Shown: one piece after another, positions 1 through 64,000 of the stretch
Position numbering within the stretch: the first letter of the stretch is position 1
Layout of the letters: each line of letters begins with the position of its first letter
IMG/VR virus record: IMGVR_UViG_3300012147_000001
Span: 8,004 to 72,003 of that record
DNA: 64,000 nucleotides
Reading direction: 5' to 3' (one strand)
From: a virus
Position numbers and translations under genes: made by a program
Notes under the pieces: generated by a model
Database searches by the model: none
What the model saw: the letters and a program-made list of their open reading frames with translations, nothing else
Told to the model about the DNA's origin: nothing

Positions 1-1
1 T

Positions 2-2092
2 AATAATCAATTTACTGAAAGTTTTGGTTTAATGAATGCACATGCTATATCAAGAAAAGTTGGTCTTAATAGTTCAGTACCCACTAATGCAAGCCAAGCA
101 GAACCAATAATAGATAGATTAGCTACTTTAACTGCATTACGTGTTACTGCTAAAGAATATCCAGCAGACATGAAAAGAGCAGTTACTGTGTTTGAAGAAG
201 AATTTACACGTAGTAGTGACCCAGAAGAAAATGGAATCATATTTACTTTAATGAATCATGTTGATTATAAAAAACGAGCATCAGAACAATTATTTAATAA
301 TAATCCAATGCTTGTTGAAAAAGGTTACATAAGAGAGATTTATAATCCTAATAAAAGTTTTAAAGTAGCTCCAACAGCAGACATCGAATTAATGGGTAAA
401 GATGGTTTTACTGCTGTAGGTACAGTAGGTAAAGATGCATCTGACCCTAATACAACTTCAATGACTATGTATGTGACTGATATGGGTGCATTAGCTCCTT
501 GGCAAGCTGGAGGTGTTTCTATCGCAGGTATGACTAATAAAGGTACTAAGTATTTTAATACTGTGGCTCAAACTACAATACCTAATTCACATAAAACAGC
601 AGTAAATGCTACAAATACTATGAAACAAAATAAATTAAAAGATGCTCAAAATATTTATAATGGAACAGCAAAAACACAAGCTAAAAATTCATTAGTACCT
701 TTGCTTGATGACCAAGGTAACGTAAGTGATTATAGATATGTGATGCAAGAAAAAACTAAAGATTTGTTAGATGTTAATATTCAATTAAGTGATGTATTAG
801 GTGCTATGGAAGGAAATATGAAATCTAAAGTGGCTGGTACTGAAATTAACAGTAAGTATGTGGAAGCTCTTGTAGAAGACTATAACACCAACTTTAAAAC
901 AGACCCTGAAAGATATGTGTTTGTTGGATTAAATTCTGACAGAGCAGACTTGGAAGAACTGTATAAAATGATGCCATCAGATATGAGAGCACAAATTAAA
1001 GCAGCAACAGGACAAGATGGTATTTTTGTAAAACAAGATATTGTTAAGTTAGTTTTTGGACAACGTAAGTTTAGTATTCCTCATTATTTTAGAGAAAAAC
1101 AACGTTTAAATGATTTAAATGGTAAGTTAGGTAATATGTATTTATCAAAAGTATATAGAACTCTTGGCTCACCTAAAGCAGCTCATATAGAACAAAGCTG
1201 GCAAGAAGTTATTTCATTTGTAAAAGACACTATTGTTGTAAAAAGCATAGTAACTTTATTAGCAAACATTGCTAGTAACAATGTGTTGTTATGGTCTATG
1301 GGTGTTGGATTTAAAGACATTCTTGTTCAACAAGAAAGAGCTGTTAAATTTGCTGAAAAGTATCAAGAAGATAAAGAAAAAATTGATGAAATTAGTAGAA
1401 ACATTGTTGTAAATCAAAACAAAAAAGGTAATAGAACAGCTTTAATAGCAAAGCTTCAAGCAGAAAAAACTAAATTAGAAGATGAATTAATAACTAATCC
1501 TGTACATGATTTAATTGAAGCAGGTGTTTATCAATCTATTATTGAAGATATAGATATGCTTGATGATGAATTTTCTTACTCAACTAAACTAGAAGATTGG
1601 TTAGAGCCTGTAACAAGTAAAATACCTAAACAACTTAAAACTGTTGGTAATACTGTATTAATAAATCAAGGTACTCCTCTTTATGAGTTACTAAGACGTA
1701 GTACACAGTTATCTGATTTTGCAGCTAGGTTTGCATTACATGAACACAACAAAAATAAAGGAATGGATGCTAAAGATTCAATTAACATGGTAGTAGATAC
1801 TTTTATTGATTACGATTTACCAACACATAAAGGTATTGAATATTTAAATAGTATGGGTGGTATTTTCTTTACTAAATTCTTTTTAAGAATACAAAAAGTA
1901 ATATTAAATACTTTAGTAAACTCACCAGCAAGGTTTATTGGATTATATGAATTACAAGATTTGTTTGGTGGTTTATCTGACATTACTGATTCTTTTATAC
2001 TTACTAAAGACATTGGTTTTATGTTTAAAGACCCGATTGAAGCTTTAAGTGGATATTTTGATACACACCCATTAATACAATTACTTAAATAA
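2..2092 (+). CDS. Virion-encapsidated RNA polymerase (N4 gp50-like), C-terminal portion; 5' truncated by window edge
   Basis: Frame is open back to position 2. C-terminus (FIDYDLP..EYLNSMG..FFTKFFLRIQK) resembles N4-like vRNAP ends. It converges on the middle genes, as in N4. Confidence 0.85.
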   Translation, partial: NNQFTESFGLMNAHAISRKVGLNSSVPTNASQAEPIIDRLATLTALRVTAKEYPADMKRAVTVFEEEFTRSSDPEENGIIFTLMNHVDYKKRASEQLFNNNPMLVEKGYIREIYNPNKSFKVAPTADIELMGKDGFTAVGTVGKDASDPNTTSMTMYVTDMGALAPWQAGGVSIAGMTNKGTKYFNTVAQTTIPNSHKTAVNATNTMKQNKLKDAQNIYNGTAKTQAKNSLVPLLDDQGNVSDYRYVMQEKTKDLLDVNIQLSDVLGAMEGNMKSKVAGTEINSKYVEALVEDYNTNFKTDPERYVFVGLNSDRADLEELYKMMPSDMRAQIKAATGQDGIFVKQDIVKLVFGQRKFSIPHYFREKQRLNDLNGKLGNMYLSKVYRTLGSPKAAHIEQSWQEVISFVKDTIVVKSIVTLLANIASNNVLLWSMGVGFKDILVQQERAVKFAEKYQEDKEKIDEISRNIVVNQNKKGNRTALIAKLQAEKTKLEDELITNPVHDLIEAGVYQSIIEDIDMLDDEFSYSTKLEDWLEPVTSKIPKQLKTVGNTVLINQGTPLYELLRRSTQLSDFAARFALHEHNKNKGMDAKDSINMVVDTFIDYDLPTHKGIEYLNSMGGIFFTKFFLRIQKVILNTLVNSPARFIGLYELQDLFGGLSDITDSFILTKDIGFMFKDPIEALSGYFDTHPLIQLLK

Positions 2093-2131
2093 AAAAACAC
2101 CCCCAAGCCGAAGCAAGGGGGTGTATATTTT
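2091..2131. terminator. Bidirectional intrinsic terminator between convergent gene blocks
   Basis: CACCCCC..GC-CGAA-GC..GGGGGTG stem, with an A tract on the left and a T-rich tract on the right. Confidence 0.85.
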
Positions 2132-2134
2132 TAG

Positions 2135-2368
2135 TTAAAGTTTTTGGTTTAGTTTTTCAGCTTCTTGAAGCTTTTCACGTAACCGCCAGACGTATTGCAT
2201 AGCATCACCAAGTTCATCAATAAGATGACTACACCATTCAACAGAATTAAGGTCTTCTCTGTCCATTGTGACACCATATTTATTAAATCCAAGGTGACTG
2301 CGACTATCAAAGTAATTTTTGATTTCGCTAGTTACCCGAACTTCTGGACATGTATTATTTTGGTTCAC
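2135..2368 (-). CDS. Small all-alpha NTP pyrophosphohydrolase-like (MazG-like) protein
   Basis: RSHLGFNKYG...EW..HL.DEL.DA.QY pattern recalled from phage MazG-like mini proteins. Confidence 0.5.
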   Translation of the reverse strand: MNQNNTCPEVRVTSEIKNYFDSRSHLGFNKYGVTMDREDLNSVEWCSHLIDELGDAMQYVWRLREKLQEAEKLNQKL

Positions 2369-2549
2369 TTATAATTTCCCTTAGTTTTAATTCATTGTAA
2401 TAAACAAAAAAACCAGCATTATACATAGCTAATCCATGTGAACCATCTTGACAAGATTCCCAGTGCTCACATCGTTTACTAATAAGGTCACATTTATCTT
2501 GAAGTTCTTGGTTTGACATTGCAATTGCTTCATTTTCTCTATTTGTCAT
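2355..2549 (-). CDS. Hypothetical protein
   Basis: ORF overlapping its neighbours in the minus-strand operon. Confidence 0.65.
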   Translation of the reverse strand: MTNRENEAIAMSNQELQDKCDLISKRCEHWESCQDGSHGLAMYNAGFFVYYNELKLREIISEPK

Positions 2550-2769
2550 GTTCTGTTCCTACTCTTTTTTTATATTCTGTCATAAACTGTGTATCAGCTC
2601 TTTGAGCTAATTCTATAGTTTGACCTCGACCTGTCATTATATTGGAACGACAAGCTACATAACCACCTTCAGGGTGTTTTTCAAAATGAATTGTTTGTCT
2701 GAATGTCCAATCAAATTGTTGATAGGGAGATAATTGATTCCATACGTTTACATGTATTGGATTAATCAT
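2539..2769 (-). CDS. Hypothetical protein
   Basis: AAGGT RBS upstream; operon packing. Confidence 0.7.
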   Translation of the reverse strand: MINPIHVNVWNQLSPYQQFDWTFRQTIHFEKHPEGGYVACRSNIMTGRGQTIELAQRADTQFMTEYKKRVGTEHDK

Positions 2770-2907
2770 AAAAATACCTTTAATAAAAACTCCTTACAGT
2801 TGACACTGTAAAGAGATAACTTCGGAGAAAGTTATTAAAAAATGCTTTTATTTAATACTGTAGGGAATCACCACAAAACCTACAAAATAAAAGCATTTAT
2901 TGATAAC

Positions 2908-3195
2908 TTACTTTATTTTATTCCATTCAGTCCAGTTAACAGCACCAAGACGTTGTGTACGATACAATGATTCAATAATTTCAATTCCATCAGATTCTTC
3001 AATAGTAGCAAGTTTTACCATACATTCAGCATGATACATGTGCATTCCTTGTGTAAACCAATAAAATGCTAAACAATTACAAGCAGCAACATCCATAGGA
3101 ATGTTTTTATGTTTACAACTATCTAAATGTTCTGGTGGATTCTCTTGAAAAGCTATTTTAACAACTTTGTTAAATAATTCTTGAGTAATAGTCAT
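2908..3195 (-). CDS. Hypothetical protein
   Basis: AAGGA RBS upstream. Confidence 0.7.
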   Translation of the reverse strand: MTITQELFNKVVKIAFQENPPEHLDSCKHKNIPMDVAACNCLAFYWFTQGMHMYHAECMVKLATIEESDGIEIIESLYRTQRLGAVNWTEWNKIK

Positions 3196-3220
3196 AATAT
3201 TCCTTAAATTAAAAAGCCCA

Positions 3221-3412
3221 TTACTGAGCTTTTTGTTTTTGTTCTTTAGACCAAGCTAAATATTGTTGAGTTATAATAGCAGCAAATAAAATAACACCAA
3301 CAACAACAGCTATAATGGCAATGATTGGCATAATTAAGGTTAGCGATATAGCTAATACCCCAATTACACAAATCATACTAAAGATACCAAGACCTTTAAA
3401 CCAGTTTAACAT
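3221..3412 (-). CDS. Small membrane protein
   Basis: Long hydrophobic stretch; TAATG stop/start coupling with the upstream gene. Confidence 0.7.
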   Translation of the reverse strand: MLNWFKGLGIFSMICVIGVLAISLTLIMPIIAIIAVVVGVILFAAIITQQYLAWSKEQKQKAQ

Positions 3413-3858
3413 TAATCAAAAATACCATTTTTTTCTGGCACTGGTACTAGTTCTGGTTCTGGTTCAAAAGATAATGCTGCTGCATTGTTTAAATTTACAG
3501 AATCGTCTTCTTCTTCTTCCAAATCAGGTTCAGATTCAATTTGTCCTAAATCGGATTCAGGAGTTTGTACTGGCATACAAACTTCTTCTTCATTAAAATC
3601 TTCTTCTGATTCACTAGTTTCTGGTAAATCATTAGACGATTGAACTGAACCTGACACCGTTGAATTAGCAATAATGCTAGGCTTTTCTTGAATATTAATT
3701 GTAGCTGTTACTTCTGGTACTGGTTTGTCAGCAGACTTACGCCCAACAATAACAGTTACATCAATTTCTCTGCCACCAACACACATGTTTAAATCAGTAG
3801 CAAGATATTGAATTAACGCTTTTTTAATAGCGTTAGTATTTAATGTCATAGTAATCAT
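3412..3858 (-). CDS. Hypothetical protein with acidic C-terminus (position of N4 gp47/48)
   Basis: Likely start MITM after AAGGA; follows the resolvase. Confidence 0.7.
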   Translation of the reverse strand: MITMTLNTNAIKKALIQYLATDLNMCVGGREIDVTVIVGRKSADKPVPEVTATINIQEKPSIIANSTVSGSVQSSNDLPETSESEEDFNEEEVCMPVQTPESDLGQIESEPDLEEEEDDSVNLNNAAALSFEPEPELVPVPEKNGIFD

Positions 3859-3868
3859 GGTTTTTCCT

Positions 3869-4441
3869 TTATATAAATAACATTGATTTTTTAAAAGTTT
3901 CAGATTTAACACCAGCAACAATAGCTGCAAGTGCGTCTGCACAGTGTTCGTTTTTATTTAACATTTTACCTCCACGCTTTAACCAATCAGCTTCAGGTAA
4001 CATTTTAGTAGCCCAATCAAGCATTTCTGCTTTAGTGGCTGTCTTAGTTTTACATGCTGCCATTTTAAGTTCAGTTGGAGATAGAATAAAAATAGGAACT
4101 TCGACCCAAGCAAATAATCCAACACAAATACCATAAGAAGCCATAGCTCTAGCAGTTTGAGAACCAACTGGCATTTCAACAAACACAAAATCAACGTCTT
4201 TTAACATACGCTTAAGAAAGTTTTTATGTAGTTTGGCTCTAGCCAAATCTTCTTCGTTTTTTCTTGATATTTTTGATTTGTTTGGAACAGTTTCTGATAG
4301 TTCCATGCTTAGATATTTGAAAGCTTCTACTCTACAACTATCACTTAAATTAAGTGTCAGTTGCATTTTAATAGCTCCAAAGTTAGATAATGAAGGGTCT
4401 AATCCCAAAACGGTGTAATGCTTAATTTTGGCTTTTTGCAT
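3869..4441 (-). CDS. RuvC-like Holliday junction resolvase (N4 gp46-like)
   Basis: VLGLDPSLSNFG, VFVEMP and EHCADALAA RNase H-fold motifs. Confidence 0.85.
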   Translation of the reverse strand: MQKAKIKHYTVLGLDPSLSNFGAIKMQLTLNLSDSCRVEAFKYLSMELSETVPNKSKISRKNEEDLARAKLHKNFLKRMLKDVDFVFVEMPVGSQTARAMASYGICVGLFAWVEVPIFILSPTELKMAACKTKTATKAEMLDWATKMLPEADWLKRGGKMLNKNEHCADALAAIVAGVKSETFKKSMLFI

Positions 4442-4452
4442 ATTACTCTAAT

Positions 4453-4477
4453 AAAAATGGGAACATTAAGTTCCCAT
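4453..4477 (-). terminator. Intrinsic terminator after SSB
   Basis: ATGGGAAC/GTTCCCAT stem with a T tract on the minus strand. Confidence 0.7.
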
Positions 4478-4506
4478 ATTAGTTAATATAATTGACCAAA
4501 TCAAGC

Positions 4507-5295
4507 TTAATGGTTAGGTTCGTTGTCTTTACTACCAAATAAACTTTCAGTTGGTTGATGACCTTGACCGCCAGCAGATTTAGCTTCACCAGCAAAAGGA
4601 CTAGCACCAGTTTTAGGAGCGTTAGGAAGTTCTTTATAGTTGTCTTGAACTTGACCTTGGTTTTTATTAATCCATTTTTTAATAAAAGCAGCTTCACTTG
4701 GAGAATCAGCAGTATGTGCTTTAATTTCTGTTTTGGTTTTTGAAGTTTCAAAATCAAAATATTTATTAACTTCATTAAAAACACGTTCTTCATTAGTTTT
4801 AACGTAATTAGAACCTTGTTTAACAGTTTTGTTTTCACGAATTTTAAGCAAACCAACTTTAACTTGCTTGCCACGAAGCTCAGGATAAACTGTAACAGAT
4901 GTTGGTACTTCTTTTTGAAGTATTCCATCATACAATTTAATAGTAGCTTCTTGTGAGTCTAATTGAGTAAGACTCTTGTTTAATAACAGGTCAACCATAA
5001 AGTCTACATGCGAAAATCCAGGTAATGGGAATTTTTTACCCTCTTTTTCGTAGTATGGTTTATTACCTTTAGTATCACCTGATGTAATGTACTGTCGGTC
5101 AGTGTGCTTACGACCGTCTTTATCTACCAATACTGTCATAAAACCAAGAGCACCACTTTTTGATTTAAGTGTATAAGCAAGTTCTATACGATAATCGTAA
5201 ACATTACTGTCTACAGCACCTGTACCACCAAGAACATCTCTTTCTTCAGTAGTTTCTGTTCCAGCCATTTCTTGTTGTAAATTTGATAAGGACAT
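4507..5295 (-). CDS. ssb: Single-stranded DNA-binding protein (N4 gp45-like)
   Basis: DVLGG, YITSG..KGNKPYYEKEGKKFPLPGF and near-terminal SLFG motifs; synteny. Confidence 0.88.
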   Translation of the reverse strand: MSLSNLQQEMAGTETTEERDVLGGTGAVDSNVYDYRIELAYTLKSKSGALGFMTVLVDKDGRKHTDRQYITSGDTKGNKPYYEKEGKKFPLPGFSHVDFMVDLLLNKSLTQLDSQEATIKLYDGILQKEVPTSVTVYPELRGKQVKVGLLKIRENKTVKQGSNYVKTNEERVFNEVNKYFDFETSKTKTEIKAHTADSPSEAAFIKKWINKNQGQVQDNYKELPNAPKTGASPFAGEAKSAGGQGHQPTESLFGSKDNEPNH

Positions 5296-5327
5296 TTTAT
5301 GTCTCCGTTGTTTTTAATTTTTAATTC

Positions 5328-5350
5328 AAATAAACCCTACGAAGTAGGGT
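5328..5350 (-). terminator. Hairpin ACCCTAC-GAA-GTAGGGT, probable terminator
   Basis: Perfect 7-bp stem right after the stop codon, followed by T-rich sequence on the minus strand. Confidence 0.65.
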
Positions 5351-5351
5351 A

Positions 5352-6080
5352 TTAAGGTTTGTAGTATTCTTCTAATCTGTCAAACACTAACTGCAAGTCA
5401 TTATCTACGTAGATTTGGTTTCTATTCCACATAGCTAAAGGTGCTCTCATACGCTCATTTACAGTTTCTTTAGTTAAACGAGTTTGAAAGCAGTGCTTAA
5501 ATCCTTCTAATTGGTCGTCTTCAGTAATATTTAATTGAGGACTTTTTTGACTAAGTGATTCAAGTTTAGATACATTAACTCGTTTAGTACTAATAACATT
5601 TGAAAAGTAAGATTCAATACCTTGAGCCATAAGAGAACCTTTAACTTTAACTAAAGTTTCAGTTACCATTTCACCTTCATTAAAAATGTCAGCAGTGTGA
5701 GCTAATATAGCAATTTTTTTATTAGTCTTAGCAACATACTGTTGCATAAGTCTTTTCCAAAATTGAGCATAATCACCCCAAGCAGAACGACCATCGGTAG
5801 CAGTAATAACATAAGTTGATTCATACATGTCCATTAAAAAAGTAGCAGTATCAATAATAATACCGTCAAACTTATCTGCATTTTGGTTCATGTAGTCAAA
5901 CGCTTCGTATACTTGCAATGGGTCAGTAATATTGAAAGATTTAAATGTGTTTTTAAATGGCAAAGCTTTGTTGTTTTCGCAATTAAGATACATCCAACGT
6001 TCTTGGTTTTTTAAATTACGGAGACACATGCTTTTGCCAGTGCCAGTTTTACCTGACACCAAGACAAAATTATTATTCAA
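5352..6080 (-). CDS. AAA (Sak4-like) ATPase (N4 gp44-like)
   Basis: Walker A GKTGTGKS, Walker B IIIDT; lies between primase and SSB. Confidence 0.85.
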   Translation of the reverse strand: MNNNFVLVSGKTGTGKSMCLRNLKNQERWMYLNCENNKALPFKNTFKSFNITDPLQVYEAFDYMNQNADKFDGIIIDTATFLMDMYESTYVITATDGRSAWGDYAQFWKRLMQQYVAKTNKKIAILAHTADIFNEGEMVTETLVKVKGSLMAQGIESYFSNVISTKRVNVSKLESLSQKSPQLNITEDDQLEGFKHCFQTRLTKETVNERMRAPLAMWNRNQIYVDNDLQLVFDRLEEYYKP

Positions 6081-8251
6081 GTTATATTTCCTCTTTTTAA
6101 AATAGCTTTAGTTGCTGATGAAAGAATAGTAGATGCTAATTCACTTTCAGTTAAACCATTAGGTAGTTTAGAGTTAAGTTGTTTAACAGCACTTTGTACT
6201 TCATCATAAGACTTATTAGCGTCTACAAGCATTAAAGCATATTTGATTAATTGATTACTTCGATTACCTTCACCAGTGTTATGAACAAACCAACGTTCTA
6301 CATTTGAAAGATTTTGTAAATCTGTCATTTGAGCTTTAAGTTGTTCACTTTTGCTTGTTTTAGGAATAAACAACAAAGCATTTAACATCTCACCATTGAG
6401 ATTTTTATAAATGTTTTTATCGTTAGTTAACCATTTACGAGATGGTTGAAAAGTTGTTTCATCAGTTGTTATTGGCAACCAAGAAGATACATTTAACATA
6501 AATTGTCTATATTCTTCTTTAGTAAGCTTTAACGTATGACTAAGAGGTAATATTATTCTAAAACGGTCTTCGCCATTTTTTTCACCTTCAACTAAACCAT
6601 GACTTTTAGTGGTATATAAATAATACTTAAAGTCAGATAAAAACACTTTAGTTTCATCTAACGTAGCAGTACCGTCTACATCTAACACAACAAGATTAAA
6701 ACCTTGGATTACAGATTCATCATTGCGATAGTTTTTATGCATGTGATGATTAACCCAATTATATGCTGGCATGTTAAACAACATATCTAGTTTATTAAAA
6801 GCAGCAAACTCTGGTTTATAGTTTTCTGCAAAATCCTGACTGTGAGCTAATATCATTTTAGTTAAGTCAGTGACTTGAAGCTTTTCACCTTTAAAAAATT
6901 CAATACCATCGTTAAATTGACGCTTAATGATTATATTGTTTTTGTAACCCCATGCTGTAGCTAAAGTAACAATCTCTTGTTTTTGGCTTATTGAGCCACG
7001 ATAAAAGGGTAAATCTTCTACAAGGTCAACATTTGTAACTTCATGAGTAACATTTGAAATATACTTAGCAAGTTTTACGTAATTGCGGTCACGAGTAAGT
7101 ATTTTAGCAAATTCAACACCTGATTCTTCTGCTCGTTTAAGTGCAGGTAATAAGTGCTTCATAAGAATTTGATAAGAACCGTCAGCAAAAGCATAACCAC
7201 CTGCTAATTTCATAGCTTTAAAATATCGGTGACTAATTTCTGCTTTAAGTATTTCATCATGTTCAGAAAGCTTGTCAGCTTTTTGTTCACACATCATGCG
7301 ATACTTAATCCACTCAAGAGCAACATCTTTATCCATGACTAACTCAGCGTTAAAGTGAGTAATATCAGCCATACGCTCAAAAGAAGCAGCAAGCTTGTGT
7401 AAACCTGTAGCTGAAACTGCATTAGTGGCAGCAATGTAAGCTTCTTCTGGTGTCATATCTACACGCTTATTAGTGCGAGCAGTATACGAAAATAAACATC
7501 TACGAGCATAACCAGTTTCAAACATAGACATTAATTCTTCTTCAACTTTACTACCATTTAGTAATTTAGTTGGAGTACCTAAAAGCATAAGATTGGTGGG
7601 AGTTTTACCTTCTATTTCTTCACCACGAATATTTTCATTAGTGTTTTTTGTAAGTTTTGGTTTAATTTTACCTACATCAAACAACTCTAGAAAAGCTGCT
7701 AAAACTTCTTGGTTACTTAATAAATTAGAACCAATTTCATCAATTTCCATGCTTACAGCACCAGCACCACACATCAATAGTTTTTGACGCATTTGTTTTA
7801 CTGCTGGAGTAGTAGCACTATCAAAATTAAATACAAACGTACCTAAACGTTCAAACTCAGCGTTAATTAACTTAAGTTCATCATCTGGGTCACGACCTTT
7901 TTTCTTAGCACGAATTGCTGCTAGTTTTGCCAAGTTTACTTCTGCAATTTCTGGTAAAACATCTTCAATAAACCTTGTTCTAAATCCTTTCATAACGGAT
8001 TCTTCTATGATGTTTGTTGAGTGACCTTTACCAGTTCCTGACGGTGCAAGTGCTATTGCATACATGTTGACAGGTATAAGACCTCTATCATGCGTTTTGA
8101 TATTTATACGCATAACAGAAGCCATTTTACACAGGTTATAATCAACTAATGTACGAAAGAATGATGCACTTGTACTTTGGGTTTTTTCACAAAGAAATGT
8201 AACTAAATCCTCTGCTTGCTTGAAGTATGGCTCTTTGTTTAAATCAGCCAT
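6077..8251 (-). CDS. DNA primase / P-loop fusion (N4 gp43-like)
   Basis: APSGTGKG P-loop, LDVDG, YTTKSH, RFRIILP primase-polymerase motifs and C-terminal GNRSNQL. Confidence 0.87.
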   Translation of the reverse strand: MADLNKEPYFKQAEDLVTFLCEKTQSTSASFFRTLVDYNLCKMASVMRINIKTHDRGLIPVNMYAIALAPSGTGKGHSTNIIEESVMKGFRTRFIEDVLPEIAEVNLAKLAAIRAKKKGRDPDDELKLINAEFERLGTFVFNFDSATTPAVKQMRQKLLMCGAGAVSMEIDEIGSNLLSNQEVLAAFLELFDVGKIKPKLTKNTNENIRGEEIEGKTPTNLMLLGTPTKLLNGSKVEEELMSMFETGYARRCLFSYTARTNKRVDMTPEEAYIAATNAVSATGLHKLAASFERMADITHFNAELVMDKDVALEWIKYRMMCEQKADKLSEHDEILKAEISHRYFKAMKLAGGYAFADGSYQILMKHLLPALKRAEESGVEFAKILTRDRNYVKLAKYISNVTHEVTNVDLVEDLPFYRGSISQKQEIVTLATAWGYKNNIIIKRQFNDGIEFFKGEKLQVTDLTKMILAHSQDFAENYKPEFAAFNKLDMLFNMPAYNWVNHHMHKNYRNDESVIQGFNLVVLDVDGTATLDETKVFLSDFKYYLYTTKSHGLVEGEKNGEDRFRIILPLSHTLKLTKEEYRQFMLNVSSWLPITTDETTFQPSRKWLTNDKNIYKNLNGEMLNALLFIPKTSKSEQLKAQMTDLQNLSNVERWFVHNTGEGNRSNQLIKYALMLVDANKSYDEVQSAVKQLNSKLPNGLTESELASTILSSATKAILKRGNIT

Positions 8252-8308
8252 AGCTGTCCTCTTTTGATTGGTGGAACTTATTAATATAACTTTTTAAATG
8301 GGGTTTAG

Positions 8309-8797
8309 CTATTTTTTATTAAAACTTTCAGCAGTTCTTTTATAGCTAGTAAGACTTTTGTTTAAATTAAAAATAGCATTTAAAATATTGGGAATATCTG
8401 CTTGTTTATTAACTGAAAAGCGAATAGTTTCACCAACATGATTAGAAATTAATAAAGGTACATCTACGTCTTTATTAGTGGAATTACTCTTAAAATCATT
8501 ATACTGTCTAAAAAAGTCTTGTATTATCTTAGACTGAGAATGAGTAAACTTTGTTAAGTCTCTTCCACGAGAATCTATTACTTTTAATTCAGTTGGAGTA
8601 ATTAAAGAATTTGCAAACTCTCTTTCAGATATATTTCTACGCAACTCGTTTGAAATTTTAGATACTTTAAGAATTTTTAATCTTTCACGTTCGTCATATT
8701 GACGAAATAAAACAATAAACATTATTATTAAAGCAATAAAACCAACAACCATTAAAATTTTTTCCATGACTTTCTCCTTATAACTCAAGTTGTCCAC
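8309..8797 (-). CDS. Hypothetical protein with N-terminal transmembrane helix
   Basis: ILMVVGFIALIIMFIVLF hydrophobic segment. Confidence 0.65.
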   Translation of the reverse strand: MDNLSYKEKVMEKILMVVGFIALIIMFIVLFRQYDERERLKILKVSKISNELRRNISEREFANSLITPTELKVIDSRGRDLTKFTHSQSKIIQDFFRQYNDFKSNSTNKDVDVPLLISNHVGETIRFSVNKQADIPNILNAIFNLNKSLTSYKRTAESFNKK

Positions 8798-9776
8798 TTA
8801 AAATTAAGCGGTCTTTTTGTTTACACAAAGGTGCAGCTTTACAATACTTACAAGCTTTCACTTTGCCAAGTACTGTTTTAACTATTCCTTTGTTTCCGTC
8901 TTTTGCTAACCGAAGGTTAGCTTCAGTGATGTTATCAAAGTTTTTTGTAGCACGAGCTGTTTTAGCTGGGTTTGCGTAATATTTCCACACATCAGCATCT
9001 TTCCATAATTCTTCTGAAGTACATTCAGGAAGTTGGTGTTCAGGTGCTTTACGATACAATTCTATTTCATTAAAACGGTTATCAATAAATTGCTTAGTTT
9101 TAAATTCACTCATTAATGGAAAAAATTTACTATCAATAGCGGTAGCAGGATAATCAGTACCTACTCTAGAAGCCATCCAATCACCAAACAAAAAAGATAT
9201 TCTAGTAGTATCTTCTAGTATTTGGTCAGGAAATAAAAATCTATAACAACTACCTTGTTTAATGTAGTAATCGTCATTAACTCCTGATGTTATTGCATAA
9301 GTTTTAGTAAATTTAAAATCTTCTAATTGACCATCAAAATTAAAATCATATTGTCCTGTAAGACTGTACTTATTATTAATTTTTACTGTTCGTCTTTGTT
9401 CCATATAAAGTTTAAAAGTATCATTTAAAACTTCTTCTGGAGCTGGGTTAATTTGTATTTCTTTACCCACTTTAAGAGGAATACCAATATTCACTAATAA
9501 CTCAGGTAAAGCATTCGAGTTCCAAGCATCTTCAATAGCTTGGTGAACAGATTGACCTACTCTTGCATTAAACAAGCTAATAATATCAGGTTGAGTTTGT
9601 TGGTTTGGAGGAAGAAGCATAGCTCTTCTACCTAAAATAATCTGTCTTACTGGTTTAATTATTTCAGTAACAGAAAAAGTATAAGGGTCAGATACAGCAG
9701 AGTGGTTATAACCATCATGCAAAAGCCAAGCAGCAAGTGAAAGTGGTAAATTAAAGTTGTTAGTGTATTTATTCAT
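8778..9776 (-). CDS. PD-(D/E)XK Cas4-like exonuclease (N4 gp42-like)
   Basis: GQYD...EDFK nuclease motif; C-terminal C..C.....C; YTN...LPLSLA.WL N-terminus. Confidence 0.82.
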   Translation of the reverse strand: MNKYTNNFNLPLSLAAWLLHDGYNHSAVSDPYTFSVTEIIKPVRQIILGRRAMLLPPNQQTQPDIISLFNARVGQSVHQAIEDAWNSNALPELLVNIGIPLKVGKEIQINPAPEEVLNDTFKLYMEQRRTVKINNKYSLTGQYDFNFDGQLEDFKFTKTYAITSGVNDDYYIKQGSCYRFLFPDQILEDTTRISFLFGDWMASRVGTDYPATAIDSKFFPLMSEFKTKQFIDNRFNEIELYRKAPEHQLPECTSEELWKDADVWKYYANPAKTARATKNFDNITEANLRLAKDGNKGIVKTVLGKVKACKYCKAAPLCKQKDRLILSGQLEL

Positions 9777-9984
9777 TTGGTTTTCCTAGAATTACAATAG
9801 GTTTTTGTGGTTTACGAAGTGTAACTAGTCTTAAACAAATTATTGCAATCCAAAATGCAATAATATCTGCAAAACCAATCATTAAAGACAATTCAAACAT
9901 TTCATCTATACAAATAATGAATGCTATTGGTATACAAATTATTGCAATACAAATAACAAGTATTCTAGATAAAATATCTAGCAT
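9769..9984 (-). CDS. Small membrane protein
   Basis: Two hydrophobic helices. Confidence 0.65.
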   Translation of the reverse strand: MLDILSRILVICIAIICIPIAFIICIDEMFELSLMIGFADIIAFWIAIICLRLVTLRKPQKPIVILGKPNE

Positions 9985-10002
9985 AAAATTTTACTCCAAA
10001 GT

Positions 10003-10344
10003 TTAACTCATAGGTTTAGCTAAATAACCATCGTTATCAGTGTAACCACCAGTATACTCAACAAAGTTTTTAGCATCACGTAAAAGAGGAGGTGTTCCAG
10101 TTTCTTTGATTATTTCTTCTCTATACAACTTTATTGCTGCAATTTTTCTTAAGCCAAAAAATCTATCATGCCAATTTGATGTTTTAGCACCCTCTTTAAG
10201 CATTTCAACAAACATGCGAGGATGGAGAGCAGCAAGAGCTTTACCAGCAGCTTTGTAATCAAGCTTTTCTCCAACAATATCTATCATCATTTTGATAGTT
10301 TCTTCATCGTAAAGAACTTTTTTAGTTGGTAATGGCATTAGCAT
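10003..10344 (-). CDS. Protein with ribosomal bL12 (L7/L12) C-terminal-like domain
   Basis: KIAAIKLYRE...TG...LRDAKNFVE matches the bL12 CTD pattern. Confidence 0.6.
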   Translation of the reverse strand: MLMPLPTKKVLYDEETIKMMIDIVGEKLDYKAAGKALAALHPRMFVEMLKEGAKTSNWHDRFFGLRKIAAIKLYREEIIKETGTPPLLRDAKNFVEYTGGYTDNDGYLAKPMS

Positions 10345-10645
10345 TTTTTCTCATACGTTTGTTACGTAGTTTGCAATTGTGTTTAGGGGTAACTGGTGTA
10401 AGGTGCTCAGGGTTACAACAAGCACGATTACAACATTCGTGGTCTAACTCTTTCTTTTCGATATTTCCACCGACAAGAACAAGGTAAACAATTCTGTGAG
10501 TAACAGAGCGAATACCTTTAAAGTAAGCACGTTGGTAGCCATTAGATGTTGGGTCTTTACCCATGTAGTTCCAGCAACCAGTTTCTTCACATGGCTCAAT
10601 ACGTTTAGCTATATGATTTGGAAGTTTATTAATTAAATGAATCAT
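10322..10645 (-). CDS. HNH endonuclease
   Basis: GCW..G....GY...THR..Y...LDHECCNRACCNPEHL...T...N. Confidence 0.9.
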   Translation of the reverse strand: MIHLINKLPNHIAKRIEPCEETGCWNYMGKDPTSNGYQRAYFKGIRSVTHRIVYLVLVGGNIEKKELDHECCNRACCNPEHLTPVTPKHNCKLRNKRMRKNANAITN

Positions 10646-10843
10646 TGGGAGATTTCCTTAATAAGATTTGAATAAGCCTTGCACTTAATCGAGTGACACT
10701 ACATTCACTTCTGCGATTATCACTTGTCTGCGTCAACTTTTTGTTGAATAAATGGGCTTCGCACCCAATTGTCTAGCAAATTTTCCCACCTACACCCGTA
10801 AGTTTGGCCTTGTAGTCTCTATCAAACACAAAGGGAGCTGGCT
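10646..10843 (-). ncRNA. Candidate structured RNA between DNA polymerase and HNH gene
   Basis: About 200-nt gap, less AT-rich than flanks, with several hairpins and long-range pairings found by eye. Confidence 0.4.
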
Positions 10844-13477
10844 CTAGATAGCTGCGATTTCTTTATCAAGTTGCTTTTGTCTTGCGACTATAGCAAACTC
10901 GGTAAGTTCTTTCGGGTTGAACATTCCGTTAGGAATGACAATTTCATTTTTCCAAGAAGGATAGAAGATACTTAAATCACCACCTAATTTAACAGTGTCA
11001 TGTTGTATTTCAGGTAGTTCTTGCCATTGAACACACTCTACTAAATTCTTGTTCATCCAAGCTACTAGCTTTGGGTTATCATCAATAATAAAGTATTGTG
11101 CATCGTGAATATGAGCAATAGGCCAGATTGCTAGTTTCCATTTAGAAGCAAGCACTCTTTTCTTAAACTCAATAGCAGCACGATTGTTTAACATACCGTA
11201 ACCTTGACCTAACGCATTACCTGCGGTTCGACCTTCAGCTATAGCTTCGTATGGAGTGAATCTACTATTCCATAAACATTTACCAATGATAGGAGTTCGT
11301 ACCTTCAAACCAAAAGCGGTTTCAACATATCCAGTTTGCGATGCAAGTTCTAGTTTAGCTTGAATATACTCAATTGAAACTTTGTATAAATCCAAGAAAC
11401 TATTCTCAATAGACTTGGCTGTTTTTTCATCGAAGCCACAGTTAGTCATTAGAGTCTTGTATGTACCTTGATAAGTTAATGCAAAAGTTGGTGCTTTACT
11501 GTCTTGTCTTACATCTTCATAACGTTTTTTTATAGAATTAATACTTTCTATTGTGTTAACAATATCAGGTAGTCTTTCTGGAAAATATTTAAAAGCTCTT
11601 AAACAATGACCATCATAACCATCACTGTAAACTTTTAGTTTTTCAGGGTCTTTAGTTGTTAATGCAGATATATAATCTTCAAGAGAATTAAAATCTAATC
11701 CAACCATAAGTTTATGTTTAGGAGCTATAAAACAATCTTTAATAAGTTTTGCATAAGTAGAACCAGAAGGTATTTGCTGCAAGTTAGGATTGCTACACGA
11801 CAAACGACCAGATACCGTACCACCTACATTAAAGTTACCCATAAGATAATAGGTAGCTGAAACTTTGCAGTAGTAAGCATCTTCAAACGCTGGAATAAAC
11901 GATGTTAATATTTTAACAGCACTACTAAATTCAATAATTGTATCAAGAATATCTTGGATTATTGGATTAGATGTATGATTTTTAAGTTTTTTAAGTGTTT
12001 TAACACCTGCTGCTGGTAAACCTGTATCTGTTTTATCTAACACAGGTAAATCAAGCATTTCGTACAAAAGTTCAACTAATTGATTAGATGAATTTATGTT
12101 AATTTCAAATTTAAAAGAATCTGAATGAAGAGGTAAACTTTTCTTTTTCCATTTATTATGTAACTCATGATAAAGAGTACATCTTTTAAATTCTGTAAAA
12201 CGTTTAACATAAATGTTTTTATTTATTTGTGTGTAACAATTATTAACAATTTCACTTAATACAGATTTAGCATGTTGAACTTTTACCATGTTTATTGGCA
12301 TACCATGAAGTTCAGCTTGCATTAGTACATCAACAGATGGTTTTAAGATTGTGTTGTATATCTCTAATTGACCGTCAGCAACCATTTTAGGGTAGTAAGT
12401 GTCATAAACATACCAAGTACTTAAAGTATCAACTAAATTGTACTGTAGTAGCTTTTTAGTGGGTATTTTAGAGATGTCTTTTATATCGTCATCTTCTAAA
12501 GCATAGTTACCTGCAAATGGTAAAGCCAAAGACTTAAGACCAAGTTCGTTACCAGCACATGAGTTAGTAGCCAAGTAAGCTATAAGCTTAGTGTCTTCAA
12601 ACCTAAAAGAGTTAGTAAACATCTCAAGACCTAACAACAGTGCTTCTTTCTTTGAATGGTCAGACTCCATAAGCAATTCCCAAATGAGAATTTTTGCATC
12701 ATAACTAATATTATGCCAAATAAACTTTTTCTTATCCTTTATAAGAAATTTGTAAAAGAACTTTTTTAACAATTTATAAATGCCATAATGTTTAGTATTA
12801 CAATGTCTGCTAACTAAAAAAGCACCACCGTTATGCTTATCCCATGCAAATGAAATAGAGCCTATGCCAGCTTTGTAGTGTTTAAGAGAATATGCTTCTA
12901 TATCACAAGAAAGCACATTGTACTGGTGAAGTGAATCTAAAAATGATTCAATTTCTATTTCATCATTTGGATAACAAGCTGAATGAACAATGTCATCAAA
13001 AAGTACTGAACCATCAAAATAACCAGCTACTGCTTTATTAGACAGTGCTATCTTGTCTTGATTTTTAGTGTCATAGAATACAGTTCTGTAGTTAAGACTA
13101 AGAACTGCTTTAATCTTTTCAAAACCTTTAAAGGTACAGTCACTTACAGTACCGTATGCATGTCCTGTTTTCTTTGCATTAGTCAGTACTTTGTAATAAG
13201 ACGAATCAGTAACAACCAGTAACTCACACTTAATAGTTTCACTTAAGAATGTAAGCCAAGGCTTAATAGTGTCATTTACTTTTGCTTTACCATTAACAAA
13301 GTCAAGGTTAAGCGCAATAAAATCATCTAATGTAAGTTTTGGATTATTTTTAATGATTGGATTAATGTAATACTTAATAAGCTCGTCTTTATTTAATGAC
13401 TCTTCTTTAGAAAGTATTACTACTTTATAACTTTCTTGCATTAAACCAAATTGAACAAATTTGAGCTTACTAAGCAT
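10844..13477 (-). CDS. Family A DNA polymerase (N4 gp39-like)
   Basis: Exo DIEAYSL; TVSGRLS; motif A LDFNSLED, motif B RQDSKAPTFALTYQG, motif C HIHDAQY. Confidence 0.95.
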   Translation of the reverse strand: MLSKLKFVQFGLMQESYKVVILSKEESLNKDELIKYYINPIIKNNPKLTLDDFIALNLDFVNGKAKVNDTIKPWLTFLSETIKCELLVVTDSSYYKVLTNAKKTGHAYGTVSDCTFKGFEKIKAVLSLNYRTVFYDTKNQDKIALSNKAVAGYFDGSVLFDDIVHSACYPNDEIEIESFLDSLHQYNVLSCDIEAYSLKHYKAGIGSISFAWDKHNGGAFLVSRHCNTKHYGIYKLLKKFFYKFLIKDKKKFIWHNISYDAKILIWELLMESDHSKKEALLLGLEMFTNSFRFEDTKLIAYLATNSCAGNELGLKSLALPFAGNYALEDDDIKDISKIPTKKLLQYNLVDTLSTWYVYDTYYPKMVADGQLEIYNTILKPSVDVLMQAELHGMPINMVKVQHAKSVLSEIVNNCYTQINKNIYVKRFTEFKRCTLYHELHNKWKKKSLPLHSDSFKFEININSSNQLVELLYEMLDLPVLDKTDTGLPAAGVKTLKKLKNHTSNPIIQDILDTIIEFSSAVKILTSFIPAFEDAYYCKVSATYYLMGNFNVGGTVSGRLSCSNPNLQQIPSGSTYAKLIKDCFIAPKHKLMVGLDFNSLEDYISALTTKDPEKLKVYSDGYDGHCLRAFKYFPERLPDIVNTIESINSIKKRYEDVRQDSKAPTFALTYQGTYKTLMTNCGFDEKTAKSIENSFLDLYKVSIEYIQAKLELASQTGYVETAFGLKVRTPIIGKCLWNSRFTPYEAIAEGRTAGNALGQGYGMLNNRAAIEFKKRVLASKWKLAIWPIAHIHDAQYFIIDDNPKLVAWMNKNLVECVQWQELPEIQHDTVKLGGDLSIFYPSWKNEIVIPNGMFNPKELTEFAIVARQKQLDKEIAAI

Positions 13478-13478
13478 A

Positions 13479-14039
13479 TTAAATACCTACTATTTCAGTT
13501 AAAAATCTATAACGGTCATATTGAGTTTTAAACGTTAATTTAAATTCATTAGCATAATCTAAATCATAGTTAGAAATAGTATGCTTTTTTGAAGATTTTG
13601 TTGAAAGATTAGAATTAAACTTAACATCAAAAATAATAATTAATTGTCTAAACATATCATCAAAAATTTCTTGAAAATCTTCAACAGTTTTACAAACACT
13701 AAGCATACCGTTTATTAAACCAGTAAACCGCATTTTATCCATGTCTATTTTATTAATTGATGCTAATAACTCTAAACTATCAGCAACAATATCAGGATGT
13801 GGAGCACTTAAATTCATCCGTAATATGTGTTGTTTTTCAAAAGTTGAAAGGTCACTAACTGAATGAATAAAATTGTAATCATTAAGTACATAACCACCTG
13901 AATTAGAGTTAATTAAAATACCATTACGAACAACAAGTTCGTCTGTTCTTTGTTGAATCCCTTTAAATAATTCAGTAAAAATATTATCAACAAGGAACAT
14001 TGAAAAATTATTTTTTATATATGAGTTAAATACTGCCAT
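13479..14039 (-). CDS. Hypothetical protein (N4 gp38 position)
   Basis: Lies between helicase and polymerase. Confidence 0.7.
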   Translation of the reverse strand: MAVFNSYIKNNFSMFLVDNIFTELFKGIQQRTDELVVRNGILINSNSGGYVLNDYNFIHSVSDLSTFEKQHILRMNLSAPHPDIVADSLELLASINKIDMDKMRFTGLINGMLSVCKTVEDFQEIFDDMFRQLIIIFDVKFNSNLSTKSSKKHTISNYDLDYANEFKLTFKTQYDRYRFLTEIVGI

Positions 14040-14041
14040 TT

Positions 14042-15337
14042 TTAATCCTTACAAATAAAAACTTTATATCTTGGTCTAGTAGTAGCTACATTTAAAAGAC
14101 GATAAAACAACTGTGGATTAGTAATACCTAACATGTCAGTAAAATCTACTATTGCATAATCATAAGTACTACCTTGTGCTTTATGCACTGTGGAAGCCCA
14201 CGAATGTCTAATGTCTAAAATAGTTTCACTTAAGTTATAATACTCATTCCAGTTTTTAGCATCTTTATACTTTTTTAAAATTGCATAAAATTGATGAAAG
14301 TCAGAAGGTACTGAAAATTGTGCGTTTCCTGTTTCCTGAAATAAAACATTTCTAAGCTTTAACCCACTATCAGTTACGTATTCATCACCTAATTTACGAA
14401 CAGTAAGTTTTTGTTCGTTACGGATAACACATTGACCAAAAGTATAAAATTTATTGGAAGTTACTTGCTGTCCTACATGGAAAAAAGTATCACCATATTT
14501 GGCTTTACAAATTTGGTTATTGTAATCAACAACAACTTTATTTTTATAAGCTAAAATTTTAGTATCAAAATCGTTATCAACTAAATGGTGTTTAATTAAT
14601 TCATCTAAATCAGCACGTTTTACAATTTCAAAAGTGTTATCAAATAACAATTGCTCAACGTTACCAGTGTCTATAGCTCTCTCAAAAGCCATAGAATTTA
14701 AATGTATAGCTGAACCATTAGGATAACGAAAACGTTCTGTAAGCTCGTATACAGGAATATCTGGAGCAAATATTGGAGATGTACTCGAACCAACAGGCGT
14801 AGCCTGATAAAAATCAGCAATAAAAATAACGTTTAAATCTTTATCAAGTAATTGGTCTTTAATGTGTGACCACAAAATCCCATCAGTGTAACTGGCTTCA
14901 TCAATAATAATTAATGAGTTTTTAGGAAAAGCCATACAACTTTGTCTTAGATTGCGACTAACTTTAGTTTGTCCTGTGTTGTAATCAGTAAAAACTTTAA
15001 GAGTAAGTAAACTGTAAATAGTTTTACAAGTAAGCAAACCAAATTCATTTTCTAAATTTTTAGCAACTAAATCAGATATTACTGCTAATGCTTTATTAGT
15101 AGTAGCACACAAAAAAACATTACTAGAAGACATTTTTTTAGTTTCTGAATCAATAAGACGTTGTATTTCATTAAACTTAAGAAAATGGCGTACTATCATT
15201 TCAATTACAGTAGTTTTACCAGTTCCTGCTGGCCCTTGTATGCGAAGAGTTTGTTGTTTTGGGTTAGAAAACATTTGAGACAAAACAGGAGTTAAATTAA
15301 GTTTGTCTTGAGATAATTTATTTAAGTCAAAAGTCAT
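14042..15337 (-). CDS. SF1B Dda/RecD-like DNA helicase
   Basis: GPAGTGKT, IIDEAS, TVHKAQGSTY, VATTRP. Confidence 0.92.
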   Translation of the reverse strand: MTFDLNKLSQDKLNLTPVLSQMFSNPKQQTLRIQGPAGTGKTTVIEMIVRHFLKFNEIQRLIDSETKKMSSSNVFLCATTNKALAVISDLVAKNLENEFGLLTCKTIYSLLTLKVFTDYNTGQTKVSRNLRQSCMAFPKNSLIIIDEASYTDGILWSHIKDQLLDKDLNVIFIADFYQATPVGSSTSPIFAPDIPVYELTERFRYPNGSAIHLNSMAFERAIDTGNVEQLLFDNTFEIVKRADLDELIKHHLVDNDFDTKILAYKNKVVVDYNNQICKAKYGDTFFHVGQQVTSNKFYTFGQCVIRNEQKLTVRKLGDEYVTDSGLKLRNVLFQETGNAQFSVPSDFHQFYAILKKYKDAKNWNEYYNLSETILDIRHSWASTVHKAQGSTYDYAIVDFTDMLGITNPQLFYRLLNVATTRPRYKVFICKD

Positions 15338-15726
15338 TAGAAAGGTCTATCCTCTTCGCCATCCAATAAAGTATTCATTGCTCTTAAATCTATATTTAAA
15401 TGATGAGCAATTTTAATTCTTCTAAATTTAACAACATTAAGAGTTTTAATGGTTATTTCATTAAAAGAATGTACTTTAGGGATGGTCATTTCATTGTTAT
15501 AACTTACATCTAATTCTTCACTTTTATGAAAAAGTTTCATAAAAGCTACTGCATCAGCGTATTCCATAACAATAGATTTGCTTGAGTGGGGTGATAACGT
15601 AATAATAGCTAAATCGTTTTTTTCTTTTTCAAAAAAAGAAGACAACTCAGTACTTTTAATAAAGTCATCAAGTTTATTTTTAATTAATTCATTATCAGTT
15701 ATTAATTCAGACATGTTATATCTCAA
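15337..15726 (-). CDS. Hypothetical protein
   Basis: Stop/start coupled to the helicase. Confidence 0.7.
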   Translation of the reverse strand: MRYNMSELITDNELIKNKLDDFIKSTELSSFFEKEKNDLAIITLSPHSSKSIVMEYADAVAFMKLFHKSEELDVSYNNEMTIPKVHSFNEITIKTLNVVKFRRIKIAHHLNIDLRAMNTLLDGEEDRPF

Positions 15727-15916
15727 ATTTTAAATGAGTTTCAAAAGCTTGAATCCAAGCTTTATGAATTTCGTTAATGTTCATATTAGAATGACCTTCT
15801 AATGCATATTTATAGCTTAATTCAGCTACTGCATCTATACGGTTTTCAGTGTTTTGAGTACGTTCTAATAAAGCATCGTTTTCTTTAATTAATTGTTCAA
15901 TTAATTTCTGGGTCAT
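15716..15916 (-). CDS. Hypothetical protein
   Basis: Overlapping operon ORF. Confidence 0.6.
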   Translation of the reverse strand: MTQKLIEQLIKENDALLERTQNTENRIDAVAELSYKYALEGHSNMNINEIHKAWIQAFETHLKFEI

Positions 15917-17126
15917 ATAGAATTACACTACCAAAGTCAGGTTTAAATCGGTCATTATCGTAAATAACCCAAATTACAGGAAAGTTAATTTTTTCTGGTT
16001 TATCATAAGGTCTGAAATAACCATCTGTAAATATAACAGCAACAACAGGAGGATTTTGTATCCAATGTTCTAATAAGGGATAAACATTAGTTCCACCAGT
16101 ATCTTTAAATTCAATACCATCTAATGATTGATAACGGTCTACTTCTTTAATGTCTGAAATTTCATGATGCCATTGAATAATTTCAGTAACTTCAGGACTA
16201 AGAACAGATTTAATTTGTTCAATTTCAGATTTAAAACAATTAAATTGTTGGTCACAAACAGAACCAGAAATATCAATACCACATGCAAGCCTTCCCATAC
16301 CTAAAGAGTATAAACTAGGAATAATTAAATCTGGCATATAACGTTTGTTTGGACGTTTGTATGAATAATCATCACGCACTAAATCAAACATATAATTACG
16401 TAGTAAAGTAGCCCAATCAACTCTTGGATTCACTAATTCTTCAATACGTTCTGCAACGCTACTAGGTACATCTTCAGTTGAACCATCAGCATCAGGATTC
16501 ATTTTAGAAGCAACAGATGCTTTAACTAAAAGTTCATCTATTTTTTGCTGTATTTGTTCTTTGCTTAACGCACCTTTAGGAGCTGTAGCACCTTTACCAA
16601 CTGAAGGAGTGAAATCAGGTTGAAAGTTGGGATTTTGTGTATTGTTTTTCATTAAATCATTATAGATTTGCTCAGTAGTCATATTGCTATATTTAACGTT
16701 ACAACAAGCATTTTGAGGAATAGAATACCCTTTTTCTTTAAGCATAAGATTAATAGCATGGTCAGCAGCTTCGTTAAATGTTTTAAAACATGCACTATTT
16801 AGTTTTGGGTCTTCATCATATCCTGCTAAATCGGTATAACGTGTAATATGTTCAAATGCTACATGCCATGTTTCATGAGCTAATAAAAAAACTCTTTGTG
16901 GTGCAGTAAAATCTAAAAAGAAAGTTGGATTAATACGTAAAGTAACGCCATCTACATTTGCTGTTGGTACAGAAGCATCCCATTTTAGTTTTAAGCTAAA
17001 GAGCATAGTAGTAGTAAACACACTTTTTTTAATAGAAATAAGCTGTAATTTTGCTTTATCTAAAGCAGCATTAGCTTGTTTTAATACTTCAGGTGCAATT
17101 TGCACTTCTTGCTCTTTGTCAGACAT
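15897..17126 (-). CDS. Metallopeptidase + vWA domain protein (N4 gp25-like)
   Basis: HETWH (HExxH), DISGS MIDAS, GGT, FTDG. Confidence 0.9.
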   Translation of the reverse strand: MSDKEQEVQIAPEVLKQANAALDKAKLQLISIKKSVFTTTMLFSLKLKWDASVPTANVDGVTLRINPTFFLDFTAPQRVFLLAHETWHVAFEHITRYTDLAGYDEDPKLNSACFKTFNEAADHAINLMLKEKGYSIPQNACCNVKYSNMTTEQIYNDLMKNNTQNPNFQPDFTPSVGKGATAPKGALSKEQIQQKIDELLVKASVASKMNPDADGSTEDVPSSVAERIEELVNPRVDWATLLRNYMFDLVRDDYSYKRPNKRYMPDLIIPSLYSLGMGRLACGIDISGSVCDQQFNCFKSEIEQIKSVLSPEVTEIIQWHHEISDIKEVDRYQSLDGIEFKDTGGTNVYPLLEHWIQNPPVVAVIFTDGYFRPYDKPEKINFPVIWVIYDNDRFKPDFGSVILYDPEIN

Positions 17127-17127
17127 A

Positions 17128-17343
17128 TTAATTCCTTAATAATTTTGTTCTATGATGGGGATAAGCAAAAGGTATTTCATACATCATTATGTTGTTAATT
17201 TTACATCTAAATGTTGTTACGTTTTGCTTATATAAATAATCGTCAATGATTTCAGTAGATTTAATCGAAACTGGTACATACAAATCTGAGCACCAGTTTG
17301 ATAAATCTAAATCAGCATCTTTTAATTTTTGATAAACATTCAT
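17128..17343 (-). CDS. Hypothetical protein
   Basis: Inserted between the ATPase and vWA genes with coupled stop/start. Confidence 0.65.
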   Translation of the reverse strand: MNVYQKLKDADLDLSNWCSDLYVPVSIKSTEIIDDYLYKQNVTTFRCKINNIMMYEIPFAYPHHRTKLLRN

Positions 17344-18389
17344 TAAAAAAGTTTTTTAGCGTTAACATCCAACCATTCAATAAAAGCTAGATTGCTTTTA
17401 AGTTCTGGCTTGTTAGCACCAATCTTTTTAATTGCTGAAACTTGATGTTCTACAGGTAAACGTTCTACATATTTCATAACATCTCTAATGTTAGTAGAAG
17501 TTGTTCTGTCACCAATAACACCAGCAACAGCAAACATTGCACTTGGTTCTTCAGGAATTGGTGCAGTAGTAGGATTTAATTCAATTTGTTCAAACTTAAC
17601 TAAATCTTTATAAATTTCTAAAAATGCACGAAACTCAGTACCAACACCTTTGCCAACAGTACCTGCATAAAGTGGCATCCATTCATAATCATGAGCATTA
17701 GCACCTTTAGGTAGCTTGCGAATTACTTTACTTAAAAATTCTATTGTACGAGAACAAGCAAATGTTTTATCTGAATGAGAAGGGTCAAAAGAATTTAACA
17801 CACTTGGTTTGTGCTCAACATAAGCAATAACACGAGAATCGTATTTAGCATTAATAGCAAATTCAATCCATTCTTGTGCATTGGCTTCCATTTCAAAATG
17901 AACCATACGAGATTGCAGTGCAGTAGACATTCTAGATGCAACAGCATTATCTTTAATACCGTTACCAGCAGCCATTATAATGACTTTTGAATGTAACTTA
18001 TGCTCACCTACCATTCTATCTAAAATAAGCTTATATGCAGCCGCTTGAATAGCAGGAGGTGCAGCAGTGATTTCATCTAAGAACAACAACCAACCTGCTT
18101 TACCTTCAGGTAATTCATCTAAACCTTCCAATGGAAAAATTGAAGGTGGAAGATAATCAGCTCTTTTTGTTTGTAAATTTGGAGCAATAAAACCTGTTAA
18201 ATCAGTTGGGTCAACAGTACTTAATCTAAGGTCAATCATTTGTAAGTTAAAATCATTACAAATTTCAGCACCTATTGCTGATTTACCAATTCCCGGACTT
18301 GAAGTAAGCATTGGACATAATCCAGACATTAAAACAGGTAAAATTGCACGTTTTGCGCTTTTAGGTGTAATAGAATATTTGATAGCCAT
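17343..18389 (-). CDS. MoxR-like AAA+ ATPase (N4 gp24-like)
   Basis: SPGIGKS, LFLDEI, AAGN, ALQSRM. Confidence 0.9.
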   Translation of the reverse strand: MAIKYSITPKSAKRAILPVLMSGLCPMLTSSPGIGKSAIGAEICNDFNLQMIDLRLSTVDPTDLTGFIAPNLQTKRADYLPPSIFPLEGLDELPEGKAGWLLFLDEITAAPPAIQAAAYKLILDRMVGEHKLHSKVIIMAAGNGIKDNAVASRMSTALQSRMVHFEMEANAQEWIEFAINAKYDSRVIAYVEHKPSVLNSFDPSHSDKTFACSRTIEFLSKVIRKLPKGANAHDYEWMPLYAGTVGKGVGTEFRAFLEIYKDLVKFEQIELNPTTAPIPEEPSAMFAVAGVIGDRTTSTNIRDVMKYVERLPVEHQVSAIKKIGANKPELKSNLAFIEWLDVNAKKLF

Positions 18390-18449
18390 GTGGTAATTTC
18401 CTTTATAAAATAAAAATAGCTACTACACATTAATGCAGTAGCATTGAGA

Positions 18450-19529
18450 TTAATCTTCTGCTAAACCAATAACTTTATAACTACAAGTACGAGCTTTTGT
18501 GAATTGATAGTCTGGTGGGATAGCAACAAAGTCTTGAGGACGTACTACGACCTTAACAATAATACCACTGCTACCATAACCACTTGATTGTAAATACTGC
18601 TTGGCACAAACATGTAATCCATGAGAACAAGTTTGCTTATAATCAGCATTAACTTCACTTCTACGCATTGTCACAGTGTCACCAATATTATTTGGTATTT
18701 TGCCACTGTAGCAATCAGTGAAATCAAGATTAACACGCTTATAGCATTCAACATTACCTTCAGGGGTAATAGTAACGCCAGCATGTTTAATTAGCTTCCA
18801 CAAGTGAGTAAATATGTGGTGAGATGGTGTCATCATAAGGTTTTCATAGAAACGCAACATGTGTTCTATTGGTTCATCACGATTAAACATGTCAACAACG
18901 TCTTCAACGATGTCATTTTTAACAACAGAACCATTAAAAATTAAACCATGCTCACTAACAACAAAACCACCAAGACAAAGACTTTTCATTTTATGCTTTA
19001 GCGACATTTTTTCTAAAGCAGCATCATAGTCAGCCACCGCAAGGTGGTGTATTATTTCATCATAGTTTTCGTGAGAGTGTTGTACAGAAATGGTTTCACC
19101 ATCATCCAGTAACACGCTAATGAAACGTTTTTTGTCTACTGTCCAAGATATTATTTGAGCAGCTTCAACGACAACACCAGTAGTTTTTACTGGCTCTTTG
19201 GTAGGTGTCATTTCAGTGTCTGAGTTAGACAACTCACGAGTTTCAACTTCAGTTTCAACAGTAATATTGGACTGAACTTTTTGTTTTTCAACATTAGCAG
19301 TTTCAACTACTTCTGGTTCAGGTGTTAACTTGGTTTTAGTAGAAGCTGGCACATGTTTAGCTTGTTTTAAGCCAACATCGTCTAAAACGCGATTAAGAGT
19401 ACGTAAACTAGTGTCAAATTCTTCTGCAAACTTAGTTTTGTTTACAGGAGCTTTCAACAAGCGTTTTTCATACTCAGCAATCATTTTTTTATTACGTATT
19501 TCTATTTCAAGTTCTTTAGTTGTTTTCAT
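18450..19529 (-). CDS. rIIB: rIIB-like protein with N-terminal HTH
   Basis: YKRV..DF.DCYSG, TCSHGLHVC, V.P.DFVAIP.DY...KAR.C.Y.V. Confidence 0.88.
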   Translation of the reverse strand: MKTTKELEIEIRNKKMIAEYEKRLLKAPVNKTKFAEEFDTSLRTLNRVLDDVGLKQAKHVPASTKTKLTPEPEVVETANVEKQKVQSNITVETEVETRELSNSDTEMTPTKEPVKTTGVVVEAAQIISWTVDKKRFISVLLDDGETISVQHSHENYDEIIHHLAVADYDAALEKMSLKHKMKSLCLGGFVVSEHGLIFNGSVVKNDIVEDVVDMFNRDEPIEHMLRFYENLMMTPSHHIFTHLWKLIKHAGVTITPEGNVECYKRVNLDFTDCYSGKIPNNIGDTVTMRRSEVNADYKQTCSHGLHVCAKQYLQSSGYGSSGIIVKVVVRPQDFVAIPPDYQFTKARTCSYKVIGLAED

Positions 19530-21861
19530 CAGTTACGATTCCTTTAAAGTTAAATTTTAATAATTGAATAACGATATTTTTATCAGTTACCCCATCAACA
19601 AGTGTCAGAGTTGGTTTATTTTGTTTAATAATATCAACTCTTTTTGTGACACGTTTAGCAAGAGACTTACCTTCAGTTATAGCAATTCTCAAACTTTCTT
19701 TTGTAATAAACCTACTTGATAAGTATTTATGGTCTACTTCTGACGGAATAACATCAGGTAAAAACTTAAAGAAATGTTTGTGAACAATTGGATAAATATC
19801 ACTTCTAGTTAAAACGCTTGCTAAACCTCTGTAAGAAACATTACTTTTGTATTCTTCGTATTTTCTGTACGTTAAATATTGAGCAGATAATTCGCTTCTT
19901 TGAGATTCAGTGATTTGAGTAGTAAGATTTTTAGTTAGTGTGTCGAAGACACAAAACTCTAGTCCATCTTTTTCAACTAGCTTTGTAGCGTAGCTTTGAG
20001 GTACTTTAAATACAGCAACGTTAACATCTAAATAAACACATAATGCTTTCATTAAATTATGGTCAGCCATACGATAATTATTATCGTAAATAGCAACAAA
20101 GTAAGTTGGTTTAAAAACACCTTCTAGATATTTATTTTTGATTATATTGGCAGTTTTAAAAGAGTAAGTGCCACTAAAATCAATGTCTTTACATCTACCA
20201 TTACCTGAGTATGCAACTGTAGGAATTACTTTAGTTGGTTGATAAGTGCTTCCGCTAGACTGACGCGCTATACGTTCAGCTTTAGGAATATCTTCCAAAT
20301 CAATTATTTCTACATTTTCATAATACTTTTCAAACACTGGTTTAAAAGTATCTATTTGAGCATCACTTAAACAAAGGTACTTATCAAAAGCTGCTTCATG
20401 TTTTGTATAAACACTAAGTACTTCTTTTTCACGATTATAATAATGATTGTAATGCTGTTTAGCTCTGTACAAACCAGATTCAGGTAATTCTCCTTGTTCT
20501 GACCAATAACTTATTTTTTTAATATAGCTTGGACATTTTCTAACAATAGCAATGCTTTTGGATTCGCCAAATCTAAATCCAGTATCAGAATTACCCATTT
20601 TTTTAGCTTTTTCACCTTCAGTAACAACAAAATCTATGTAGATGTCATCAACTTTTGCAGCTTCTTTTAAATCTCGTCTGAGATTATTATTAAAAACTTT
20701 GTCGATTTCTGTAAGCAAAATAGGATTTTTTGAAAATGGAGTTTTAGACTTAATTTTTCTAGCTAAATAAGTCAACATACCTTCGTTAGGTGAGTTTTCC
20801 ACAATAAAATTACACTTTTGAACAAAGGGTAAGTGTCTTGCTTTAAACGCAACAGTAACTGCTTTTCTTCTGTAGTGAGCAAACATACGAGACATTAATG
20901 CGTTAAGCACATCATTAGTACGTTCTGTGTAATCTAAATCTTCTCTAGAAGGTTTTATGTCTACACTGTCAACTGGTAAGTCTAAAAGTAAAGAATTAAC
21001 ACCTGATACATCTTCAATCTTGTTTAGTGTTTCAGAGTAGTCACTATAAAACTCTGATGTAACGTTAATAGGATATACAACACATCCCATACGAACAGCA
21101 AGTGCATCATTAATGCATGACTCATAAACATTAACAGTAGTTTTTTTATCAACAAGATTACCTTCATCATCTGGTATACAGATAGTTGCAGTTACTGGAA
21201 AAGACCTAGCTGTTTCAAGGTCAAACCTGTACTCAAAATCTATTAAGTAATCTCTGTTCAAGATTGTTGGCTTAACATCAAATGCAGCAAGTTGTGTTTT
21301 AGCAGCATTATTGAAACGATAAAAGTCTTCTTCTTTAACAGGCACTTTAACTTCTACACCGTCAGGGTTGTCAGTAATATCTTCTAATAGAAGCTCTAAT
21401 GGCGTAGTGTTCTGTAATGAAGAACTTTGGTAAATACGTCTAATACCGTCTTTGTAAGTGGTAATGAAAAACGTATCTGTATATGCAGCAGGTGATTTAC
21501 CACCAACACCCCAACCACCAATAGAATTACTGGTTGAGTTTTTAGTTGATTCACCTAAGATACCATACACATTAAAAACTGTTTTGTTATCCATACTGCA
21601 ACCAAAATCTCTAACTATAAAGTTTGGATTCATTTTTGAAGGTAGGGTAACGTGAAATGGTACTTCTGGTTTGCCAGCAGCAATGTGACCGTCTAAAGCA
21701 TTAGTAGAGATTTCTCTTACAATAGCTTCGATTGGACGAATATAAAGACCTTTAGTAACAATTCTAAAAATAGTATTGTTTATTGTGGTTTTATGTACAT
21801 TAGATTCTATTGGTTTAGAACCACCTCTAATAGTTTGTTCTTTTGATATATTAAGTCTCAT
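19516..21861 (-). CDS. rIIA: rIIA-like GHKL ATPase domain protein
   Basis: REISTNALD, VRDFGC, IGGWGVGGKSP, PSREDL; adjacent to rIIB. Confidence 0.88.
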   Translation of the reverse strand: MRLNISKEQTIRGGSKPIESNVHKTTINNTIFRIVTKGLYIRPIEAIVREISTNALDGHIAAGKPEVPFHVTLPSKMNPNFIVRDFGCSMDNKTVFNVYGILGESTKNSTSNSIGGWGVGGKSPAAYTDTFFITTYKDGIRRIYQSSSLQNTTPLELLLEDITDNPDGVEVKVPVKEEDFYRFNNAAKTQLAAFDVKPTILNRDYLIDFEYRFDLETARSFPVTATICIPDDEGNLVDKKTTVNVYESCINDALAVRMGCVVYPINVTSEFYSDYSETLNKIEDVSGVNSLLLDLPVDSVDIKPSREDLDYTERTNDVLNALMSRMFAHYRRKAVTVAFKARHLPFVQKCNFIVENSPNEGMLTYLARKIKSKTPFSKNPILLTEIDKVFNNNLRRDLKEAAKVDDIYIDFVVTEGEKAKKMGNSDTGFRFGESKSIAIVRKCPSYIKKISYWSEQGELPESGLYRAKQHYNHYYNREKEVLSVYTKHEAAFDKYLCLSDAQIDTFKPVFEKYYENVEIIDLEDIPKAERIARQSSGSTYQPTKVIPTVAYSGNGRCKDIDFSGTYSFKTANIIKNKYLEGVFKPTYFVAIYDNNYRMADHNLMKALCVYLDVNVAVFKVPQSYATKLVEKDGLEFCVFDTLTKNLTTQITESQRSELSAQYLTYRKYEEYKSNVSYRGLASVLTRSDIYPIVHKHFFKFLPDVIPSEVDHKYLSSRFITKESLRIAITEGKSLAKRVTKRVDIIKQNKPTLTLVDGVTDKNIVIQLLKFNFKGIVTDENN

Positions 21862-21867
21862 TTGGAA

Positions 21868-22311
21868 TTATTCCTTTCTAAATAGTGATTTTTTTGGTTG
21901 CCATTTGTTGTATTCAGCAACACGTTTAATATCTATTTTAATTTCATCCCATTGTTCTTGTAGGATAGCTAAAGCTTGATGACATTGAACTTCATCAAAC
22001 ATAGCTACATGACATTTTTGGCGTTTTATTTTTAACGAATAAGCAAACCATTCATAAGCAACTTTTCGAGATTTAAAATGTTTATCTTTCCATAAAGGGT
22101 CAAACATCTTATGAACTCTGCTTCTTAATTCTCTAGTTGCAGCATCAGCTAAATTACCTAATGCATCTTTACTATCTGGATGGCATCCAACATAGCTGTT
22201 ATGCTTTTTACACAAATAAAAGTATTTATTTGATAAGTCTGGTCTGTGTGGATATATAACATCACCAGTGACTAGTTTGCTTGGTTTATTGCAGGTAGGA
22301 CATTTTGGCAT
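21868..22311 (-). CDS. Zinc-finger protein (DUF3268-like)
   Basis: CPTC...IYPHRPDL...YVGCH...LG.LA...R..VH..FDPLW. Confidence 0.75.
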   Translation of the reverse strand: MPKCPTCNKPSKLVTGDVIYPHRPDLSNKYFYLCKKHNSYVGCHPDSKDALGNLADAATRELRSRVHKMFDPLWKDKHFKSRKVAYEWFAYSLKIKRQKCHVAMFDEVQCHQALAILQEQWDEIKIDIKRVAEYNKWQPKKSLFRKE

Positions 22312-22607
22312 TATGTAATTCCTATCTTAAGCATAAAATAACTTCTAGACATTTCTTTAGCTTTATCGTCTAAATGCTTGGCTTGCTTGTACGCTTTAGA
22401 AGCAGCTCTATTCATTTTTTTATCGTAAAATGGTTTTTGTGTTTTAAGGTAAGTGTAAACTTTATTTCCATGTATAAACCTGCCACCATACGAAGCAAAA
22501 CCACACACAGGACAATCATTTCTATAAGACAACCGTATATCATATATATATTCACAAGACGAACAGCAACGTATTAAAGCACGTTTTTGAGAAGATTTTT
22601 TAATCAC
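22311..22607 (-). CDS. Zinc-ribbon hypothetical protein
   Basis: CSSC...CPVCG. Confidence 0.65.
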   Translation of the reverse strand: MIKKSSQKRALIRCCSSCEYIYDIRLSYRNDCPVCGFASYGGRFIHGNKVYTYLKTQKPFYDKKMNRAASKAYKQAKHLDDKAKEMSRSYFMLKIGIT

Positions 22608-22626
22608 AATTTATTCCTTTAGACGC

Positions 22627-22648
22627 AAAAAAGCCACCCGAAGGTGGC
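22627..22648 (-). terminator. Intrinsic terminator with UUCG loop
   Basis: Minus strand GCCACC-TTCG-GGTGGC-TTTTTT. Confidence 0.88.
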
Positions 22649-22701
22649 TATAACTTGGCAGAAGTTTTAAACAGTTGGAAAGGAATTAACCAACAACTCA
22701 A

Positions 22702-22722
22702 TCATAATCGCTGAAAGCGATT
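22702..22722 (-). promoter_or_regulatory. Putative vRNAP-type hairpin promoter
   Basis: + strand TC-AT-AATCGCT-GAA-AGCGATT; same T-GAA-A loop as the early-region copies. Confidence 0.5.
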
Positions 22723-23540
22723 TAATCAAGTGGAGGTTCAATTCCTTTTTCTACATAAAAACGATATTGTCGCCAAAAACTACCTGTAAAATTACCAGAA
22801 CCACCTTTTTTAGTAACACGAGCAACATGTTCAAACGGACTTGCATGGATAACATCAGCATTAATTAATAAACCAAAAACTCTATTTACTTTATCAATAC
22901 TAGTATCTAGTACTCTGTAACTAACTTGAGCACAAGCAGTTACTGACATTTTAACTAAAGTTTTAATTGGATATTTTTCTTTATCATTTTCACTAACGTA
23001 AGGTAAATGCCATTGACCCCAATCAAGTAATTCAGGTTTATTATTAAGCATGGCACGATTCATTTGATTAGCTAATTCTCTAATTTCTGGTTGTGCATCT
23101 TTGTGAGCACGTAATGTATTCCAGTTATCCATTTTAGTAGTCGTCATTACTACTTTAATGTGTGTCCAAGGTTCAAGCATTCTGTTAGCTACTTGCTTAT
23201 GTACACCAACACTTTTAAGCAATAAAGTAAGAACACTAACCATATAGCCAGTAAATTTCCAAATTGCTTTAGCAAAGAATTTACGTACTGAACCAAGTTC
23301 AACATCAGCTTGCATACCAGCTTGTTTTTTACCCCAATGAATTGGTACAGCCATGTTTGACCAAACTAATTTAATAGCTTTCATTATAGGTATGGCTCTA
23401 CTACTTGCAGCATTACGAGAAAAATCTCTATGAGTCATAAACTCAGCATGAATAAATCTATGGTATTCAAGTTCAAAAGTAGTAATACGTTCACCTTTTG
23501 GATTAATACTATCTGCTATTATTCTTGCTCTTATTGTCAT
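22722..23540 (-). CDS. thyX: Flavin-dependent thymidylate synthase
   Basis: EFMTHRDFSRNAASSRAIP, LR...AQPEI, HASPFEH. Confidence 0.9.
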   Translation of the reverse strand: MTIRARIIADSINPKGERITTFELEYHRFIHAEFMTHRDFSRNAASSRAIPIMKAIKLVWSNMAVPIHWGKKQAGMQADVELGSVRKFFAKAIWKFTGYMVSVLTLLLKSVGVHKQVANRMLEPWTHIKVVMTTTKMDNWNTLRAHKDAQPEIRELANQMNRAMLNNKPELLDWGQWHLPYVSENDKEKYPIKTLVKMSVTACAQVSYRVLDTSIDKVNRVFGLLINADVIHASPFEHVARVTKKGGSGNFTGSFWRQYRFYVEKGIEPPLD

Positions 23541-23995
23541 TACGTTTCCTTATCAAATTTATGTACGCGAACACCTGTAAATACGAGATGGTCAATACCT
23601 TTTTTGTTTTTATATTCATTTAAATAATGAACATCGGTTATACCTACAGAAGCAATGGATTTTGCACACTCAATACAAGGTGCTGTTGTCACAAAAAGAA
23701 CTGCTTCTTCTGGTGAAACACCTTCTCTTGTAAGCTTGTCTAATGCATTACGTTCTGCATGTATTACTTCAGGTTTGGTTGTTAAAGTACAAGTACTGTT
23801 ACTCCAACTTTCGCTTTGACATTCATTATCAAAACCTGTTGGCATACCATTCCAACCAAGACCAATCATACCACTTGGCAATACAATTACCGCACCAACT
23901 TTACGTTTTCTGTCTACAGACTCTAATGCAGCTTTCTCAGCTATGCTCATGTAAAAGCCGTCAAACTTTGGGTTAAAAGGATTGAATTTTTTCAT
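23540..23995 (-). CDS. dCMP deaminase
   Basis: KVGAVIV, GWNG, HAE.NA, PC..CAK. Confidence 0.92.
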   Translation of the reverse strand: MKKFNPFNPKFDGFYMSIAEKAALESVDRKRKVGAVIVLPSGMIGLGWNGMPTGFDNECQSESWSNSTCTLTTKPEVIHAERNALDKLTREGVSPEEAVLFVTTAPCIECAKSIASVGITDVHYLNEYKNKKGIDHLVFTGVRVHKFDKET

Positions 23996-24393
23996 TTGGT
24001 TTCTTCCAGAATTTTATTAATCCTTTCAGCAATGTCTTGCAGTACAGTAGATGGTACTGTTTGGTCATATGCAGCCCAAATGTTTATTCCTTTATCTGGG
24101 TCAATATTGCCATATGCGTCCATAACAGTACCTTCAAGTATTGTTTTAAGACAATGTTTTAATTTCATGTTTTCTTGTTCAATTATTACAATGCGCTTAG
24201 ATTGTTGAAGTGCTTCTTTTTGAAGTCTATCAGCACGTTCACTAACTACTTCAAAAGAACCTTTATAATTACCTGCTTCTAGCTCAAGCTGTGCATTGCG
24301 TTTTTTTAAAGTTTCAATTTCACTCCAAGCTTTACGTTTTGCGTCAAACTCTTGTCCCCACGCTGTTTTAGACATGATTTTTTCCTTTTTCAT
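23992..24393 (-). CDS. Hypothetical coiled-coil protein
   Basis: Overlaps the deaminase start. Confidence 0.65.
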   Translation of the reverse strand: MKKEKIMSKTAWGQEFDAKRKAWSEIETLKKRNAQLELEAGNYKGSFEVVSERADRLQKEALQQSKRIVIIEQENMKLKHCLKTILEGTVMDAYGNIDPDKGINIWAAYDQTVPSTVLQDIAERINKILEETK

Positions 24394-24406
24394 TTTGTTT
24401 ACTCAC

Positions 24407-24430
24407 AAAAAAAAAAGACCCCGAAGGGTC
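24407..24430 (-). terminator. Intrinsic terminator with UUCG loop
   Basis: Minus strand GACCC-TTCG-GGGTC followed by a run of ten T. Confidence 0.88.
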
Positions 24431-24445
24431 TAAAGTGGGAGAAAT

Positions 24446-25099
24446 TTATTGTTTAATAGAAGCGTATGCAGCACCTAATTGATTATGTATAATTTCATCA
24501 ATGTTGGGGTCTTCCATATCAACATTGTTCATTATATCAACTAACCATTCGTTATCTTCACGACCATTCCATATTTTAATGTAACTGCCGTCTTTATAAC
24601 CATTTTGCTGTCTAAAAAAGTTTAATACATTTTTAGCAAGATACTGTTTATAAAGTTCATTAACAGGTAATAAAGCTTGTTCACATATAAAATAAAACAA
24701 ACAAGGACTAAACAAGTTAGCAGCAGCTAATCCAGCCATAAGTTGAAGATTGTTTAATAAAGTCATATTAGAGTAATCATATATGATTCCATCAAATTCA
24801 ATAAAAATGTCTTTATTTTGTAAAAATTGAGCACAATCTATTATTGAATTTTGGTCTTTTAAAACAAGTGTATGTGATAAACCAAAATGCCAAATATCCA
24901 CAAGCTCCATTTGTACTTGAGCCATGTCTGGTTTTTGTTTTTTCCACCATTTCCATCCATGATGGTCAATAGCTTCAACAGATTCAGCTAATATTGCTGT
25001 ACACCAATTATTATTGGCATTAATCCAATTTGGATTAACTTTACAATTAATTTCATTTTGTAGTTGAATCATTTTATCTAGTTGTAGTTTAGTTAACAT
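24446..25099 (-). CDS. dut: Dimeric all-alpha dUTPase (dUTPase_2)
   Basis: E..EAIDHHGWKWWK, ELVDIWHF, KNVLNFFRQ.NGYK.GSY.KIWNGREDN; start placed at MLTK. Confidence 0.9.
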   Translation of the reverse strand: MLTKLQLDKMIQLQNEINCKVNPNWINANNNWCTAILAESVEAIDHHGWKWWKKQKPDMAQVQMELVDIWHFGLSHTLVLKDQNSIIDCAQFLQNKDIFIEFDGIIYDYSNMTLLNNLQLMAGLAAANLFSPCLFYFICEQALLPVNELYKQYLAKNVLNFFRQQNGYKDGSYIKIWNGREDNEWLVDIMNNVDMEDPNIDEIIHNQLGAAYASIKQ

Positions 25100-25454
25100 T
25101 TGATTTCCTTTTAAAAATTGACCAAAAAGATTTGGTACGTTTAAGTTCAGCAAGTTCTTTTTTAAGTGTTATTATTTCTTTTTTATTATTAAATATAGTT
25201 TTTTCATAGACGCAATTTACCATTTCTATTCTTTTAAACAAACTTGCATTTATTGGGTCAACAATTTCTTTAAAATCACTTAACTCAACAAATTTTTTTG
25301 TATCTTTTTTATAAGAGACACCCACAATACGTACTTTAAATGCTTCATTAGCTAAAGCTTTACGATACATTTCACTTTTATTCGTTAGTTCTATGTATTC
25401 TGAAGTACTAATAGTTACTGTATTAAGGTTTTGAGACATGAGATATTTCCTCAT
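25089..25454 (-). CDS. Hypothetical protein
   Basis: Operon ORF. Confidence 0.65.
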   Translation of the reverse strand: MRKYLMSQNLNTVTISTSEYIELTNKSEMYRKALANEAFKVRIVGVSYKKDTKKFVELSDFKEIVDPINASLFKRIEMVNCVYEKTIFNNKKEIITLKKELAELKRTKSFWSIFKRKSNVN

Positions 25455-25641
25455 TTAAAGTTTTTTTAACTAATTCCATTCCCTGATGATAAAGAGCAAG
25501 ACTTTTTCGAGAAATTAAATTATTTGAATTTTCTAATCCAAAAAATATAGTTAATGCACTGCTTTCAGCAGCACTGTAAGTAATTTTCTTTTTAACAGAA
25601 GCATCCATAAACTGTTTATGTAAAATACCTTTAGTTGCCAT
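25423..25641 (-). CDS. Hypothetical protein
   Basis: AGGA RBS upstream. Confidence 0.65.
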   Translation of the reverse strand: MATKGILHKQFMDASVKKKITYSAAESSALTIFFGLENSNNLISRKSLALYHQGMELVKKTLNEEISHVSKP

Positions 25642-25649
25642 AAATAGTC

Positions 25650-26246
25650 CTATGGTTTATCCAGTTTAGATTTATTTAATACTGGTTTATGTTGAATTAA
25701 ATTGACAGTTTCTTGTCGGCTTTTAATTTTTGATTGAACTTCTGTTTCCCATTTAGTTTTGTAATTCCATACATTATGTTTATCAGCAATTTTGCAAATA
25801 GCTTCTTCTGATAATTCACAGTTGTATGGAAAAGCAAGCCAACCTGTATTAGCAACATGAAGTGAGTTTACATTTTCTTTCATAAAGTCAATGTGTGCAG
25901 TATTAAGAGCTGCTGCAAGGTCAGCTTGTTTAAGTCTACGTTTAGATAGCGGAATACCATTTTCACTGGCTAACTCTGGTTCACCTGTAACAATATATTC
26001 TTGCTTTTTTTGGTCTCGACAAAAAACAATTAAAGTGTAATTCCAGAAATGAGGATAGTCAGTAATAAAAGATGCAGTAACACTGTTGGGTATAAACAAT
26101 GTTTGTTTTGGTATAGATAATACTTCTGCATTTTTCATATTACATGTAAACCAAACAGCTAATTTATTTCTTCTTAAGTAATTATCAGCTAGAACTGGTG
26201 CAGTTTTGTTTGGGTTATATTTTTTTGTTTTACGTTTTTTTGGCAT
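25650..26246 (-). CDS. Hypothetical protein with basic N-terminus
   Basis: Start placed at MPKKRK after AGGA. Confidence 0.7.
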   Translation of the reverse strand: MPKKRKTKKYNPNKTAPVLADNYLRRNKLAVWFTCNMKNAEVLSIPKQTLFIPNSVTASFITDYPHFWNYTLIVFCRDQKKQEYIVTGEPELASENGIPLSKRRLKQADLAAALNTAHIDFMKENVNSLHVANTGWLAFPYNCELSEEAICKIADKHNVWNYKTKWETEVQSKIKSRQETVNLIQHKPVLNKSKLDKP

Positions 26247-26353
26247 ATTTATTCCTACAATATTGAAGACTATCTGAGTCAACAGTGTTTAGGTACTCTT
26301 AGCCAAAATTAGCTATTTAGTACTTGTTAGTTACTAGGTTTAGTTTTATGAGT

Positions 26354-26412
26354 AAAAAAATAAATATACTCTCCAAACCCACACTCCGAAGGAGTGGGAT
26401 TTAGGTAGTATA
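26354..26412 (-). terminator. Long hairpin (CACTCC-GAA-GGAGTG core) after RNAP subunit 2
   Basis: Perfect 6-bp core, outer TATACT/AGTATA pairing, T tract on the minus strand. Confidence 0.65.
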
Positions 26413-26419
26413 TAGGTTT

Positions 26420-27427
26420 TTATGACAAAGAATAGTTAGATTCACGAATTGATTGAGCCAAGTCTTGTGAGTACTTGTTAAATACTCCGTTAGTTCCTGC
26501 AATCTGATTTAATATATTCTGAATTACATTTGATTCAGCTAATTTAGCTAACTCATCTGCATATCCAATACGAATATCTTCTATATGGTTTGGTGAAGCC
26601 CAAAACGAATCATGAATAGTAGTCATTTCATATCCGCGAACATGTGCTCTACGATACAACTGACGCACAATATAAGCATCTAAACTGTGAACTACATTAG
26701 CTGGTAAAGATAAATCAAACTCTTTAGCCATTTGCTCAGATGTTCTGAAAGTGAATGTAGCTTTATTTAATTCAGCTATTTCAACTTTTTTATCTACCTT
26801 TCCCATTACTGGTACATACGCTGTATGACCATCAGGAAGCGTCCAAGTATAATCAAGAGCTTCTGAGTCCTGTAAGGTTTGAATATCCAACAACAGCCTG
26901 TAAGCACCTTTTAAACCAACTTGAAGACATTTATTAAATGCTTCTAATTCGGAAGTACCTTTACCAAACAACAATTCAGGTTGTTTAGTACTGTTGTAAA
27001 AAGCTGTCATTATTGGTTTCTTAAGCATGTCACGAGTTGTATTACAGCCATGAATTACATTCATATCATTGGAAATATCAAAGTAAATGTCGTTACGTTT
27101 GTTGTTATCAATGAGATTCACTTTAATAGCTGAGTCTTTACATCCAGTAACTGCTGACATTATTTGTATTCCAGAAGCTGTTGCATCTAAATTACACATA
27201 AAACCGACATTATTACCTTTTAATATTTCGTTATGTGCATTAATAGCTTTGGCTAAAAGCACAGATTCATCTGTACATTCCTCTTTAGCAAAAGCTAACT
27301 GGTCTTTAAAAGACAATTTAACAAAGTTATCAGACCACGATAAACGTTCATCCCATGTTAATTTGTCCATTCCATTGGCGTTAGCCATACTAATCAATAA
27401 ATATTCATAAGGTGTAAACTTCTGCAT
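26420..27427 (-). CDS. RNA polymerase II subunit 2 (N4 gp16-like)
   Basis: LDATASGIQ, R...KK..MT.FY, ANVVHSLD, IHDSF T7-like catalytic motifs. Confidence 0.93.
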   Translation of the reverse strand: MQKFTPYEYLLISMANANGMDKLTWDERLSWSDNFVKLSFKDQLAFAKEECTDESVLLAKAINAHNEILKGNNVGFMCNLDATASGIQIMSAVTGCKDSAIKVNLIDNNKRNDIYFDISNDMNVIHGCNTTRDMLKKPIMTAFYNSTKQPELLFGKGTSELEAFNKCLQVGLKGAYRLLLDIQTLQDSEALDYTWTLPDGHTAYVPVMGKVDKKVEIAELNKATFTFRTSEQMAKEFDLSLPANVVHSLDAYIVRQLYRRAHVRGYEMTTIHDSFWASPNHIEDIRIGYADELAKLAESNVIQNILNQIAGTNGVFNKYSQDLAQSIRESNYSLS

Positions 27428-27437
27428 AGTAAATTCC

Positions 27438-27914
27438 TTAACTAAAGTCGATAGCTTTTAATAATGCTTTTCTGCTATCAAGGTATTTAGTCCACTGAAC
27501 AAAGACAAAAAATGCTTTATCAGTGTCTAATTCATGGGTAATTTTTAACGAATTAATTGCTTGTTTCCAATCAAATAAATCTCCTTGTCTTACATGTATT
27601 TCTGTTAAAAATGGAAATAATTTATCACATTCTTCTTTTGAAACAACATCAGATATTTCACGTTCGTCCATAATATAACTTTTTAACACATTAGCTAATT
27701 TGTCAGGTTCTTTTGTTTTCATAATAGTTTTCCAGTAAGTAACACTATGATTTAAAACATCAATAACATATCTTGCACAAGCAAAAACAAGTTCACTTTC
27801 TACGTAATGCTCATTCATTTTTTTCATACGTTTGATTGCTGTTTTCTTGTAATGTCTTTTGAGTTCAGCACGTTTGTTCTTACGCTCTCTGTTTTGTTGA
27901 CTTTTATTAGCCAT
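27438..27914 (-). CDS. Hypothetical protein
   Basis: Between the RNAP subunit genes. Confidence 0.7.
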   Translation of the reverse strand: MANKSQQNRERKNKRAELKRHYKKTAIKRMKKMNEHYVESELVFACARYVIDVLNHSVTYWKTIMKTKEPDKLANVLKSYIMDEREISDVVSKEECDKLFPFLTEIHVRQGDLFDWKQAINSLKITHELDTDKAFFVFVQWTKYLDSRKALLKAIDFS

Positions 27915-28132
27915 TATAAATCCACCATTTTAGCAAGAAGTGCTCTGTTAGTAAGAAACTCACCATTCTTATCTATATAAGCTTGAATAAAATGAGTAGC
28001 GTAACCTTGTTCTTCTAAATAATCCCAAACTTGAAATAAACCAGCTTCTGGGTCTGTTTCATTTGGGTCATCTAATACAGCAATCATTGTATGATTTACA
28101 AACAAGGTTTGTACTTCAGTTAATTTAACCAT
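27914..28132 (-). CDS. Hypothetical protein
   Basis: Between the RNAP subunit genes. Confidence 0.65.
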   Translation of the reverse strand: MVKLTEVQTLFVNHTMIAVLDDPNETDPEAGLFQVWDYLEEQGYATHFIQAYIDKNGEFLTNRALLAKMVDL

Positions 28133-28141
28133 CTAAATACC

Positions 28142-29074
28142 TTAACTACGTTCTATAGCAATATGTTCTTTATTTGCTAAATTAATTAATGCTTTTTTAT
28201 ACTCAGTTGATTGAATGTTGACATGATAACCTTGGCTGTACATACGACCACGTTTATCAAATCTCCAAGAAAACCAAAACTCATTACCTTGTTGTATCAA
28301 CAGCTCATAAACCTTTTTACTGCTGTTTTTCAACAGTTGAAAGTTCTTAACTTTTTCTACAGTATCCAACTCTTTTGTTGGGGTTTCTTCGTAGTTATTA
28401 AGTATAAAAGTATCTAATTCAAATTTAACAGAATTAGCTATATTTAAAGCATCTAAACCTAGTGGCATATTGTGATGGTTATGAGACTTTAGTACTACTG
28501 ATTCAGCTATTGGATTGATATATCCAGAGCTAGTATTACTTTCTATCTTGTTAGGTGGACAAATCATTGGTGGTAAATACATAGTATCTGTAATGTATTG
28601 TTCTGTATCTAAGTCCAACTTCCACCTGCTTTTAATCATTAAAGAACCAGTTTCACTAGTCTTAGCAGATATAATGTCATACAAATCACTATAAGCACCT
28701 AAAGCTATTAACTCACTTGCAGTACGCACAGCATCCATGTGGTTAGAATATCCCTCAAGTCTACGTGCTACATACTCTACCATTCCATGAATAGGTACAG
28801 GATTACCTTGGCTTGTTTTCATAGCACCAACAGATATATAAGTCATAACATCTTCAGTATTGTTAAATTCACCTAACGTAAAACACCTCACAGCTTTACT
28901 GTACCAATAGTTTCTGTACTTGGCTTTGTAGTCTAGCACTTGAGCTTTTAATAGCTTTAAAGTTGGTGCTAGGTCTTCACATTTACTTAAATCTTTCCAA
29001 ATACGAGTATTAATTTCACGTTTAGCGTACTTATCCTCGTTTACTATTTGGCTCAATACTTTAATTTGATTCAT
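28142..29074 (-). CDS. RNA polymerase II subunit 1 (N4 gp15-like)
   Basis: YLPPMICPP, FDKRGRMYSQGYHVNIQ. Confidence 0.92.
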   Translation of the reverse strand: MNQIKVLSQIVNEDKYAKREINTRIWKDLSKCEDLAPTLKLLKAQVLDYKAKYRNYWYSKAVRCFTLGEFNNTEDVMTYISVGAMKTSQGNPVPIHGMVEYVARRLEGYSNHMDAVRTASELIALGAYSDLYDIISAKTSETGSLMIKSRWKLDLDTEQYITDTMYLPPMICPPNKIESNTSSGYINPIAESVVLKSHNHHNMPLGLDALNIANSVKFELDTFILNNYEETPTKELDTVEKVKNFQLLKNSSKKVYELLIQQGNEFWFSWRFDKRGRMYSQGYHVNIQSTEYKKALINLANKEHIAIERS

Positions 29075-29104
29075 ACTGTCTTACCTCCATTAATATAATC
29101 AAAC

Positions 29105-29130
29105 AAAAAATAAAGCTCCCGAAGGAGCTT
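29105..29130 (-). terminator. Intrinsic terminator with UUCG loop
   Basis: Minus strand AAGCTCC-TTCG-GGAGCTT-TATTTTTT. Confidence 0.85.
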
Positions 29131-29134
29131 AAAT

Positions 29135-29407
29135 TTAGAAAGAGATGTCTGAACCATCGTCTTTTGTAGCAACACGAATAGTGATTTTACCTTTAACTTC
29201 AATTTCACCATTTTTAGATGCTTTTGCCTTGTTAACAAGACTACGTTGAAGCTTACTACCTTCTTCATACAAAGGATTGAATGCTTGATAACGATGTGCA
29301 ACACCATTACTATCAACAAAATCAATGTTTACATAAGCATCACATTGCTTTTTGTTAGGTTTAGCCGAATAACCACCATTATTTGCATTTTCAACTTGTT
29401 GAGCCAT
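29135..29407 (-). CDS. N4 gp2/Drc-like ssDNA-binding RNAP II cofactor
   Basis: DAYVNI....NG pattern, acidic-Phe C-terminus; has its own hairpin promoter and terminator upstream of RNAP1. Confidence 0.6.
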   Translation of the reverse strand: MAQQVENANNGGYSAKPNKKQCDAYVNIDFVDSNGVAHRYQAFNPLYEEGSKLQRSLVNKAKASKNGEIEVKGKITIRVATKDDGSDISF

Positions 29408-29458
29408 TTTTTGAATCCTCCAAGGATATTAAGACACGAGCAAAATTGCTCTAATATG

Positions 29459-29478
29459 TCATTAAGGCGTGAAACGCC
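29459..29478 (-). promoter_or_regulatory. vRNAP-type hairpin promoter
   Basis: Template (+) TC-ATTAA-GGCGT-GAA-ACGCC. Confidence 0.8.
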
Positions 29479-29536
29479 AAGAACTTGGAATGTTACGCAG
29501 ATATATAATTCGAAGAGAGAATGTGTTTGTGTAAGA

Positions 29537-29566
29537 GTTTTAAGAACCGATAAAGGTTCTTAAAAC
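29537..29566. terminator. 12-bp inverted repeat, probable terminator
   Basis: GTTTTAAGAACC/GGTTCTTAAAAC just after the SLOG gene stop. Confidence 0.55.
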
Positions 29567-29576
29567 ATTAACGTAA

Positions 29577-30068
29577 CTAGTAATTCAGACTATTCAATTT
29601 AGCAATTGATTCCCTAATACTTTGCTCACTTTCATGAGTAAACATAATTACTCCACTGTAATCATATACAAGTACAGGTTTATCCTTTTTAATCATTGCC
29701 ACTATCATGTTTTTAGTTCCACTACTTCCATTCCATACAGCAATTAATTTATCAGCAATATCAGACATTAATCTATTACGATTAAAACCTGCTAGTTTGT
29801 TATATGGTTTACCATTACGTATTGCCATTTTTACTGGATTATCCGCGGTACTACAAATGTCATCCCACTTAGCTGGAAACTCATCCACACCTACTTCAAA
29901 AGAAATTAAAACATTACTAAAAGTAGTATCAGCACCTATAGCTCTACCACTAATTCCAGTCAACTCATGAGCTGGTGGAAGAAAGTGATTACTGTATGCA
30001 TTATGAATAATTCCTTCAGCTATTTCTTTATTATAAAAATCTCTACCACCTGCAAATATTACTTTCAT
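29577..30068 (-). CDS. SLOG-family (YspA/DUF2493-like) protein
   Basis: VIFAGGRDF, SG.A.GAD, AGF.RN..M, S.GT.NMI. Confidence 0.82.
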   Translation of the reverse strand: MKVIFAGGRDFYNKEIAEGIIHNAYSNHFLPPAHELTGISGRAIGADTTFSNVLISFEVGVDEFPAKWDDICSTADNPVKMAIRNGKPYNKLAGFNRNRLMSDIADKLIAVWNGSSGTKNMIVAMIKKDKPVLVYDYSGVIMFTHESEQSIRESIAKLNSLNY

Positions 30069-30071
30069 AAA

Positions 30072-30461
30072 TTACTCCAATTGTTCTATTTCAGTATAAA
30101 TACCTGTTGTTTTAGCTAAACCAGTAACACTTTCAATTGAATGTTTTAAGTCCTGTAAATCAGGCCATTCATTGCAATCAATTCTATGGTAAGTAATTGG
30201 TATCCAGCATTTCTTGTGCCAATCACAATGAAAAGGTAATAGCTTGATACCATTTACATCAGAGTACCAAAGCCCATCATTATTTATGTAAACAAAGAAT
30301 GTTTTATTGACAGGTTTAGGTACACTAATTTCACCAACAACAAGTAAATGTTTATTATGCTGTGAATCAATATAATCAAAGTTCTTAATAGCAGATATGT
30401 AACTAGAGTTAATCATAACGTTTGGAAGTTCAAGCACCTCCTGTATGTATTCTTGAATCAC
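30072..30461 (-). CDS. Hypothetical protein (apparent paralog of 30430..30846)
   Basis: Shared PNV, G..Y and TTG(I/L)Y.E motifs. Confidence 0.65.
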   Translation of the reverse strand: MIQEYIQEVLELPNVMINSSYISAIKNFDYIDSQHNKHLLVVGEISVPKPVNKTFFVYINNDGLWYSDVNGIKLLPFHCDWHKKCWIPITYHRIDCNEWPDLQDLKHSIESVTGLAKTTGIYTEIEQLE

Positions 30462-30846
30462 CGTACTCCACCTTATTTTCTAAATACAATCCAGTTGTAT
30501 GAATTAAATCAAGCATGTTTAAAAGCTTGTTTCTAAGCATACTTAATTCAACATCTCTTTTAGCTTCATGAACACTACAACATGTAAATGCAAGACGAGA
30601 TTGTAAATGGTTTCTACTATTCCAAGGAACAAACATTACATCGTTACCATTTGGATAGTAAAAACCTCTTGTATTGCAAACACCGTATTTTGTTGGATGT
30701 CTCATTAATTTACCAAGATGTAAAACACCATTTTTAGCTTCTGCCATAAAACGACTGTTGTAATCAAACTCATAAAACTTTACAACGAAAACATTTGGAC
30801 ATTTATTAAGATTACCAACATATTGACTTATTAATGAACCTAACAT
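30430..30846 (-). CDS. Hypothetical protein
   Basis: GAGG RBS upstream. Confidence 0.7.
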   Translation of the reverse strand: MLGSLISQYVGNLNKCPNVFVVKFYEFDYNSRFMAEAKNGVLHLGKLMRHPTKYGVCNTRGFYYPNGNDVMFVPWNSRNHLQSRLAFTCCSVHEAKRDVELSMLRNKLLNMLDLIHTTGLYLENKVEYGDSRIHTGGA

Positions 30847-30855
30847 TTTTACCTC

Positions 30856-31056
30856 TCAATCTATTAACGAACACTCGCCATTACTGGTTTGTATTCTGTT
30901 TCTTTCAACGCCATTATTAACATACTCAGTTACACATTCAGACTCTGCTTTATACAACTCAAAGTCATTTATAGCTGTAACAACAAATAAAACAAACACC
31001 ATAAAAAACATGGCACACAACGCAAATGCTACTGTATTTCTAAATGAACGTTCCAT
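30856..31056 (-). CDS. Small membrane-anchored protein
   Basis: N-terminal TM helix, two further Cys; GGAG RBS. Confidence 0.7.
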   Translation of the reverse strand: MERSFRNTVAFALCAMFFMVFVLFVVTAINDFELYKAESECVTEYVNNGVERNRIQTSNGECSLID

Positions 31057-31065
31057 AAATACTCT

Positions 31066-31086
31066 CCAACAGATAGCGAAGCTATC
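31066..31086 (-). promoter_or_regulatory. vRNAP hairpin promoter with canonical GC-GAA-GC loop
   Basis: Template CC-AACA-GATAGC-GAA-GCTATC, N4 early-promoter-like. Confidence 0.8.
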
Positions 31087-31092
31087 AATAAT

Positions 31093-31114
31093 AAAAAAGG
31101 GCTAAAAAGCCCTT
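31093..31114 (-). terminator. Intrinsic terminator
   Basis: AAGGGCT/AGCCCTT stem plus T tract on the minus strand. Confidence 0.8.
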
Positions 31115-31268
31115 AGAAATAACCTGATACTTGATGTGCATAAACACCTCTGTTAAATGCACTCTCAAATAACTGTCTTTGTACCAATGTATCTCTTAAA
31201 CCATACTCTTTAAGAAACTCTTGATACTCTTTTTCTAGTATTTCATTTGGATGAAAGCTATCGCTCAT
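31113..31268 (-). CDS. Small hypothetical protein (51 aa, MSDSFHPNEILEKEY...)
   Basis: Translated by hand; GAGG RBS, overlaps the macro gene stop, ends in the terminator. Confidence 0.65.
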   Translation of the reverse strand: MSDSFHPNEILEKEYQEFLKEYGLRDTLVQRQLFESAFNRGVYAHQVSGYF

Positions 31269-31749
31269 AATTTAACCTCAGTTTATAAACATAAAGTGAA
31301 ATTGTTGGAGGTAACATTTCAAACAATTCCAACATAACATTCCAATCACCACCAGCCAATCCACAACACATGAACTCAGGTACTGCAATTTTAGTAGGTC
31401 TCATTCGTCCACTGTTTACAACAGACTTCATCAAAGCTATTTGCATGAATGCTTTAGCTATTGCACCATAATGAACATTTCTATTAGCACCACCAATACT
31501 ACTTTGACCAATGATATTTAACACACCATCATGTTCAATAACATTACCTAACGAACTTGCATTAAAGTTCCATAACTTACAGAACTTATAATACTTTTCG
31601 TATGCTTCAGGAAACTCATGCTTAACTTGCTTGGCAATGCCAGCTCCCATCAATCCTTTTGTATTACAGCAATGCATCAAGAAATCAACATTACCGTTTT
31701 TTAATGCTTTAACAGCATCACCTTCTACATAAGTAATATTTACCATCAC
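31258..31749 (-). CDS. Macro domain (ADP-ribose processing) protein
   Basis: YVEGDA, HCCN..G.MGAGIA, CGLAGGDW. Confidence 0.9.
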   Translation of the reverse strand: MMVNITYVEGDAVKALKNGNVDFLMHCCNTKGLMGAGIAKQVKHEFPEAYEKYYKFCKLWNFNASSLGNVIEHDGVLNIIGQSSIGGANRNVHYGAIAKAFMQIALMKSVVNSGRMRPTKIAVPEFMCCGLAGGDWNVMLELFEMLPPTISLYVYKLRLNYER

Positions 31750-31949
31750 AATATCTCCAATATCTCAATTTCACCATCCATAAAATACAGACCTTCTGGA
31801 GTATTTTTAGTAAACACATCAACACCAAAATCATCTTTAATAGTGGCTTCAACAATATCACCCACTGCTATCTTTTCATTAAAATAACCACCAGAAGTTA
31901 ACAACTTAACTCTGGCTTTTTTACCTGCATTCTTTCTCAATCTAAACAT
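31746..31949 (-). CDS. Hypothetical small beta-rich protein
   Basis: GAGG RBS upstream. Confidence 0.65.
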   Translation of the reverse strand: MFRLRKNAGKKARVKLLTSGGYFNEKIAVGDIVEATIKDDFGVDVFTKNTPEGLYFMDGEIEILEIL

Positions 31950-31987
31950 AAAAAATCCTCAACTCCCTATTACAGGGAGTATTTAAT

Positions 31988-32113
31988 TTAATCTTCTAAT
32001 AACTTAGCTCTATGAGCTAGTATTTCATTGTATTTCTTTTCAAGACGCTCACGCTCAACATCACTAATAGTCGAGCTATAAAGCTGACGTTCAATTATTT
32101 CTAACATATCCAT
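31988..32113 (-). CDS. Small hypothetical protein (41 aa, MDMLEIIERQLY...)
   Basis: Translated by hand; GGAG RBS; first gene after a hairpin promoter. Confidence 0.7.
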   Translation of the reverse strand: MDMLEIIERQLYSSTISDVERERLEKKYNEILAHRAKLLED

Positions 32114-32134
32114 AGCTAACTCCAGTATTAATTA

Positions 32135-32154
32135 TCATTAAGCGGTGAAACCGC
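32135..32154 (-). promoter_or_regulatory. vRNAP-type hairpin promoter
   Basis: Template TC-ATTAA-GCGGT-GAA-ACCGC. Confidence 0.8.
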
Positions 32155-32166
32155 ATTGTGTTAAAT

Positions 32167-32187
32167 AAAAAGAGAGCCGAAGCTCTC
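32167..32187 (-). terminator. Intrinsic terminator with UUCG loop
   Basis: Minus strand GAGAGC-TTCG-GCTCTC-TTTTT. Confidence 0.88.
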
Positions 32188-32191
32188 ATGT

Positions 32192-32428
32192 TTATACTTT
32201 ACAAAACCATCCATCTCTTTCAGGAACACAATAAATATGTATCATGTCTCCATCAGAGCAAATATGAAGGTTCATATTACCTTTGTCATCTTCATTAGAA
32301 GACACATATTCACCAGATTCTTGCTTGATTTTAATCAACCAACGAAAGAATCTATGCTTTGTTAATGAGTGCTTACACATGAAAGCATCACACCAAGTAC
32401 TAACCTCTTCTGTTCTACTATTTCGCAT
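32192..32428 (-). CDS. Hypothetical early protein
   Basis: GGAG RBS upstream. Confidence 0.65.
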   Translation of the reverse strand: MRNSRTEEVSTWCDAFMCKHSLTKHRFFRWLIKIKQESGEYVSSNEDDKGNMNLHICSDGDMIHIYCVPERDGWFCKV

Positions 32429-32567
32429 GTTTAATCTCCCACAACATACTTCTAAACACTAAATAAAAGTATTTAACTTTATTATTCATTATCCAAGATT
32501 CAAAACTACTACCGTCACTACACTGACGATTAATAAATCTAATTATTACTGGCTTTTTATTAGACAT
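32418..32567 (-). CDS. Small hypothetical protein (49 aa, MSNKKPVIIRF...)
   Basis: Translated by hand; GAGAG RBS; overlaps the next gene start. Confidence 0.55.
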   Translation of the reverse strand: MSNKKPVIIRFINRQCSDGSSFESWIMNNKVKYFYLVFRSMLWEIKHAK

Positions 32568-32760
32568 AATGACTCTCATTATTAATTAAAAGACTAAAGG
32601 AATTTGGGTGCAATTGAGTAAGGGAGCACGAAGACCTTTTAGAGTTTTAACTAGACTCTTAACTAGCTTCTTTGAATTTGGTAGAAGCACCAAGCATACG
32701 TCTATACAACAGCTTAAACATATTGTTCGTCAACAACATGAGTACAGTGAATCACCACTG

Positions 32761-32780
32761 CCATTAAGCCCTGAAAGGGC
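32761..32780 (-). promoter_or_regulatory. vRNAP-type hairpin promoter
   Basis: Template CC-ATTAA-GCCCT-GAA-AGGGC. Confidence 0.82.
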
Positions 32781-32895
32781 ATAGTACTGATTAGTACAGT
32801 ATAGTAACAAGTAAGCTCCATAATAAAGATTACTAAGGTTATAGGTCTCTTATAACTCTCTATCTTGAGGTGTTTGTGTTAAATGTGTTGAATTT

Positions 32896-32920
32896 AAAAC
32901 CTACCGTTTAGGGTAGGTTT
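32896..32920 (-). terminator. Intrinsic terminator after the first early gene
   Basis: AAACCTACC/GGTAGGTTT stem. Confidence 0.75.
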
Positions 32921-32924
32921 AGTG

Positions 32925-33137
32925 CTAAGACTTCTTAGCTTGAGGTTTAACAGTGAGGGATTCCATTAGAGCTACAGCTTCTAATCTCTGCTCCTCACGT
33001 AGAATGTCGATGGCGTCTTCTGCCATCTCAACAGTCTTACGAGTTGTACGTGCAGCAACTACAACAACGTTTAAGGTTTCATCAATAGCTACTGATGACT
33101 TGTCTAATACGTTACCTATAAATGAGAATATGTTCAT
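32925..33137 (-). CDS. First early gene (N4 gp1-like)
   Basis: Position after the outermost hairpin promoter; amphipathic helical sequence; GGAG RBS. Confidence 0.6.
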   Translation of the reverse strand: MNIFSFIGNVLDKSSVAIDETLNVVVVAARTTRKTVEMAEDAIDILREEQRLEAVALMESLTVKPQAKKS

Positions 33138-33170
33138 GATTAACTCCGAAGTTAGAACAAGGCAAGATTG

Positions 33171-33190
33171 CCACTAAGGGCTGAAAGCCC
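33171..33190 (-). promoter_or_regulatory. vRNAP-type hairpin promoter (outermost)
   Basis: Template CC-ACTAA-GGGCT-GAA-AGCCC. Confidence 0.82.
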
Positions 33191-33780
33191 TGTGTATGTT
33201 GAAGGGGTGGCAGTACCAGTAGTAGGTAGGTAGTGCATAGGGGGGGTGTGTTTTTGTTTTTGGGTTTAAAACAGTAAGTATTGCATTCATACTCAAAAAT
33301 GAAATTCCATCTAATAACTTAATTTTTCGTTATAAAACAATGACTTATGTTAGTAAGTAATAAATGTTAAAAAAATTATTATATATTAAGCTCTTAATGG
33401 CTCTGTGTGAGGTTTTAATTGTTAAGTAGGGTGAATGTGTGAGTGTAAGGTAGATAATGGCTCTGTGTGTTGGTTTAGTTGGTTTAATGTTATTTAGTAA
33501 AGCTTGCGGTAGCCCTTTCCTGTAACGAAGTGAGTATAGGAGTAAAAACAAGCTGTGGTTGTTTTTCTCCACTGCACGAGTGGAGGGAAAGCAAGTGAGA
33601 AGCGGATTGACTAATGACGCTTTGAACGGTCTTCTAGGAATAGGAGCGGAGCGACTATGTCCGTGGTTTTCCCAGTCTTAACTAGCTAGTCATTTGAGCA
33701 GGTGTCCGAGCCATGCTAATATGGCGACTTGTATACAACTAGACAAAAGAGTATGACTCAGTTTAAATAATGCTATATAG
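33191..33780. other. Non-coding strand-switch region; probable genome terminus / direct terminal repeat
   Basis: Divergent point between early and late arms, G7 tract, G/T skew; N4-like genomes end in terminal repeats between these blocks. Confidence 0.65.
33395..33469 (+). repeat. 15-bp direct repeat TAATGGCTCTGTGTG, two copies 60 bp apart
   Basis: Copies at 33395-33409 and 33455-33469. Confidence 0.85.
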
Positions 33781-33783
33781 TGG

Positions 33784-33812
33784 TTGACAATCATACTTAC
33801 TAAATGTGTAAT
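33784..33812 (+). promoter_or_regulatory. Sigma70-type promoter
   Basis: TTGACA-17 bp-TGTAAT. Confidence 0.7.
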
Positions 33813-33845
33813 TATTATCAATACAGGTATCCATTAATGCTAATT

Positions 33846-34175
33846 ATGTCACTTACAGTGAACCAAAGATTTACTAAGATAGATAACAATGTAATACATG
33901 ATAATAGGTTATCATCTAATGCAAAGACCATGTATTGCATAATGCAAAGCTTCCCTACAGGTAAACATGCGAGTAATGTTTATTTTATGAAAGCAATGAA
34001 ATTAAGCGAGCGTACTGTTACCAGAACACGTATGGAATTGATTAGAGCTGGTTATTTGGAAATAGAGAAAGTTAGTAAAAGAGAATATAAAGCGTTTCTT
34101 GGTACTAGCACAATTAGCGGATTAGAAGTTAAAAATAGGTACTATAAAGATGAACTACATTCTAAGAAAAGTTGA
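33846..34175 (+). CDS. Winged HTH protein resembling phage replication-initiator N-termini
   Basis: FTKIDN....D.RLS..AK..Y...SERTV.....EL...GYL; start placed downstream of the promoter. Confidence 0.75.
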   Translation: MSLTVNQRFTKIDNNVIHDNRLSSNAKTMYCIMQSFPTGKHASNVYFMKAMKLSERTVTRTRMELIRAGYLEIEKVSKREYKAFLGTSTISGLEVKNRYYKDELHSKKS

Positions 34176-34497
34176 TATGGGTAGTGATGCCTTAAACAGA
34201 GTAATGACTGAAGCTAAGATTAGTAACGGTGCTAAAGTACTTTACACTTTTCTTTTTGGATTGCGTTCTGGCGAGATTATTAATAATGAAAAGCTTATTA
34301 AAGATAATGTTGCTGTTAGTAGAGCTATGGTAAATAACTATAAACGAGAGCTTAAAGCACTTGGCTTACTGCACGAAAATAAAGATGGTGAATCTAATAT
34401 ACGATTTATGTATCTTGGCTCGCTAGGTGTTAATGCTTTAGTTTATGCTAAAGATTGGAAACGTGTTGAAATAAACAATGATTTTGAAGATGAATAA
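34150..34497 (+). CDS. Winged HTH protein, paralog of upstream gene
   Basis: ISNGAKVLY...SR..V....REL...GLL. Confidence 0.7.
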   Translation: MNYILRKVDMGSDALNRVMTEAKISNGAKVLYTFLFGLRSGEIINNEKLIKDNVAVSRAMVNNYKRELKALGLLHENKDGESNIRFMYLGSLGVNALVYAKDWKRVEINNDFEDE

Positions 34498-34516
34498 ATT
34501 AAAGGAGTTTTAAATA

Positions 34517-34726
34517 ATGTTTAGATACCAATGCCATAAAATTGTAGATGCCAAACCAATGAGTAGAGGACAGTATAATGTCTATCGTGGTTGGAAAATA
34601 CCTGATAACGAAAACCCAAAAGATGAAGGTTTTCTTGTTGTGTATAACCAAGGTACTGAAGACCATTATGAGTCATGGAGTCCTAAAAAAATATTTGAAG
34701 AAGGTTACACAAGGATTTATAAGTAA
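34517..34726 (+). CDS. Conserved small phage protein (PM.RG.YN.YRGW...Y.SWSPK..FE..Y family)
   Basis: Recognisable motif; AAGGAG RBS. Confidence 0.75.
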   Translation: MFRYQCHKIVDAKPMSRGQYNVYRGWKIPDNENPKDEGFLVVYNQGTEDHYESWSPKKIFEEGYTRIYK

Positions 34727-35130
34727 TGGCTGATATTACAATAAATACCGTTGTATTAGATGACTGTACAATTGGTGCGTTACAGTGCGGTAAGTTTAGG
34801 TGTTTTACTCTTGAATTACCTTGGATTAATAACGCAAATAGTATTAGTTGTATTCCAAGCGGTACGTATGATTACGTAGTACATCAAAGCCCAAGTTTAG
34901 GTAAAGTAATACACATTCTTGATGTTGAAAAACGAAAATGGATTTATATACATAAAGGTAATTTTAAACGACAAATTAAAGGCTGTATTTTAGTTGGTAC
35001 AATGCTTAAAGATATTGATGGTGATGGTTCACCTGATGTTGGTAGTAGTGGTACAGCATTTAATAATTTAATGAATGCTATTAGTTTAAATGGCGGAACA
35101 ATAACAATTAACGGAAAAGGAAGAACATAA
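34726..35130 (+). CDS. DUF5675 L,D-peptidase-like protein; candidate endolysin
   Basis: TIG.L, FTLELPW..N....SCIP.G.Y, IYIH.GN.....GCILVG. Confidence 0.75.
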   Translation: MADITINTVVLDDCTIGALQCGKFRCFTLELPWINNANSISCIPSGTYDYVVHQSPSLGKVIHILDVEKRKWIYIHKGNFKRQIKGCILVGTMLKDIDGDGSPDVGSSGTAFNNLMNAISLNGGTITINGKGRT

Positions 35131-35131
35131 C

Positions 35132-35329
35132 ATGTCAGACCACGTAAAAAGAATGGAAATAGAGTTTAATGAATTAAATACAAAAATTAATGCATTAAGT
35201 AAGTTTATTCATCTAAAGAATGTATTTCAAACTTTAGATTATTTAGAACAAATTAGAATGATAAAGCAACTAGGTTTTATGCAATCCTATGCTGACGTTC
35301 TTAATACAAGATTAGAGGAAGCAGAATAA
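35132..35329 (+). CDS. crAss001_48-like helical hairpin protein
   Basis: RM..E..EL..KI..L..FI....F..L......M..QL..M..Y...L..RL. Confidence 0.7.
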   Translation: MSDHVKRMEIEFNELNTKINALSKFIHLKNVFQTLDYLEQIRMIKQLGFMQSYADVLNTRLEEAE

Positions 35330-35706
35330 TGAAAAAGTTACCTGACGCATGTTTAGTTGAAGAAGATGTTGCAGACACTACAATGAGTAATGATTTTGTA
35401 AAGTCTGGTTCAGTTTTTCCTAAAGTTAATCCTGAAAGTATTGCTGATTTAATGAGAAAAGTTGAATACGAAACTCACAGAGTTGGTACAACTAGTACTA
35501 TTGTTGCAACAGCAGTGCTAAATTATAAAGGCAGTACATTTACTTTGGCTCACGAATCTACTGCATGTGCTGACCCTCGTAATTTTAATCAAGAAAAAGG
35601 TGAATTTTATGCAATTAAAAAAGCATCTTTAGCTGCAAGAGATAAATTATGGGAACTAGAAGGCTATACTTTGTTTAAAGCACTAGCAGATAGCGTAAGT
35701 AAGTAG
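35329..35706 (+). CDS. Phage_gp49_66 family protein (candidate Acb4-like sponge)
   Basis: P.V....I, ACADP.NFN...G...A, A.DKLWELEGY.L. Confidence 0.78.
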   Translation: MKKLPDACLVEEDVADTTMSNDFVKSGSVFPKVNPESIADLMRKVEYETHRVGTTSTIVATAVLNYKGSTFTLAHESTACADPRNFNQEKGEFYAIKKASLAARDKLWELEGYTLFKALADSVSK

Positions 35707-35747
35707 TACTATCGTTTAGTAAGTAAAAACAAATAGGAGAACTTACA

Positions 35748-36146
35748 ATGTTAAAAAGAGATTTATACGCAGTACTACACCTAGTATTAGCTACCATTTT
35801 AACTACAGTGCATAAAGATATAACTAAAAATAGTACCAGCTATAAAAAGTTTTTAGAAACTCTCAATGCAAGGGTATTTGCTGCTGAAAGTGAAAAAGAA
35901 ATTCGTATAGCTATAAACGAAATTAAGTTTTATCAAACGCCTATAGATAATGCTGTATTAGCTAATTTAATGTGGAAAGCGCGTAAATCATTTTATGAAA
36001 AAAACGTTGTAAGTGATGATGATGCTTCTGATGATGAAGGTGAAACAGAAGCTGATAGTGAAGGGGAAATAGATAATTCGGATTCAAATTCCGAAATACC
36101 AAAACCCCTAGCAAAGCCAAAACGAAAACCAAAATCTAAGGATTAA
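35748..36146 (+). CDS. Hypothetical protein with acidic then basic tail
   Basis: AGGAG RBS upstream. Confidence 0.7.
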   Translation: MLKRDLYAVLHLVLATILTTVHKDITKNSTSYKKFLETLNARVFAAESEKEIRIAINEIKFYQTPIDNAVLANLMWKARKSFYEKNVVSDDDASDDEGETEADSEGEIDNSDSNSEIPKPLAKPKRKPKSKD

Positions 36147-36154
36147 TTATTGTG

Positions 36155-36244
36155 ATGAATGGTAAGAAAAAAGAACCAATGAAACGAAAACCTGTTACTA
36201 GTAAAAAACCAAGTAACAAAAAACCTAAAAAAGAAAAGTACTAA
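36155..36244 (+). CDS. Lysine-rich micropeptide (29 aa)
   Basis: MNGKKKEPMKRKPVTSKKPSNKKPKKEKY; AAGGA upstream; followed by a terminator. Confidence 0.55.
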   Translation: MNGKKKEPMKRKPVTSKKPSNKKPKKEKY

Positions 36245-36247
36245 ACT

Positions 36248-36282
36248 AAAGCCAGAGAACTTAAAACATTTTCTGGCTTTTT
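36248..36282 (+). terminator. Intrinsic terminator
   Basis: AAAGCCAGA/TCTGGCTTT stem plus T tract. Confidence 0.75.
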
Positions 36283-36350
36283 AACGAGTAAGCTACGAGT
36301 ACAAAGGGTTTGCGTAGCAATACCCTGCCAGTACGGAGTAGCGTAACGAG

Positions 36351-36379
36351 TTGACAAAATACGATTAAACCTATATAAA
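36351..36379 (+). promoter_or_regulatory. Sigma70-type late promoter
   Basis: TTGACA-17 bp-TATAAA. Confidence 0.75.
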
Positions 36380-36409
36380 ACCTAAATTGAATTAATATAG
36401 AGCACTGCA

Positions 36410-37111
36410 ATGAAATTAGGTATAGAAACAGTTAAAGCAGCGTGTCCACGCACATTAAAAAACAATGTTACACAAGACCTTGTAGACAAAATTAATAACA
36501 TACATACCGACCCTTTAATACGTGAATCAATGCAAGAAAAAGCATTAGGATTTATTAACATATTAACTGAAGGAAGGTTTCGTATTGATGACTATTTGAA
36601 TGCAGTAAAGTATGTTACATATAAAATATCAGATAGTACTAACCAAGAAGCTTACGCAAAAGCATTTCCACATCGCTATCAAAAATTTCTTACAGATGGT
36701 TTAGATGCTAAAGCTATATCAGCCTATGTTGCTATGTACGCGAAGGGTAAGCTGGTTACTATGCTTCTTGAACGTGCAATGATTCCAAGTTACTTGGTTA
36801 ATGCTGATAATTTCCAAAAAGCCATCAACACACAAGTTGAAATAATGCTTACTGCAAAAAGTGAGATGGTACGTATGCAAGCTGCTAACTCAGTAATGAC
36901 GCATACTAAAGCACCTGAAACAGCTAAGATTGACCTTAAAATAACAGACGAAACACAAAGTTCAGTTCTTGATGAATTACGTAAAGCAACACAAGAGCTA
37001 TCACGTAACCAACGTTTAGCAATTGAATCTGGTCAAATGACAGCTAAAGATATTGCACATTCAAGAGTAATAAAAGGTGAAGCTGTAGAGGTTGTGGATG
37101 ATAGAAACTAG
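36410..37111 (+). CDS. N4 gp69-like protein (putative terminase small subunit)
   Basis: GRF.I.DYLNAVKYV.YK, SE.VR..AANS..TH.K.PE; precedes terminase. Confidence 0.8.
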   Translation: MKLGIETVKAACPRTLKNNVTQDLVDKINNIHTDPLIRESMQEKALGFINILTEGRFRIDDYLNAVKYVTYKISDSTNQEAYAKAFPHRYQKFLTDGLDAKAISAYVAMYAKGKLVTMLLERAMIPSYLVNADNFQKAINTQVEIMLTAKSEMVRMQAANSVMTHTKAPETAKIDLKITDETQSSVLDELRKATQELSRNQRLAIESGQMTAKDIAHSRVIKGEAVEVVDDRN

Positions 37112-38705
37112 TGACTACGCTCCAGTAAAGAAAAAAACAGTAGAAGATTATCTTAATGCAATTAATTATTCAGATATTGAAAATTATATTCCATCAGCGT
37201 TTGCATTAGAGTTTGTTAACTTTATTAAGTTAGTAAATGAAGGAAGCACAGAAAACCTTACTCCTGTTGTACACTATCGAATGATAGATAACTTTATTGA
37301 TGATAACGATTTAGACACAATTAATATGTGTCATCGTGGTATAGCAAAGTCTACTCTTAAAGAATACCTCATATTGTACATTGGTGTTTATGGTGGCTTA
37401 CCTGAGTTTGGTAGAATACCTTACGGATTGTACGTATCAGATAGTATAGACAACGGTGTTAAGAAAATGCGTAAAGCATTAGAGTTTAGATGGAATAACT
37501 CTAAATTTTTACAAGATTACATTCCTACTATTAAATTTACTGACATACGTTGGGAATTTATTAACATTGAGAATGTTTCTAGCGTGTTTTCAGCGCATGG
37601 AGCTAAGACTGGTGTTCGTGGTACTCGTGAAAACAACTCGCGTCCTGTGTTAGCTTTACTGGATGATTTAATAGATGATGCTGATGCGCGTTCACCTACT
37701 GTAATATCTCAGGTAGAAGATACTGTATACAAAGCAATTGATTATGCACTTCACCCAACTAAAAGAAAAATTGTATGGTCAGGTACACCATTTAACGCTA
37801 AAGACCCTCTTTACAAAGCTGTAGAATCAGGTGCTTGGAATGTAAATATTTATCCTGTTTGTGAGAAGTTTCCATGTACTAAAGATGAATTTAGAGGTTC
37901 ATGGGAAGACCGTTTCCCTTATGAATTTGTGCTTAAGATGTACACTAAAGCTAAATTATCTGGCAAAGTAGCAGACTTTAATCAAGAAATGATGTTAAGA
38001 ATTATGTCAGCAGAAGATAGATTAATCGAACCACATGAAATGAAATGGTACAACAGAGATAAATTATTATCCCTTAAACCATTATTTAATTTTTACATTA
38101 CTACCGATTTTGCCACTAGCGAAAAAACAGGAGCGGATTTTAGTGTTATATCTGTATGGGCTTTAAATTCTAACGGTGATTGGTATTGGGTTGATGGTAT
38201 TTGTGAAAAACAACGTATGGATAAAAACATTGAAGACTTGTTTAGATTAGTACAAGAGTATAATCCAGAGTCTGTAGGAATAGAGATTAGTGGACAACAA
38301 GGTGGATTTATACCTTGGATTCAAGAGCAAATGATGGTTAAAAACTGTTTCTTTAATTTAGCATCTGATAAAGCTACCAATCAAGCAGGATTACGCCCCA
38401 CAACAAATAAGTTTCAAAGATTTAATGTTGTTTTACCTTGGTTCAAACAAAACAAAATGCACTTTCCTCAAGAAATGAGAGAAGGTAAATGTATGCGTGA
38501 ATGTGAAGACGAATTAATGTTAACAACAGTAGATGGTTTTAAATCTAAAAATGATGATTTTATAGATACAATAAGCCAACTAGCTCAGTTAAAAACTTAT
38601 AGACCTTCAAAAAATAATCAAGGAGTTGGTGCAGCAGATGATAATGGTTTATGGGAAGATGATACAGAATATGAATCAATATCCATAAGTTCTTATATTG
38701 AATAA
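37098..38705 (+). CDS. terL: Terminase large subunit (N4 gp68-like)
   Basis: HRGIAKST, LLDDL, GTP, TTDFATSEK..ADFS, DDFIDTIS. Confidence 0.95.
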   Translation: MIETSDYAPVKKKTVEDYLNAINYSDIENYIPSAFALEFVNFIKLVNEGSTENLTPVVHYRMIDNFIDDNDLDTINMCHRGIAKSTLKEYLILYIGVYGGLPEFGRIPYGLYVSDSIDNGVKKMRKALEFRWNNSKFLQDYIPTIKFTDIRWEFINIENVSSVFSAHGAKTGVRGTRENNSRPVLALLDDLIDDADARSPTVISQVEDTVYKAIDYALHPTKRKIVWSGTPFNAKDPLYKAVESGAWNVNIYPVCEKFPCTKDEFRGSWEDRFPYEFVLKMYTKAKLSGKVADFNQEMMLRIMSAEDRLIEPHEMKWYNRDKLLSLKPLFNFYITTDFATSEKTGADFSVISVWALNSNGDWYWVDGICEKQRMDKNIEDLFRLVQEYNPESVGIEISGQQGGFIPWIQEQMMVKNCFFNLASDKATNQAGLRPTTNKFQRFNVVLPWFKQNKMHFPQEMREGKCMRECEDELMLTTVDGFKSKNDDFIDTISQLAQLKTYRPSKNNQGVGAADDNGLWEDDTEYESISISSYIE

Positions 38706-38755
38706 AATAGAGTAGACGCATATACTGGGTCTTATTACATTTAAGGCTCTTTAAT

Positions 38756-39469
38756 ATGAAACTAACAGAAGTATTCGACCAATTACGATATGGTACTCTT
38801 AAAGGTCAAGCAGTATCTCGTGAAGGTGCTCAAATTGAAGAAGGAGATTACCCTCGTGTAATTGTATGTATTAACTCTGCAATGAACATACTTTATGGAA
38901 GATTTAAATTAAAGTATAGTGAAGTTCTTATTAGGTTAATTGCTAAAAAGTATACATATGAGTTGCATTCTGATTTTGCAGAAGCTAACACAACTTCAAC
39001 ACAATTTACTCGTTGGATTGTTGATAGTGAAGAAATTCCTTTTTTAGATGACATAGTAAGAATACATGGTGTTACTGCTGACGATGGTACTCAATTACCA
39101 ATTAACGATAGCAGTGATTGTATGAGTGCAATGACACCTAGCTATAACTCAATTCAATTACCTCCTGAAATAACTGACGTACTCCAAAGCGTTAGTATTA
39201 CTTACGAAGCAAGTCCTAAAGCTATTCCAGCAAACTCTACAACTGCACCAGAAGTTACTGAAGTACGTATTCCAGATACTATGTTAGAGTGCTTATGTTA
39301 CTATGCAGCAGCTAAATTTATGGAACAATCAACTGCTCAAGACAAAGTTGCAAAAGCTCAAGAATTTTTAGCTAAATATGAGTTGAAAGCTAGTGAGTTA
39401 GAACAGTATGGTATGGTAAATGTTGACTACACTAGTAAACTTAACGTGGGGAATGACGAATGGCCTTAA
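38756..39469 (+). CDS. Head-tail adaptor (N4 gp67-like)
   Basis: MKL.EVF..L.YG.L N-terminus; follows terminase. Confidence 0.78.
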   Translation: MKLTEVFDQLRYGTLKGQAVSREGAQIEEGDYPRVIVCINSAMNILYGRFKLKYSEVLIRLIAKKYTYELHSDFAEANTTSTQFTRWIVDSEEIPFLDDIVRIHGVTADDGTQLPINDSSDCMSAMTPSYNSIQLPPEITDVLQSVSITYEASPKAIPANSTTAPEVTEVRIPDTMLECLCYYAAAKFMEQSTAQDKVAKAQEFLAKYELKASELEQYGMVNVDYTSKLNVGNDEWP

Positions 39470-39843
39470 TTAACAGTGCTTTTAAACGAATAAATAAAGA
39501 ACCCTGCAATGATTCAGTAACTAAACTTAAAAGCTTTGAATTACCTGACCCAAGAGAGTTTGATTTATTTGTTGTTAAAGACGTTCCCCAACAATACTTA
39601 ATTGACCAAGATGATAGTAATAAATACTTAGTATTTAATGTTGCTGGAAACGGTATTTTACGTATACCAGACAACATGTATCGTGGTACTGCACTAATAT
39701 TTACTAATATTGGGGTAGGTGGTATAGAAATAGTATTTGATGGTTTAGAAACAGCTAGAGGAACGCTTCTTATACAAGATGTTGATGGTTTTATGACATT
39801 AGTAAAAATTACTGAAACCATTTGGCAATGTAGTGAGCGATAA
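39460..39843 (+). CDS. Hypothetical virion-associated protein
   Basis: Overlapping ORF in the late operon. Confidence 0.6.
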   Translation: MALINSAFKRINKEPCNDSVTKLKSFELPDPREFDLFVVKDVPQQYLIDQDDSNKYLVFNVAGNGILRIPDNMYRGTALIFTNIGVGGIEIVFDGLETARGTLLIQDVDGFMTLVKITETIWQCSER

Positions 39844-39845
39844 TA

Positions 39846-40961
39846 ATGCACAGTGTACTGTTTCACATATCACCACCTACTAGACTTTATGAGTTAGTTG
39901 ATTTAAGGGTTACTGATATTTTATCAATATGTAATCCACTAGTACAACTAGACATTAGCTATAGTTTAATAGCATTAACATCTAAAACACCTACAGAAGA
40001 CGATGTTAGCTTTTTTTGGGAACAAATAAGTGGTACTCCTGTATTAGAGTTAGTTAGTGAAACTTCACCAAGACCTGCTGTATTACTAAGTTCTGATATA
40101 TTAGATGATGTCGTGTTTAAGCTTTATATTGATAAAGACACTGAATATGAGCAATCAATAACTACAACAATATTTAGAACACCCACAACTACAGCAACAC
40201 CTTTACCACTAAATAATGAATTTACTTTATTACCTTATGAGAGTAAAAGCTTACAAGTTAATGCTCCTAAGTATGTTGGATTACCTTTATTAAATGATTT
40301 AAGAAAAATAAATATTAATGTAGTACCAGAATTAGGTAACTTAAAAACAACTCAAATTACTGATGCACAAAACATTGAAGAATTTACAGTAATAATAAAT
40401 AATCCATTAAATTTAAAAACTAATAAACATAAAGTTAATAAAATAGAAGCACGTAATCCACTTAACGGTCAATTATTAGCTGCTAGTAATTTTAAAGAAA
40501 ATTTAATTAATATTCCAAAAAATACTGTAAATTTTTATCTTTCATTTGAAGTTATTTTAAATTTTTATAATGATTTAATACCTAATAAAACAATATTTTT
40601 TAATGATAATCAGGTAAGAAATTCGTACTTTAGTCAATACACACAAGAATTAAAATACAAAACAATATATGTTACTGAATCTATGTTTATAACTAATAAA
40701 CAAGATAAAAATAATATAAATAGTACAAATGAACTTTTAACTTCGTTACCACAAACACTTTTAAATATTACAAATTTAAGAACAATACAGTTAAATATTC
40801 CAGCAATAAATAATGTTAATATTGTTAAACAAGTATTTAAACCAATATTTTTATTAGTACTTACAGGAAACTTAAAAACAATTAAATTAACTAACCAAAC
40901 AAATAATTTACCTATAAGCTTAAATATTACAAGACTTTCAGGAATCACAATCGGTGGATAA
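39846..40961 (+). CDS. Hypothetical tail-associated protein (Ig/PKD-like N-terminus, Asn-rich C-terminus)
   Basis: WEQISGTPV motif. Confidence 0.55.
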   Translation: MHSVLFHISPPTRLYELVDLRVTDILSICNPLVQLDISYSLIALTSKTPTEDDVSFFWEQISGTPVLELVSETSPRPAVLLSSDILDDVVFKLYIDKDTEYEQSITTTIFRTPTTTATPLPLNNEFTLLPYESKSLQVNAPKYVGLPLLNDLRKININVVPELGNLKTTQITDAQNIEEFTVIINNPLNLKTNKHKVNKIEARNPLNGQLLAASNFKENLINIPKNTVNFYLSFEVILNFYNDLIPNKTIFFNDNQVRNSYFSQYTQELKYKTIYVTESMFITNKQDKNNINSTNELLTSLPQTLLNITNLRTIQLNIPAINNVNIVKQVFKPIFLLVLTGNLKTIKLTNQTNNLPISLNITRLSGITIGG

Positions 40962-40962
40962 A

Positions 40963-43900
40963 ATGAAAAAAAACTTTTATACAATTGAAAAATTCAAACA
41001 AACTTTTGATTCTGAAGGTAAAGAAATATTAACTAAAATAAATGCAAACAGTACAGAAGAAAATATTGAAGTAAATAATGAAATTAATGAATTTATTATG
41101 CACCATTTTTATTCATCTTATTCAGTACTAGAACTTATTTCAAATACTGATATTCTTAAAGGAAGAATTGCAGTAACTGCTTTTAAATTAGGTGCTCAAG
41201 GACATAGAAGAAACAGAACTCTTAGTATGTGGAATTATAATCCAACAAGTAATTTTGACACTGCCCAATCTATGGTAGTTGGTGGATTAATTAATAATAG
41301 TGAAAATGCAGAAGAATCTGGAACAGATGTAGTAGTACAAACTTTTAAAAACGTATTTTCACCTCCAATCAGTGAAGCTAGAACAATTAATAGTTTAATT
41401 CTTTCTAAATTTATTTTTACTAATAGCTCAGATAATACTGTTTTTAGTACAGCTATTTTAGATACACCTTGTATTCAAGAAACAGATGAAGTTCTAATAA
41501 TAACGTATCGTTATGTTTATGATAAATTGGCTATGGCTCAAACTAATCAATGGTATGACAAAAACCCAGATTATTGTTTAAAAATGGCTGATGATATTGG
41601 AAGACTTTTATTAATTCCAGACGGAAATAAACATTGTGTATATGGAAAAGTTAGTTCAGTAATTTTTAATAGTATTAGTGCTGTTAAAGAAAATAATCAT
41701 ATTTTAGCTACTACATCTTTAGCTAATACTTCTTACGATATTCTAACAGACACAAAATTAAATTATAGAGGAGAGTTTTGCGAAGTTATTAGTTTTAATA
41801 TTGCAATTAATAGTTTTGTTGGAAAAGTATTACATTCAAGTATATTAAATTCAATTGTAAATTTTGATAGAAGTATAAACACATTTAGTTTTGATAGTTT
41901 TCATTTTCCAACATCTGAAATGTTATTTAGAAGACCTTTAGATACTGTTGTTCAAAACAGTTTTAATAAATCTTTAAACTTAACTGATGATTTTTCTGCA
42001 TCAGTAACTCCCTTTTTTGATGTAAACAACCAAGCTAGTTCTATTGGATTAATTCAATTGTCAGAAGACTTTACCAGTGGTGATACAAGTTACATTAAAA
42101 AACCTGCATTAGCTGAATTAATTAGAGTGCATGTAACTTCTGCGGGTTCAGCATCAACTGCTGAATATCGAGTATCAAAAAGATTAACAGCAGGTTATCA
42201 AAGGTCTTCAAATTGGGATGGAGACAAAAGTAGTATAGTTTTAACAGGAAATTATAATGCTGATTTTGGTATGAGTGAAGGAGTTACTCACTTAGATTTT
42301 AGTAATAAAACAGATGGTTTTATTCACACATTGTCTCAAATGAGATTGGGATTAATTTTTGGTTTAAGTATTGGAGAAACTATGACTTTTTTAAGGTCAC
42401 TATCTCTAAGACATGATGGAATACATATTCACTCACTTAATATGAAAGATAACAGATTTCCTATTAAAATAGACTCAACAACTTTACCTACTTTTTTAGC
42501 AACTGATTTAAGAGGTGTTTGTGCAGCAGAAGATGGAACTATATTTGCTGCATGTAATAACACTGGTTTATGGAAATTAACTAGAAATCTTGGAGACATG
42601 GCTGCTGATATGATAGCTACCCGCATAACTAATACAGGAGCTACTGACGATACTTCGTGTCGTGCAGTTAACTTTGGTCGTTATGGAAATAGATTTAATT
42701 CTGATGCTCGTATGGTAGCGTTATTTGGAAATGAGTTATGTGTTTCTGAGAATGGTGGAAGTAGTTGGACAATGTATAACGCTAGTTCAACACCAGCTTT
42801 TAATCCTTCATTTGGTATATATAATGAAATAACAGGAATTGTTATTCATCCACAACAACTTGAAGTAATTATAACAGGAAGACAAAGCACCACTTTAAAT
42901 GTATTAAATGTTCGTGTAGTTACTACAAGTATAAGTTTAAATACGCCACATAGAAATTTTTTATGGAACGGTACAACAGGAACAATTACAACTAAAAATG
43001 AAACATTTTTAAGTGACCCAATTGCTGAAATGTATGGTAGTGGGAATAATATATTTATCCCATTAAGTAATGGAACAAATGAAAAATGGTGTGAACGTTT
43101 AATACAAGGTACTAACGAACAGTTAAAAGTATTTAATAATTTTAGTTCTTTTATTAATCTTGATGGTTCTGGTTTTAAGAAAACATGTGTTGCTTTTGTT
43201 TATGACGAAATAGCAGATGAATCAATGATGTTTTATGGTGATTCGGATAATTTTATTTATGATTTAAGTTTTAATTCTGTTAATTATTGGAAAACAAATA
43301 CAACAAGTGCTAATACCCGTTTTATGAGTTTTTCTCCTAATGATAATGCTGCAATATGTTTTATATATAGGGGAATATTAATAGCTTCAGGGTCAATGAA
43401 TAGTGTTAGAGGTACAAATTTAGGTGATAACACTACAACCAATGACGAAATATTAGAATCATATATGTGTTTAATTACCGCATCTTTTGGTAACAATGAT
43501 TATTATAAAAATAACAGATTAAATTATTGGTATAATTATGGTTGGGATGGTAATAATTGGGTATTAGATGATATTACCAGTAAAACTGCTTCATCAAATA
43601 CAACAGAACTTATAGAAGGTTTAAGTATTACATTTGAAGATGACAGTGCCGCAGCAGGTAGTGTATTAAATTTTGTAGAAAATGATGCGTCAGATACTCA
43701 TGTATTTGATGGAATTGTAAAAGACGATTTTACTAACTTTAATTATTCACAAATAGCTTTTCATGCTCCTACTGTTGTAGGAAACACTTTTACGCCTTCA
43801 ATTATTCCTGCAAATGGCGCAGGTAACAGAAAAGTACCAATATCAATTAATTTTTCTAAGTTAAATAGTAGAGGTGTAGTAAACACTGAAGACCAATATA

Positions 43901-44844
43901 CTACATTTAGTTATGATTATATTTTTTCTGGTTTAAATGGATTTAGAAGGTCTTTTGCTCCTGTGGGTACTGGCTTTTCAAGAATAGGTGAAATATTACC
44001 TAAAAATGTAGATTTTTTGTATGAATTTAAATTAGGGATAGTGTTAAACGAAGGGCCGAATTTTAATAATACAAATTTTACAGATGAAGAAACTATACCT
44101 ATGTTATGTTTAACACAAAAAGGTAATACAACAGATTCAATAATTTACGCATCAGAATCAGACGTAGGTTTACCTTTTTTTGGTATACGCCCTAATTTTA
44201 AATTTGATGACCCAGATGCTATTTTAATTCATGTTTATTACAATGGTTTAACTTCAGTAAGTCAAATGGAAACAATTGTAATAGAAAATTATAACCCTAA
44301 AAATGATGTTTTTGGTTTTAGAAATTCTGGAGGTATATTTACTTTTGAAAGAAATGGTGTAGTTATAGATACTCCGAACAATCGTATTGCTAATAATGTT
44401 ACATCTTTAACAAATTTAAACGTTTCTTTAATTCATTATGCAACAGGATTTATTAGCGGGTTTTTAGGTAATTATGCTGGGAATAATATAGGTAATTCAA
44501 TAGAATTAAGAGATATGTTTATTACTTATAATGACCAAAAATTAATAAGCAAAATAGGTACACCGTTTCAAGCAGAAAATGGGGGTAATCCTGAAATACC
44601 TGCTACGGGTAGTTTTGCTAGTGATTTTGGTAAAGTTTTAGGTATTGAATATACCCTTAACGCATCTAAAATAATGATAGATGGTGTAGAAGCTGTTATT
44701 ATTAAAGACTACCTAACAACAGTACCATTACAAGGTCAAATATTACTTTGTGAAGGTACTGGTGAAATAACGTTTAGTCCCGATGATGCGGGTAAAACAA
44801 TTACAGGTGATTGGCGTTATATCCCTAGATTAAACCAAAGATAA
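40963..44844 (+). CDS. Large tail appendage / receptor-binding protein
   Basis: About 1290 aa, beta-rich, Asp-box-like SENGGSSW; N4 gp65/66 position. Confidence 0.6.
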   Translation: MKKNFYTIEKFKQTFDSEGKEILTKINANSTEENIEVNNEINEFIMHHFYSSYSVLELISNTDILKGRIAVTAFKLGAQGHRRNRTLSMWNYNPTSNFDTAQSMVVGGLINNSENAEESGTDVVVQTFKNVFSPPISEARTINSLILSKFIFTNSSDNTVFSTAILDTPCIQETDEVLIITYRYVYDKLAMAQTNQWYDKNPDYCLKMADDIGRLLLIPDGNKHCVYGKVSSVIFNSISAVKENNHILATTSLANTSYDILTDTKLNYRGEFCEVISFNIAINSFVGKVLHSSILNSIVNFDRSINTFSFDSFHFPTSEMLFRRPLDTVVQNSFNKSLNLTDDFSASVTPFFDVNNQASSIGLIQLSEDFTSGDTSYIKKPALAELIRVHVTSAGSASTAEYRVSKRLTAGYQRSSNWDGDKSSIVLTGNYNADFGMSEGVTHLDFSNKTDGFIHTLSQMRLGLIFGLSIGETMTFLRSLSLRHDGIHIHSLNMKDNRFPIKIDSTTLPTFLATDLRGVCAAEDGTIFAACNNTGLWKLTRNLGDMAADMIATRITNTGATDDTSCRAVNFGRYGNRFNSDARMVALFGNELCVSENGGSSWTMYNASSTPAFNPSFGIYNEITGIVIHPQQLEVIITGRQSTTLNVLNVRVVTTSISLNTPHRNFLWNGTTGTITTKNETFLSDPIAEMYGSGNNIFIPLSNGTNEKWCERLIQGTNEQLKVFNNFSSFINLDGSGFKKTCVAFVYDEIADESMMFYGDSDNFIYDLSFNSVNYWKTNTTSANTRFMSFSPNDNAAICFIYRGILIASGSMNSVRGTNLGDNTTTNDEILESYMCLITASFGNNDYYKNNRLNYWYNYGWDGNNWVLDDITSKTASSNTTELIEGLSITFEDDSAAAGSVLNFVENDASDTHVFDGIVKDDFTNFNYSQIAFHAPTVVGNTFTPSIIPANGAGNRKVPISINFSKLNSRGVVNTEDQYTTFSYDYIFSGLNGFRRSFAPVGTGFSRIGEILPKNVDFLYEFKLGIVLNEGPNFNNTNFTDEETIPMLCLTQKGNTTDSIIYASESDVGLPFFGIRPNFKFDDPDAILIHVYYNGLTSVSQMETIVIENYNPKNDVFGFRNSGGIFTFERNGVVIDTPNNRIANNVTSLTNLNVSLIHYATGFISGFLGNYAGNNIGNSIELRDMFITYNDQKLISKIGTPFQAENGGNPEIPATGSFASDFGKVLGIEYTLNASKIMIDGVEAVIIKDYLTTVPLQGQILLCEGTGEITFSPDDAGKTITGDWRYIPRLNQR

Positions 44845-44855
44845 GGTAAATTAAT

Positions 44856-45512
44856 ATGTCACTTAACTTAGCTCCTTGGGTAAAAGAATCCTGTTCTACT
44901 ATTGGAACAGGGAGTTTATTACTTACAGGTAATACAACATCGTTTATTTCTTTTGCTACGGCAATGAGTAATGGTGATAAAGTTTACTATTCTATATTAG
45001 ATACTAATGGAAATAGAGAAGCAGGTATTGGAACTTTTGATGGTGTTAATACCATTACCAGAACTACAGTAACTGCTACTCTAGTTTTAGGCAGCTACGA
45101 TGAAACTAATCCTACTCCTTTACCTTTAAGTGGTAACTCAGTTGTAATATGTTCATTAAACGCAACTGCTTTTGAACAAGTATTTAATAATCTAAATTTT
45201 GATTATGGTGGTATAAGTTCAGGTGAGGTTGTTGCTTCTGGTTTTTATATTTCAGAAACTGAAGCACAATTTTATTTACCATTTACTCATGTTACTCGAC
45301 CTGTAAGTATTACAACAAATGTAGCCAATGGATTTGATATATTTACATTTACTGGTTCAGATGAAGCTAATGTTACTCCTGTTTTTAATGGAGTTTTATC
45401 ATCTAATAAAATAGCAGTACTAGACATTGCTGGACTTACAGGTAAAACAGTAGGTGCATCTATAAGTTTAAGAACTAACAACGCAAATTCAAAAATTACT
45501 GTAAACTTTTAA
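44856..45512 (+). CDS. Tail fibre-like protein
   Basis: VKE...T.GTG.L.L.G....F.SF...E.G.GT N-terminal domain common in phage fibres. Confidence 0.6.
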   Translation: MSLNLAPWVKESCSTIGTGSLLLTGNTTSFISFATAMSNGDKVYYSILDTNGNREAGIGTFDGVNTITRTTVTATLVLGSYDETNPTPLPLSGNSVVICSLNATAFEQVFNNLNFDYGGISSGEVVASGFYISETEAQFYLPFTHVTRPVSITTNVANGFDIFTFTGSDEANVTPVFNGVLSSNKIAVLDIAGLTGKTVGASISLRTNNANSKITVNF

Positions 45513-45577
45513 TATTATAAAATTCAATATCATAGGTATACTTTAAAATTTAATGAATTAAACTACGGTAAATAAAA

Positions 45578-45985
45578 ATGTTTAATGGAATGCAAATGCT
45601 TACTACGGAAATATTAGGAATGCTATTTGGAGCTGGTGTAGCAGGTGCATGGTTCTGGTACGACAAAAAGAAAACTGATAAAGAAATTGAAGACCTTAAA
45701 ATTAAAAATGAAAAAGGAGTAGAAAAGTTACAAACAGAGTTAAAGGAAATTAATATGACAATAGTTAAACATACTAGTATTCACGTAACTGAAGAAAAAT
45801 CTAGACAGATAGCTGAAGAAATATGTGGTCGTATTGAAAAAGATGTTACTGAAACTAAAACTATGGTGCAATCTATGATGCATCAAGTTACTAATTTAGC
45901 TTCAACTTTACAAACACACACAGCAGTACAGAGAGCACTACAAGAGCAAAATTTAATAAGTAAACCAGAACCAAACAAAAAATAA
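45578..45985 (+). CDS. Membrane-anchored coiled-coil protein in lysis cluster
   Basis: One N-terminal TM helix followed by coiled coil. Confidence 0.55.
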   Translation: MFNGMQMLTTEILGMLFGAGVAGAWFWYDKKKTDKEIEDLKIKNEKGVEKLQTELKEINMTIVKHTSIHVTEEKSRQIAEEICGRIEKDVTETKTMVQSMMHQVTNLASTLQTHTAVQRALQEQNLISKPEPNKK

Positions 45986-45995
45986 TGGAATTATT

Positions 45996-46439
45996 ATGAT
46001 AGGAACAGTACTAGGATTTATAAAAAACTATAAAGGCATTACAAGTGTTTTTGGTATTTTAGTTGCTGTTGGTTCTTTGTATGGTGTATATGTTAGTGTT
46101 AAAGCTGATTGGTATGAACAAGGTGTTACTGATACTGTAAGACAATATGAACTAAAAGTTATTGGTTTACAGCAAGCGTACAATAGTCAGTTAGAAACAG
46201 AATTAAAAAATTATCGTAGTTCAATGAATAAAAATTTTGCTAACGAACTCAATAGAATTAAAACAGAAAAAATTGTTGAAACTGAAATCCAAAAGGTAAT
46301 TGAATATGTTGACCGAGAAATTGAAATACCTGTTGCTTGTGACACTGTCCCTGTTAACTTTAGTCGGTTGCTCAACGAGTCCATCACCACAATCAACAAT
46401 AATGCAATCACTAGCAGCGTCAACAATTCCTCAAATTAA
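45996..46439 (+). CDS. Inner-membrane spanin (Rz-like)
   Basis: N-terminal TM helix, coiled coil, C-terminal Cys, overlapped by a lipoprotein gene. Confidence 0.75.
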   Translation: MIGTVLGFIKNYKGITSVFGILVAVGSLYGVYVSVKADWYEQGVTDTVRQYELKVIGLQQAYNSQLETELKNYRSSMNKNFANELNRIKTEKIVETEIQKVIEYVDREIEIPVACDTVPVNFSRLLNESITTINNNAITSSVNNSSN

Positions 46440-46662
46440 TCAAGAGTTACTTGTAATACCTATTAGTAAAAGTCTATTAACTTCTTGTAGTGTTTTATAC
46501 CCTTTACAACAGTTTAATGAACAAGATTCTCTTAACATCTTATATCAAAACTTTTTATATAATTTAGGTCAAGTTCGTAAATGCTACAGAAAAGACGAAG
46601 CACTAATTAAAGAAGTTATTAACCAAGAAGAGAGCTTCCTTGAAAAAACTAGAAACCCTTAA
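46306..46662 (+). CDS. Outer-membrane spanin lipoprotein (Rz1-like)
   Basis: Signal peptide with LVGC lipobox in an alternative frame overlapping the i-spanin. Confidence 0.75.
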   Translation: MLTEKLKYLLLVTLSLLTLVGCSTSPSPQSTIMQSLAASTIPQINQELLVIPISKSLLTSCSVLYPLQQFNEQDSLNILYQNFLYNLGQVRKCYRKDEALIKEVINQEESFLEKTRNP

Positions 46663-46912
46663 AAGCTTTTTTTCACATACTTCCCTCAGAGAAATAGCAC
46701 ACACTCTTAACTGTTTTAATATAATTGAAATAGCCGTCATTGCTTGGTTTACTTACGAAATTCATCTTATGCTTACGTGGTACAAAACTATCATGACTGT
46801 TGAGCATTTTAACGGTGTAGCTTATTGGGGTGCAGTAGCTGGGATTATTACTGTAATAATAGGTGCATTTAAGTTTATAAACGACACTCTTAAAGAACAT
46901 AGAAAAAGTTAA
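46640..46912 (+). CDS. Putative holin
   Basis: 90 aa, two TM helices, basic C-terminus, adjacent to spanins. Confidence 0.6.
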   Translation: MKKLETLKSFFSHTSLREIAHTLNCFNIIEIAVIAWFTYEIHLMLTWYKTIMTVEHFNGVAYWGAVAGIITVIIGAFKFINDTLKEHRKS

Positions 46913-46958
46913 ACTAATAGCCTATACTGCAACACACAGCATTGTTTAGGAGCATAAA

Positions 46959-47396
46959 ATGAGTTTTAGTGAGTTTGGATTTGGAGAAACTACTTTTTCA
47001 AATGACCTTTCATCAGGTGCTACTTCACCAGTGTCCAACCAGTTTGTCTTGGCTCATGGTATTGTTGGTTCACTAACAAGAAACTTTACTTTAAACAATG
47101 CAATAATTAACGGTGTTGAAAAAGATTTAATACTTAATAATGTTCTTAACGGTATTGCAGTAAGAGACTTTATTTTACTTAATTCTTTAGAACAAGGTAT
47201 ATCTAAAACATTAGTACTTAATAATAGTATTGTAGGTGGTTTAGTTAAAAACCTCACATTAGACTATGAAACCACAGATAGAATTTTTACAGATTTTGAG
47301 TTGCAATGGACAGTTACACCTAGAATTGACCCTATTGTGATTTACAACAAAATTAGTGTTAAAAAAAGTGCTAAATTACTTAAAATAAGAGGTTAA
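46959..47396 (+). CDS. Virion-associated protein with short repeats
   Basis: About 15-aa repeats (G..(R/K).(F/L).LNN). Confidence 0.6.
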   Translation: MSFSEFGFGETTFSNDLSSGATSPVSNQFVLAHGIVGSLTRNFTLNNAIINGVEKDLILNNVLNGIAVRDFILLNSLEQGISKTLVLNNSIVGGLVKNLTLDYETTDRIFTDFELQWTVTPRIDPIVIYNKISVKKSAKLLKIRG

Positions 47397-47401
47397 TTAA
47401 A

Positions 47402-47893
47402 ATGTCAGTATTATCAACAGATATTAAATTATTTAAATCAGCTAGTGGTGCTGCATTAAGTTTAGGTGGAGCAATAACAGCTACTGAAATTGTTTCAAGC
47501 ACCTTAAACAACTTATTTGATATTGTTTCTTCAACTGAATCTAGAGATGGTGATATTGAGTATCGTTGTTTTTATGTAAGAAACACAAACACATCTTTTA
47601 CTTTACAAGCTGCTGCTATTCAAATTGTTTCTGATACAGCAAGTTTAACTACACGTATTGCAATTGGTTTGGGTAGTTCTTTTGTTGGTGGTGTTGAACA
47701 ATCTGTAGCAGATGAAGAAACTGCACCTATTGGAGTAACTTTTACAAACGTAGAAGGAAATGTTTTAAATATTGGAAATATTCCACCAAATTCTTTTAAA
47801 GCTGTTTGGGTAAGAAGAACAGTGAATGCTGGTACTGCTGCTGCAACAAGTGATGCAAGTACTTTAAGAATTACTGGCGAAACTACCGCTTAA
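47402..47893 (+). CDS. Putative tail-associated protein
   Basis: SLGGAI, NNLFD.VS..E...G..EYRCFY.RN, AVWVRR. Confidence 0.6.
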   Translation: MSVLSTDIKLFKSASGAALSLGGAITATEIVSSTLNNLFDIVSSTESRDGDIEYRCFYVRNTNTSFTLQAAAIQIVSDTASLTTRIAIGLGSSFVGGVEQSVADEETAPIGVTFTNVEGNVLNIGNIPPNSFKAVWVRRTVNAGTAAATSDASTLRITGETTA

Positions 47894-47905
47894 GTGGAGT
47901 AAAAA

Positions 47906-49690
47906 ATGGCATTTTCATTAAGCGGTTCAACAATTACACAGACAGGAACAGACACCTCTCTCGATGGTATTGAATTATTATCGGGCGTTACTCGCATAAC
48001 AGCTAGTGGTCTTAGTTTTTACATTTTAAATACTCGAACTATTCGTGTAGAAGGAACTTTAAGTATTGACCCTGAAATAGAGTCAATGATATTTATAAAT
48101 TACGGAAATGGTATTACATTTGATGTAAGAAGTGGAGGTGTTTGTAATTTTGGACGAGAAATAGATATTGGTGCATCAGTAAACCGATTTAGTTCAGGCA
48201 CTATAGCGTTGTTTACAAGAAACAGCGATAGCGAATTTGATGAAAATCGTTCAGACCTTTACGTTAGAGGTGGTGGTACGCTAAATTGGTATGGTGGTAC
48301 TGTAATATCTAAACGTATTTTTGCAATTTACGGAACACTTAATACTTTTTCTCAAAACTGTGAATACATAAATCAACATACAGGAGAAACACAAATACGA
48401 CAACGTTCAAACACTACTAACGTACAAGGTCTAGTTACTAGGGGATGTTTTTTAACACTTATTAATAACCCTGTCGCTTGGAATGGGTGGAAACCGTTTG
48501 ATACTCTTAACCAAGCAATATCATCTTCAAATTCTACACCAGATAGGGTTTGGTTAACACTAGCAGGGTTTGACCCATCAGGTGTAGCAGGACAACAAAT
48601 TGCTTTTTGGTCTGACGTGTGGATTAGATTAATAAATAACGCAATAGGTATGTCATTAGTTGCAGGTGGTAATAATGACGGTGGTGCAAATAGTGGTATT
48701 TATGAAATACGTCAAAAAGTAGCTATAACTACTAAAAATCTTGCAGGTGAAAACTTAAATGCTAAGTATTTTACCAAAGATTTTGATAATGGTAATCGTG
48801 TAGACACCCAAATAAATAACAACCCAACTACAATTCCAGATAGAATTTACTCTGGTATAACAACTGACGGTGTAGCTACAATAGATGATGACGGTGGAGT
48901 TTTAATTGGTGTTATATGGCGCGATATTGGCGGTGGTAGTAGATTTCAAAATGTCGAATACGATTATCGCTGTAGAGCAAATAATGATAGTGACGTATTC
49001 ACCTTTTTATTTTGTGAATATAATTATTTATTACAGCAAGCTGATTATGTAATGAAGAGCACTACACCTATTAACGTAAATAGAGTGTTTTTTATAGACA
49101 GGTCACTAACAGAAATATCAAAAACAATTGTAGATGTTTACTCTACTATTGATAATGCTAACCAGTTCTATGATAGAGCCAAGTCATTCCTGTTCGATAA
49201 CTTTGCAGGTGAGAGCGAAACAATAGTCAATCGGTCAGGAACATTGATTGATGCTGGTAGTAACAACATTATCATTGATGCCACAACAGGTTCAGCGTTT
49301 GCTTACGATGGTTCAACTATCACAATCAAAGCATCAAACTTTGTGGGTGACTTGCTAACTACAGGCTTAATTACGTTTAGTAATGGCTCAACAATAAGTG
49401 GCACATACACAGATACTAACGGCACAGTAGCGCCTAGCGCACAGCTAACCGTAGCAGTGAATCAAATTGGTTGTGATGTTGTAATACTAGAGTCAGGAAC
49501 AGATACAGTGTTAGCAAGTGTAGATGCTCAAGCAGGTAACAGTTTTGTGTGGAATTATTCAGGAGCACAGCTCATAGATGTTGGAATAATTAAACAAGGA
49601 TTTGTAGTAAATTATACTTACGGTTTTCAGTTAACTGGTGCAAGTACTACGTTGCCAGTTACATTAATAGTTGATAGAAATTATTCATAA
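47906..49690 (+). CDS. Putative structural beta-rich (possibly beta-helix) protein
   Basis: Beta-rich composition; late operon. Confidence 0.55.
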   Translation: MAFSLSGSTITQTGTDTSLDGIELLSGVTRITASGLSFYILNTRTIRVEGTLSIDPEIESMIFINYGNGITFDVRSGGVCNFGREIDIGASVNRFSSGTIALFTRNSDSEFDENRSDLYVRGGGTLNWYGGTVISKRIFAIYGTLNTFSQNCEYINQHTGETQIRQRSNTTNVQGLVTRGCFLTLINNPVAWNGWKPFDTLNQAISSSNSTPDRVWLTLAGFDPSGVAGQQIAFWSDVWIRLINNAIGMSLVAGGNNDGGANSGIYEIRQKVAITTKNLAGENLNAKYFTKDFDNGNRVDTQINNNPTTIPDRIYSGITTDGVATIDDDGGVLIGVIWRDIGGGSRFQNVEYDYRCRANNDSDVFTFLFCEYNYLLQQADYVMKSTTPINVNRVFFIDRSLTEISKTIVDVYSTIDNANQFYDRAKSFLFDNFAGESETIVNRSGTLIDAGSNNIIIDATTGSAFAYDGSTITIKASNFVGDLLTTGLITFSNGSTISGTYTDTNGTVAPSAQLTVAVNQIGCDVVILESGTDTVLASVDAQAGNSFVWNYSGAQLIDVGIIKQGFVVNYTYGFQLTGASTTLPVTLIVDRNYS

Positions 49691-49701
49691 AGGGTTTTAA
49701 A

Positions 49702-51048
49702 ATGGCTAAAATAACTAGTAGAGCAGGTCTTAACGTAGGTACTGAAATTATAATTAATGAAGCTAATAAAACTTTTTCATTAGTTGAAGCAGGTAATCTC
49801 AATGCTAAAGATGGTGTAACAATTCAAGCAATTTACAGTAAGTTTGTTGACCTTTGGGCTACAGCAACATACCAAGATTCACCTTTTCCAATGAACGCAC
49901 TAGATGCATTATCTGGTCAGTATTTAATAGGTATTGATGCAGGTGGTAATGCAAACGGCTGGAGACCACTTAACGATACTACTCGTCAAATAATGCGAGA
50001 TGGTGGTTGGGAAGAGTACGATGAAAATGGAGTACTATTAAGAGTTTATGCTGGTTTAGTTGGATTAGGAAGTGTTAGTGCTGGTGCTCAATTGTATTAC
50101 CAAACAGAGCCAACTAGTGCTCCTGTTAATTTTACTTTTGAAGACCAAGCAAACGAAGGTATACAAGTATTTGGTAACGCTGCTAACGGAAATTTTGATA
50201 ATCGCACATTCTTTAAAACATTTGTTCGAGAGCAAGGTAAAAGTTTTAGTGATTCTGTATTAGCAGACACAGGTAAAACAACTACTGGCGCATTTATAGT
50301 TAACATGCTTTTAAGTAATTCAGATGATTTAAAAATATCTGATTTAGATAGTGAAATGACTAACGCACCTTATAATAATATTACTGTTGAATATTTTGCT
50401 AGTAATCAGTCTCGTACAATTGGTGGAGTAGCTTACAACTTTGATGTAATTATTGATGGTAATAATGCAACTCTTGAAGAGATTTACACAAAAACACAGT
50501 TTTTGTTGCGTCAAAGTACTGATATTGATTCTGGTGCTGGTACTGTTATTGGTCAAACAGCAGATTTACTTTGTCAATTTGTAGGAGAGACATTACAAAC
50601 TACTAGTGGAGTGTTTATAGATAATATTCAATCTGCTGATAGTAACCGTATTATATTTAATGATGTTACTGGTACTGATAGAATAAATCCTTTTGAATCG
50701 TCAGGAGTGTTAAACTTTAACGCTATACTTGTTGGTGCTGGTTCTAGTTATAGATTAATGTACACTGCACCCGCAGGTACAGGAAACGATTACGGAGAAG
50801 CTGGAGCTATTACCGTTAATGATGCTAGTGGTAGTCCTATTACTGGAATTATTTCTTCTGGTTCAATTGGATTTACATTTGATTTTGATGGAGATGCTGT
50901 TGGTGGAACTGCTGGCACTGATAAAGTAGTAACATTGATTGGTATTCGTCCTAACAGTTCTAAATTTGCAGTTGCTGAAGGTTTGTTAAATCGTTCTAAA
51001 GGTATAACTTTATCTTTAGTTGCAGAAGCAGATAGAGCTTATTTGTAA
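49702..51048 (+). CDS. Putative structural protein
   Basis: DGVT.QA.YSK..DLW...FPM motif; late operon. Confidence 0.6.
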   Translation: MAKITSRAGLNVGTEIIINEANKTFSLVEAGNLNAKDGVTIQAIYSKFVDLWATATYQDSPFPMNALDALSGQYLIGIDAGGNANGWRPLNDTTRQIMRDGGWEEYDENGVLLRVYAGLVGLGSVSAGAQLYYQTEPTSAPVNFTFEDQANEGIQVFGNAANGNFDNRTFFKTFVREQGKSFSDSVLADTGKTTTGAFIVNMLLSNSDDLKISDLDSEMTNAPYNNITVEYFASNQSRTIGGVAYNFDVIIDGNNATLEEIYTKTQFLLRQSTDIDSGAGTVIGQTADLLCQFVGETLQTTSGVFIDNIQSADSNRIIFNDVTGTDRINPFESSGVLNFNAILVGAGSSYRLMYTAPAGTGNDYGEAGAITVNDASGSPITGIISSGSIGFTFDFDGDAVGGTAGTDKVVTLIGIRPNSSKFAVAEGLLNRSKGITLSLVAEADRAYL

Positions 51049-51056
51049 GGTAAAAA

Positions 51057-52961
51057 ATGATTACTTTTGACCCTATTAATAAGATTATTCAATTAGACAG
51101 ACTTAACGTGTCTGAGCGAGAGATATGGACAGCTTATGTAGATTGGGCTGTTCTTAGCGACAATTTAAAATATGGGGTTGGTTTAACTCAATTAGGAGGA
51201 AATGCTCCTGTTGCTTTATATGTTTATTTGGATTTAGGTTGGAAAATTAGACCTATAGAAGCTGATGGTGTAACTAACATTACAGGTAATTTACTTACTG
51301 AAGATGGTTCTTCACCTGTTACAGCTACTATAGGTAATTTTAATATTTTAGTTAATTTAGTTACACCTGTACAAGCTTCAGCAATAGAAGTTGGTGGAGG
51401 TACTCAACTTAGTCAAGTACTAGCTGCTATTAATGCATTAAACAATTTTAACCCAGTTACTGATGTAGTTAGTAAAGTATCTTTAGTAGATGTAACTACT
51501 GACCTTACTAATGGTTCTTCAGGCGGCTCTAATGGAGCTACAGCAGCAGAAATAGTTGCAGCAATGCAAGACGTAGCAGATGACTTTAAAGCTGATGTGA
51601 GTAACCTATCAGTTGATTTAACACCAGTTCAAAATGTAGTAAATGCAATATTACAAGACACAGACGAATTACAAAGTAATCAAGGTGATTGGGTTACAGG
51701 ACAAGGAACAAATGATGCTGTTACTTCATTAGAAATTGCTAATTTACGTATTGAGTTATTAGGAGAACATAATGCAACTCAACAAGTATTAAGTAATTAC
51801 GCTATAGACTTAGCTCCTATTCAAACAACAGTTGACGCTATATTAGTAGATACTAATGAATTACAACAAAACCAAGGAAATTGGATAACAGCTACTGGTT
51901 TCTTAACTAACTCATTAATGACTAATCTTTACAACAATCTTGTAAATAAACACAATCAAACACAATTAATGATAGACAACATTAATATACCAGCATCCTT
52001 TACTATTGTTGAATTGCACGATGGATTAAATAGCTATACAAACAAAAATGCATATAAAGCTGATGTAAGTACTTTAAGTAATAATGTAAACGTAGTAAGA
52101 GTTAATGGTGTAACAGTAACTGATATTAATGATTTTAAAGCTGACGTTAGTAGTTTACCAATTAATTTAACTCCTGTTTTAGATGCAATAACAGCTCTTA
52201 ATAATTTTGACCCTGCTAACGATACTGTAGCAAGAGTTACATTAGTAGATACTACAACAGTAAATACTGATATGAGAGGTACTGATAACGCTAATACTGT
52301 AGAACCAGACAATGTTAGTATTGCAAGTATTTTAGAAGACACTAGTGAGCTTCAGTTAAATCAGGATAATTGGTTAACTGCAACAGGGTTTAGCACACAC
52401 AATGAAGATGATGTAGTAACTAGTATGCAAATAGTTGCTGATGATTTTAAAGCTAATGTTAATAATATAACAATAGACACTAGTAGCATTGTTAATCAAT
52501 TAAACGGTCAAATACTTGACTCAATTAAAGGTTTAGGAATACAAGCTCCACCACCTGCATATACACAAAATTTTGCGGTTACAGCAGACGGTTCTGTAAT
52601 ATTAGAAGCACCTAATCCTGAAAGCGTAAGTACTGATACGGAAAATGAAATGAAAAATTATACTTATAGAGATGTTGCTGGTTTACACTGGCCTGATGCT
52701 AGTGCAGGTGAAGATACTTACTACGCTATTGATTTAACTGGTATTGGATTAGATGAAGGTGACACTGTTACTTCTGTTGATTGGGTTTTACCTAATACAA
52801 TTACTTCTTCTGACAGTTATCTTAATAGTGATGCTAGTGAAGCACATGTTAAACTGGCAACACCCACTTCAGGTACGTACAGAATTTGGGGCGAAATTAA
52901 CAGCACTGATTTAAGTAAAACATCTAAAAATCGTGTACGTATTATATTAAAAGTAGTTTGA
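51057..52961 (+). CDS. Putative fibre-like structural protein with internal repeats
   Basis: IL.DT.ELQ.NQ..W.T x3, ALNNF.P..D.V..V.LVD.TT x2, (F/Y)KA(D/N)V x4. Confidence 0.65.
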   Translation: MITFDPINKIIQLDRLNVSEREIWTAYVDWAVLSDNLKYGVGLTQLGGNAPVALYVYLDLGWKIRPIEADGVTNITGNLLTEDGSSPVTATIGNFNILVNLVTPVQASAIEVGGGTQLSQVLAAINALNNFNPVTDVVSKVSLVDVTTDLTNGSSGGSNGATAAEIVAAMQDVADDFKADVSNLSVDLTPVQNVVNAILQDTDELQSNQGDWVTGQGTNDAVTSLEIANLRIELLGEHNATQQVLSNYAIDLAPIQTTVDAILVDTNELQQNQGNWITATGFLTNSLMTNLYNNLVNKHNQTQLMIDNINIPASFTIVELHDGLNSYTNKNAYKADVSTLSNNVNVVRVNGVTVTDINDFKADVSSLPINLTPVLDAITALNNFDPANDTVARVTLVDTTTVNTDMRGTDNANTVEPDNVSIASILEDTSELQLNQDNWLTATGFSTHNEDDVVTSMQIVADDFKANVNNITIDTSSIVNQLNGQILDSIKGLGIQAPPPAYTQNFAVTADGSVILEAPNPESVSTDTENEMKNYTYRDVAGLHWPDASAGEDTYYAIDLTGIGLDEGDTVTSVDWVLPNTITSSDSYLNSDASEAHVKLATPTSGTYRIWGEINSTDLSKTSKNRVRIILKVV

Positions 52962-52968
52962 GGTAATT

Positions 52969-55149
52969 ATGCAAAACCAATTAGCCAAAGAGACTAATCA
53001 ACAAGAAGTACAAATAGATGCTCTTGGATTAGAAAATAAATTTGAGAATGATTGGGCTAATCCTCCTACTGTTGCTCAACTTAAACAGGAAATGGAAGAT
53101 GCTATTCCTACCCACAATTTACAAGTTCAAAAAATTGATGCGTGGATTGATAATTTAGAGTCTAAAAAAAAGAAAGTTGATGCTAACAAAAATAAAAAAG
53201 CAAAAACTAAATCAGAGTACAAGCCAAGACTTATACGCAAACAAGCGGAATGGCGTTATCCATCTCTTACTGAACCTTTTTTAAATACTCCTGATATGTT
53301 TGAAGTTAGTCCTACAACACACATGGACAAGCCTCGTGCAATTCAAGCAGGACAAATGATTAACTACCAGTTTAATAACAAAATAAACAAGGTAGATTTT
53401 ATTGATGAATTAATTCGTGCATTAGTAGATGAAGGTACTGCAATAGTTCGTACTGGTTGGGATTATCAAACTAGAACTGAAAGTAGAGAAGTTCCTAAAA
53501 TAATTTATGAAATTACTGATGACCCTCAGTACATTCAAAGATTGCAGCAATTAATACAAGTTAGTCAACAAAACCCTGAAATACTTGACCAACTTAGTGA
53601 AATGGAAAGAACTGCTTTAGAACTTACTATGGAACAAGGTGAACCAGTAATAGGTATTGCTACTGGTGAAATGATACAAGAAGAATACGAGTTTGTAGTA
53701 CGTGATGCACCATCTTTAGAAGTATGTGATTACCGTTCAGTAATTATTGACCCTACTTGCAAAGGTGACATGGAAAAAGCTAACTTTGTAATATATAAAT
53801 TTGAAACCTCTAAGAGTGAATTACAGTCTACTGGTTTGTATAAAAACTTAGATTTAATTAGTCTTGATGATTCCAGCATATTAAAAGAATCTGATGAAAT
53901 TATTGATGAATTAGAAATTAATAATTTTAATTTTAGAGATGAACCACGTAAACGTATTGTGGCTTATGAGTATTGGGGTTTTTGGGATACTAAAGCTGAT
54001 GGTATTGCTAGACCTATTGTTGCTACTTTTGTTGGTAGTGTAATGATTAGACTTGAAGAAAATCCATTTAGTCATGGTAAATTACCATTCGATATTGCAC
54101 GTTTAATGCCAAAACGTAGAGAAACTTATGGTGAGCCAGATGGTGAATTAATTGAAGATAATCAAAAAGTTGTTGGCGCATTGTCTAGAGGTATGATTGA
54201 TTTAATGGCTAAATCTTCTAATGGACAAACAGCTTATGCTAAAGGTTTTTTAGACCCACTAAATCGCAGACGAATGATTAATCAAGAAAGTTATGAATTT
54301 AATCCTCAAGCTCCACCAGACCAAGGAATATTTCAACACAAATACCCAGAAATACCTGCTAGTGCATACAACTTAGTTCAGATGCATCAAAACGAAGCAG
54401 AGAGCTTTACTGGTGTAAAAGCATTCGGACAAGGACTTAACGGGGATTCTCTTGGCTCAAGTGTAGGAGGTATACGTTCTGCTTTAGATGCAGCAGGTAA
54501 ACGTGAGATGTCAATTTTAAGAAGAATTGTTGCTTGTATGAATCGTGTAGGTAAAAAGATTCTTGCAATGAATGCACAATTTCTTGATGGCACACAATTT
54601 GTAAGATTAACAGACGAAAACTTTGTTGAAATTAACCCAGATGATATTACTGGAGAGTTTGATTTAGTATTAGATATTAGTACCGCAGAAGCAGACAATG
54701 AAAAAGCTTCTGAGTTAGCTTTTATGCTACAAACTATGGGTAACAATGCACCATTTGAAGTTACTAAAATGTTGTTAATGGACATTGCTAGATTACGTAA
54801 ACTACCTAATTTAGTTAAAAAATTAGAAGAATGGAGTCCACAGCCTGACCCAATGGCTGAACAGATGAAGCAAATCGAAATGAAAATTAGAATGGCTGAA
54901 GCTGTTGAAATGGAAACTAGAGCTAAGAAAAATCTAGCACAAGCAGAAAGAGATTTAGCAAATGCTCGTAAGATTGGTTCTGATGCTGACATGAAAGATT
55001 TAGATTTTGTTGAACAAGAATCTGGTACTAAACATGAACGTGATAGAGATTTAATGAGCCAACAATCTGAAGGTAATATTAAACATGCGTTAGTAAAAAA
55101 TCAGTTAGAAATGCAACGAGATAAAGAAAAGAGTAGAAATACTGTTTAA
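52969..55149 (+). CDS. Portal protein (N4 gp59-like)
   Basis: W.NPPT..LK, P.LIRKQAEWRY..L.EPFL, ELAFMLQTMGN, DLDFVEQESGTKH.R. Confidence 0.93.
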   Translation: MQNQLAKETNQQEVQIDALGLENKFENDWANPPTVAQLKQEMEDAIPTHNLQVQKIDAWIDNLESKKKKVDANKNKKAKTKSEYKPRLIRKQAEWRYPSLTEPFLNTPDMFEVSPTTHMDKPRAIQAGQMINYQFNNKINKVDFIDELIRALVDEGTAIVRTGWDYQTRTESREVPKIIYEITDDPQYIQRLQQLIQVSQQNPEILDQLSEMERTALELTMEQGEPVIGIATGEMIQEEYEFVVRDAPSLEVCDYRSVIIDPTCKGDMEKANFVIYKFETSKSELQSTGLYKNLDLISLDDSSILKESDEIIDELEINNFNFRDEPRKRIVAYEYWGFWDTKADGIARPIVATFVGSVMIRLEENPFSHGKLPFDIARLMPKRRETYGEPDGELIEDNQKVVGALSRGMIDLMAKSSNGQTAYAKGFLDPLNRRRMINQESYEFNPQAPPDQGIFQHKYPEIPASAYNLVQMHQNEAESFTGVKAFGQGLNGDSLGSSVGGIRSALDAAGKREMSILRRIVACMNRVGKKILAMNAQFLDGTQFVRLTDENFVEINPDDITGEFDLVLDISTAEADNEKASELAFMLQTMGNNAPFEVTKMLLMDIARLRKLPNLVKKLEEWSPQPDPMAEQMKQIEMKIRMAEAVEMETRAKKNLAQAERDLANARKIGSDADMKDLDFVEQESGTKHERDRDLMSQQSEGNIKHALVKNQLEMQRDKEKSRNTV

Positions 55150-55202
55150 AATGGTTAATATAGTCAATGTGATTACACTATATTAACTAATTAAGGAATC
55201 AA

Positions 55203-55532
55203 ATGTCTGAACAAACTGAAATAGAAGTTACTGTTGAAGCTCTTAAAAATGATGTGTCTATTAGAGACAGTCTTTATCGTTTACTAAGTAACGAAGATTT
55301 TAAAGTTTTAGTAATAGAAGGTTATTTAAAAAATGAAGCAGTACGTAATACTAAAATATTAGGTGATGCAAACATTCGTGCTAATCAAAGAGCTTTTGAT
55401 TCAACTATTGATGAACTTAAAGCTATTGGTTTACTAGATAACCATTTTCGTACCATTGAGATTGTAGGTAATAAAGCTGAAGAAGATTTAGCTGCTTACG
55501 AAAAAATGGAACTAGAAGACGATTTGGAGTAA
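55203..55532 (+). CDS. N4 gp58-like protein
   Basis: L.RL..N.DFK....EGY...EA.R; synteny. Confidence 0.75.
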   Translation: MSEQTEIEVTVEALKNDVSIRDSLYRLLSNEDFKVLVIEGYLKNEAVRNTKILGDANIRANQRAFDSTIDELKAIGLLDNHFRTIEIVGNKAEEDLAAYEKMELEDDLE

Positions 55533-55538
55533 TAAAGT

Positions 55539-56690
55539 ATGTCTGAAGACAACAACACAGAAAATACTCAAGAACCAGATTTTCTAAATTTGTCGGATGA
55601 TGAATTTGAAAGATTTGGTTTATATCCTCCTGAATCTCCTGCTTCTGAAGACGTAGAAGAATCTTCTGATAATACCGAACAAGAAGATACTTTAAACGAA
55701 GAAGAACAAAGTGACGAATCTGAAGTTGAGTCCAACCAAGGCGAAGCCGAAGGTTTGGACGTAAACGAAGGTGAGGAAACTGACCAAGAAGAATTAGATA
55801 CTGAAACTTCTGATAATGAAGAAGAAGACAGCACTGACGATGAACCTGAATCAATAAAAGCTAGTGCTTTTTATAAAGCATTAACAGCACCTATTAAAGC
55901 TAATGGTAAAATGGTGTCAGTAACTAGTCCAGAAGAAGCTATAAAGCTTATTCAAAAAGGATTAGGTTACAATGCTGAAATGGTTAAGTTAAAACCAGCT
56001 AAACAGATGTTAAAGACATTAGAGCAAAACAAAATGCTCAACAATGAGTCTATAACACTTGCTGTAGATTTACTGTCAGGTAATACTGATGCATTAATCA
56101 AGTTAATGAAAGATAAAGGGATAGACCCTCTAGAACTTGATGTTAGTACAGAAAAAGAGTATAAAGCAGTTAGTCGTATTGCATCAGAGGAGTCTGTGCA
56201 GTTTGACGATGTAATAAACAGTATTAAAGATAGTAGCTATTTTGATAGTACTGTTGAACAGGTTCAGAAATGGGATAAAAAGAGTCAAACTTCGATTGCA
56301 CAAGACCCGCGCTTAATTGCACAATTAAATGCTCAAATGGAAAATGGTATTTATAAGCAAATTAAATCGGAACTTGATAGACAACAAGCACTGGACTCTG
56401 AAACTATATCTGGATTATCAGATTTAGAAGCTTACGTTGCAGTAGGTCGCTTAATGACCCAAAATGGCAGCTTAGTAGTTCCTAACGCGCAAGGAACAGC
56501 AAGTACTAGTCAAGTTGGTAAACAAGTACAACCACGAGCAGATAGTAGAACAAATCTAAAAACTCAAAGTAAGAAGAAAGGTGCAGGACTTCCTAGAAGC
56601 AAACCAGCACAAAAAGATTCTTCTAATGAAATAAACGCATTAGCTATGTCAGACGAAGAATTTGACAAATTATTAGCTAAGTTTACTTAA
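55539..56690 (+). CDS. N4 gp57-like acidic protein (probable scaffold)
   Basis: Acidic N-terminus, P.KANGK, LAMSDEEF C-terminus; precedes MCP. Confidence 0.82.
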   Translation: MSEDNNTENTQEPDFLNLSDDEFERFGLYPPESPASEDVEESSDNTEQEDTLNEEEQSDESEVESNQGEAEGLDVNEGEETDQEELDTETSDNEEEDSTDDEPESIKASAFYKALTAPIKANGKMVSVTSPEEAIKLIQKGLGYNAEMVKLKPAKQMLKTLEQNKMLNNESITLAVDLLSGNTDALIKLMKDKGIDPLELDVSTEKEYKAVSRIASEESVQFDDVINSIKDSSYFDSTVEQVQKWDKKSQTSIAQDPRLIAQLNAQMENGIYKQIKSELDRQQALDSETISGLSDLEAYVAVGRLMTQNGSLVVPNAQGTASTSQVGKQVQPRADSRTNLKTQSKKKGAGLPRSKPAQKDSSNEINALAMSDEEFDKLLAKFT

Positions 56691-56702
56691 GGTTTTTTAA
56701 TT

Positions 56703-58121
56703 ATGACTATGTCTTATAACAACCCTCTTGGCGGTGTACCATCAACAATTGGGTCGCAAATCAATCAAGACTTTTACCGCAAAGCTGCGCTAAAAGAAAT
56801 TGCTAAAGAACAGTACTTCGGTCAAATGGCTGATGTTACTACTATGCCAAAACATTTTGGTAAAAAAATTAGACTTTACCATTACTTACCGTTACTTGAA
56901 GACGCAAATATCAACGACCAAGGTATTGACGCTTCTGGCGCTACTACTACTCGTCAAGTTACCATCGAAATCGTTCCTGCTGGTATTACTGAAGCCACTA
57001 TTGGTTACACTAATTACTATGCAATCGGTGAAGGTGCTTCTGACGCTGCTGCATTAACTGCTGCTAGAGCTAAAGCTGTTGCAATATTTACTGCACTTGG
57101 TTTATTTGTAACTGATTACGCTGCTACCAAAACTGCTGTTGAAACTGCTGGATGGCAAGTAACAGAAAATACTGGTGTACCTGTCGGCGGAAACCTTTAC
57201 GGTTCTTCTAAAGATGTTGGTTACATCCAAGGTAAATTACCGTTGCTTACTGAGAATGGTGGTCGAGTTAACCGAGTTGGTTTTTCTAGACGAGAAATTG
57301 AAGGTACTATCGAAAAGCTTGGCTTTTTTGATGAATACACTAAAGAATCTCTAGATTTCGATACCGACATGGAACTCGAAATGCACGTTAACCGCGAAAT
57401 GTTGAATGGTGCTAATGAAATTACCGAAGATATGCTTCAAATTGACCTTCTCAACAGTGCTGGTGTGTTACGCTATGCTGGCGCTGCTACTAGTGATGTT
57501 ACTATGACTGGTGAAGGTTCAAATATTTCTGAAGTTTCTTACGATGATTTAGTTAAACTTTCAATCTCGTTAGATGATAACCGTTGTCCTAAACAGACTA
57601 CTATTATCACTGGTTCACGAATGACTGATACTAAAGTTATTCCATCTGCTCGTTATATGTATATCGGTTCTGAATTACTTCCTACTATGGAACGTATGAA
57701 AGATTACCATAACGAACGTGCTTGGATTCCTGTTGAGAAATATGCTCAAGCTGGTATGGTTGCTCGTGGTGAAGAAGGTACTGCTGGTAAGTTCCGTTTT
57801 ATTGTTGTTCCTGAAATGATGAATTATGCTGGTGTTGGTGCTACTGTTGGTACTAACGAAGGGTACAAAGAAACTGATGGTAAGTATGATGTATTTCCAA
57901 TGTTAGCGATTGGTGAAAAATCATTTACTACTATTGGTTTCCAAACAGATGGTAAAACTGTCAAGTTTAGTATTAAACATGCTAAACCTGAGTCTGATGT
58001 GTCTTATGGCGCTCATGACCCATTTGGTGAAAAAGGCTTTATGTCTATCAAGTGGTACTACGGTTTTATGCCATTACGTCCAGAGCGTATTGCTCTAATC
58101 AAGACTGTTGCACGTATCTAA
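56703..58121 (+). CDS. Major capsid protein (N4 gp56-like)
   Basis: MPKHFGK.I..Y.YLPLL.D.N.NDQGIDA.GA, GNLYGSSKD, LTENGGRVNRVGF, SIKWYYG. Confidence 0.96.
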   Translation: MTMSYNNPLGGVPSTIGSQINQDFYRKAALKEIAKEQYFGQMADVTTMPKHFGKKIRLYHYLPLLEDANINDQGIDASGATTTRQVTIEIVPAGITEATIGYTNYYAIGEGASDAAALTAARAKAVAIFTALGLFVTDYAATKTAVETAGWQVTENTGVPVGGNLYGSSKDVGYIQGKLPLLTENGGRVNRVGFSRREIEGTIEKLGFFDEYTKESLDFDTDMELEMHVNREMLNGANEITEDMLQIDLLNSAGVLRYAGAATSDVTMTGEGSNISEVSYDDLVKLSISLDDNRCPKQTTIITGSRMTDTKVIPSARYMYIGSELLPTMERMKDYHNERAWIPVEKYAQAGMVARGEEGTAGKFRFIVVPEMMNYAGVGATVGTNEGYKETDGKYDVFPMLAIGEKSFTTIGFQTDGKTVKFSIKHAKPESDVSYGAHDPFGEKGFMSIKWYYGFMPLRPERIALIKTVARI

Positions 58122-58148
58122 GTAGTATTAGATATAAGTAACTAAAAT

Positions 58149-58174
58149 AATGGGAGCTTTGCGCTCCCATTTTT
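58149..58174 (+). terminator. Intrinsic terminator after MCP
   Basis: AATGGGAGC/GCTCCCATT plus T tract. Confidence 0.85.
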
Positions 58175-58198
58175 CTAACTCTAAAGGTAAATAATAAC

Positions 58199-58816
58199 AT
58201 GAGCACTAATCAATTAGACCCGAAGGAGCAAGCTGCATATCGTGAAGAACTTGAAAATCAAGCTGAACTGTTAGGTGTTAAATATCACCCAAACATTGCT
58301 GACGACAAGTTAATTGAACGAGTGAAAGCTGCCAAAGAAGGGAAGCCCATAGAAGGCAATGCTAATGAAATTATCGAAAAGTCTGACAATGATAAAAACA
58401 CAATTAACATTAAAAATGTGAAACTCATTCCTCAGTCTGAAATGAAATTCGATAAAGAAATTACTGCTGCTGAAGCAAGAAACGAAGCAAGACAATTAGT
58501 ACGAGTTGTTGTTGCGTGTAATGACCCTGCCAAAAAAGAATGGCAAGGTGAAGTTTTAGAAGTAGGTAATAGCGTTATTGGTGAAATACGTAAGTTCATT
58601 CCATTTGGAAGTCCTTGGTATGTACCAAAAGCTTTAATTCGTATGATTGATGATAAAAAATATCAAAAATTTTACACACGTAGAGATAAGCATGGTAACG
58701 AAACTCGTTATGGTGTTAATGAAAAAGCTTTTAATATAAGCTATATTGGCAATTTAGATGATGCTGGTTTGGCTGCTTTAGCTAAAAACCAAGCTGCTAG
58801 AGGAGGTCAAGACTAA
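58199..58816 (+). CDS. N4 gp55-like virion protein
   Basis: A..LGVKYHPNI....L..RV, LVRV.V.C.DP.KK...GE...VGN...G..RKFIPF. Confidence 0.82.
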   Translation: MSTNQLDPKEQAAYREELENQAELLGVKYHPNIADDKLIERVKAAKEGKPIEGNANEIIEKSDNDKNTINIKNVKLIPQSEMKFDKEITAAEARNEARQLVRVVVACNDPAKKEWQGEVLEVGNSVIGEIRKFIPFGSPWYVPKALIRMIDDKKYQKFYTRRDKHGNETRYGVNEKAFNISYIGNLDDAGLAALAKNQAARGGQD

Positions 58817-59715
58817 TGCCAACATTTTTGCCTGAAAGTGTAATAGTACCTGACATTACTGTTTTTAATTTAACTGAAAGTGATTTTAACGGTAATGGTG
58901 TATTTGATAAATTAATGAAGTCTGTTAATTCTCAGATACTTGAACAGTACCAATCAGACCGCATTACTGCTGATAATTACGGTGCTGTTTATCTTGGTTC
59001 ACTTCAAACTGTATTAGCACAATCAGTGCAATTTTTGTTGACTAAGGATAAGGCAGCGTATGACGCTGCTTTGTCACTTACTCAAGTTAAAAACGGTATC
59101 CAACAAATTGAGTTAACAAAAGCTCAAATTGAAGAAATTGAAGCTCAAACAGATAAAATAAGACAAGAAATTGCTGTAAGTATAGATGCACAAACACTTA
59201 TACCGTTTCAGCGTGACAAGCTCTCTCAAGAAATATTACTTTTAGCTGGACAAGTTCGTAAAATAGATAAAGAAAACACTTTAATTGATGAAGAAATTCT
59301 TAAAATTAGACAAGAAATTTTAGTGCTTGAACAAAACGTATTGAATGCTATTGCTCAGGTAGAAAAAACTAATAAAGAAATTGATTTAATTGACCAACAA
59401 ATATTAACTGCTCAAGAGATTGTTCTTAAAACTAGAGCTGAAGCTAACTTACTAGAGCAACGTATTATTACAGAAATTGCTCAAACACAAGACGGTGCTA
59501 CTGGTATTGTTGGTGCTCAAACTTCATTGTATCGAGCACAAACTAAAGGTTTTGCAGATGATTCAATTCGTAAAGGAGTTAAAGCTGCTAACGATGTATT
59601 TGCAATAGCTAAGTCTAATGACCCAGATGCAGTAAATGACCCTACTAACATGCTATCTACGCTAGAGTATTTCTTAACTGTAATGCAAAGCGAACAAGCA
59701 AAAACTACTCCATAA
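58816..59715 (+). CDS. N4 gp54-like tail protein
   Basis: LT.....G.GVFD.LM, central heptad repeats, G..G.Q..LY..Q..GF. Confidence 0.8.
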   Translation: MPTFLPESVIVPDITVFNLTESDFNGNGVFDKLMKSVNSQILEQYQSDRITADNYGAVYLGSLQTVLAQSVQFLLTKDKAAYDAALSLTQVKNGIQQIELTKAQIEEIEAQTDKIRQEIAVSIDAQTLIPFQRDKLSQEILLLAGQVRKIDKENTLIDEEILKIRQEILVLEQNVLNAIAQVEKTNKEIDLIDQQILTAQEIVLKTRAEANLLEQRIITEIAQTQDGATGIVGAQTSLYRAQTKGFADDSIRKGVKAANDVFAIAKSNDPDAVNDPTNMLSTLEYFLTVMQSEQAKTTP

Positions 59716-59729
59716 TATAGGAAGTTCCT

Positions 59730-62015
59730 GTGGGATTATTTTCTAGTAAAAAAGTTATAAACACAGGAACTGCTATATCTCCATTATTAGGTGAAAAACC
59801 TAATTTAATACGTAGTGCTATTCTTAAAGCTTCTTTTAACGACTTACCTTATGTACCTTCAATTGTAGAAGCACTTATATCAGGATATAACATTGACCCT
59901 CGTGCATTTTACGCAGAAGGGGAATCTGGTAGATATAGATTAGGATTACCACAAGGTAATGTACCTACAATACGTATTAGAGAACCAGAAACCCAGACAG
60001 TAATAGCTAATATAGAAGGATTAGATGTTAGTGACATTACTTACACTGCAACTGCATTTAGACAACTTACCGACAATGAAATTGGTTTATACATACTACA
60101 AACAAACTCAAAATATAATTACGACAGACAACAAGGAACATTTGATTCAGGTCTTATAATGACTACAGGGTATATAGCTGAATTTGTTAATGCTGAAGTT
60201 GTTGTTACTAGTCAAGGTTTGAGTCAAGGTGATATAGATGAATTTAATGATTTAGATTTACAAGCTCCTACTGTTCAAGAAACCAGAGATGTTATTATAA
60301 CAGTTAATACTTTTGACCCAAACGATAAAGAAAACACAATATCTTTATTAAGCTTTAATGTACCAATATTTCCACTTGTACCAGAATTAGGTCAAGTAAG
60401 TAATTATCCAAATATTAGAGATTTTGAATCTAATGTAATTATTAATAGGTATGCTATACCTGATGGTAACGGAGGAACTTCAAGAGTATTAATATTTGCT
60501 TATGATTATCTTACTGGAATATACCCAGAATTAAACATCTACAATGAAGTAGATTTAAAAAGTCCTTATTTTCCAATAGTACCTATAAGAATAGATAAAC
60601 AAATGGTAGGTGATATTAACCATGAACAAGCATTATATAAAAACCCAGATTTTATTGATGAAATTGATAATATTTTATCTGATGTAGGTACATCTCTTGA
60701 AAGCATTCAAACCGCTTTAAATGACAATCCAGATGTAGGTGATGTAGATGATGCTTACATTATATTTGGTATTCCTTTTGGTTCTGAACACGATGGTACA
60801 ATAGGTCGTAGTAGTAAAGACCAAGCTACTTTAAAATATTTATTTAATTATTTTACTTATTTACATGATGACGTTCAAATAGTAGATAAAAACAGATTTG
60901 ATTTGTCTTTGGCTCAAGGTAGACCTACTGGCCCAGAATTTAATGTAATACATATAAGAGACTCTGAATTGCTTCAAGCTTTATATTGGAATTATATTAC
61001 TATTGAAGATGTTCCTTGGGATGCTGTAGGAACTGGTGGACGTTTTAACGACAAAGTTTACAGACAAAGTGGTTTATTAAGAAATGACCCACCTGCTACA
61101 AATGAAGATTTTTATTCATCATCTGAATTACATTACTATAAGTATGATGATGTAGCTCAAACTGCTGTTAAAATAACAGTATCAGGTATATACATACAAA
61201 ACGATGTAATAAGAAATAAAGTAGTAGTTAATACTCTATGGGATTCTTTTATTGTAAATGCTGATGCACCTAAAGATGGTTTTTATATTCCAGTATCATT
61301 TAGAACGTTACAAACGTTAAGTAACAGAGAAGCAAATGATGTAGCTTTTGGTTCGTTAATATTAGTTGTTTATGCTTTAAAAGTAACAAAAATAAAATGG
61401 TATCAAAAAGCAAGTTTTTTTAAATTATTAAGAATAGCGTTATTTGTTGTAGCTATAGTAACCGCCAACCCTGCATTATTAACTTTTGATTTAGTAGTAA
61501 GTGAAGTAGCTTTATTAATTATTGAAAGTATTATTGTTAATTTTTTACTAGGAGAAGCTCTTAGTATTATTTTTAGTATATTAGTAGATATTATTGGAGT
61601 AGAAGCAGCAGCAATACTTGCAGTAGTTGCTACACTAATTAGTGGAGGACAAACGTTTGAAATTCTTAATTTAAGTGCTTCAATGCCAACAGCAGTAGAA
61701 ATGCTTCAAATAGCAACAGCACTAGCTGGAGAAATAAATGTTGAAATAGGTGAGCAAATAAATGAATTAGGTCAAAAAACCAAAGACATTATGGAAGAAG
61801 CTGACAAACTTCAACAAGAAATAGACAAAGTAAATGAACAATTTGGTTTACTAGATGTAGGTGTTGACACTAATTGGTTAACACCACCTTTATATAAACC
61901 AGAAAGTCCTGATAATTTTTATTCCAGAACACTAACACCTAATATTGGATTAGCTTCATTAGACGTAATAGATTACTATTACGACAATGCATTAAGTTTA
62001 ATAGTTACCACATAA
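59730..62015 (+). CDS. N4 gp53-like virion protein
   Basis: MGLFSSKK start, YFP.VPIR, K.KWYQ...FK, ESP..FY.RTL. Confidence 0.8.
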   Translation: MGLFSSKKVINTGTAISPLLGEKPNLIRSAILKASFNDLPYVPSIVEALISGYNIDPRAFYAEGESGRYRLGLPQGNVPTIRIREPETQTVIANIEGLDVSDITYTATAFRQLTDNEIGLYILQTNSKYNYDRQQGTFDSGLIMTTGYIAEFVNAEVVVTSQGLSQGDIDEFNDLDLQAPTVQETRDVIITVNTFDPNDKENTISLLSFNVPIFPLVPELGQVSNYPNIRDFESNVIINRYAIPDGNGGTSRVLIFAYDYLTGIYPELNIYNEVDLKSPYFPIVPIRIDKQMVGDINHEQALYKNPDFIDEIDNILSDVGTSLESIQTALNDNPDVGDVDDAYIIFGIPFGSEHDGTIGRSSKDQATLKYLFNYFTYLHDDVQIVDKNRFDLSLAQGRPTGPEFNVIHIRDSELLQALYWNYITIEDVPWDAVGTGGRFNDKVYRQSGLLRNDPPATNEDFYSSSELHYYKYDDVAQTAVKITVSGIYIQNDVIRNKVVVNTLWDSFIVNADAPKDGFYIPVSFRTLQTLSNREANDVAFGSLILVVYALKVTKIKWYQKASFFKLLRIALFVVAIVTANPALLTFDLVVSEVALLIIESIIVNFLLGEALSIIFSILVDIIGVEAAAILAVVATLISGGQTFEILNLSASMPTAVEMLQIATALAGEINVEIGEQINELGQKTKDIMEEADKLQQEIDKVNEQFGLLDVGVDTNWLTPPLYKPESPDNFYSRTLTPNIGLASLDVIDYYYDNALSLIVTT

Positions 62016-62028
62016 CGAGGATTCAACC

Positions 62029-62601
62029 ATGAGCATAAGTGCTTTTCAAATGCCAAATAATACCAACTTAGGCGGAATGAATAATTTTAATACACCAGTA
62101 CCTAATTTTGCTGACATGTTTAATAACATGAATAATATAGGTCAAACAGGAGCTGGTGGAGGTTTTAACCTTGGTGGTATGCAAGGAGTTGACTCTCTTT
62201 CAATGTTTGACCCTAGTAGCCAAATAAGTGGTATTTTAGGTGAAGATTTTGGTAACAATGCTTTTAATGTTAATGCAAATGTAAATGCTGAAGCTGGCGG
62301 TATGTTTGATTTTTTAGACAGTGAGAATTTTGGAAAAATATCTAACGGTATTGGAGCAGCTCAAAACTTATTTAGTTTGTATGCTGGTATGCAAGGTCTT
62401 GGTTTAGCAAAAGATAATTTTAAATTACAAAGTGGTTTAGCTAAAACTAACTTAAACAACCAAGCAAATGTTACTAATGAACGTTTAAGAACACGACAAG
62501 GAAGCCGTTTACGTAGTCAAGGAATTACTGGCGAAGCAAACGAAAAAGCAGTTGCTGAGTTTATGGCTAAAAATAGTGTTTCAGGTAAAGTAGGAGGTTA
62601 A
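62029..62601 (+). CDS. N4 gp52-like ejection protein
   Basis: Gly/Asn-rich; LAK..F..Q.....N..NQ....N.RL..RQ. Confidence 0.75.
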   Translation: MSISAFQMPNNTNLGGMNNFNTPVPNFADMFNNMNNIGQTGAGGGFNLGGMQGVDSLSMFDPSSQISGILGEDFGNNAFNVNANVNAEAGGMFDFLDSENFGKISNGIGAAQNLFSLYAGMQGLGLAKDNFKLQSGLAKTNLNNQANVTNERLRTRQGSRLRSQGITGEANEKAVAEFMAKNSVSGKVGG

Positions 62602-62605
62602 TCTT

Positions 62606-63952
62606 ATGTCTGCAATTACATGGCGTACTGTGCAAGGTGCAAATCAATCAGATTCTAGTAGAATGTTTCAAAATGCTGTTGGTAATGTTAACCAAGGTCT
62701 TAGTGGTTTTCAAGATATGGCTAATACAGCAGCTCGTAAAATGGATGCTGAACAACTTAATGCTGCATTAAACCAAGTAGAGCAACTTACTACAATGGGT
62801 TCAGCTAGAGAAGCACAAAGAAATGGTTTTTTAGATAGTTTATCTCTTAAAAATCCTGAAATGACTAGACAAGTTCGTGATGCATTACAAAGTCAAGCTG
62901 ACACTAATAAAACAGTGTATGACACACAAGTTGCAGAAGATGACAGATTTACTTTTGATGCTATAGAAAAACTTATTGCTAATGACCAATTAGATTTAGC
63001 AGAAGAAACTGCGAGTGATTTAACATTTGGTGGTGGTAGAGCATTAACAGGTGTAAAAAATGCTAAAAAAACCAAAGAAATTAGTAATGCAGAAAAGCAA
63101 TATCAAAATGCAGTGCTTGGTGGTATGCAACAACGACATCAAAGTATTCAAAAAAATTCTAAGTTGTCTGATGACATATTAAAAAATACTCCTTCTCAGT
63201 TTAGAAATGCGTTAGTTATTGATGAAACTACTGGTAAGTTAACAATTAACCCAACATTAGATGAAGCTACTGCAAGACAATATGCTCCAATATTTAATGA
63301 AATTCAGCAATTTCCTTGGTCTGATGTTCAAACTCGTGAACAAGTACAACAACAAAGTATTGGTAATCTTTCTTCTGTACTTGGATTTGAAAGAGCTGGA
63401 AATTTAATTGATGGTGCTAATACAATATTTAATAATGATATTGTTGCTAATCGTGAAATATCACAAAATCAAGCAGCATTAGAAACTCTTCTTGCAGAGC
63501 AACAAGCACAGCTTGGTTACACTAGGGAAGATAATCCTTATAGACCTCCTGTTCCCATTGAAGACCGTAAAACAATTGGTCAAATTGCATTAGGTTATTT
63601 AAAAAGTGCAATTGGTAATGATGCATATTCTGACATTGGTGATGGTGACTTTACTAAATTTACTGATGCTGTGTTTACTGCTGTTAAAAATGCTGGTGGT
63701 AGTGAGGTATCTCCTTCTGCTATAGAAAAAGCATTAGCAGATGACCCACAAGTATTAGAAGCAGCCAAAGAAGGTAATTTAGGTGATTGGTTTGATAACG
63801 TAAACTTAGAAGAGTTTACTGATTCAGTTAAAAGCTTTGATTTAGAAATTAAAACAAGCAACAAAAGTGCTAGAAATAAAGTACGTGCAGATGAAGCTTT
63901 AGTTAGAGAATCACAAGCTGCTTTAGGACAACAAAACGCTAATCGTAGATAG
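62606..63952 (+). CDS. N4 gp51-like ejection protein
   Basis: ITWR.V N-terminus; position between gp52 and vRNAP. Confidence 0.7.
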   Translation: MSAITWRTVQGANQSDSSRMFQNAVGNVNQGLSGFQDMANTAARKMDAEQLNAALNQVEQLTTMGSAREAQRNGFLDSLSLKNPEMTRQVRDALQSQADTNKTVYDTQVAEDDRFTFDAIEKLIANDQLDLAEETASDLTFGGGRALTGVKNAKKTKEISNAEKQYQNAVLGGMQQRHQSIQKNSKLSDDILKNTPSQFRNALVIDETTGKLTINPTLDEATARQYAPIFNEIQQFPWSDVQTREQVQQQSIGNLSSVLGFERAGNLIDGANTIFNNDIVANREISQNQAALETLLAEQQAQLGYTREDNPYRPPVPIEDRKTIGQIALGYLKSAIGNDAYSDIGDGDFTKFTDAVFTAVKNAGGSEVSPSAIEKALADDPQVLEAAKEGNLGDWFDNVNLEEFTDSVKSFDLEIKTSNKSARNKVRADEALVRESQAALGQQNANRR

Positions 63953-64000
63953 TCGATGACTATGTAAAATGTAATGTGATATGCTCTACCTAATAATAAT

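Follow-up and report, generated by a model that had tools for sequence, protein, structure and literature searches.

A candidate counter-defence cassette in an N4-like phage: predicted Sequestin and Acb4 sponges beside a stand-alone copy of a domain elsewhere fused to sponges

Background

The small genes at positions 34517-35706 of the window, by which we mean the whole 64,000-nucleotide stretch analysed here (positions 8,004 to 72,003 of IMG/VR record IMGVR_UViG_3300012147_000001), raise the question of whether a phage may carry a dedicated set of proteins that sequester the signals of host defence, and of which genes belong to that set. The source genome is a complete, 72-kb N4-like phage. 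A first-pass annotation, made from the sequence alone, had read the interval as a three-gene island of nucleotide-signal sponges, and had noted that the sponge Acb4 is related to proteins of the gp49_66 type and that the other two domains often neighbour or fuse with known sponges; new ligand specificities were raised as a possibility.

Two of the families concerned have been characterized experimentally. PF21825 corresponds to Sequestin, a family of 3'cADPR sponges to which the logic of fusion partners, or guilt by fusion, had led; of 13 members tested, 10 inhibited type I Thoeris and 3 were inactive (Tal et al. preprint). The link drawn between Acb4 and gp49_66 is correct, as PF13876 is the Acb4 family of cyclic-dinucleotide sponges, whose founding member is SPO1 gp1.3 (PDB: 9E4W), and all 8 purified homologues bound 3'3'-cGAMP (Chang et al. 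preprint). [quoted passage not shown] A third protein, RyR Tad, has an N-terminal domain that forms a domain-swapped dimerisation domain in the crystal and that, when taken alone, had no activity against type I Thoeris; this is the only published test of that domain by itself.

The analysis presented here partly supports the earlier interpretation. To the reading of the interval as the centre of a counter-defence cassette carried by an N4-like phage we assign a probability of roughly 0.8, with two predicted sponges, one gene of a different kind and one small protein whose role is the most instructive problem of the locus.

Results and discussion

Organization of the cassette

The interval contains four tightly packed ORFs, all on the plus strand. 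Three of them lie where they had first been placed and carry the features first ascribed to them, namely the SWSPK motif and the matches to PF21825 and PF13876; the fourth, the DUF5675 gene ORF4, stands in the middle of the interval and had been overlooked. Together they form the centre of a cassette extending over 33804-36146, in the order HTH, HTH, ORF3, ORF4, ORF5, ORF6, ORF7 (Table 1), which is situated upstream of the terminase genes and is bordered on its other side by the genome-end region.

Table 1. Genes and putative signals of the cassette and its downstream flank (window coordinates)
Feature	Position	Strand	Evidence and remarks
Small HTH protein, 123 aa; first cassette gene, possible regulator	33804..34175	+	PF13730 HTH_36, E 2.7e-9
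Second small HTH-like protein, 115 aa	34150..34497	+	Weak match only, phrog_186 E 4.4e-4
ORF3, 69 aa; stand-alone SWSPK domain	34517..34726	+	phrog_872; corresponds to the N-terminal domain of RyR Tad (CB1 gp68) and N4 gp49
ORF4, 134 aa; DUF5675 protein	34726..35130	+	PF18925; phrog_1501
ORF5, 65 aa; Sequestin-family protein	35132..35329	+	PF21825
ORF6, 125 aa; Acb4-family protein	35329..35706	+	PF13876
ORF7, 132 aa; last sizeable cassette gene	35748..36146	+	AGGAG ribosome-binding site upstream
Terminator-like hairpin followed by a T-run	36248..36282	+	12-bp stem, -15 kcal/mol, z -3.23
Sigma-70-like promoter, TTGACA, 17 nt, TATAAA	36351..36379	+	Read by eye; ahead of the small-terminase-like gene at 36410

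The proposal that these genes form one operon is plausible for ORF3 to ORF6: ORF3/ORF4 and ORF5/ORF6 overlap by 1 nt, ORF4 and ORF5 are separated by 1 nt, a ribosome-binding site of the AGGAG type precedes ORF3, and a hairpin follows the cassette. An equally good folding of that hairpin was obtained in only 1 of 200 shuffles, and it is the probable 3' end of the cassette transcript. The promoter-like site beyond it was missed by our consensus scan because its second hexamer lacks the final T. Over 31500-37200 the scan returned 13 sigma-70-like sites, fewer than the shuffle mean of 24.4, and found no promoter for the cassette itself.

The PHROG matches of the first HTH protein are the winged-helix N-termini of replication initiators, and a homologue of its gene precedes the sponge genes at the equivalent locus of two related contigs, L028 and L049. 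The second HTH-like protein matched no Pfam family above the cut-off. ORF7 has a hydrophobic N-terminus and a C-terminus that is strongly acidic and then basic; it found no match in Pfam, PHROGs, PADLOC or NCBIfam, and the PADLOC and NCBIfam searches as a whole returned no significant match. The cassette adjoins late genes, a position that we count against a role in counter-defence; sponges are normally made early. We infer its time of expression, as we do the ligands, oligomeric states and anti-defence phenotype of its products.

ORF5 and ORF6 belong to known sponge families

ORF5 matches the crAss001_48 family (PF21825) with an E-value of 8.5e-19 and 67.7 bits (cut-off 24.8), covering positions 1 to 60 of the 61 in the profile. 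The four ligand residues published for the family (R7, E11, Q45 and R59 of SequestinB) are all retained as R7, E11, Q46 and R60, in columns that are conserved in 33, 34, 33 and 33 of 34 family domains, respectively. A search of the PDB with the ORF5 sequence alone gave no match. On the strength of its family and these residues, ORF5 is predicted to be a 3'cADPR sponge directed against type I Thoeris.

ORF6 matches Phage_gp49_66 (PF13876) over residues 34-118 with an E-value of 5.9e-11 and 43.2 bits (cut-off 27), and was recovered with the same family at 43.3 bits in a profile search of the whole genome. N4 Acb4 is 41% identical to it over 74 residues (E 3e-13). Neither the ORF6 sequence alone nor its profile A1 reached 9E4W in the PDB, and the connection to that structure runs via N4 Acb4. 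The SPO1 Acb4-cGAMP structure defines a set of ten contact positions (K36, F48, E49, V56, Y57, F62, N63, I66, T70 and K81), which we mapped onto ORF6 with MAFFT. Three of the ten are identical, F71, F86 and N87 of ORF6 being equivalent to F48, F62 and N63 of SPO1; the remaining seven, K36, E49, V56, Y57, I66, T70 and K81, differ, and these include both residues that read the guanine, K36 and E49. Since both guanine-reading residues are replaced, the ligand range of ORF6 is extrapolated from N4 Acb4, whose residue it shares at 7 of the 10 mapped positions. ORF6 further possesses an N-terminal extension of 47 residues that is conserved in close relatives only. We predict from its family that ORF6 is a cyclic-dinucleotide sponge acting against CBASS; the new ligand specificities first suggested are no more than a possibility, as ORF6 departs from SPO1 Acb4 but resembles N4 Acb4 at the contact positions. 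Among 80 loci in IMG/VR with ORF6-like Acb4 genes, a further domain of the sponge type is encoded within 4 kb at 34.

ORF4 and the possibility of a morphogenetic cluster

ORF4 is a clear member of DUF5675 (PF18925; E 1.4e-27, 96.2 bits, cut-off 26.7), a family classed as C82-like in a preprint, and a His...Gly-Cys motif can be read in it by eye. In other phages DUF5675 genes adjoin genes for TM-helix and tail proteins, and only 1 of the 80 ORF6-like Acb4 loci has one nearby. ORF4 is probably a C82/YkuD-like candidate cell-wall enzyme and not a sponge, to judge from these matches; it interrupts the proposed island and is without an anti-defence link.

The resemblance of ORF4 to a cell-wall enzyme enters into a quite different explanation, in which the cluster comprises morphogenesis or decoration genes and lysis genes ahead of the terminase, comparable to dec in phage L, and has nothing to do with counter-defence. 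The dec gene of phage L stands immediately ahead of that for the small terminase; the names 'Dec protein' and 'capsid decoration protein' are attached to some ORF3 homologues, and a preprint counts PDB 6E3C, the Dec of phage L, among the extra domains found on homologues of sponges. We regard this explanation as very improbable, given that ORF5 and ORF6 fall in experimentally validated sponge families. A Dec-like OB-fold for ORF3 was itself rejected: family-versus-family comparison in hhalign gave a probability of 0.41 over 9 columns, comparison with the single Dec sequence gave 0.71 (E 0.079), and 6E3C was not matched at E<=10 when the ORF3 family profile A3 was run against the PDB.

ORF3 represents a conserved, frequently fused domain

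ORF3 contains the motif SWSPK..FEEGY and is without a family in Pfam. Its matches comprise five PHROGs, all of unknown function (best phrog_872, E 1.6e-16), and 1293 cluster representatives at E<=1e-3; hence it is a real, conserved gene. A word-index homology search found one close relative only, the ESM Atlas yielded only unnamed viral clusters without structures, and PDB searches with ORF3 alone and with profiles A2 and A3 gave only weak matches to fibronectin-III motifs, at E 0.01 or worse. Closer inspection of relatives was confined to the best 150 of the 1293 matches, minus three giants: P0085 and P0093, which are fibronectin/Ig repeat proteins, and P0023, with 7046 aa.

In this best-150 set, purpose-built HMMs detect at least one of Sequestin, Tad2 and Acb4 joined to the ORF3 domain in 72 of the 147 proteins, so that the early remark on fusion with sponges not only holds but is strengthened for ORF3. 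Among the 148 sequences scanned for Pfam families, PF21825 occurs in 32, PF11195 in 29 and PF13876 in 13. The domain stands alone in 36 of the 148 or takes an N-terminal, internal or C-terminal place in multi-sponge proteins; it is N-terminal in 96 of the 148. Triple fusions also exist, and one of them (P0043) has its domains in the same order as the genes of the window.

The domain is highly conserved. Its sequences are 45-65% identical across phages of hosts as diverse as Clostridium, Vibrio, Pseudomonas and Rhizobium, with nearly invariant aromatic and charged residues. In a set that was not selected by similarity to ORF3, the ORF3 domain has a median pairwise identity of 53%, Tad2 one of 34% and Acb4 one of 42%; in 37 of 42 pairs the identity of the ORF3 domain is higher than that of Tad2. 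An earlier comparison within a set selected by ORF3 similarity was biased and was dropped as evidence.

Structure modelling points to a homodimer. The model of two ORF3 chains has an ipSAE of 0.66 versus 0.00 for the best control. Of the proteins solved as one-chain pairs, 20 of 30 attained this mark, against 1 of 23 with a single-chain structure. Different runs share at least 98% of contacts, and the partner pLDDT is 85 or higher. Residues 1-13 take part in the contacts, which matches the published swap of beta1 in RyR Tad, and ORF3 is predicted from the model to be a strand-swapped homodimer.

Three interpretations of ORF3

The first possibility, which we hold only tentatively, makes ORF3 a new sponge or ligand binder in its own right, small and homodimeric, in which case the cassette would neutralise three signalling systems; candidate ligands would be His-ADPR, N7-cADPR, cyclic tri-/oligonucleotides, and cUMP/cCMP. 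ORF3 is small and a predicted homo-oligomer, and its domain may stand alone or at any position of multi-sponge proteins. It occurs in anti-defence hotspots, and the fusion logic is the same as for Sequestin. The domain is also more conserved than its fusion partners and has near-invariant aromatic and charged residues, though the tight packing of a swapped dimer could alone account for this conservation. Of the three genes first recognized as candidate sponges, ORF5 and ORF6 belong to experimentally validated families; for ORF3 a sponge role is conjectural, and its homologous domain in RyR Tad was inactive alone against type I Thoeris.

That inactivity, together with the domain-swapped crystal in which the N-domain contributes to dimerisation, fits a second possibility, no less doubtful than the first: the domain would serve sponges passively, as a handle for dimerisation or stabilisation, and the stand-alone copy would have no anti-defence activity of its own. 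ORF3 may then be what a gene fission left behind, or it may act as a modulator by pairing with fused copies. The predominance of N-terminal placements in the best-150 set and the swapped N-terminal strand at the predicted interface agree with this, as does the fact that the closest syntenic loci fuse the ORF3 domain to Tad2, which is absent from the genome of the window. Against a mere handle, the domain is often found by itself and in conserved form, with 154 of the 156 matching phage records covering at least 80% of ORF3 and many being genes of about 70 aa; the partners Tad2, Acb4 and Sequestin oligomerise by themselves; and ORF3 has retained its own ribosome-binding site and intact frame.

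Thirdly, the domain might bind a host or defence protein; its target could be a sensor or an effector that it blocks, for instance, or a guard system responsive to sponges. Sponge-sensing guard systems do exist and would favour the co-inheritance of such a domain with sponges, and the Thoeris inhibitors Tad3-8 act through protein binding according to a review. We consider this unlikely, as the observed identity across very different hosts would be unusual in an inhibitor of this kind; PanDA still restricts N4, whose gp49 includes the domain; and the PADLOC search gave no hint of a partner.

Several described inhibitors were rejected as identities for ORF3 on their descriptions: TadIV-1 is helical and restricted to Straboviridae, Lockin is hexameric and absent from sequenced phages, and Tad3-8 are binders of ThsB/ThsA.

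Proposed mechanism

The mechanism that we favour starts from the observed gene structure, family memberships, residue conservation and domain fusions. Going by its family, ORF5 would form an antiparallel homodimer with two interface pockets that sequester the 3'cADPR made by ThsB, and the Thoeris effector ThsA would not be activated. ORF6, as a tetramer of the N4 Acb4 type, would sequester the cyclic dinucleotides of CBASS, most likely 3'3'-cGAMP and c-di-AMP on family grounds, and CBASS effectors would remain off. ORF3 would represent, as a homodimer standing alone, a beta-rich module of 65 residues that is elsewhere joined to Sequestin, Tad2, Acb4 or RyR sponge domains; it would form part of the same modular anti-signalling toolkit, perhaps as a new ligand binder or in an accessory role. 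ORF4 would be an unrelated, cell-wall-enzyme-like passenger.

Implications

ORF5 and ORF6 are new members of known sponge families and extend these to a lake-water N4-like phage. The cassette also points to a second anti-signalling locus in N4-like phages, beside the terminase, in addition to the published hotspot between the primase and the virion RNA polymerase. ORF3 is the more useful lead: it has no Pfam family, yet its domain is present in the model phage N4, about half of its relatives in the best-150 set carry sponge fusions, and four different sponge classes are involved overall. We offer as a conjecture, with less than even odds, that the SWSPK domain constitutes an unrecognised, widespread and dimeric phage anti-signalling family with its own ligand or target, acting here as a free-standing third inhibitor. 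If true, the domain would be a further sponge family hidden as the N-terminal domain of N4 gp49, of RyR Tad and of hundreds of Sequestin, Tad2 and Acb4 fusions. The free-standing ORF3 is the simplest construct with which to ask whether it is a signal binder, a guard-evasion factor or a dimerisation handle.

Comparison with known systems

ORF5 resembles characterized Sequestins, such as T4 Y16O and the Sequestin domain of Ab09 gp59, in its profile match, its length of 65 aa and its R/E/Q/R set. It differs in standing alone, Sequestin being fused after Acb4 in Ab09 and in the closest syntenic loci; the gene order of the window, with Sequestin before Acb4, is likewise unlike the Acb4-then-Sequestin fusions of Ab09 and these loci. 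At the equivalent locus, L028 and L049 have an HTH gene, an Acb4~Sequestin fusion, an ORF3-domain~Tad2 fusion, further genes and TerS. ORF6 shares PF13876 with SPO1 gp1.3 and N4 Acb4 (gp48, NC_008720), F48/F62/N63 with the former and seven of ten contacts with the latter. The N4 Acb4 gene adjoins that of the virion RNA polymerase, whereas the ORF6 gene lies upstream of the terminase.

The RyR Tad of Pectobacterium phage CB1 (gp68) has an N-terminal beta domain, residues 1-86, to which ORF3 is homologous, residues 6-69 being 41% identical over 66 aa (E 2e-15), and the predicted N-terminal-strand dimer of ORF3 is as in its domain-swapped crystal dimer. However, gp68 has PF02026 at 125-171 (E 3.6e-10), whereas ORF3 ends at residue 69 and has no match to PF02026. 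As it lacks the RyR Repeat12-like domain that binds gcADPR, ORF3 is not a RyR Tad. In N4 gp49 (NC_008720), residues 14-80 are 43% identical to ORF3 (E 4e-17); there the domain is fused to Tad2 (PF11195), whereas ORF3 stands alone and no Tad2 domain was found anywhere in the genome of the window. The neighbour of the gp49 gene in N4 encodes Acb4, and the window likewise has Acb4 beside an ORF3-type domain.

Finally, the cassette shares its phage group and its Acb4/Sequestin inventory with the N4-like anti-signalling hotspot between the primase and the virion RNA polymerase (bioRxiv 10.64898/2026.06.04.730250). That classical hotspot, at ~2100-4450 on the minus strand of the window, contains an N4 gp46-like RuvC-type gene and small family-less ORFs; the cassette lies outside it, on the stretch that separates the genome-end region from the small-terminase-like gene.

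Gene content and setting of the cassette

Seven tightly packed ORFs span positions 33804-36146 of the plus strand (table). Three of them, ORF3, ORF5 and ORF6, had been proposed in the first-pass annotation to form an anti-defence island; ORF calls and Pfam show them to be real and correctly described, the one oversight being the DUF5675 gene (ORF4) lying between them. That reading was largely correct, and the locus is an ordinary but well-formed anti-signalling cassette. Given gene junctions of 1-nt overlaps or a 1-nt gap, AGGAG-type ribosome-binding sites ahead of ORF3 and ORF7, and a downstream hairpin and promoter-like site, the cassette looks like a transcription unit of its own.

Features of the cassette and of the classical hotspot region (window positions)
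Feature	Position	Strand	Remarks
Small ORF	2135-2368	-	match to phrog_17558 (function-unknown PHROG)
Classical hotspot, with N4 gp46-like RuvC-type gene	3869-4441 and 2135-3942	-	RuvC-type gene: 40% identity to N4 gp46, E 8e-40; phrog_159
Small HTH protein	33804-34175	+	PF13730, E 2.7e-9
Second small HTH-like protein	34150-34497	+	
ORF3	34517-34726	+	69 aa; no Pfam match
ORF4	34726-35130	+	134 aa; DUF5675, E 1.4e-27
ORF5	35132-35329	+	65 aa; PF21825 crAss001_48, E 8.5e-19
ORF6	35329-35706	+	125 aa; PF13876 Phage_gp49_66, E 5.9e-11
ORF7	35748-36146	+	132 aa; no Pfam match
Very basic 29-aa ORF	36155-36244	+	between ORF7 and terminator-like hairpin
12-bp hairpin with U-run	3' of ORF7	+	-15 kcal/mol, z -3.2
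TTGACA-17-TATAAA, promoter-like	between hairpin and small-terminase-like gene (36410)	+	read by eye

The 72,003-base virus record (window, bases 8004-72003) has direct terminal repeats and a completeness rating of 100%. Its gene order is that of N4, with primase, Sak4-like, SSB-like and RuvC-like genes on the minus strand and terminase and structural genes on the plus strand, and its terminase DNA is ~70% identical to that of Alteromonas and Vibrio N4-like phages. The stretch is also present in lake-water metagenome runs. A whole-genome search recovered one copy each of the Sequestin, Acb4 and ORF3 domains and no Tad2.

Directly 5' of the first HTH gene lies an imperfect palindrome (33708-33759; 30-nt overlapping arms, 73% complementary), a possible operator through which an Aca-like autoregulator would act on the cassette. 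In the gene-poor segment 31960-33200, between divergent gene blocks, short G+C-rich hairpins are in excess, with 8 terminator-like sites versus 2.7 in shuffles; two hairpins combine a stem of 5-6 bp with a GAA loop. The promoters of the N4 virion RNA polymerase are small hairpins.

ORF7, which has no family in the four libraries searched, is hydrophobic at its N-terminus, acidic over a long stretch and basic in its tail, and could be membrane-anchored or act as a DNA-mimic-like protein. ORF4 carries a His...Gly-Cys motif (read by eye); DUF5675 genes of other phages adjoin TM-helix and tail genes, and the available part of a lysin-discovery preprint calls the domain C82 (YkuD)-like. We regard ORF4 as a putative cell-wall-enzyme-like passenger, outside the sponge set.

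ORF5 and ORF6 belong to known sponge families

ORF5 is a Sequestin, a new member of this family of signal-nucleotide sponges. The available text of the Tal et al. preprint describes PF21825 as the commonest fusion partner of Tad2 (60 instances) and Acb4 (91 instances), with 10 of 13 members inhibiting type I Thoeris and a purified member sequestering 3'cADPR. The ligand residues R7, E11, Q45 and R59 of SequestinB (Tal et al.) correspond to R7, E11, Q46 and R60 of ORF5, and aligning ORF5 with 33 fused Sequestin domains showed these columns to be conserved in 33, 34, 33 and 33 of the 34 sequences, respectively.

ORF6 is likewise a new member of a known family, Acb4. According to the available text of the Chang et al. 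preprint, SPO1 Acb4 is assigned to PF13876, Acb4 is a tetrameric 3'3'-cGAMP sponge, this ligand was bound by all 8 of 8 purified homologues, and 3'3'-cAA was bound only by those from phages of Gram-negative hosts. In the SPO1 record we identified Acb4 (PDB 9E4W; residues agree with the published numbering), and in NC_008720 N4 Acb4 is the gene labelled gp48 (PF13876, E 8.8e-35), to which ORF6 is 41% identical over 74 residues (E 3e-13). Aligning 23 sequences of the family with MAFFT to map the ten SPO1 contact residues onto ORF6 (K36 to S56, F48 to F71, E49 to T72, V56 to C80, Y57 to A81, F62 to F86, N63 to N87, I66 to K90, T70 to Y94 and K81 to E109) gave 3 of 10 positions identical to SPO1 Acb4 and 7 of 10 the same as in N4 Acb4. 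The latter, as far as the available source text goes, binds c-di-AMP with a Kd of 111 nM and sets off the PanDA guard system. From the shared contact positions and this c-di-AMP binding, we infer that ORF6 would be an N4-type cyclic-dinucleotide sponge.

In NC_008720 (5633-6486), gp48 is the PF13876 protein and gp49 combines an ORF3-type domain with Tad2, so that the Pfam name 'N4 Gp49' is at odds with the numbering of this record.

The ORF3 domain is widely joined to sponges

A full HMMER scan with the ORF3 domain retrieved 1293 representatives at E<=1e-3, of which 278 reached E<=1e-10, and tblastn found it in 156 phage records with very diverse hosts. For fusions we took the best 150 of the 1293 hits, less three giants (two fibronectin/Ig repeat proteins and one protein of 7046 aa), giving 147 proteins plus ORF3. 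In this set Pfam identified PF21825 in 32, PF11195 (Tad2) in 29 and PF13876 in 13, and the Acb2/Tad1 hairpin, T7 gp5.9, Pesticin, OmpA and Sec3_C-term once each; by HMMs built here, one or more of Sequestin, Tad2 and Acb4 are present in 72 of the 147 homologues. In 96 entries of this best-150-derived set the domain sits at the N-terminus, followed by a C-terminal extension of 40 aa or more, and in 36 it is essentially alone. Triple fusions occur as ORF3 domain, Sequestin and Acb4, the window's own order (P0043); Acb4, ORF3 domain and Sequestin (P0125 and P0066); and ORF3 domain, Sequestin and Tad2 (P0107).

In ten IMG/VR loci picked via their Acb4 gene, not via ORF3, the ORF3 domain was better conserved than its partners: its median pairwise identity was 53%, that of the fused Tad2 34% and that of the adjacent Acb4 42%, and it exceeded the fused Tad2 in 37 of 42 pairs. 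The central ORF3-domain motif W..P...GY.V.Y is similar to the B-C strand motif found in fibronectin type III domains; this likeness, probably at the motif level, pulls multi-repeat FN3/Ig giants into the hit lists.

In the literature covered, partly as excerpts, we found no description of the association of this domain with several sponge families, a weak negative, the domain being unnamed and supplementary tables lying outside the coverage. The available text of one preprint reports discarding sponge homologues bearing 'PF21825 or PDB 6E3C' domains, and the latter may or may not be the ORF3 domain.

A two-copy model of ORF3 passed its controls and supports a homodimer: it scored 0.66 against 0.00 for the best control. 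Among proteins solved as one-chain pairs, 20 of 30 attained the mark of 0.66; among those solved as single chains, 1 of 23 did. Contacts agreed by at least 98% between runs, with pLDDT of at least 85, and centre on residues 1-13, paired with the other copy. Recall of a solved structure seems unlikely, since a PDB sequence search detected no like complex. A Dec-like nature of ORF3 was not demonstrable.

Related loci

Within 4 kb of Acb4 in 80 IMG/VR loci with an ORF6-like Acb4, we counted Sequestin in 20, mostly sharing an open frame with Acb4, Tad2 in 13, the ORF3 domain in 12 (10 in one frame with Tad2, 1 in frame with Acb4), an RyR-type C-domain in 3 and DUF5675 in 1; in 34 of the 80, one or more further sponge-type domains accompany Acb4. 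In three loci (L033, L045 and L047), RyR-type C-terminal sponge domains share the frame of, or adjoin, the ORF6-like Acb4, which suggests that Acb4-RyR fusions exist, unmentioned in those parts of the literature covered.

Two loci, L028 and L049 (contig of 74,757 bases), represent the window's own locus, in the order HTH homologue, Acb4 joined to Sequestin, ORF3 domain joined to Tad2, two more genes, TerS and TerL. The pre-terminase position is therefore a variable locus that recurs within this phage subgroup. In the syntenic relative L049, genes for a 422-aa and an 86-aa protein without assigned nature separate the sponge genes from that of the small terminase (5483-6751), which marks the locus as variable in content.

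Comparison with known systems

The pre-terminase locus is separate from the primase-vRNAP hotspot of N4-like phages (bioRxiv 10.64898/2026.06.04.730250, available text). In the window genome this classical hotspot extends from primase to where the virion RNA polymerase gene ends and, besides the RuvC-type gene, whose N4 gp46-like type is "Bes1" in the available text of the Migulavirinae preprint, carries an acidic ORF of 176 aa as well as five small ORFs without a Pfam family, the one at 2135-2368 among them.

In the literature searched, partly as excerpts, we met the ORF3 domain once, in the 'RyR Tad' CB1 gp68 of the Migulavirinae preprint, whose available text describes a crystal dimer of the gp68 N-domain, five-stranded and with beta1 swapped, and gives fragment 1-86 as lacking anti-type I Thoeris activity. 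ORF3 is 41% identical to gp68 residues 6-69 (E 2e-15) but, lacking the RyR domain, is not a RyR Tad. It is 43% identical to residues 14-80 of N4 gp49 (E 4e-17), the rest of which is a Tad2 domain.

Follow-up and report, generated by a model that had tools for sequence, protein, structure and literature searches.

A conserved, strand-specific G-A hairpin at the head of the terminase operon in N4-like phages

Results

The terminase locus

The window (the whole 64,000-nt stretch of viral DNA analysed here) encodes a small terminase (TerS) of the N4 gp69 type and a large terminase (TerL), preceded by a sigma70-type promoter and by an upstream operon that is closed by an intrinsic terminator (Table 1). 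The window TerS is 61% identical to the annotated TerS of phage PT15-A5. The terS promoter is one of only two exact matches to TTGACA-N17-TNTAA in the window, both on the + strand, and it is kept as TTGACAAAAT...CCTATATAA[A/C/G] in the related genomes L005, PT15-A5 and L033; it is missing from our consensus scan because that scan demands a T at the last -10 position. No intrinsic terminator is present at the equivalent place in these three relatives.

The upstream reading frame ORF_up has no Pfam or PHROG family; a tblastn search among phages gave no match, and a search for relatives from the ORF_up alignment found none. In L005, PT15-A5 and L033, the stop codon of the ORF_up homolog falls inside the 5' arm of the hairpin described below, and the L033 homolog of the Lys-rich ORF lies on the opposite side of that hairpin (L033 116-223). 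A tRNA and tmRNA search found none.

Table 1 Features of the terminase locus and of the region upstream of the 33784 promoter
Feature	Position	Strand	Remarks
Short G-A mini-hairpin	33637-33662	+	GGA-ATAG-GA-GC-GGA-GC-GA-CTAT-(G)-TCC, core GAGCGGAGCGA; 122 nt upstream of the 33784 promoter
Two wHTH genes	33804-34497		Upstream operon
ORF_up	35748-36146	+	132 aa; 22-23% identity to homologs
Lys-rich ORF	36155-36245	+	29 aa
Intrinsic terminator	36248-36282	+	12-bp stem (arms 36248-36259 / 36269-36280), 9-nt loop, T5; closes upstream operon
Irregular hairpin	36283-36352	+	70 nt; sequence, folds, covariation with L005, PT15-A5, L033
Helix P1	36283-36289 / 36346-36352	+	AACGAGT / ACGAGTT; tandem G-A/A-G inside
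Internal loop P1-P2		+	AA/GTA
Helix P2	36292-36296 / 36338-36342	+	GCTAC / GTAGC
Internal loop P2-P3		+	GA/GGA
Helix P3	36299-36302 / 36331-36334	+	GTAC / GTAC
Internal loop P3-P4		+	AA/GCCA
Helix P4	36305-36309 / 36322-36326	+	AGGGT / ACCCT
Bulge between P4 and P5	36321	+	T
Helix P5	36310-36313 / 36317-36320	+	TTGC / GCAA
Triloop	36314-36316	+	GTA; apex GCGTAGC = 36312-36318
terS promoter	36351-36379	+	TTGACA-N17-TATAAA; -35 = 36351-36356, -10 = 36374-36379
terS	36410-37111	+	N4 gp69-like small terminase; phrog_2109, E 4.5e-82
terL	37092-38705	+	Large terminase; phrog_38, E 1.5e-92

Architecture and fold of the hairpin

The nested pairing laid out in the original prediction matches the sequence exactly, and of the range that it had assigned to the element, 36283-36379, the hairpin takes up the part to 36352 and the promoter the remainder. 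The final TT of P1 provides the first two bases of TTGACA, and the hexamer ACGAGT occurs three times within the hairpin. A DNA contig of strain X3 matches the window at every position of 36294-36352 and has a difference at 36362.

With RNA parameters, the + strand folds at -26.7 kcal/mol (z -2.95), a value equalled by 1 of 200 shuffles. The DNA parameters give z -1.58 (equalled by 9 of 200), and the RNA fold of the - strand gives z -1.02 (28 of 200). Across the close members, the + strand z-scores are -2.95, -4.00 and -6.04 with RNA parameters, and -1.58, -1.34 and -3.01 with the DNA parameters of ViennaRNA, which model neither sheared G-A pairs nor mini-hairpins; the - strand RNA folds range from -1.0 to -3.1. 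When both strands of the window were scanned in 80-nt folds, the hairpin ranked 82nd of 15,980. Its stability by itself is good, not exceptional, and it is conservation with compensatory changes, not stability, that makes it more than a chance palindrome. In the window, L005, PT15-A5, L033, L093, L073 and L009, the hairpin is not followed by a T-run; the arrangement of an intrinsic terminator, a GC-rich hairpin and then a T/U run, is not found here.

Compensatory changes preserve the fold

We aligned the four sequences of the window family, which represent three lineages: the window, L033 and L005/PT15-A5, with TerS identities of 76, 62 and 59% among them. Of 76 cells, 98.7% are paired, and 6 of the 19 pairs have changed on both sides. 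When the 3' partners were shifted by 1-3 columns as a control, only 26-50% of cells were paired, with at most one compensatory pair. An unfitted MAFFT alignment submitted to RNAalifold likewise yielded 21 pairs, of which 6 are compensatory. Covariation extends over five nested helices, one of them an apical stem whose sequence is wholly different, and the asymmetric loops GA/RGA and AA/GCYA are conserved, while the counterparts of ACGAGT in the relatives read ACAAGT, ACGAGC and ACGCAGT. The majority of the double changes are of the transition type, and one U-G pair occurs in L005 and PT15-A5. Judged by TerS identity, two of the double changes arose on the window's own branch, on which the hairpin stands between a terminator and a promoter.

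The original prediction had named covariation and presence in relatives as its test; the structure is present there, and compensatory changes are found. The hairpin is thus a genuine signal under selection, since related phages preserve its fold by compensating mutations.

Distant members and a shared apex

Distant members were found by a script scan that scores G-A pairs, which revealed the same hairpin design before terS in clade B and in L009. In clade B, whose TerS is 43-44% identical, six distinct sequences show compensatory changes in 7 of 25 pairs. The L009 hairpin is 101 nt long, with 28-29 Watson-Crick and 15 G-A pairs and an identical GA/GGA loop. The same scan found no such hairpin upstream of gp69 in N4. 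The hairpin is single-copy and always near terS, and we conclude that it represents a class of single-copy, strand-specific module that N4-like phages place at the head of the late (terminase) transcription unit.

Two covariance models (R1 and R2) recovered only the four close members; their blanks are uninformative on distant relatives because they also missed clade B and L009, and G-A-rich hairpins are probably under-detected for the same reason. Weak covariance-model matches in L095 and L096 (both 11.9 bits) and in L128 (16.2 bits, inspected) were rejected. Pattern scans returned the known members plus chance matches, among which we count L117, L120 (in coding sequence) and all six matches in bacterial genomes. 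From the G-A scan, a match in L065 was set aside as it sits within an ORF, and further raw matches in L038, L014/L028 and L055 appear in the scan output only. Rfam gave no match at gathering score over the whole window, and at E up to 10 six weak matches in L004, L033 and L002, none overlapping the hairpin. In the literature searched, we found no description of a hairpin before terS of N4-like phages; the hairpins mentioned in the PT15-A5 paper are protein beta-hairpins only (PMC10579305).

In every member, GCG-N(1-2)-AGC caps the fold: the window has GCGTAGC, L033 GCGTAAGC, L005/PT15-A5 GCGTTAGC and L009 GCGTCAGC, and clade B has three overlapping copies of the motif. This is the "mini-hairpin DNA" sequence motif (GCGNAGC / GCGNNAGC; PMC13037366). 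The loops are GTA, GTTA, GTAA, GTCA and GAA, every one closed by GC...GC; the window, L093 and L073 have triloops, whereas those of L005, L033 and L009 are 4 nt long. The centre is T (GTA) in the window and L093, and GAA is confined to the L073 and L077 types. According to the same source, the GCGNAGC mini-hairpin melts at 70-76 C as DNA and accepts a GTTA loop, whereas the RNA version, r(GCGAAAGC), melts at only 39 C; such motifs occur at the primase origins of G4, St-1 and alpha3, at ssiA of RSF1010 and at N4 early promoters (PMC13037366).

The members also share tandem G-A loops in C-GA-G context. Because these mismatches are purine-purine and the apex is GCG-N(1-2)-AGC, a good hairpin forms on the + strand only. 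Among 95 regions upstream of terS, the + strand holds 81 occurrences of the apex motif against 27 on the - strand; the scan filter passed 10 long G-A hairpins on the + strand versus 0 on the - strand.

Position relative to promoters and genes

In most lineages, the hairpin lies about 0-35 nt from a late-type promoter or promoter-like block. The gap between hairpin and TTGACA is -2 nt in the window, 17 nt in L005 and PT15-A5, and 525 nt in L033; the proposed fusion to the -35 box is thus real in the window genome, where the TT is shared, and does not extend to these relatives. In clade B, about 5 nt separate the end of the hairpin from a conserved promoter-like block, and the spacing from apex to terS is constant at 63-71 nt (10 of 10 contigs). 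A promoter-like TTGTAA-N17-TAGTAT can be discerned by eye in the clade B alignment upstream of the hairpin.

It had also been proposed that the element is probably poorly transcribed, which does not hold in general: in L005, PT15-A5 and L033, a co-oriented ORF runs up to the hairpin, which starts on its stop codon, and no terminator intervenes. Judging from this gene order, it would inevitably be part of an mRNA in these genomes. In L033, it is squeezed between two co-oriented ORFs, with a ribosome-binding site and the next ORF within about 13 nt. In L009 and clade B, by comparison, no + strand gene lies upstream; that side holds just an end-type non-coding block and, on the opposite strand, the first early gene.

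A short G-A element upstream of the 33784 promoter

The original prediction further invoked a similar element upstream of the 33784 promoter. No second copy of the long hairpin exists there: neither covariance model matches, and the 300 nt upstream of this promoter fold at shuffle level (z -0.2 for RNA, -0.9 for DNA). What it meant is probably the short mini-hairpin at 33637-33662, which is of the type found in the early region of PT15-A5. The nearest-neighbour fold of this element is unsupportive (z -0.1), as expected because its stem rests on G-A pairs. The region is not conserved in PT15-A5.

Comparison with known structured signals

The early promoters P1-P3 of N4, which are read by the virion RNA polymerase (vRNAP) gp50, belong to the same phage family and are likewise strand-specific DNA hairpins. 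Their core is GCGGAGC, and the GC-GNA-GC mini-hairpin apex is common to them and the hairpin (PMC13037366); in both, stems are free to vary if pairing is kept (PMC4496689). They differ in their 5-7-bp stems, 3-nt loop, purine (A/G) at -11 and G at -10 (PMC4496689), and in occurring as several copies at the first-injected end, where they precede early genes and lie on the template strand of these. By contrast, the hairpin spans 70-101 nt, with 4-5 helices, at least three internal loops, G-A pairs and a loop of 3 or 4 nt that is often T-centred; it is single-copy, lies on the sense strand of late genes and adjoins a host-type promoter. The early-type motif CAYTAA-N5-GAAA has four matches in the window, none at the hairpin. 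By stem and loop size, by the base at the loop centre (T in the window and L093), by location and by its flanks, the hairpin does not read as an N4-type vRNAP promoter.

The middle promoters of LUZ7, identified by ONT-cappable-seq, are described as GC-rich stems of at least 6 bp with a 3-4-nt loop; they stand in front of middle genes, and the start (G) has been mapped some 15 bp further downstream (PMC9163698). P4 and P5 together (9-10 bp with one bulge, GC-rich, 3-4-nt loop) fit this description, but no gene lies in the would-be firing direction of the hairpin, and its lower stems are conserved too. The LUZ7 small RNAs between orf69 and orf70 were considered as an analogue and rejected, for they lie after the SSB gene and not by terS.

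The ssi signals (the G4, St-1 and alpha3 origins and ssiA of RSF1010) are ssDNA hairpins capped by the mini-hairpin motif, from which SSB is excluded and which primase reads; their role is to initiate synthesis of the complementary strand on phage or plasmid DNA that is single-stranded, and the G4 origin consists of three hairpins (PMC13037366) versus one here. The terminase hairpin, in contrast, sits in a double-stranded linear genome with its own primase, in an orientation that would copy the nearby end only.

The nearest RNA analogue is the RNase III sites of T7, intercistronic hairpins of about 2-3 helical turns with internal loops that lie near late-operon promoters. These differ in lying downstream of promoters, so that every transcript carries them, in being multi-copy and in lacking a G-A zipper or mini-hairpin cap. 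The T7 RefSeq record holds no RNase III site annotation, and T7 5850-5925 folds into two small hairpins that offer no useful comparison.

Discussion

Together, our results demonstrate a conserved hairpin before terS. We tentatively favour, at somewhat less than even confidence, the reading that it acts as a DNA hairpin, formed by one strand only at the late promoter's upstream edge, and that a phage protein recognizes it there. Three features favour the DNA-level role put forward in the original prediction: the presence of the apex motif throughout, the strand polarity and, in most lineages, the adjacency of a late-type promoter. A transcribed RNA element is the main rival. Precedent within the family also counts for it: the N4 vRNAP reads extruded DNA hairpins, N4SSB directs host RNA polymerase (RNAP) to late promoters (PMC4496689), and the middle promoters of LUZ7 are GC-rich hairpins (PMC9163698).

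We then propose a model for how such a DNA hairpin may work. Once the region is unwound, whether by negative supercoiling, by transcription or by the passage of a replication fork, the + strand would lock into a G-A-zippered hairpin capped by the mini-hairpin, while the complementary strand, with its pyrimidine mismatches, would fold more poorly and remain single-stranded. A phage protein could then recognize this asymmetric structure where it borders the promoter on the upstream side; an SSB-type activator of late transcription as in N4, a hairpin-reading polymerase and a primase are candidates, and late (terS) expression would thereby be coupled to the state of the phage DNA.

Several observations count against action as DNA. 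The + strand z-scores are better with RNA than with DNA parameters, although the latter omit sheared G-A pairs and mini-hairpins; the hairpin is part of an mRNA, by gene order, in L005, PT15-A5 and L033; a U-G pair occurs in two of these; and none was found upstream of N4 gp69 in the scan. Extrusion of a 70-nt imperfect palindrome from duplex DNA is difficult, and activation by N4SSB is not known to need its ssDNA-binding activity. Adjacency to the promoter is not obligatory either, given the distance in L033, and if TTGTAA-N17-TAGTAT is a real promoter, the clade B hairpin would fall in the terS leader RNA.

The same observations bear on the next most likely reading, that the sense transcript folds into a processing or stability element or a protein-binding site, located, depending on the genome, in the 3' end or an intercistronic part of the right-end operon or in the terS leader. 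The sense orientation in all members speaks for this, as do the start on an upstream stop codon, the closely following ribosome-binding site in L033, the better RNA folds on the + than on the - strand, the U-G pair, the candidate upstream promoter of clade B and the transition-type double changes, which are compatible with wobble intermediates. Purine-rich internal loops and GNRA-like caps are common in RNA. AGUAAG/GAA may be a loop of the UAA/GAN type. However, no single RNA role suits all genomes. The window hairpin, lying after a terminator and before a promoter, is neither a 3' end nor a leader, and its pairing has still been kept by two double substitutions on that branch; L009 and clade B have no upstream + strand gene; the loops closed by GC...GC obey the DNA mini-hairpin rule and not that of GNRA; and no Rfam family fits even at the relaxed threshold. 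An ssDNA signal for priming (an ssi-type site for the phage primase) or packaging (a terminase recognition structure, pac, adjoining terS), the alternatives raised in the original prediction, appears unlikely. It would agree with the mini-hairpin-capped hairpins that mark the primase origins and ssiA, with the occurrence in St-1 and alpha3 of GCGTTAGC, the same octamer as the L005/PT15-A5 apex (PMC13037366), with the single copy constantly near terS and with the putative genome-end block nearby in clade B and L009. Judging from gene order, though, a + strand template would be copied leftward to a genome end just 0.2-3 kb away, and the distance to the end-type block ranges from about 150 nt to 3 kb.

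It is rather improbable that a phage RNA polymerase, vRNAP or RNAPII, uses the hairpin as a promoter, reading the + strand as template and firing leftward, antisense to the neighbouring genes, toward the last-injected genome end. Beyond the fit of P4 and P5 to the LUZ7 description, this reading could draw on a + strand C that the window family conserves 13-14.5 nt to the 5' side of the loop's centre and on the L033 apex GAGC-GTAA-GCGA, which resembles the 11-mer GAGCGAAGCGA of the PT15-A5 early region. Yet the window and L093 have T in the middle of the loop, and N4 vRNAP requires a purine there, at -11 (PMC4496689); the loops also differ in length and sequence between members, in contrast to the constant GAA or GGA of early-type hairpins in these genomes. 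The C that might serve as the start is base-paired within P3, and clade B (L093) lacks one at that distance; the conserved lower stems serve no promoter role, and no leftward genes follow in the window family. A double-stranded operator is very improbable, whether as an inverted repeat bound by a dimer, for instance of a wHTH protein from the upstream operon, or as an array of ACGAGT direct repeats (iterons). The three ACGAGT copies and the two wHTH genes of the window suggest it, and covariation is also expected from co-evolving half-sites; but the three copies are not conserved, the covariation reaches through five nested helices to an apical stem of entirely different sequence, a symmetric dimer leaves the conserved asymmetric loops unexplained, and clade B and L009 have the hairpin with no wHTH operon in the stretch examined. 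A hairpin that has no function of its own, as a chance palindrome, a decaying terminator or part of a small - strand gene, is the least credible reading. It is consistent with the modest rank by stability alone and with the - strand ORFs that span the hairpin; it is already contradicted by compensatory changes in two clades, and no member has the T-run of a terminator, and the - strand ORFs lie in differing frames and are not conserved.

Returning to the preferred reading of a DNA hairpin, we speculate, with less than the tentative confidence expressed above, that N4-like phages possess a second class of structure-specific DNA signal besides the vRNAP promoters: long, G-A-zippered and capped by a mini-hairpin, present only on the non-template (+) strand and set at the head of the late/terminase unit. 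Its asymmetric extrusion would leave the other strand single-stranded as a landing site for an SSB-type activator or another phage enzyme, and late transcription by host RNAP, and packaging with it, might thus be turned on according to how far the DNA is replicating or supercoiled.

The timing of late transcription in N4-like phages is known in outline only, as host RNAP working with phage SSB at weak promoters. The present analysis adds a concrete cis element, a conserved strand-specific hairpin that heads the terminase operon in several clades and follows rules as in the family's DNA-hairpin promoters, and that can be tested in a system both cultured and harmless, PT15-A5 on Alteromonas mediterranea. 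If it acts as DNA, structure-read DNA signals would extend beyond the promoters of the injected polymerase, and tandem G-A "zippers" would have a natural case of use in vivo; should the hairpin act as RNA, it would constitute a new phage RNA motif missing from Rfam.

Genomic setting and fold of the hairpin

By gene content and gene order, the window (bases 8004-72003 of a 72,003-bp IMG/VR virus record) is that of an N4-like phage (Schitoviridae), and its nearest named relative is Alteromonas phage vB_AemP_PT15-A5 (TerS 61% identical). The - strand carries the early and middle genes, up to ~33.1 kb, and the + strand every gene from 33.8 kb onward. This + strand block opens with a small operon (two wHTH genes, DUF5675, crAss001_48-like, N4 gp49-like and a 132-aa ORF of no known function), followed by terS, terL and the structural genes.

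The hairpin before terS has the architecture described in the original prediction: nested pairing, two G-A-type internal loops and a GC-GTA-GC apex are all present, its last TT overlaps the TTGACA -35 box, with TATAAA 17 nt further on, and an intrinsic terminator lies immediately upstream. Just two sites in the window match TTGACA-N17-TNTAA exactly; they lie at 33784 and 36351, each on the + strand. The terS promoters of the window, PT15-A5 and two related viral contigs, L005 and L033, share a perfect TTGACA, a 17-nt spacer and a TATAA[A/C/G] -10 box without the usually invariant last T.

The + strand RNA fold reaches -26.7 kcal/mol (z -2.95; 1 of 200 shuffles as good); z is -1.58 for the + strand with DNA parameters and -1.02 for the - strand. 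The hairpin ranks 82nd among 15,980 80-nt windows in a genome-wide fold scan, and stability on its own would not suffice to single it out. Positions 36294-36352 are unchanged in a near-identical strain from another metagenome. The scan also returned other very stable long hairpins. Read on the - strand, the one at 26382 has C(UUCG)G and is followed by a T-rich run, and it likely terminates middle transcripts.

Features of the window and its relatives, with coordinates
Feature	Sequence	Position	Strand	Basis or remark
Hairpin	window	36283-36352	+	70 nt
terS	window	36410-37111	+	TerS 61% identical to that of PT15-A5
terS promoter	window	36351-36379	+	
Late-strand promoter	window	33784-33811	+	perfect TTGACA, 17-nt spacer, -10 TGTAAT
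Short G-A mini-hairpin	window	33637-33662		core GAGCGGAGCGA
CAYTAA-N5-GAAA copies	window	29460-29474, 32136-32150, 32762-32776, 33172-33186	+	motif scan
Other very stable long hairpins	window	59017-59096, 29489-29568	+	fold scan
Other very stable long hairpin	window	22673-22752	-	fold scan
Other very stable long hairpin	window	26337-26442		fold scan
Lys/Pro-rich ORF	window	36155-36245		upstream of hairpin
Lys/Pro-rich ORF	L033	116-223		downstream of hairpin
DUF5675 gene	window	34726-35130		
DUF5675 gene	L033	225-626		
Non-coding block	window	33170-33330		G7 run 33240-33246
Similar non-coding block	L009	~1180-1290		
Similar non-coding block	L093	~290-340		
Direct repeats TAATGGCTCTGTGTG	window	33395, 33455		
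Clade-B hairpin	L093	544-623		

The hairpin matches no Rfam family, is not a tRNA and has no T-run after it as a terminator would. It fails as a promoter of the N4 virion RNA polymerase (vRNAP) in its stem length, its loop centre and its location, and an iteron array was rejected because the three ACGAGT copies occur in the window alone, not in relatives. Nor does the hairpin belong to this phage's early-promoter class, CAYTAA-N5-GAAA, which is matched four times on the + strand between 29460 and 33186 and not at the hairpin. Each copy forms a 5-6-bp hairpin with a T-A-closed GAA triloop (four matches were reached in 2 of 100 shuffles), and these are candidate hairpin promoters that would use the + strand as template for leftward transcription of the early genes.

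A similar element had been placed upstream of the 33784 promoter as well, where no second copy was found. The short G-A mini-hairpin lying there is best read as being of the early-promoter type, since the PT15-A5 early region carries close variants of its core. The cores GAGCGGAGCGA, GAGCGAAGCGA (PT15-A5, twice, near 72124 and 72609) and AAGCGAAGCGC (near 69112) form GC-GNA-GC mini-hairpins, flanked by tandem G-A in the former two and by a close variant near 69112; from their sequence, these hairpins with G-A stems are candidate promoters of the virion polymerase.

The full-text literature searched contained no description of a hairpin preceding terS in N4-like phages; subscription journals and supplements may hold more. 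The PT15-A5 paper mentions protein hairpins only, and the hairpin promoters and small RNAs reported in the LUZ7 transcriptome study lie elsewhere in the genome (PMC9163698).

Covariation in close relatives

Among 465 TerS matches in phage records, PT15-A5 alone is at least 60% identical; among the best 80 of 536 IMG/VR relatives, only L033 (76%) and the L005 contig (62%) exceed 50%; the 14 metagenomic loci are all at most 49% identical. L005, PT15-A5 and L033 each have one homologous hairpin of 73-74 nt, and the alignment of relatives proposed earlier yielded compensatory changes. In a model-fitted alignment of the four sequences, evaluated for stems P1-P4 only because it misaligns the window apex, 98.7% of 76 cells are paired, and 6 of 19 pairs change on both sides (shuffles 2.6 +/- 1.0; 1 of 500 reaches 6). 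The four sequences represent three lineages, as a single hairpin base distinguishes L005 from PT15-A5. In a control, the 3' partners were displaced by 1-3 columns, which left 26-50% paired and at most one double-changed pair. RNAalifold recovered the structure from an unfitted MAFFT alignment too, with 21 pairs, of which 6 are compensatory. The apical stem differs in sequence from lineage to lineage and keeps its pairing in each, and the internal loops are kept as AA/G(W)A, GA/RGA and AA/GCYA. TerS identities of 76, 62 and 59% place the window with L033; therefore, the window-specific P2 and P4 pairs are double substitutions on the window's own branch. There is no conserved - strand ORF over the hairpin, such ORFs occupying different frames among the relatives.

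The fusion to the -35 box proved not to be a fixed feature: hairpin and TTGACA overlap in the window (gap -2 nt) and are 17 nt apart in L005 and PT15-A5. In L033 the distance is 525 nt, and a Lys-rich small ORF and the DUF5675 gene separate hairpin and promoter. The stop codon of the upstream ORF falls within the hairpin 5' arm in L005, PT15-A5 and L033, with no terminator; in the window, the Lys-rich ORF and the terminator intervene between the 132-aa ORF and the hairpin. The Lys/Pro-rich ORF (29-35 aa), not found in PT15-A5, and the DUF5675 gene are both shifted between the window and L033.

Related hairpins in distant N4-like phages

Scripts seeded on the apex motif, GCG-N(1-2)-AGC, and counting G-A as a pair revealed hairpins of this design in contigs where neither covariance model had found one. 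In clade B, a more distant N4-like group (TerS 43-44% identical to that of the window), hairpins are present in L093, L073 and L077. A scan with the clade-B apex pattern returned 31 IMG/VR stretches, 10 with a clade-B terS beginning 63-71 nt after the apex; these represent 6 distinct hairpin sequences (RNAalifold: 25 pairs, 7 compensatory). The stems are divided by GA/GA loops, the 5' arm has the GTAAG.TACGAGTA common to the window family, and the apex, GGCGAAGCG(T/A)AGCGA(A/G)AGCC, comprises three overlapping GCGN(N)AGC motifs. About 5 nt separate the end of the hairpin from a conserved promoter-like block, which is followed by terS. Another distant relative, L009 (a complete 73-kb record; TerS 42% identical), has a 101-nt hairpin that contains a GA/GGA loop, is held by 28-29 Watson-Crick pairs plus 15 of the G-A type, and has GCGTCAGC as its apex. 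Downstream of it, the first + strand ORF follows after ~70 nt and terS after 2 kb.

In 95 regions upstream of terS, 81 occurrences of the apex motif fall on the + strand and 27 on the - strand, a bias to which early promoters located in some of these regions contribute. The filter for long G-A hairpins was passed by 10 on the + versus 0 on the - strand, 3 of the 10 counted by the filter alone; one of the ten, in L065, lies inside an ORF and was set aside. The scan found no long G-A hairpin upstream of gp69 in N4 itself.

No + strand gene lies upstream of the hairpin in clade B or L009, only a non-coding G-run block and the first early gene on the opposite strand. The G-run is also present in the window, in a block conserved with PT15-A5 (G-run and CAGTAAGTA-like box); judged by sequence, such blocks may mark the physical genome ends. 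Direct repeats lie nearby in the window.

A further 21 viral contigs of 4-175 kb, among them L130, L138, L139 and L153, contain the apex pattern GCGAAGCGNAGCGARAGC without a terS match within 900 nt; in several of them it caps other long hairpins. GCGN(N)AGC is commoner than expected from mononucleotide shuffles, both strands together, in the window (18 vs 9.5 +/- 3.2) and PT15-A5 (55 vs 23.7 +/- 4.8).

DNA or RNA element

On the window family alone, an RNA element of the upstream operon was favoured; the distant relatives changed this reading. Taken together, DNA-level readings are now somewhat favoured. The mismatches take the form of tandem G-A flanked as pyrimidine-GA-purine, a context in which sheared pairs are stable in DNA. 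The clade-B and L009 hairpins have no upstream sense gene, and the window copy is still selected for pairing between a terminator and a promoter. Every member has the GCG-N(1-2)-AGC apex, described as a DNA mini-hairpin of extraordinary stability that melts at 70-76 C and tolerates a GTTA loop, against just 39 C for r(GCGAAAGC); the motif also occurs at the G4, St-1 and alpha3 primase origins, RSF1010 ssiA and N4 early promoters (PMC13037366). DNA hairpins are a known trait of the N4-like family (PMC4496689, PMC9163698).

That the hairpin acts as RNA is rather unlikely, but this explanation ranks close behind a DNA element at the promoter edge. All members are in sense orientation, RNA parameters give a better z than DNA parameters, one U-G pair is present, and a possible promoter can be seen by eye upstream of the clade-B hairpin. 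The poor transcription expected originally is not a general trait, as the hairpin is necessarily transcribed in L005, PT15-A5 and L033. A long imperfect palindrome is also difficult to extrude from duplex DNA. With DNA parameters, the clade-B hairpins give z between -2.2 and -4.7 for the + strand and between -2.1 and -4.0 for the - strand.

Observation establishes the fold, strand polarity, conservation and usual place of the hairpin. We tentatively propose that it acts at the DNA level, on the upstream edge of the late/terS promoter, a proposal to which L033 is the main counter-example. Upon unwinding, the + strand would lock into a hairpin zippered by G-A pairs; the - strand, whose mismatches are between pyrimidines, would remain open. 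A phage protein, for which an SSB-type late activator, a hairpin-reading polymerase and a primase are candidates, may read this asymmetric structure and make late expression depend on the state of the DNA.
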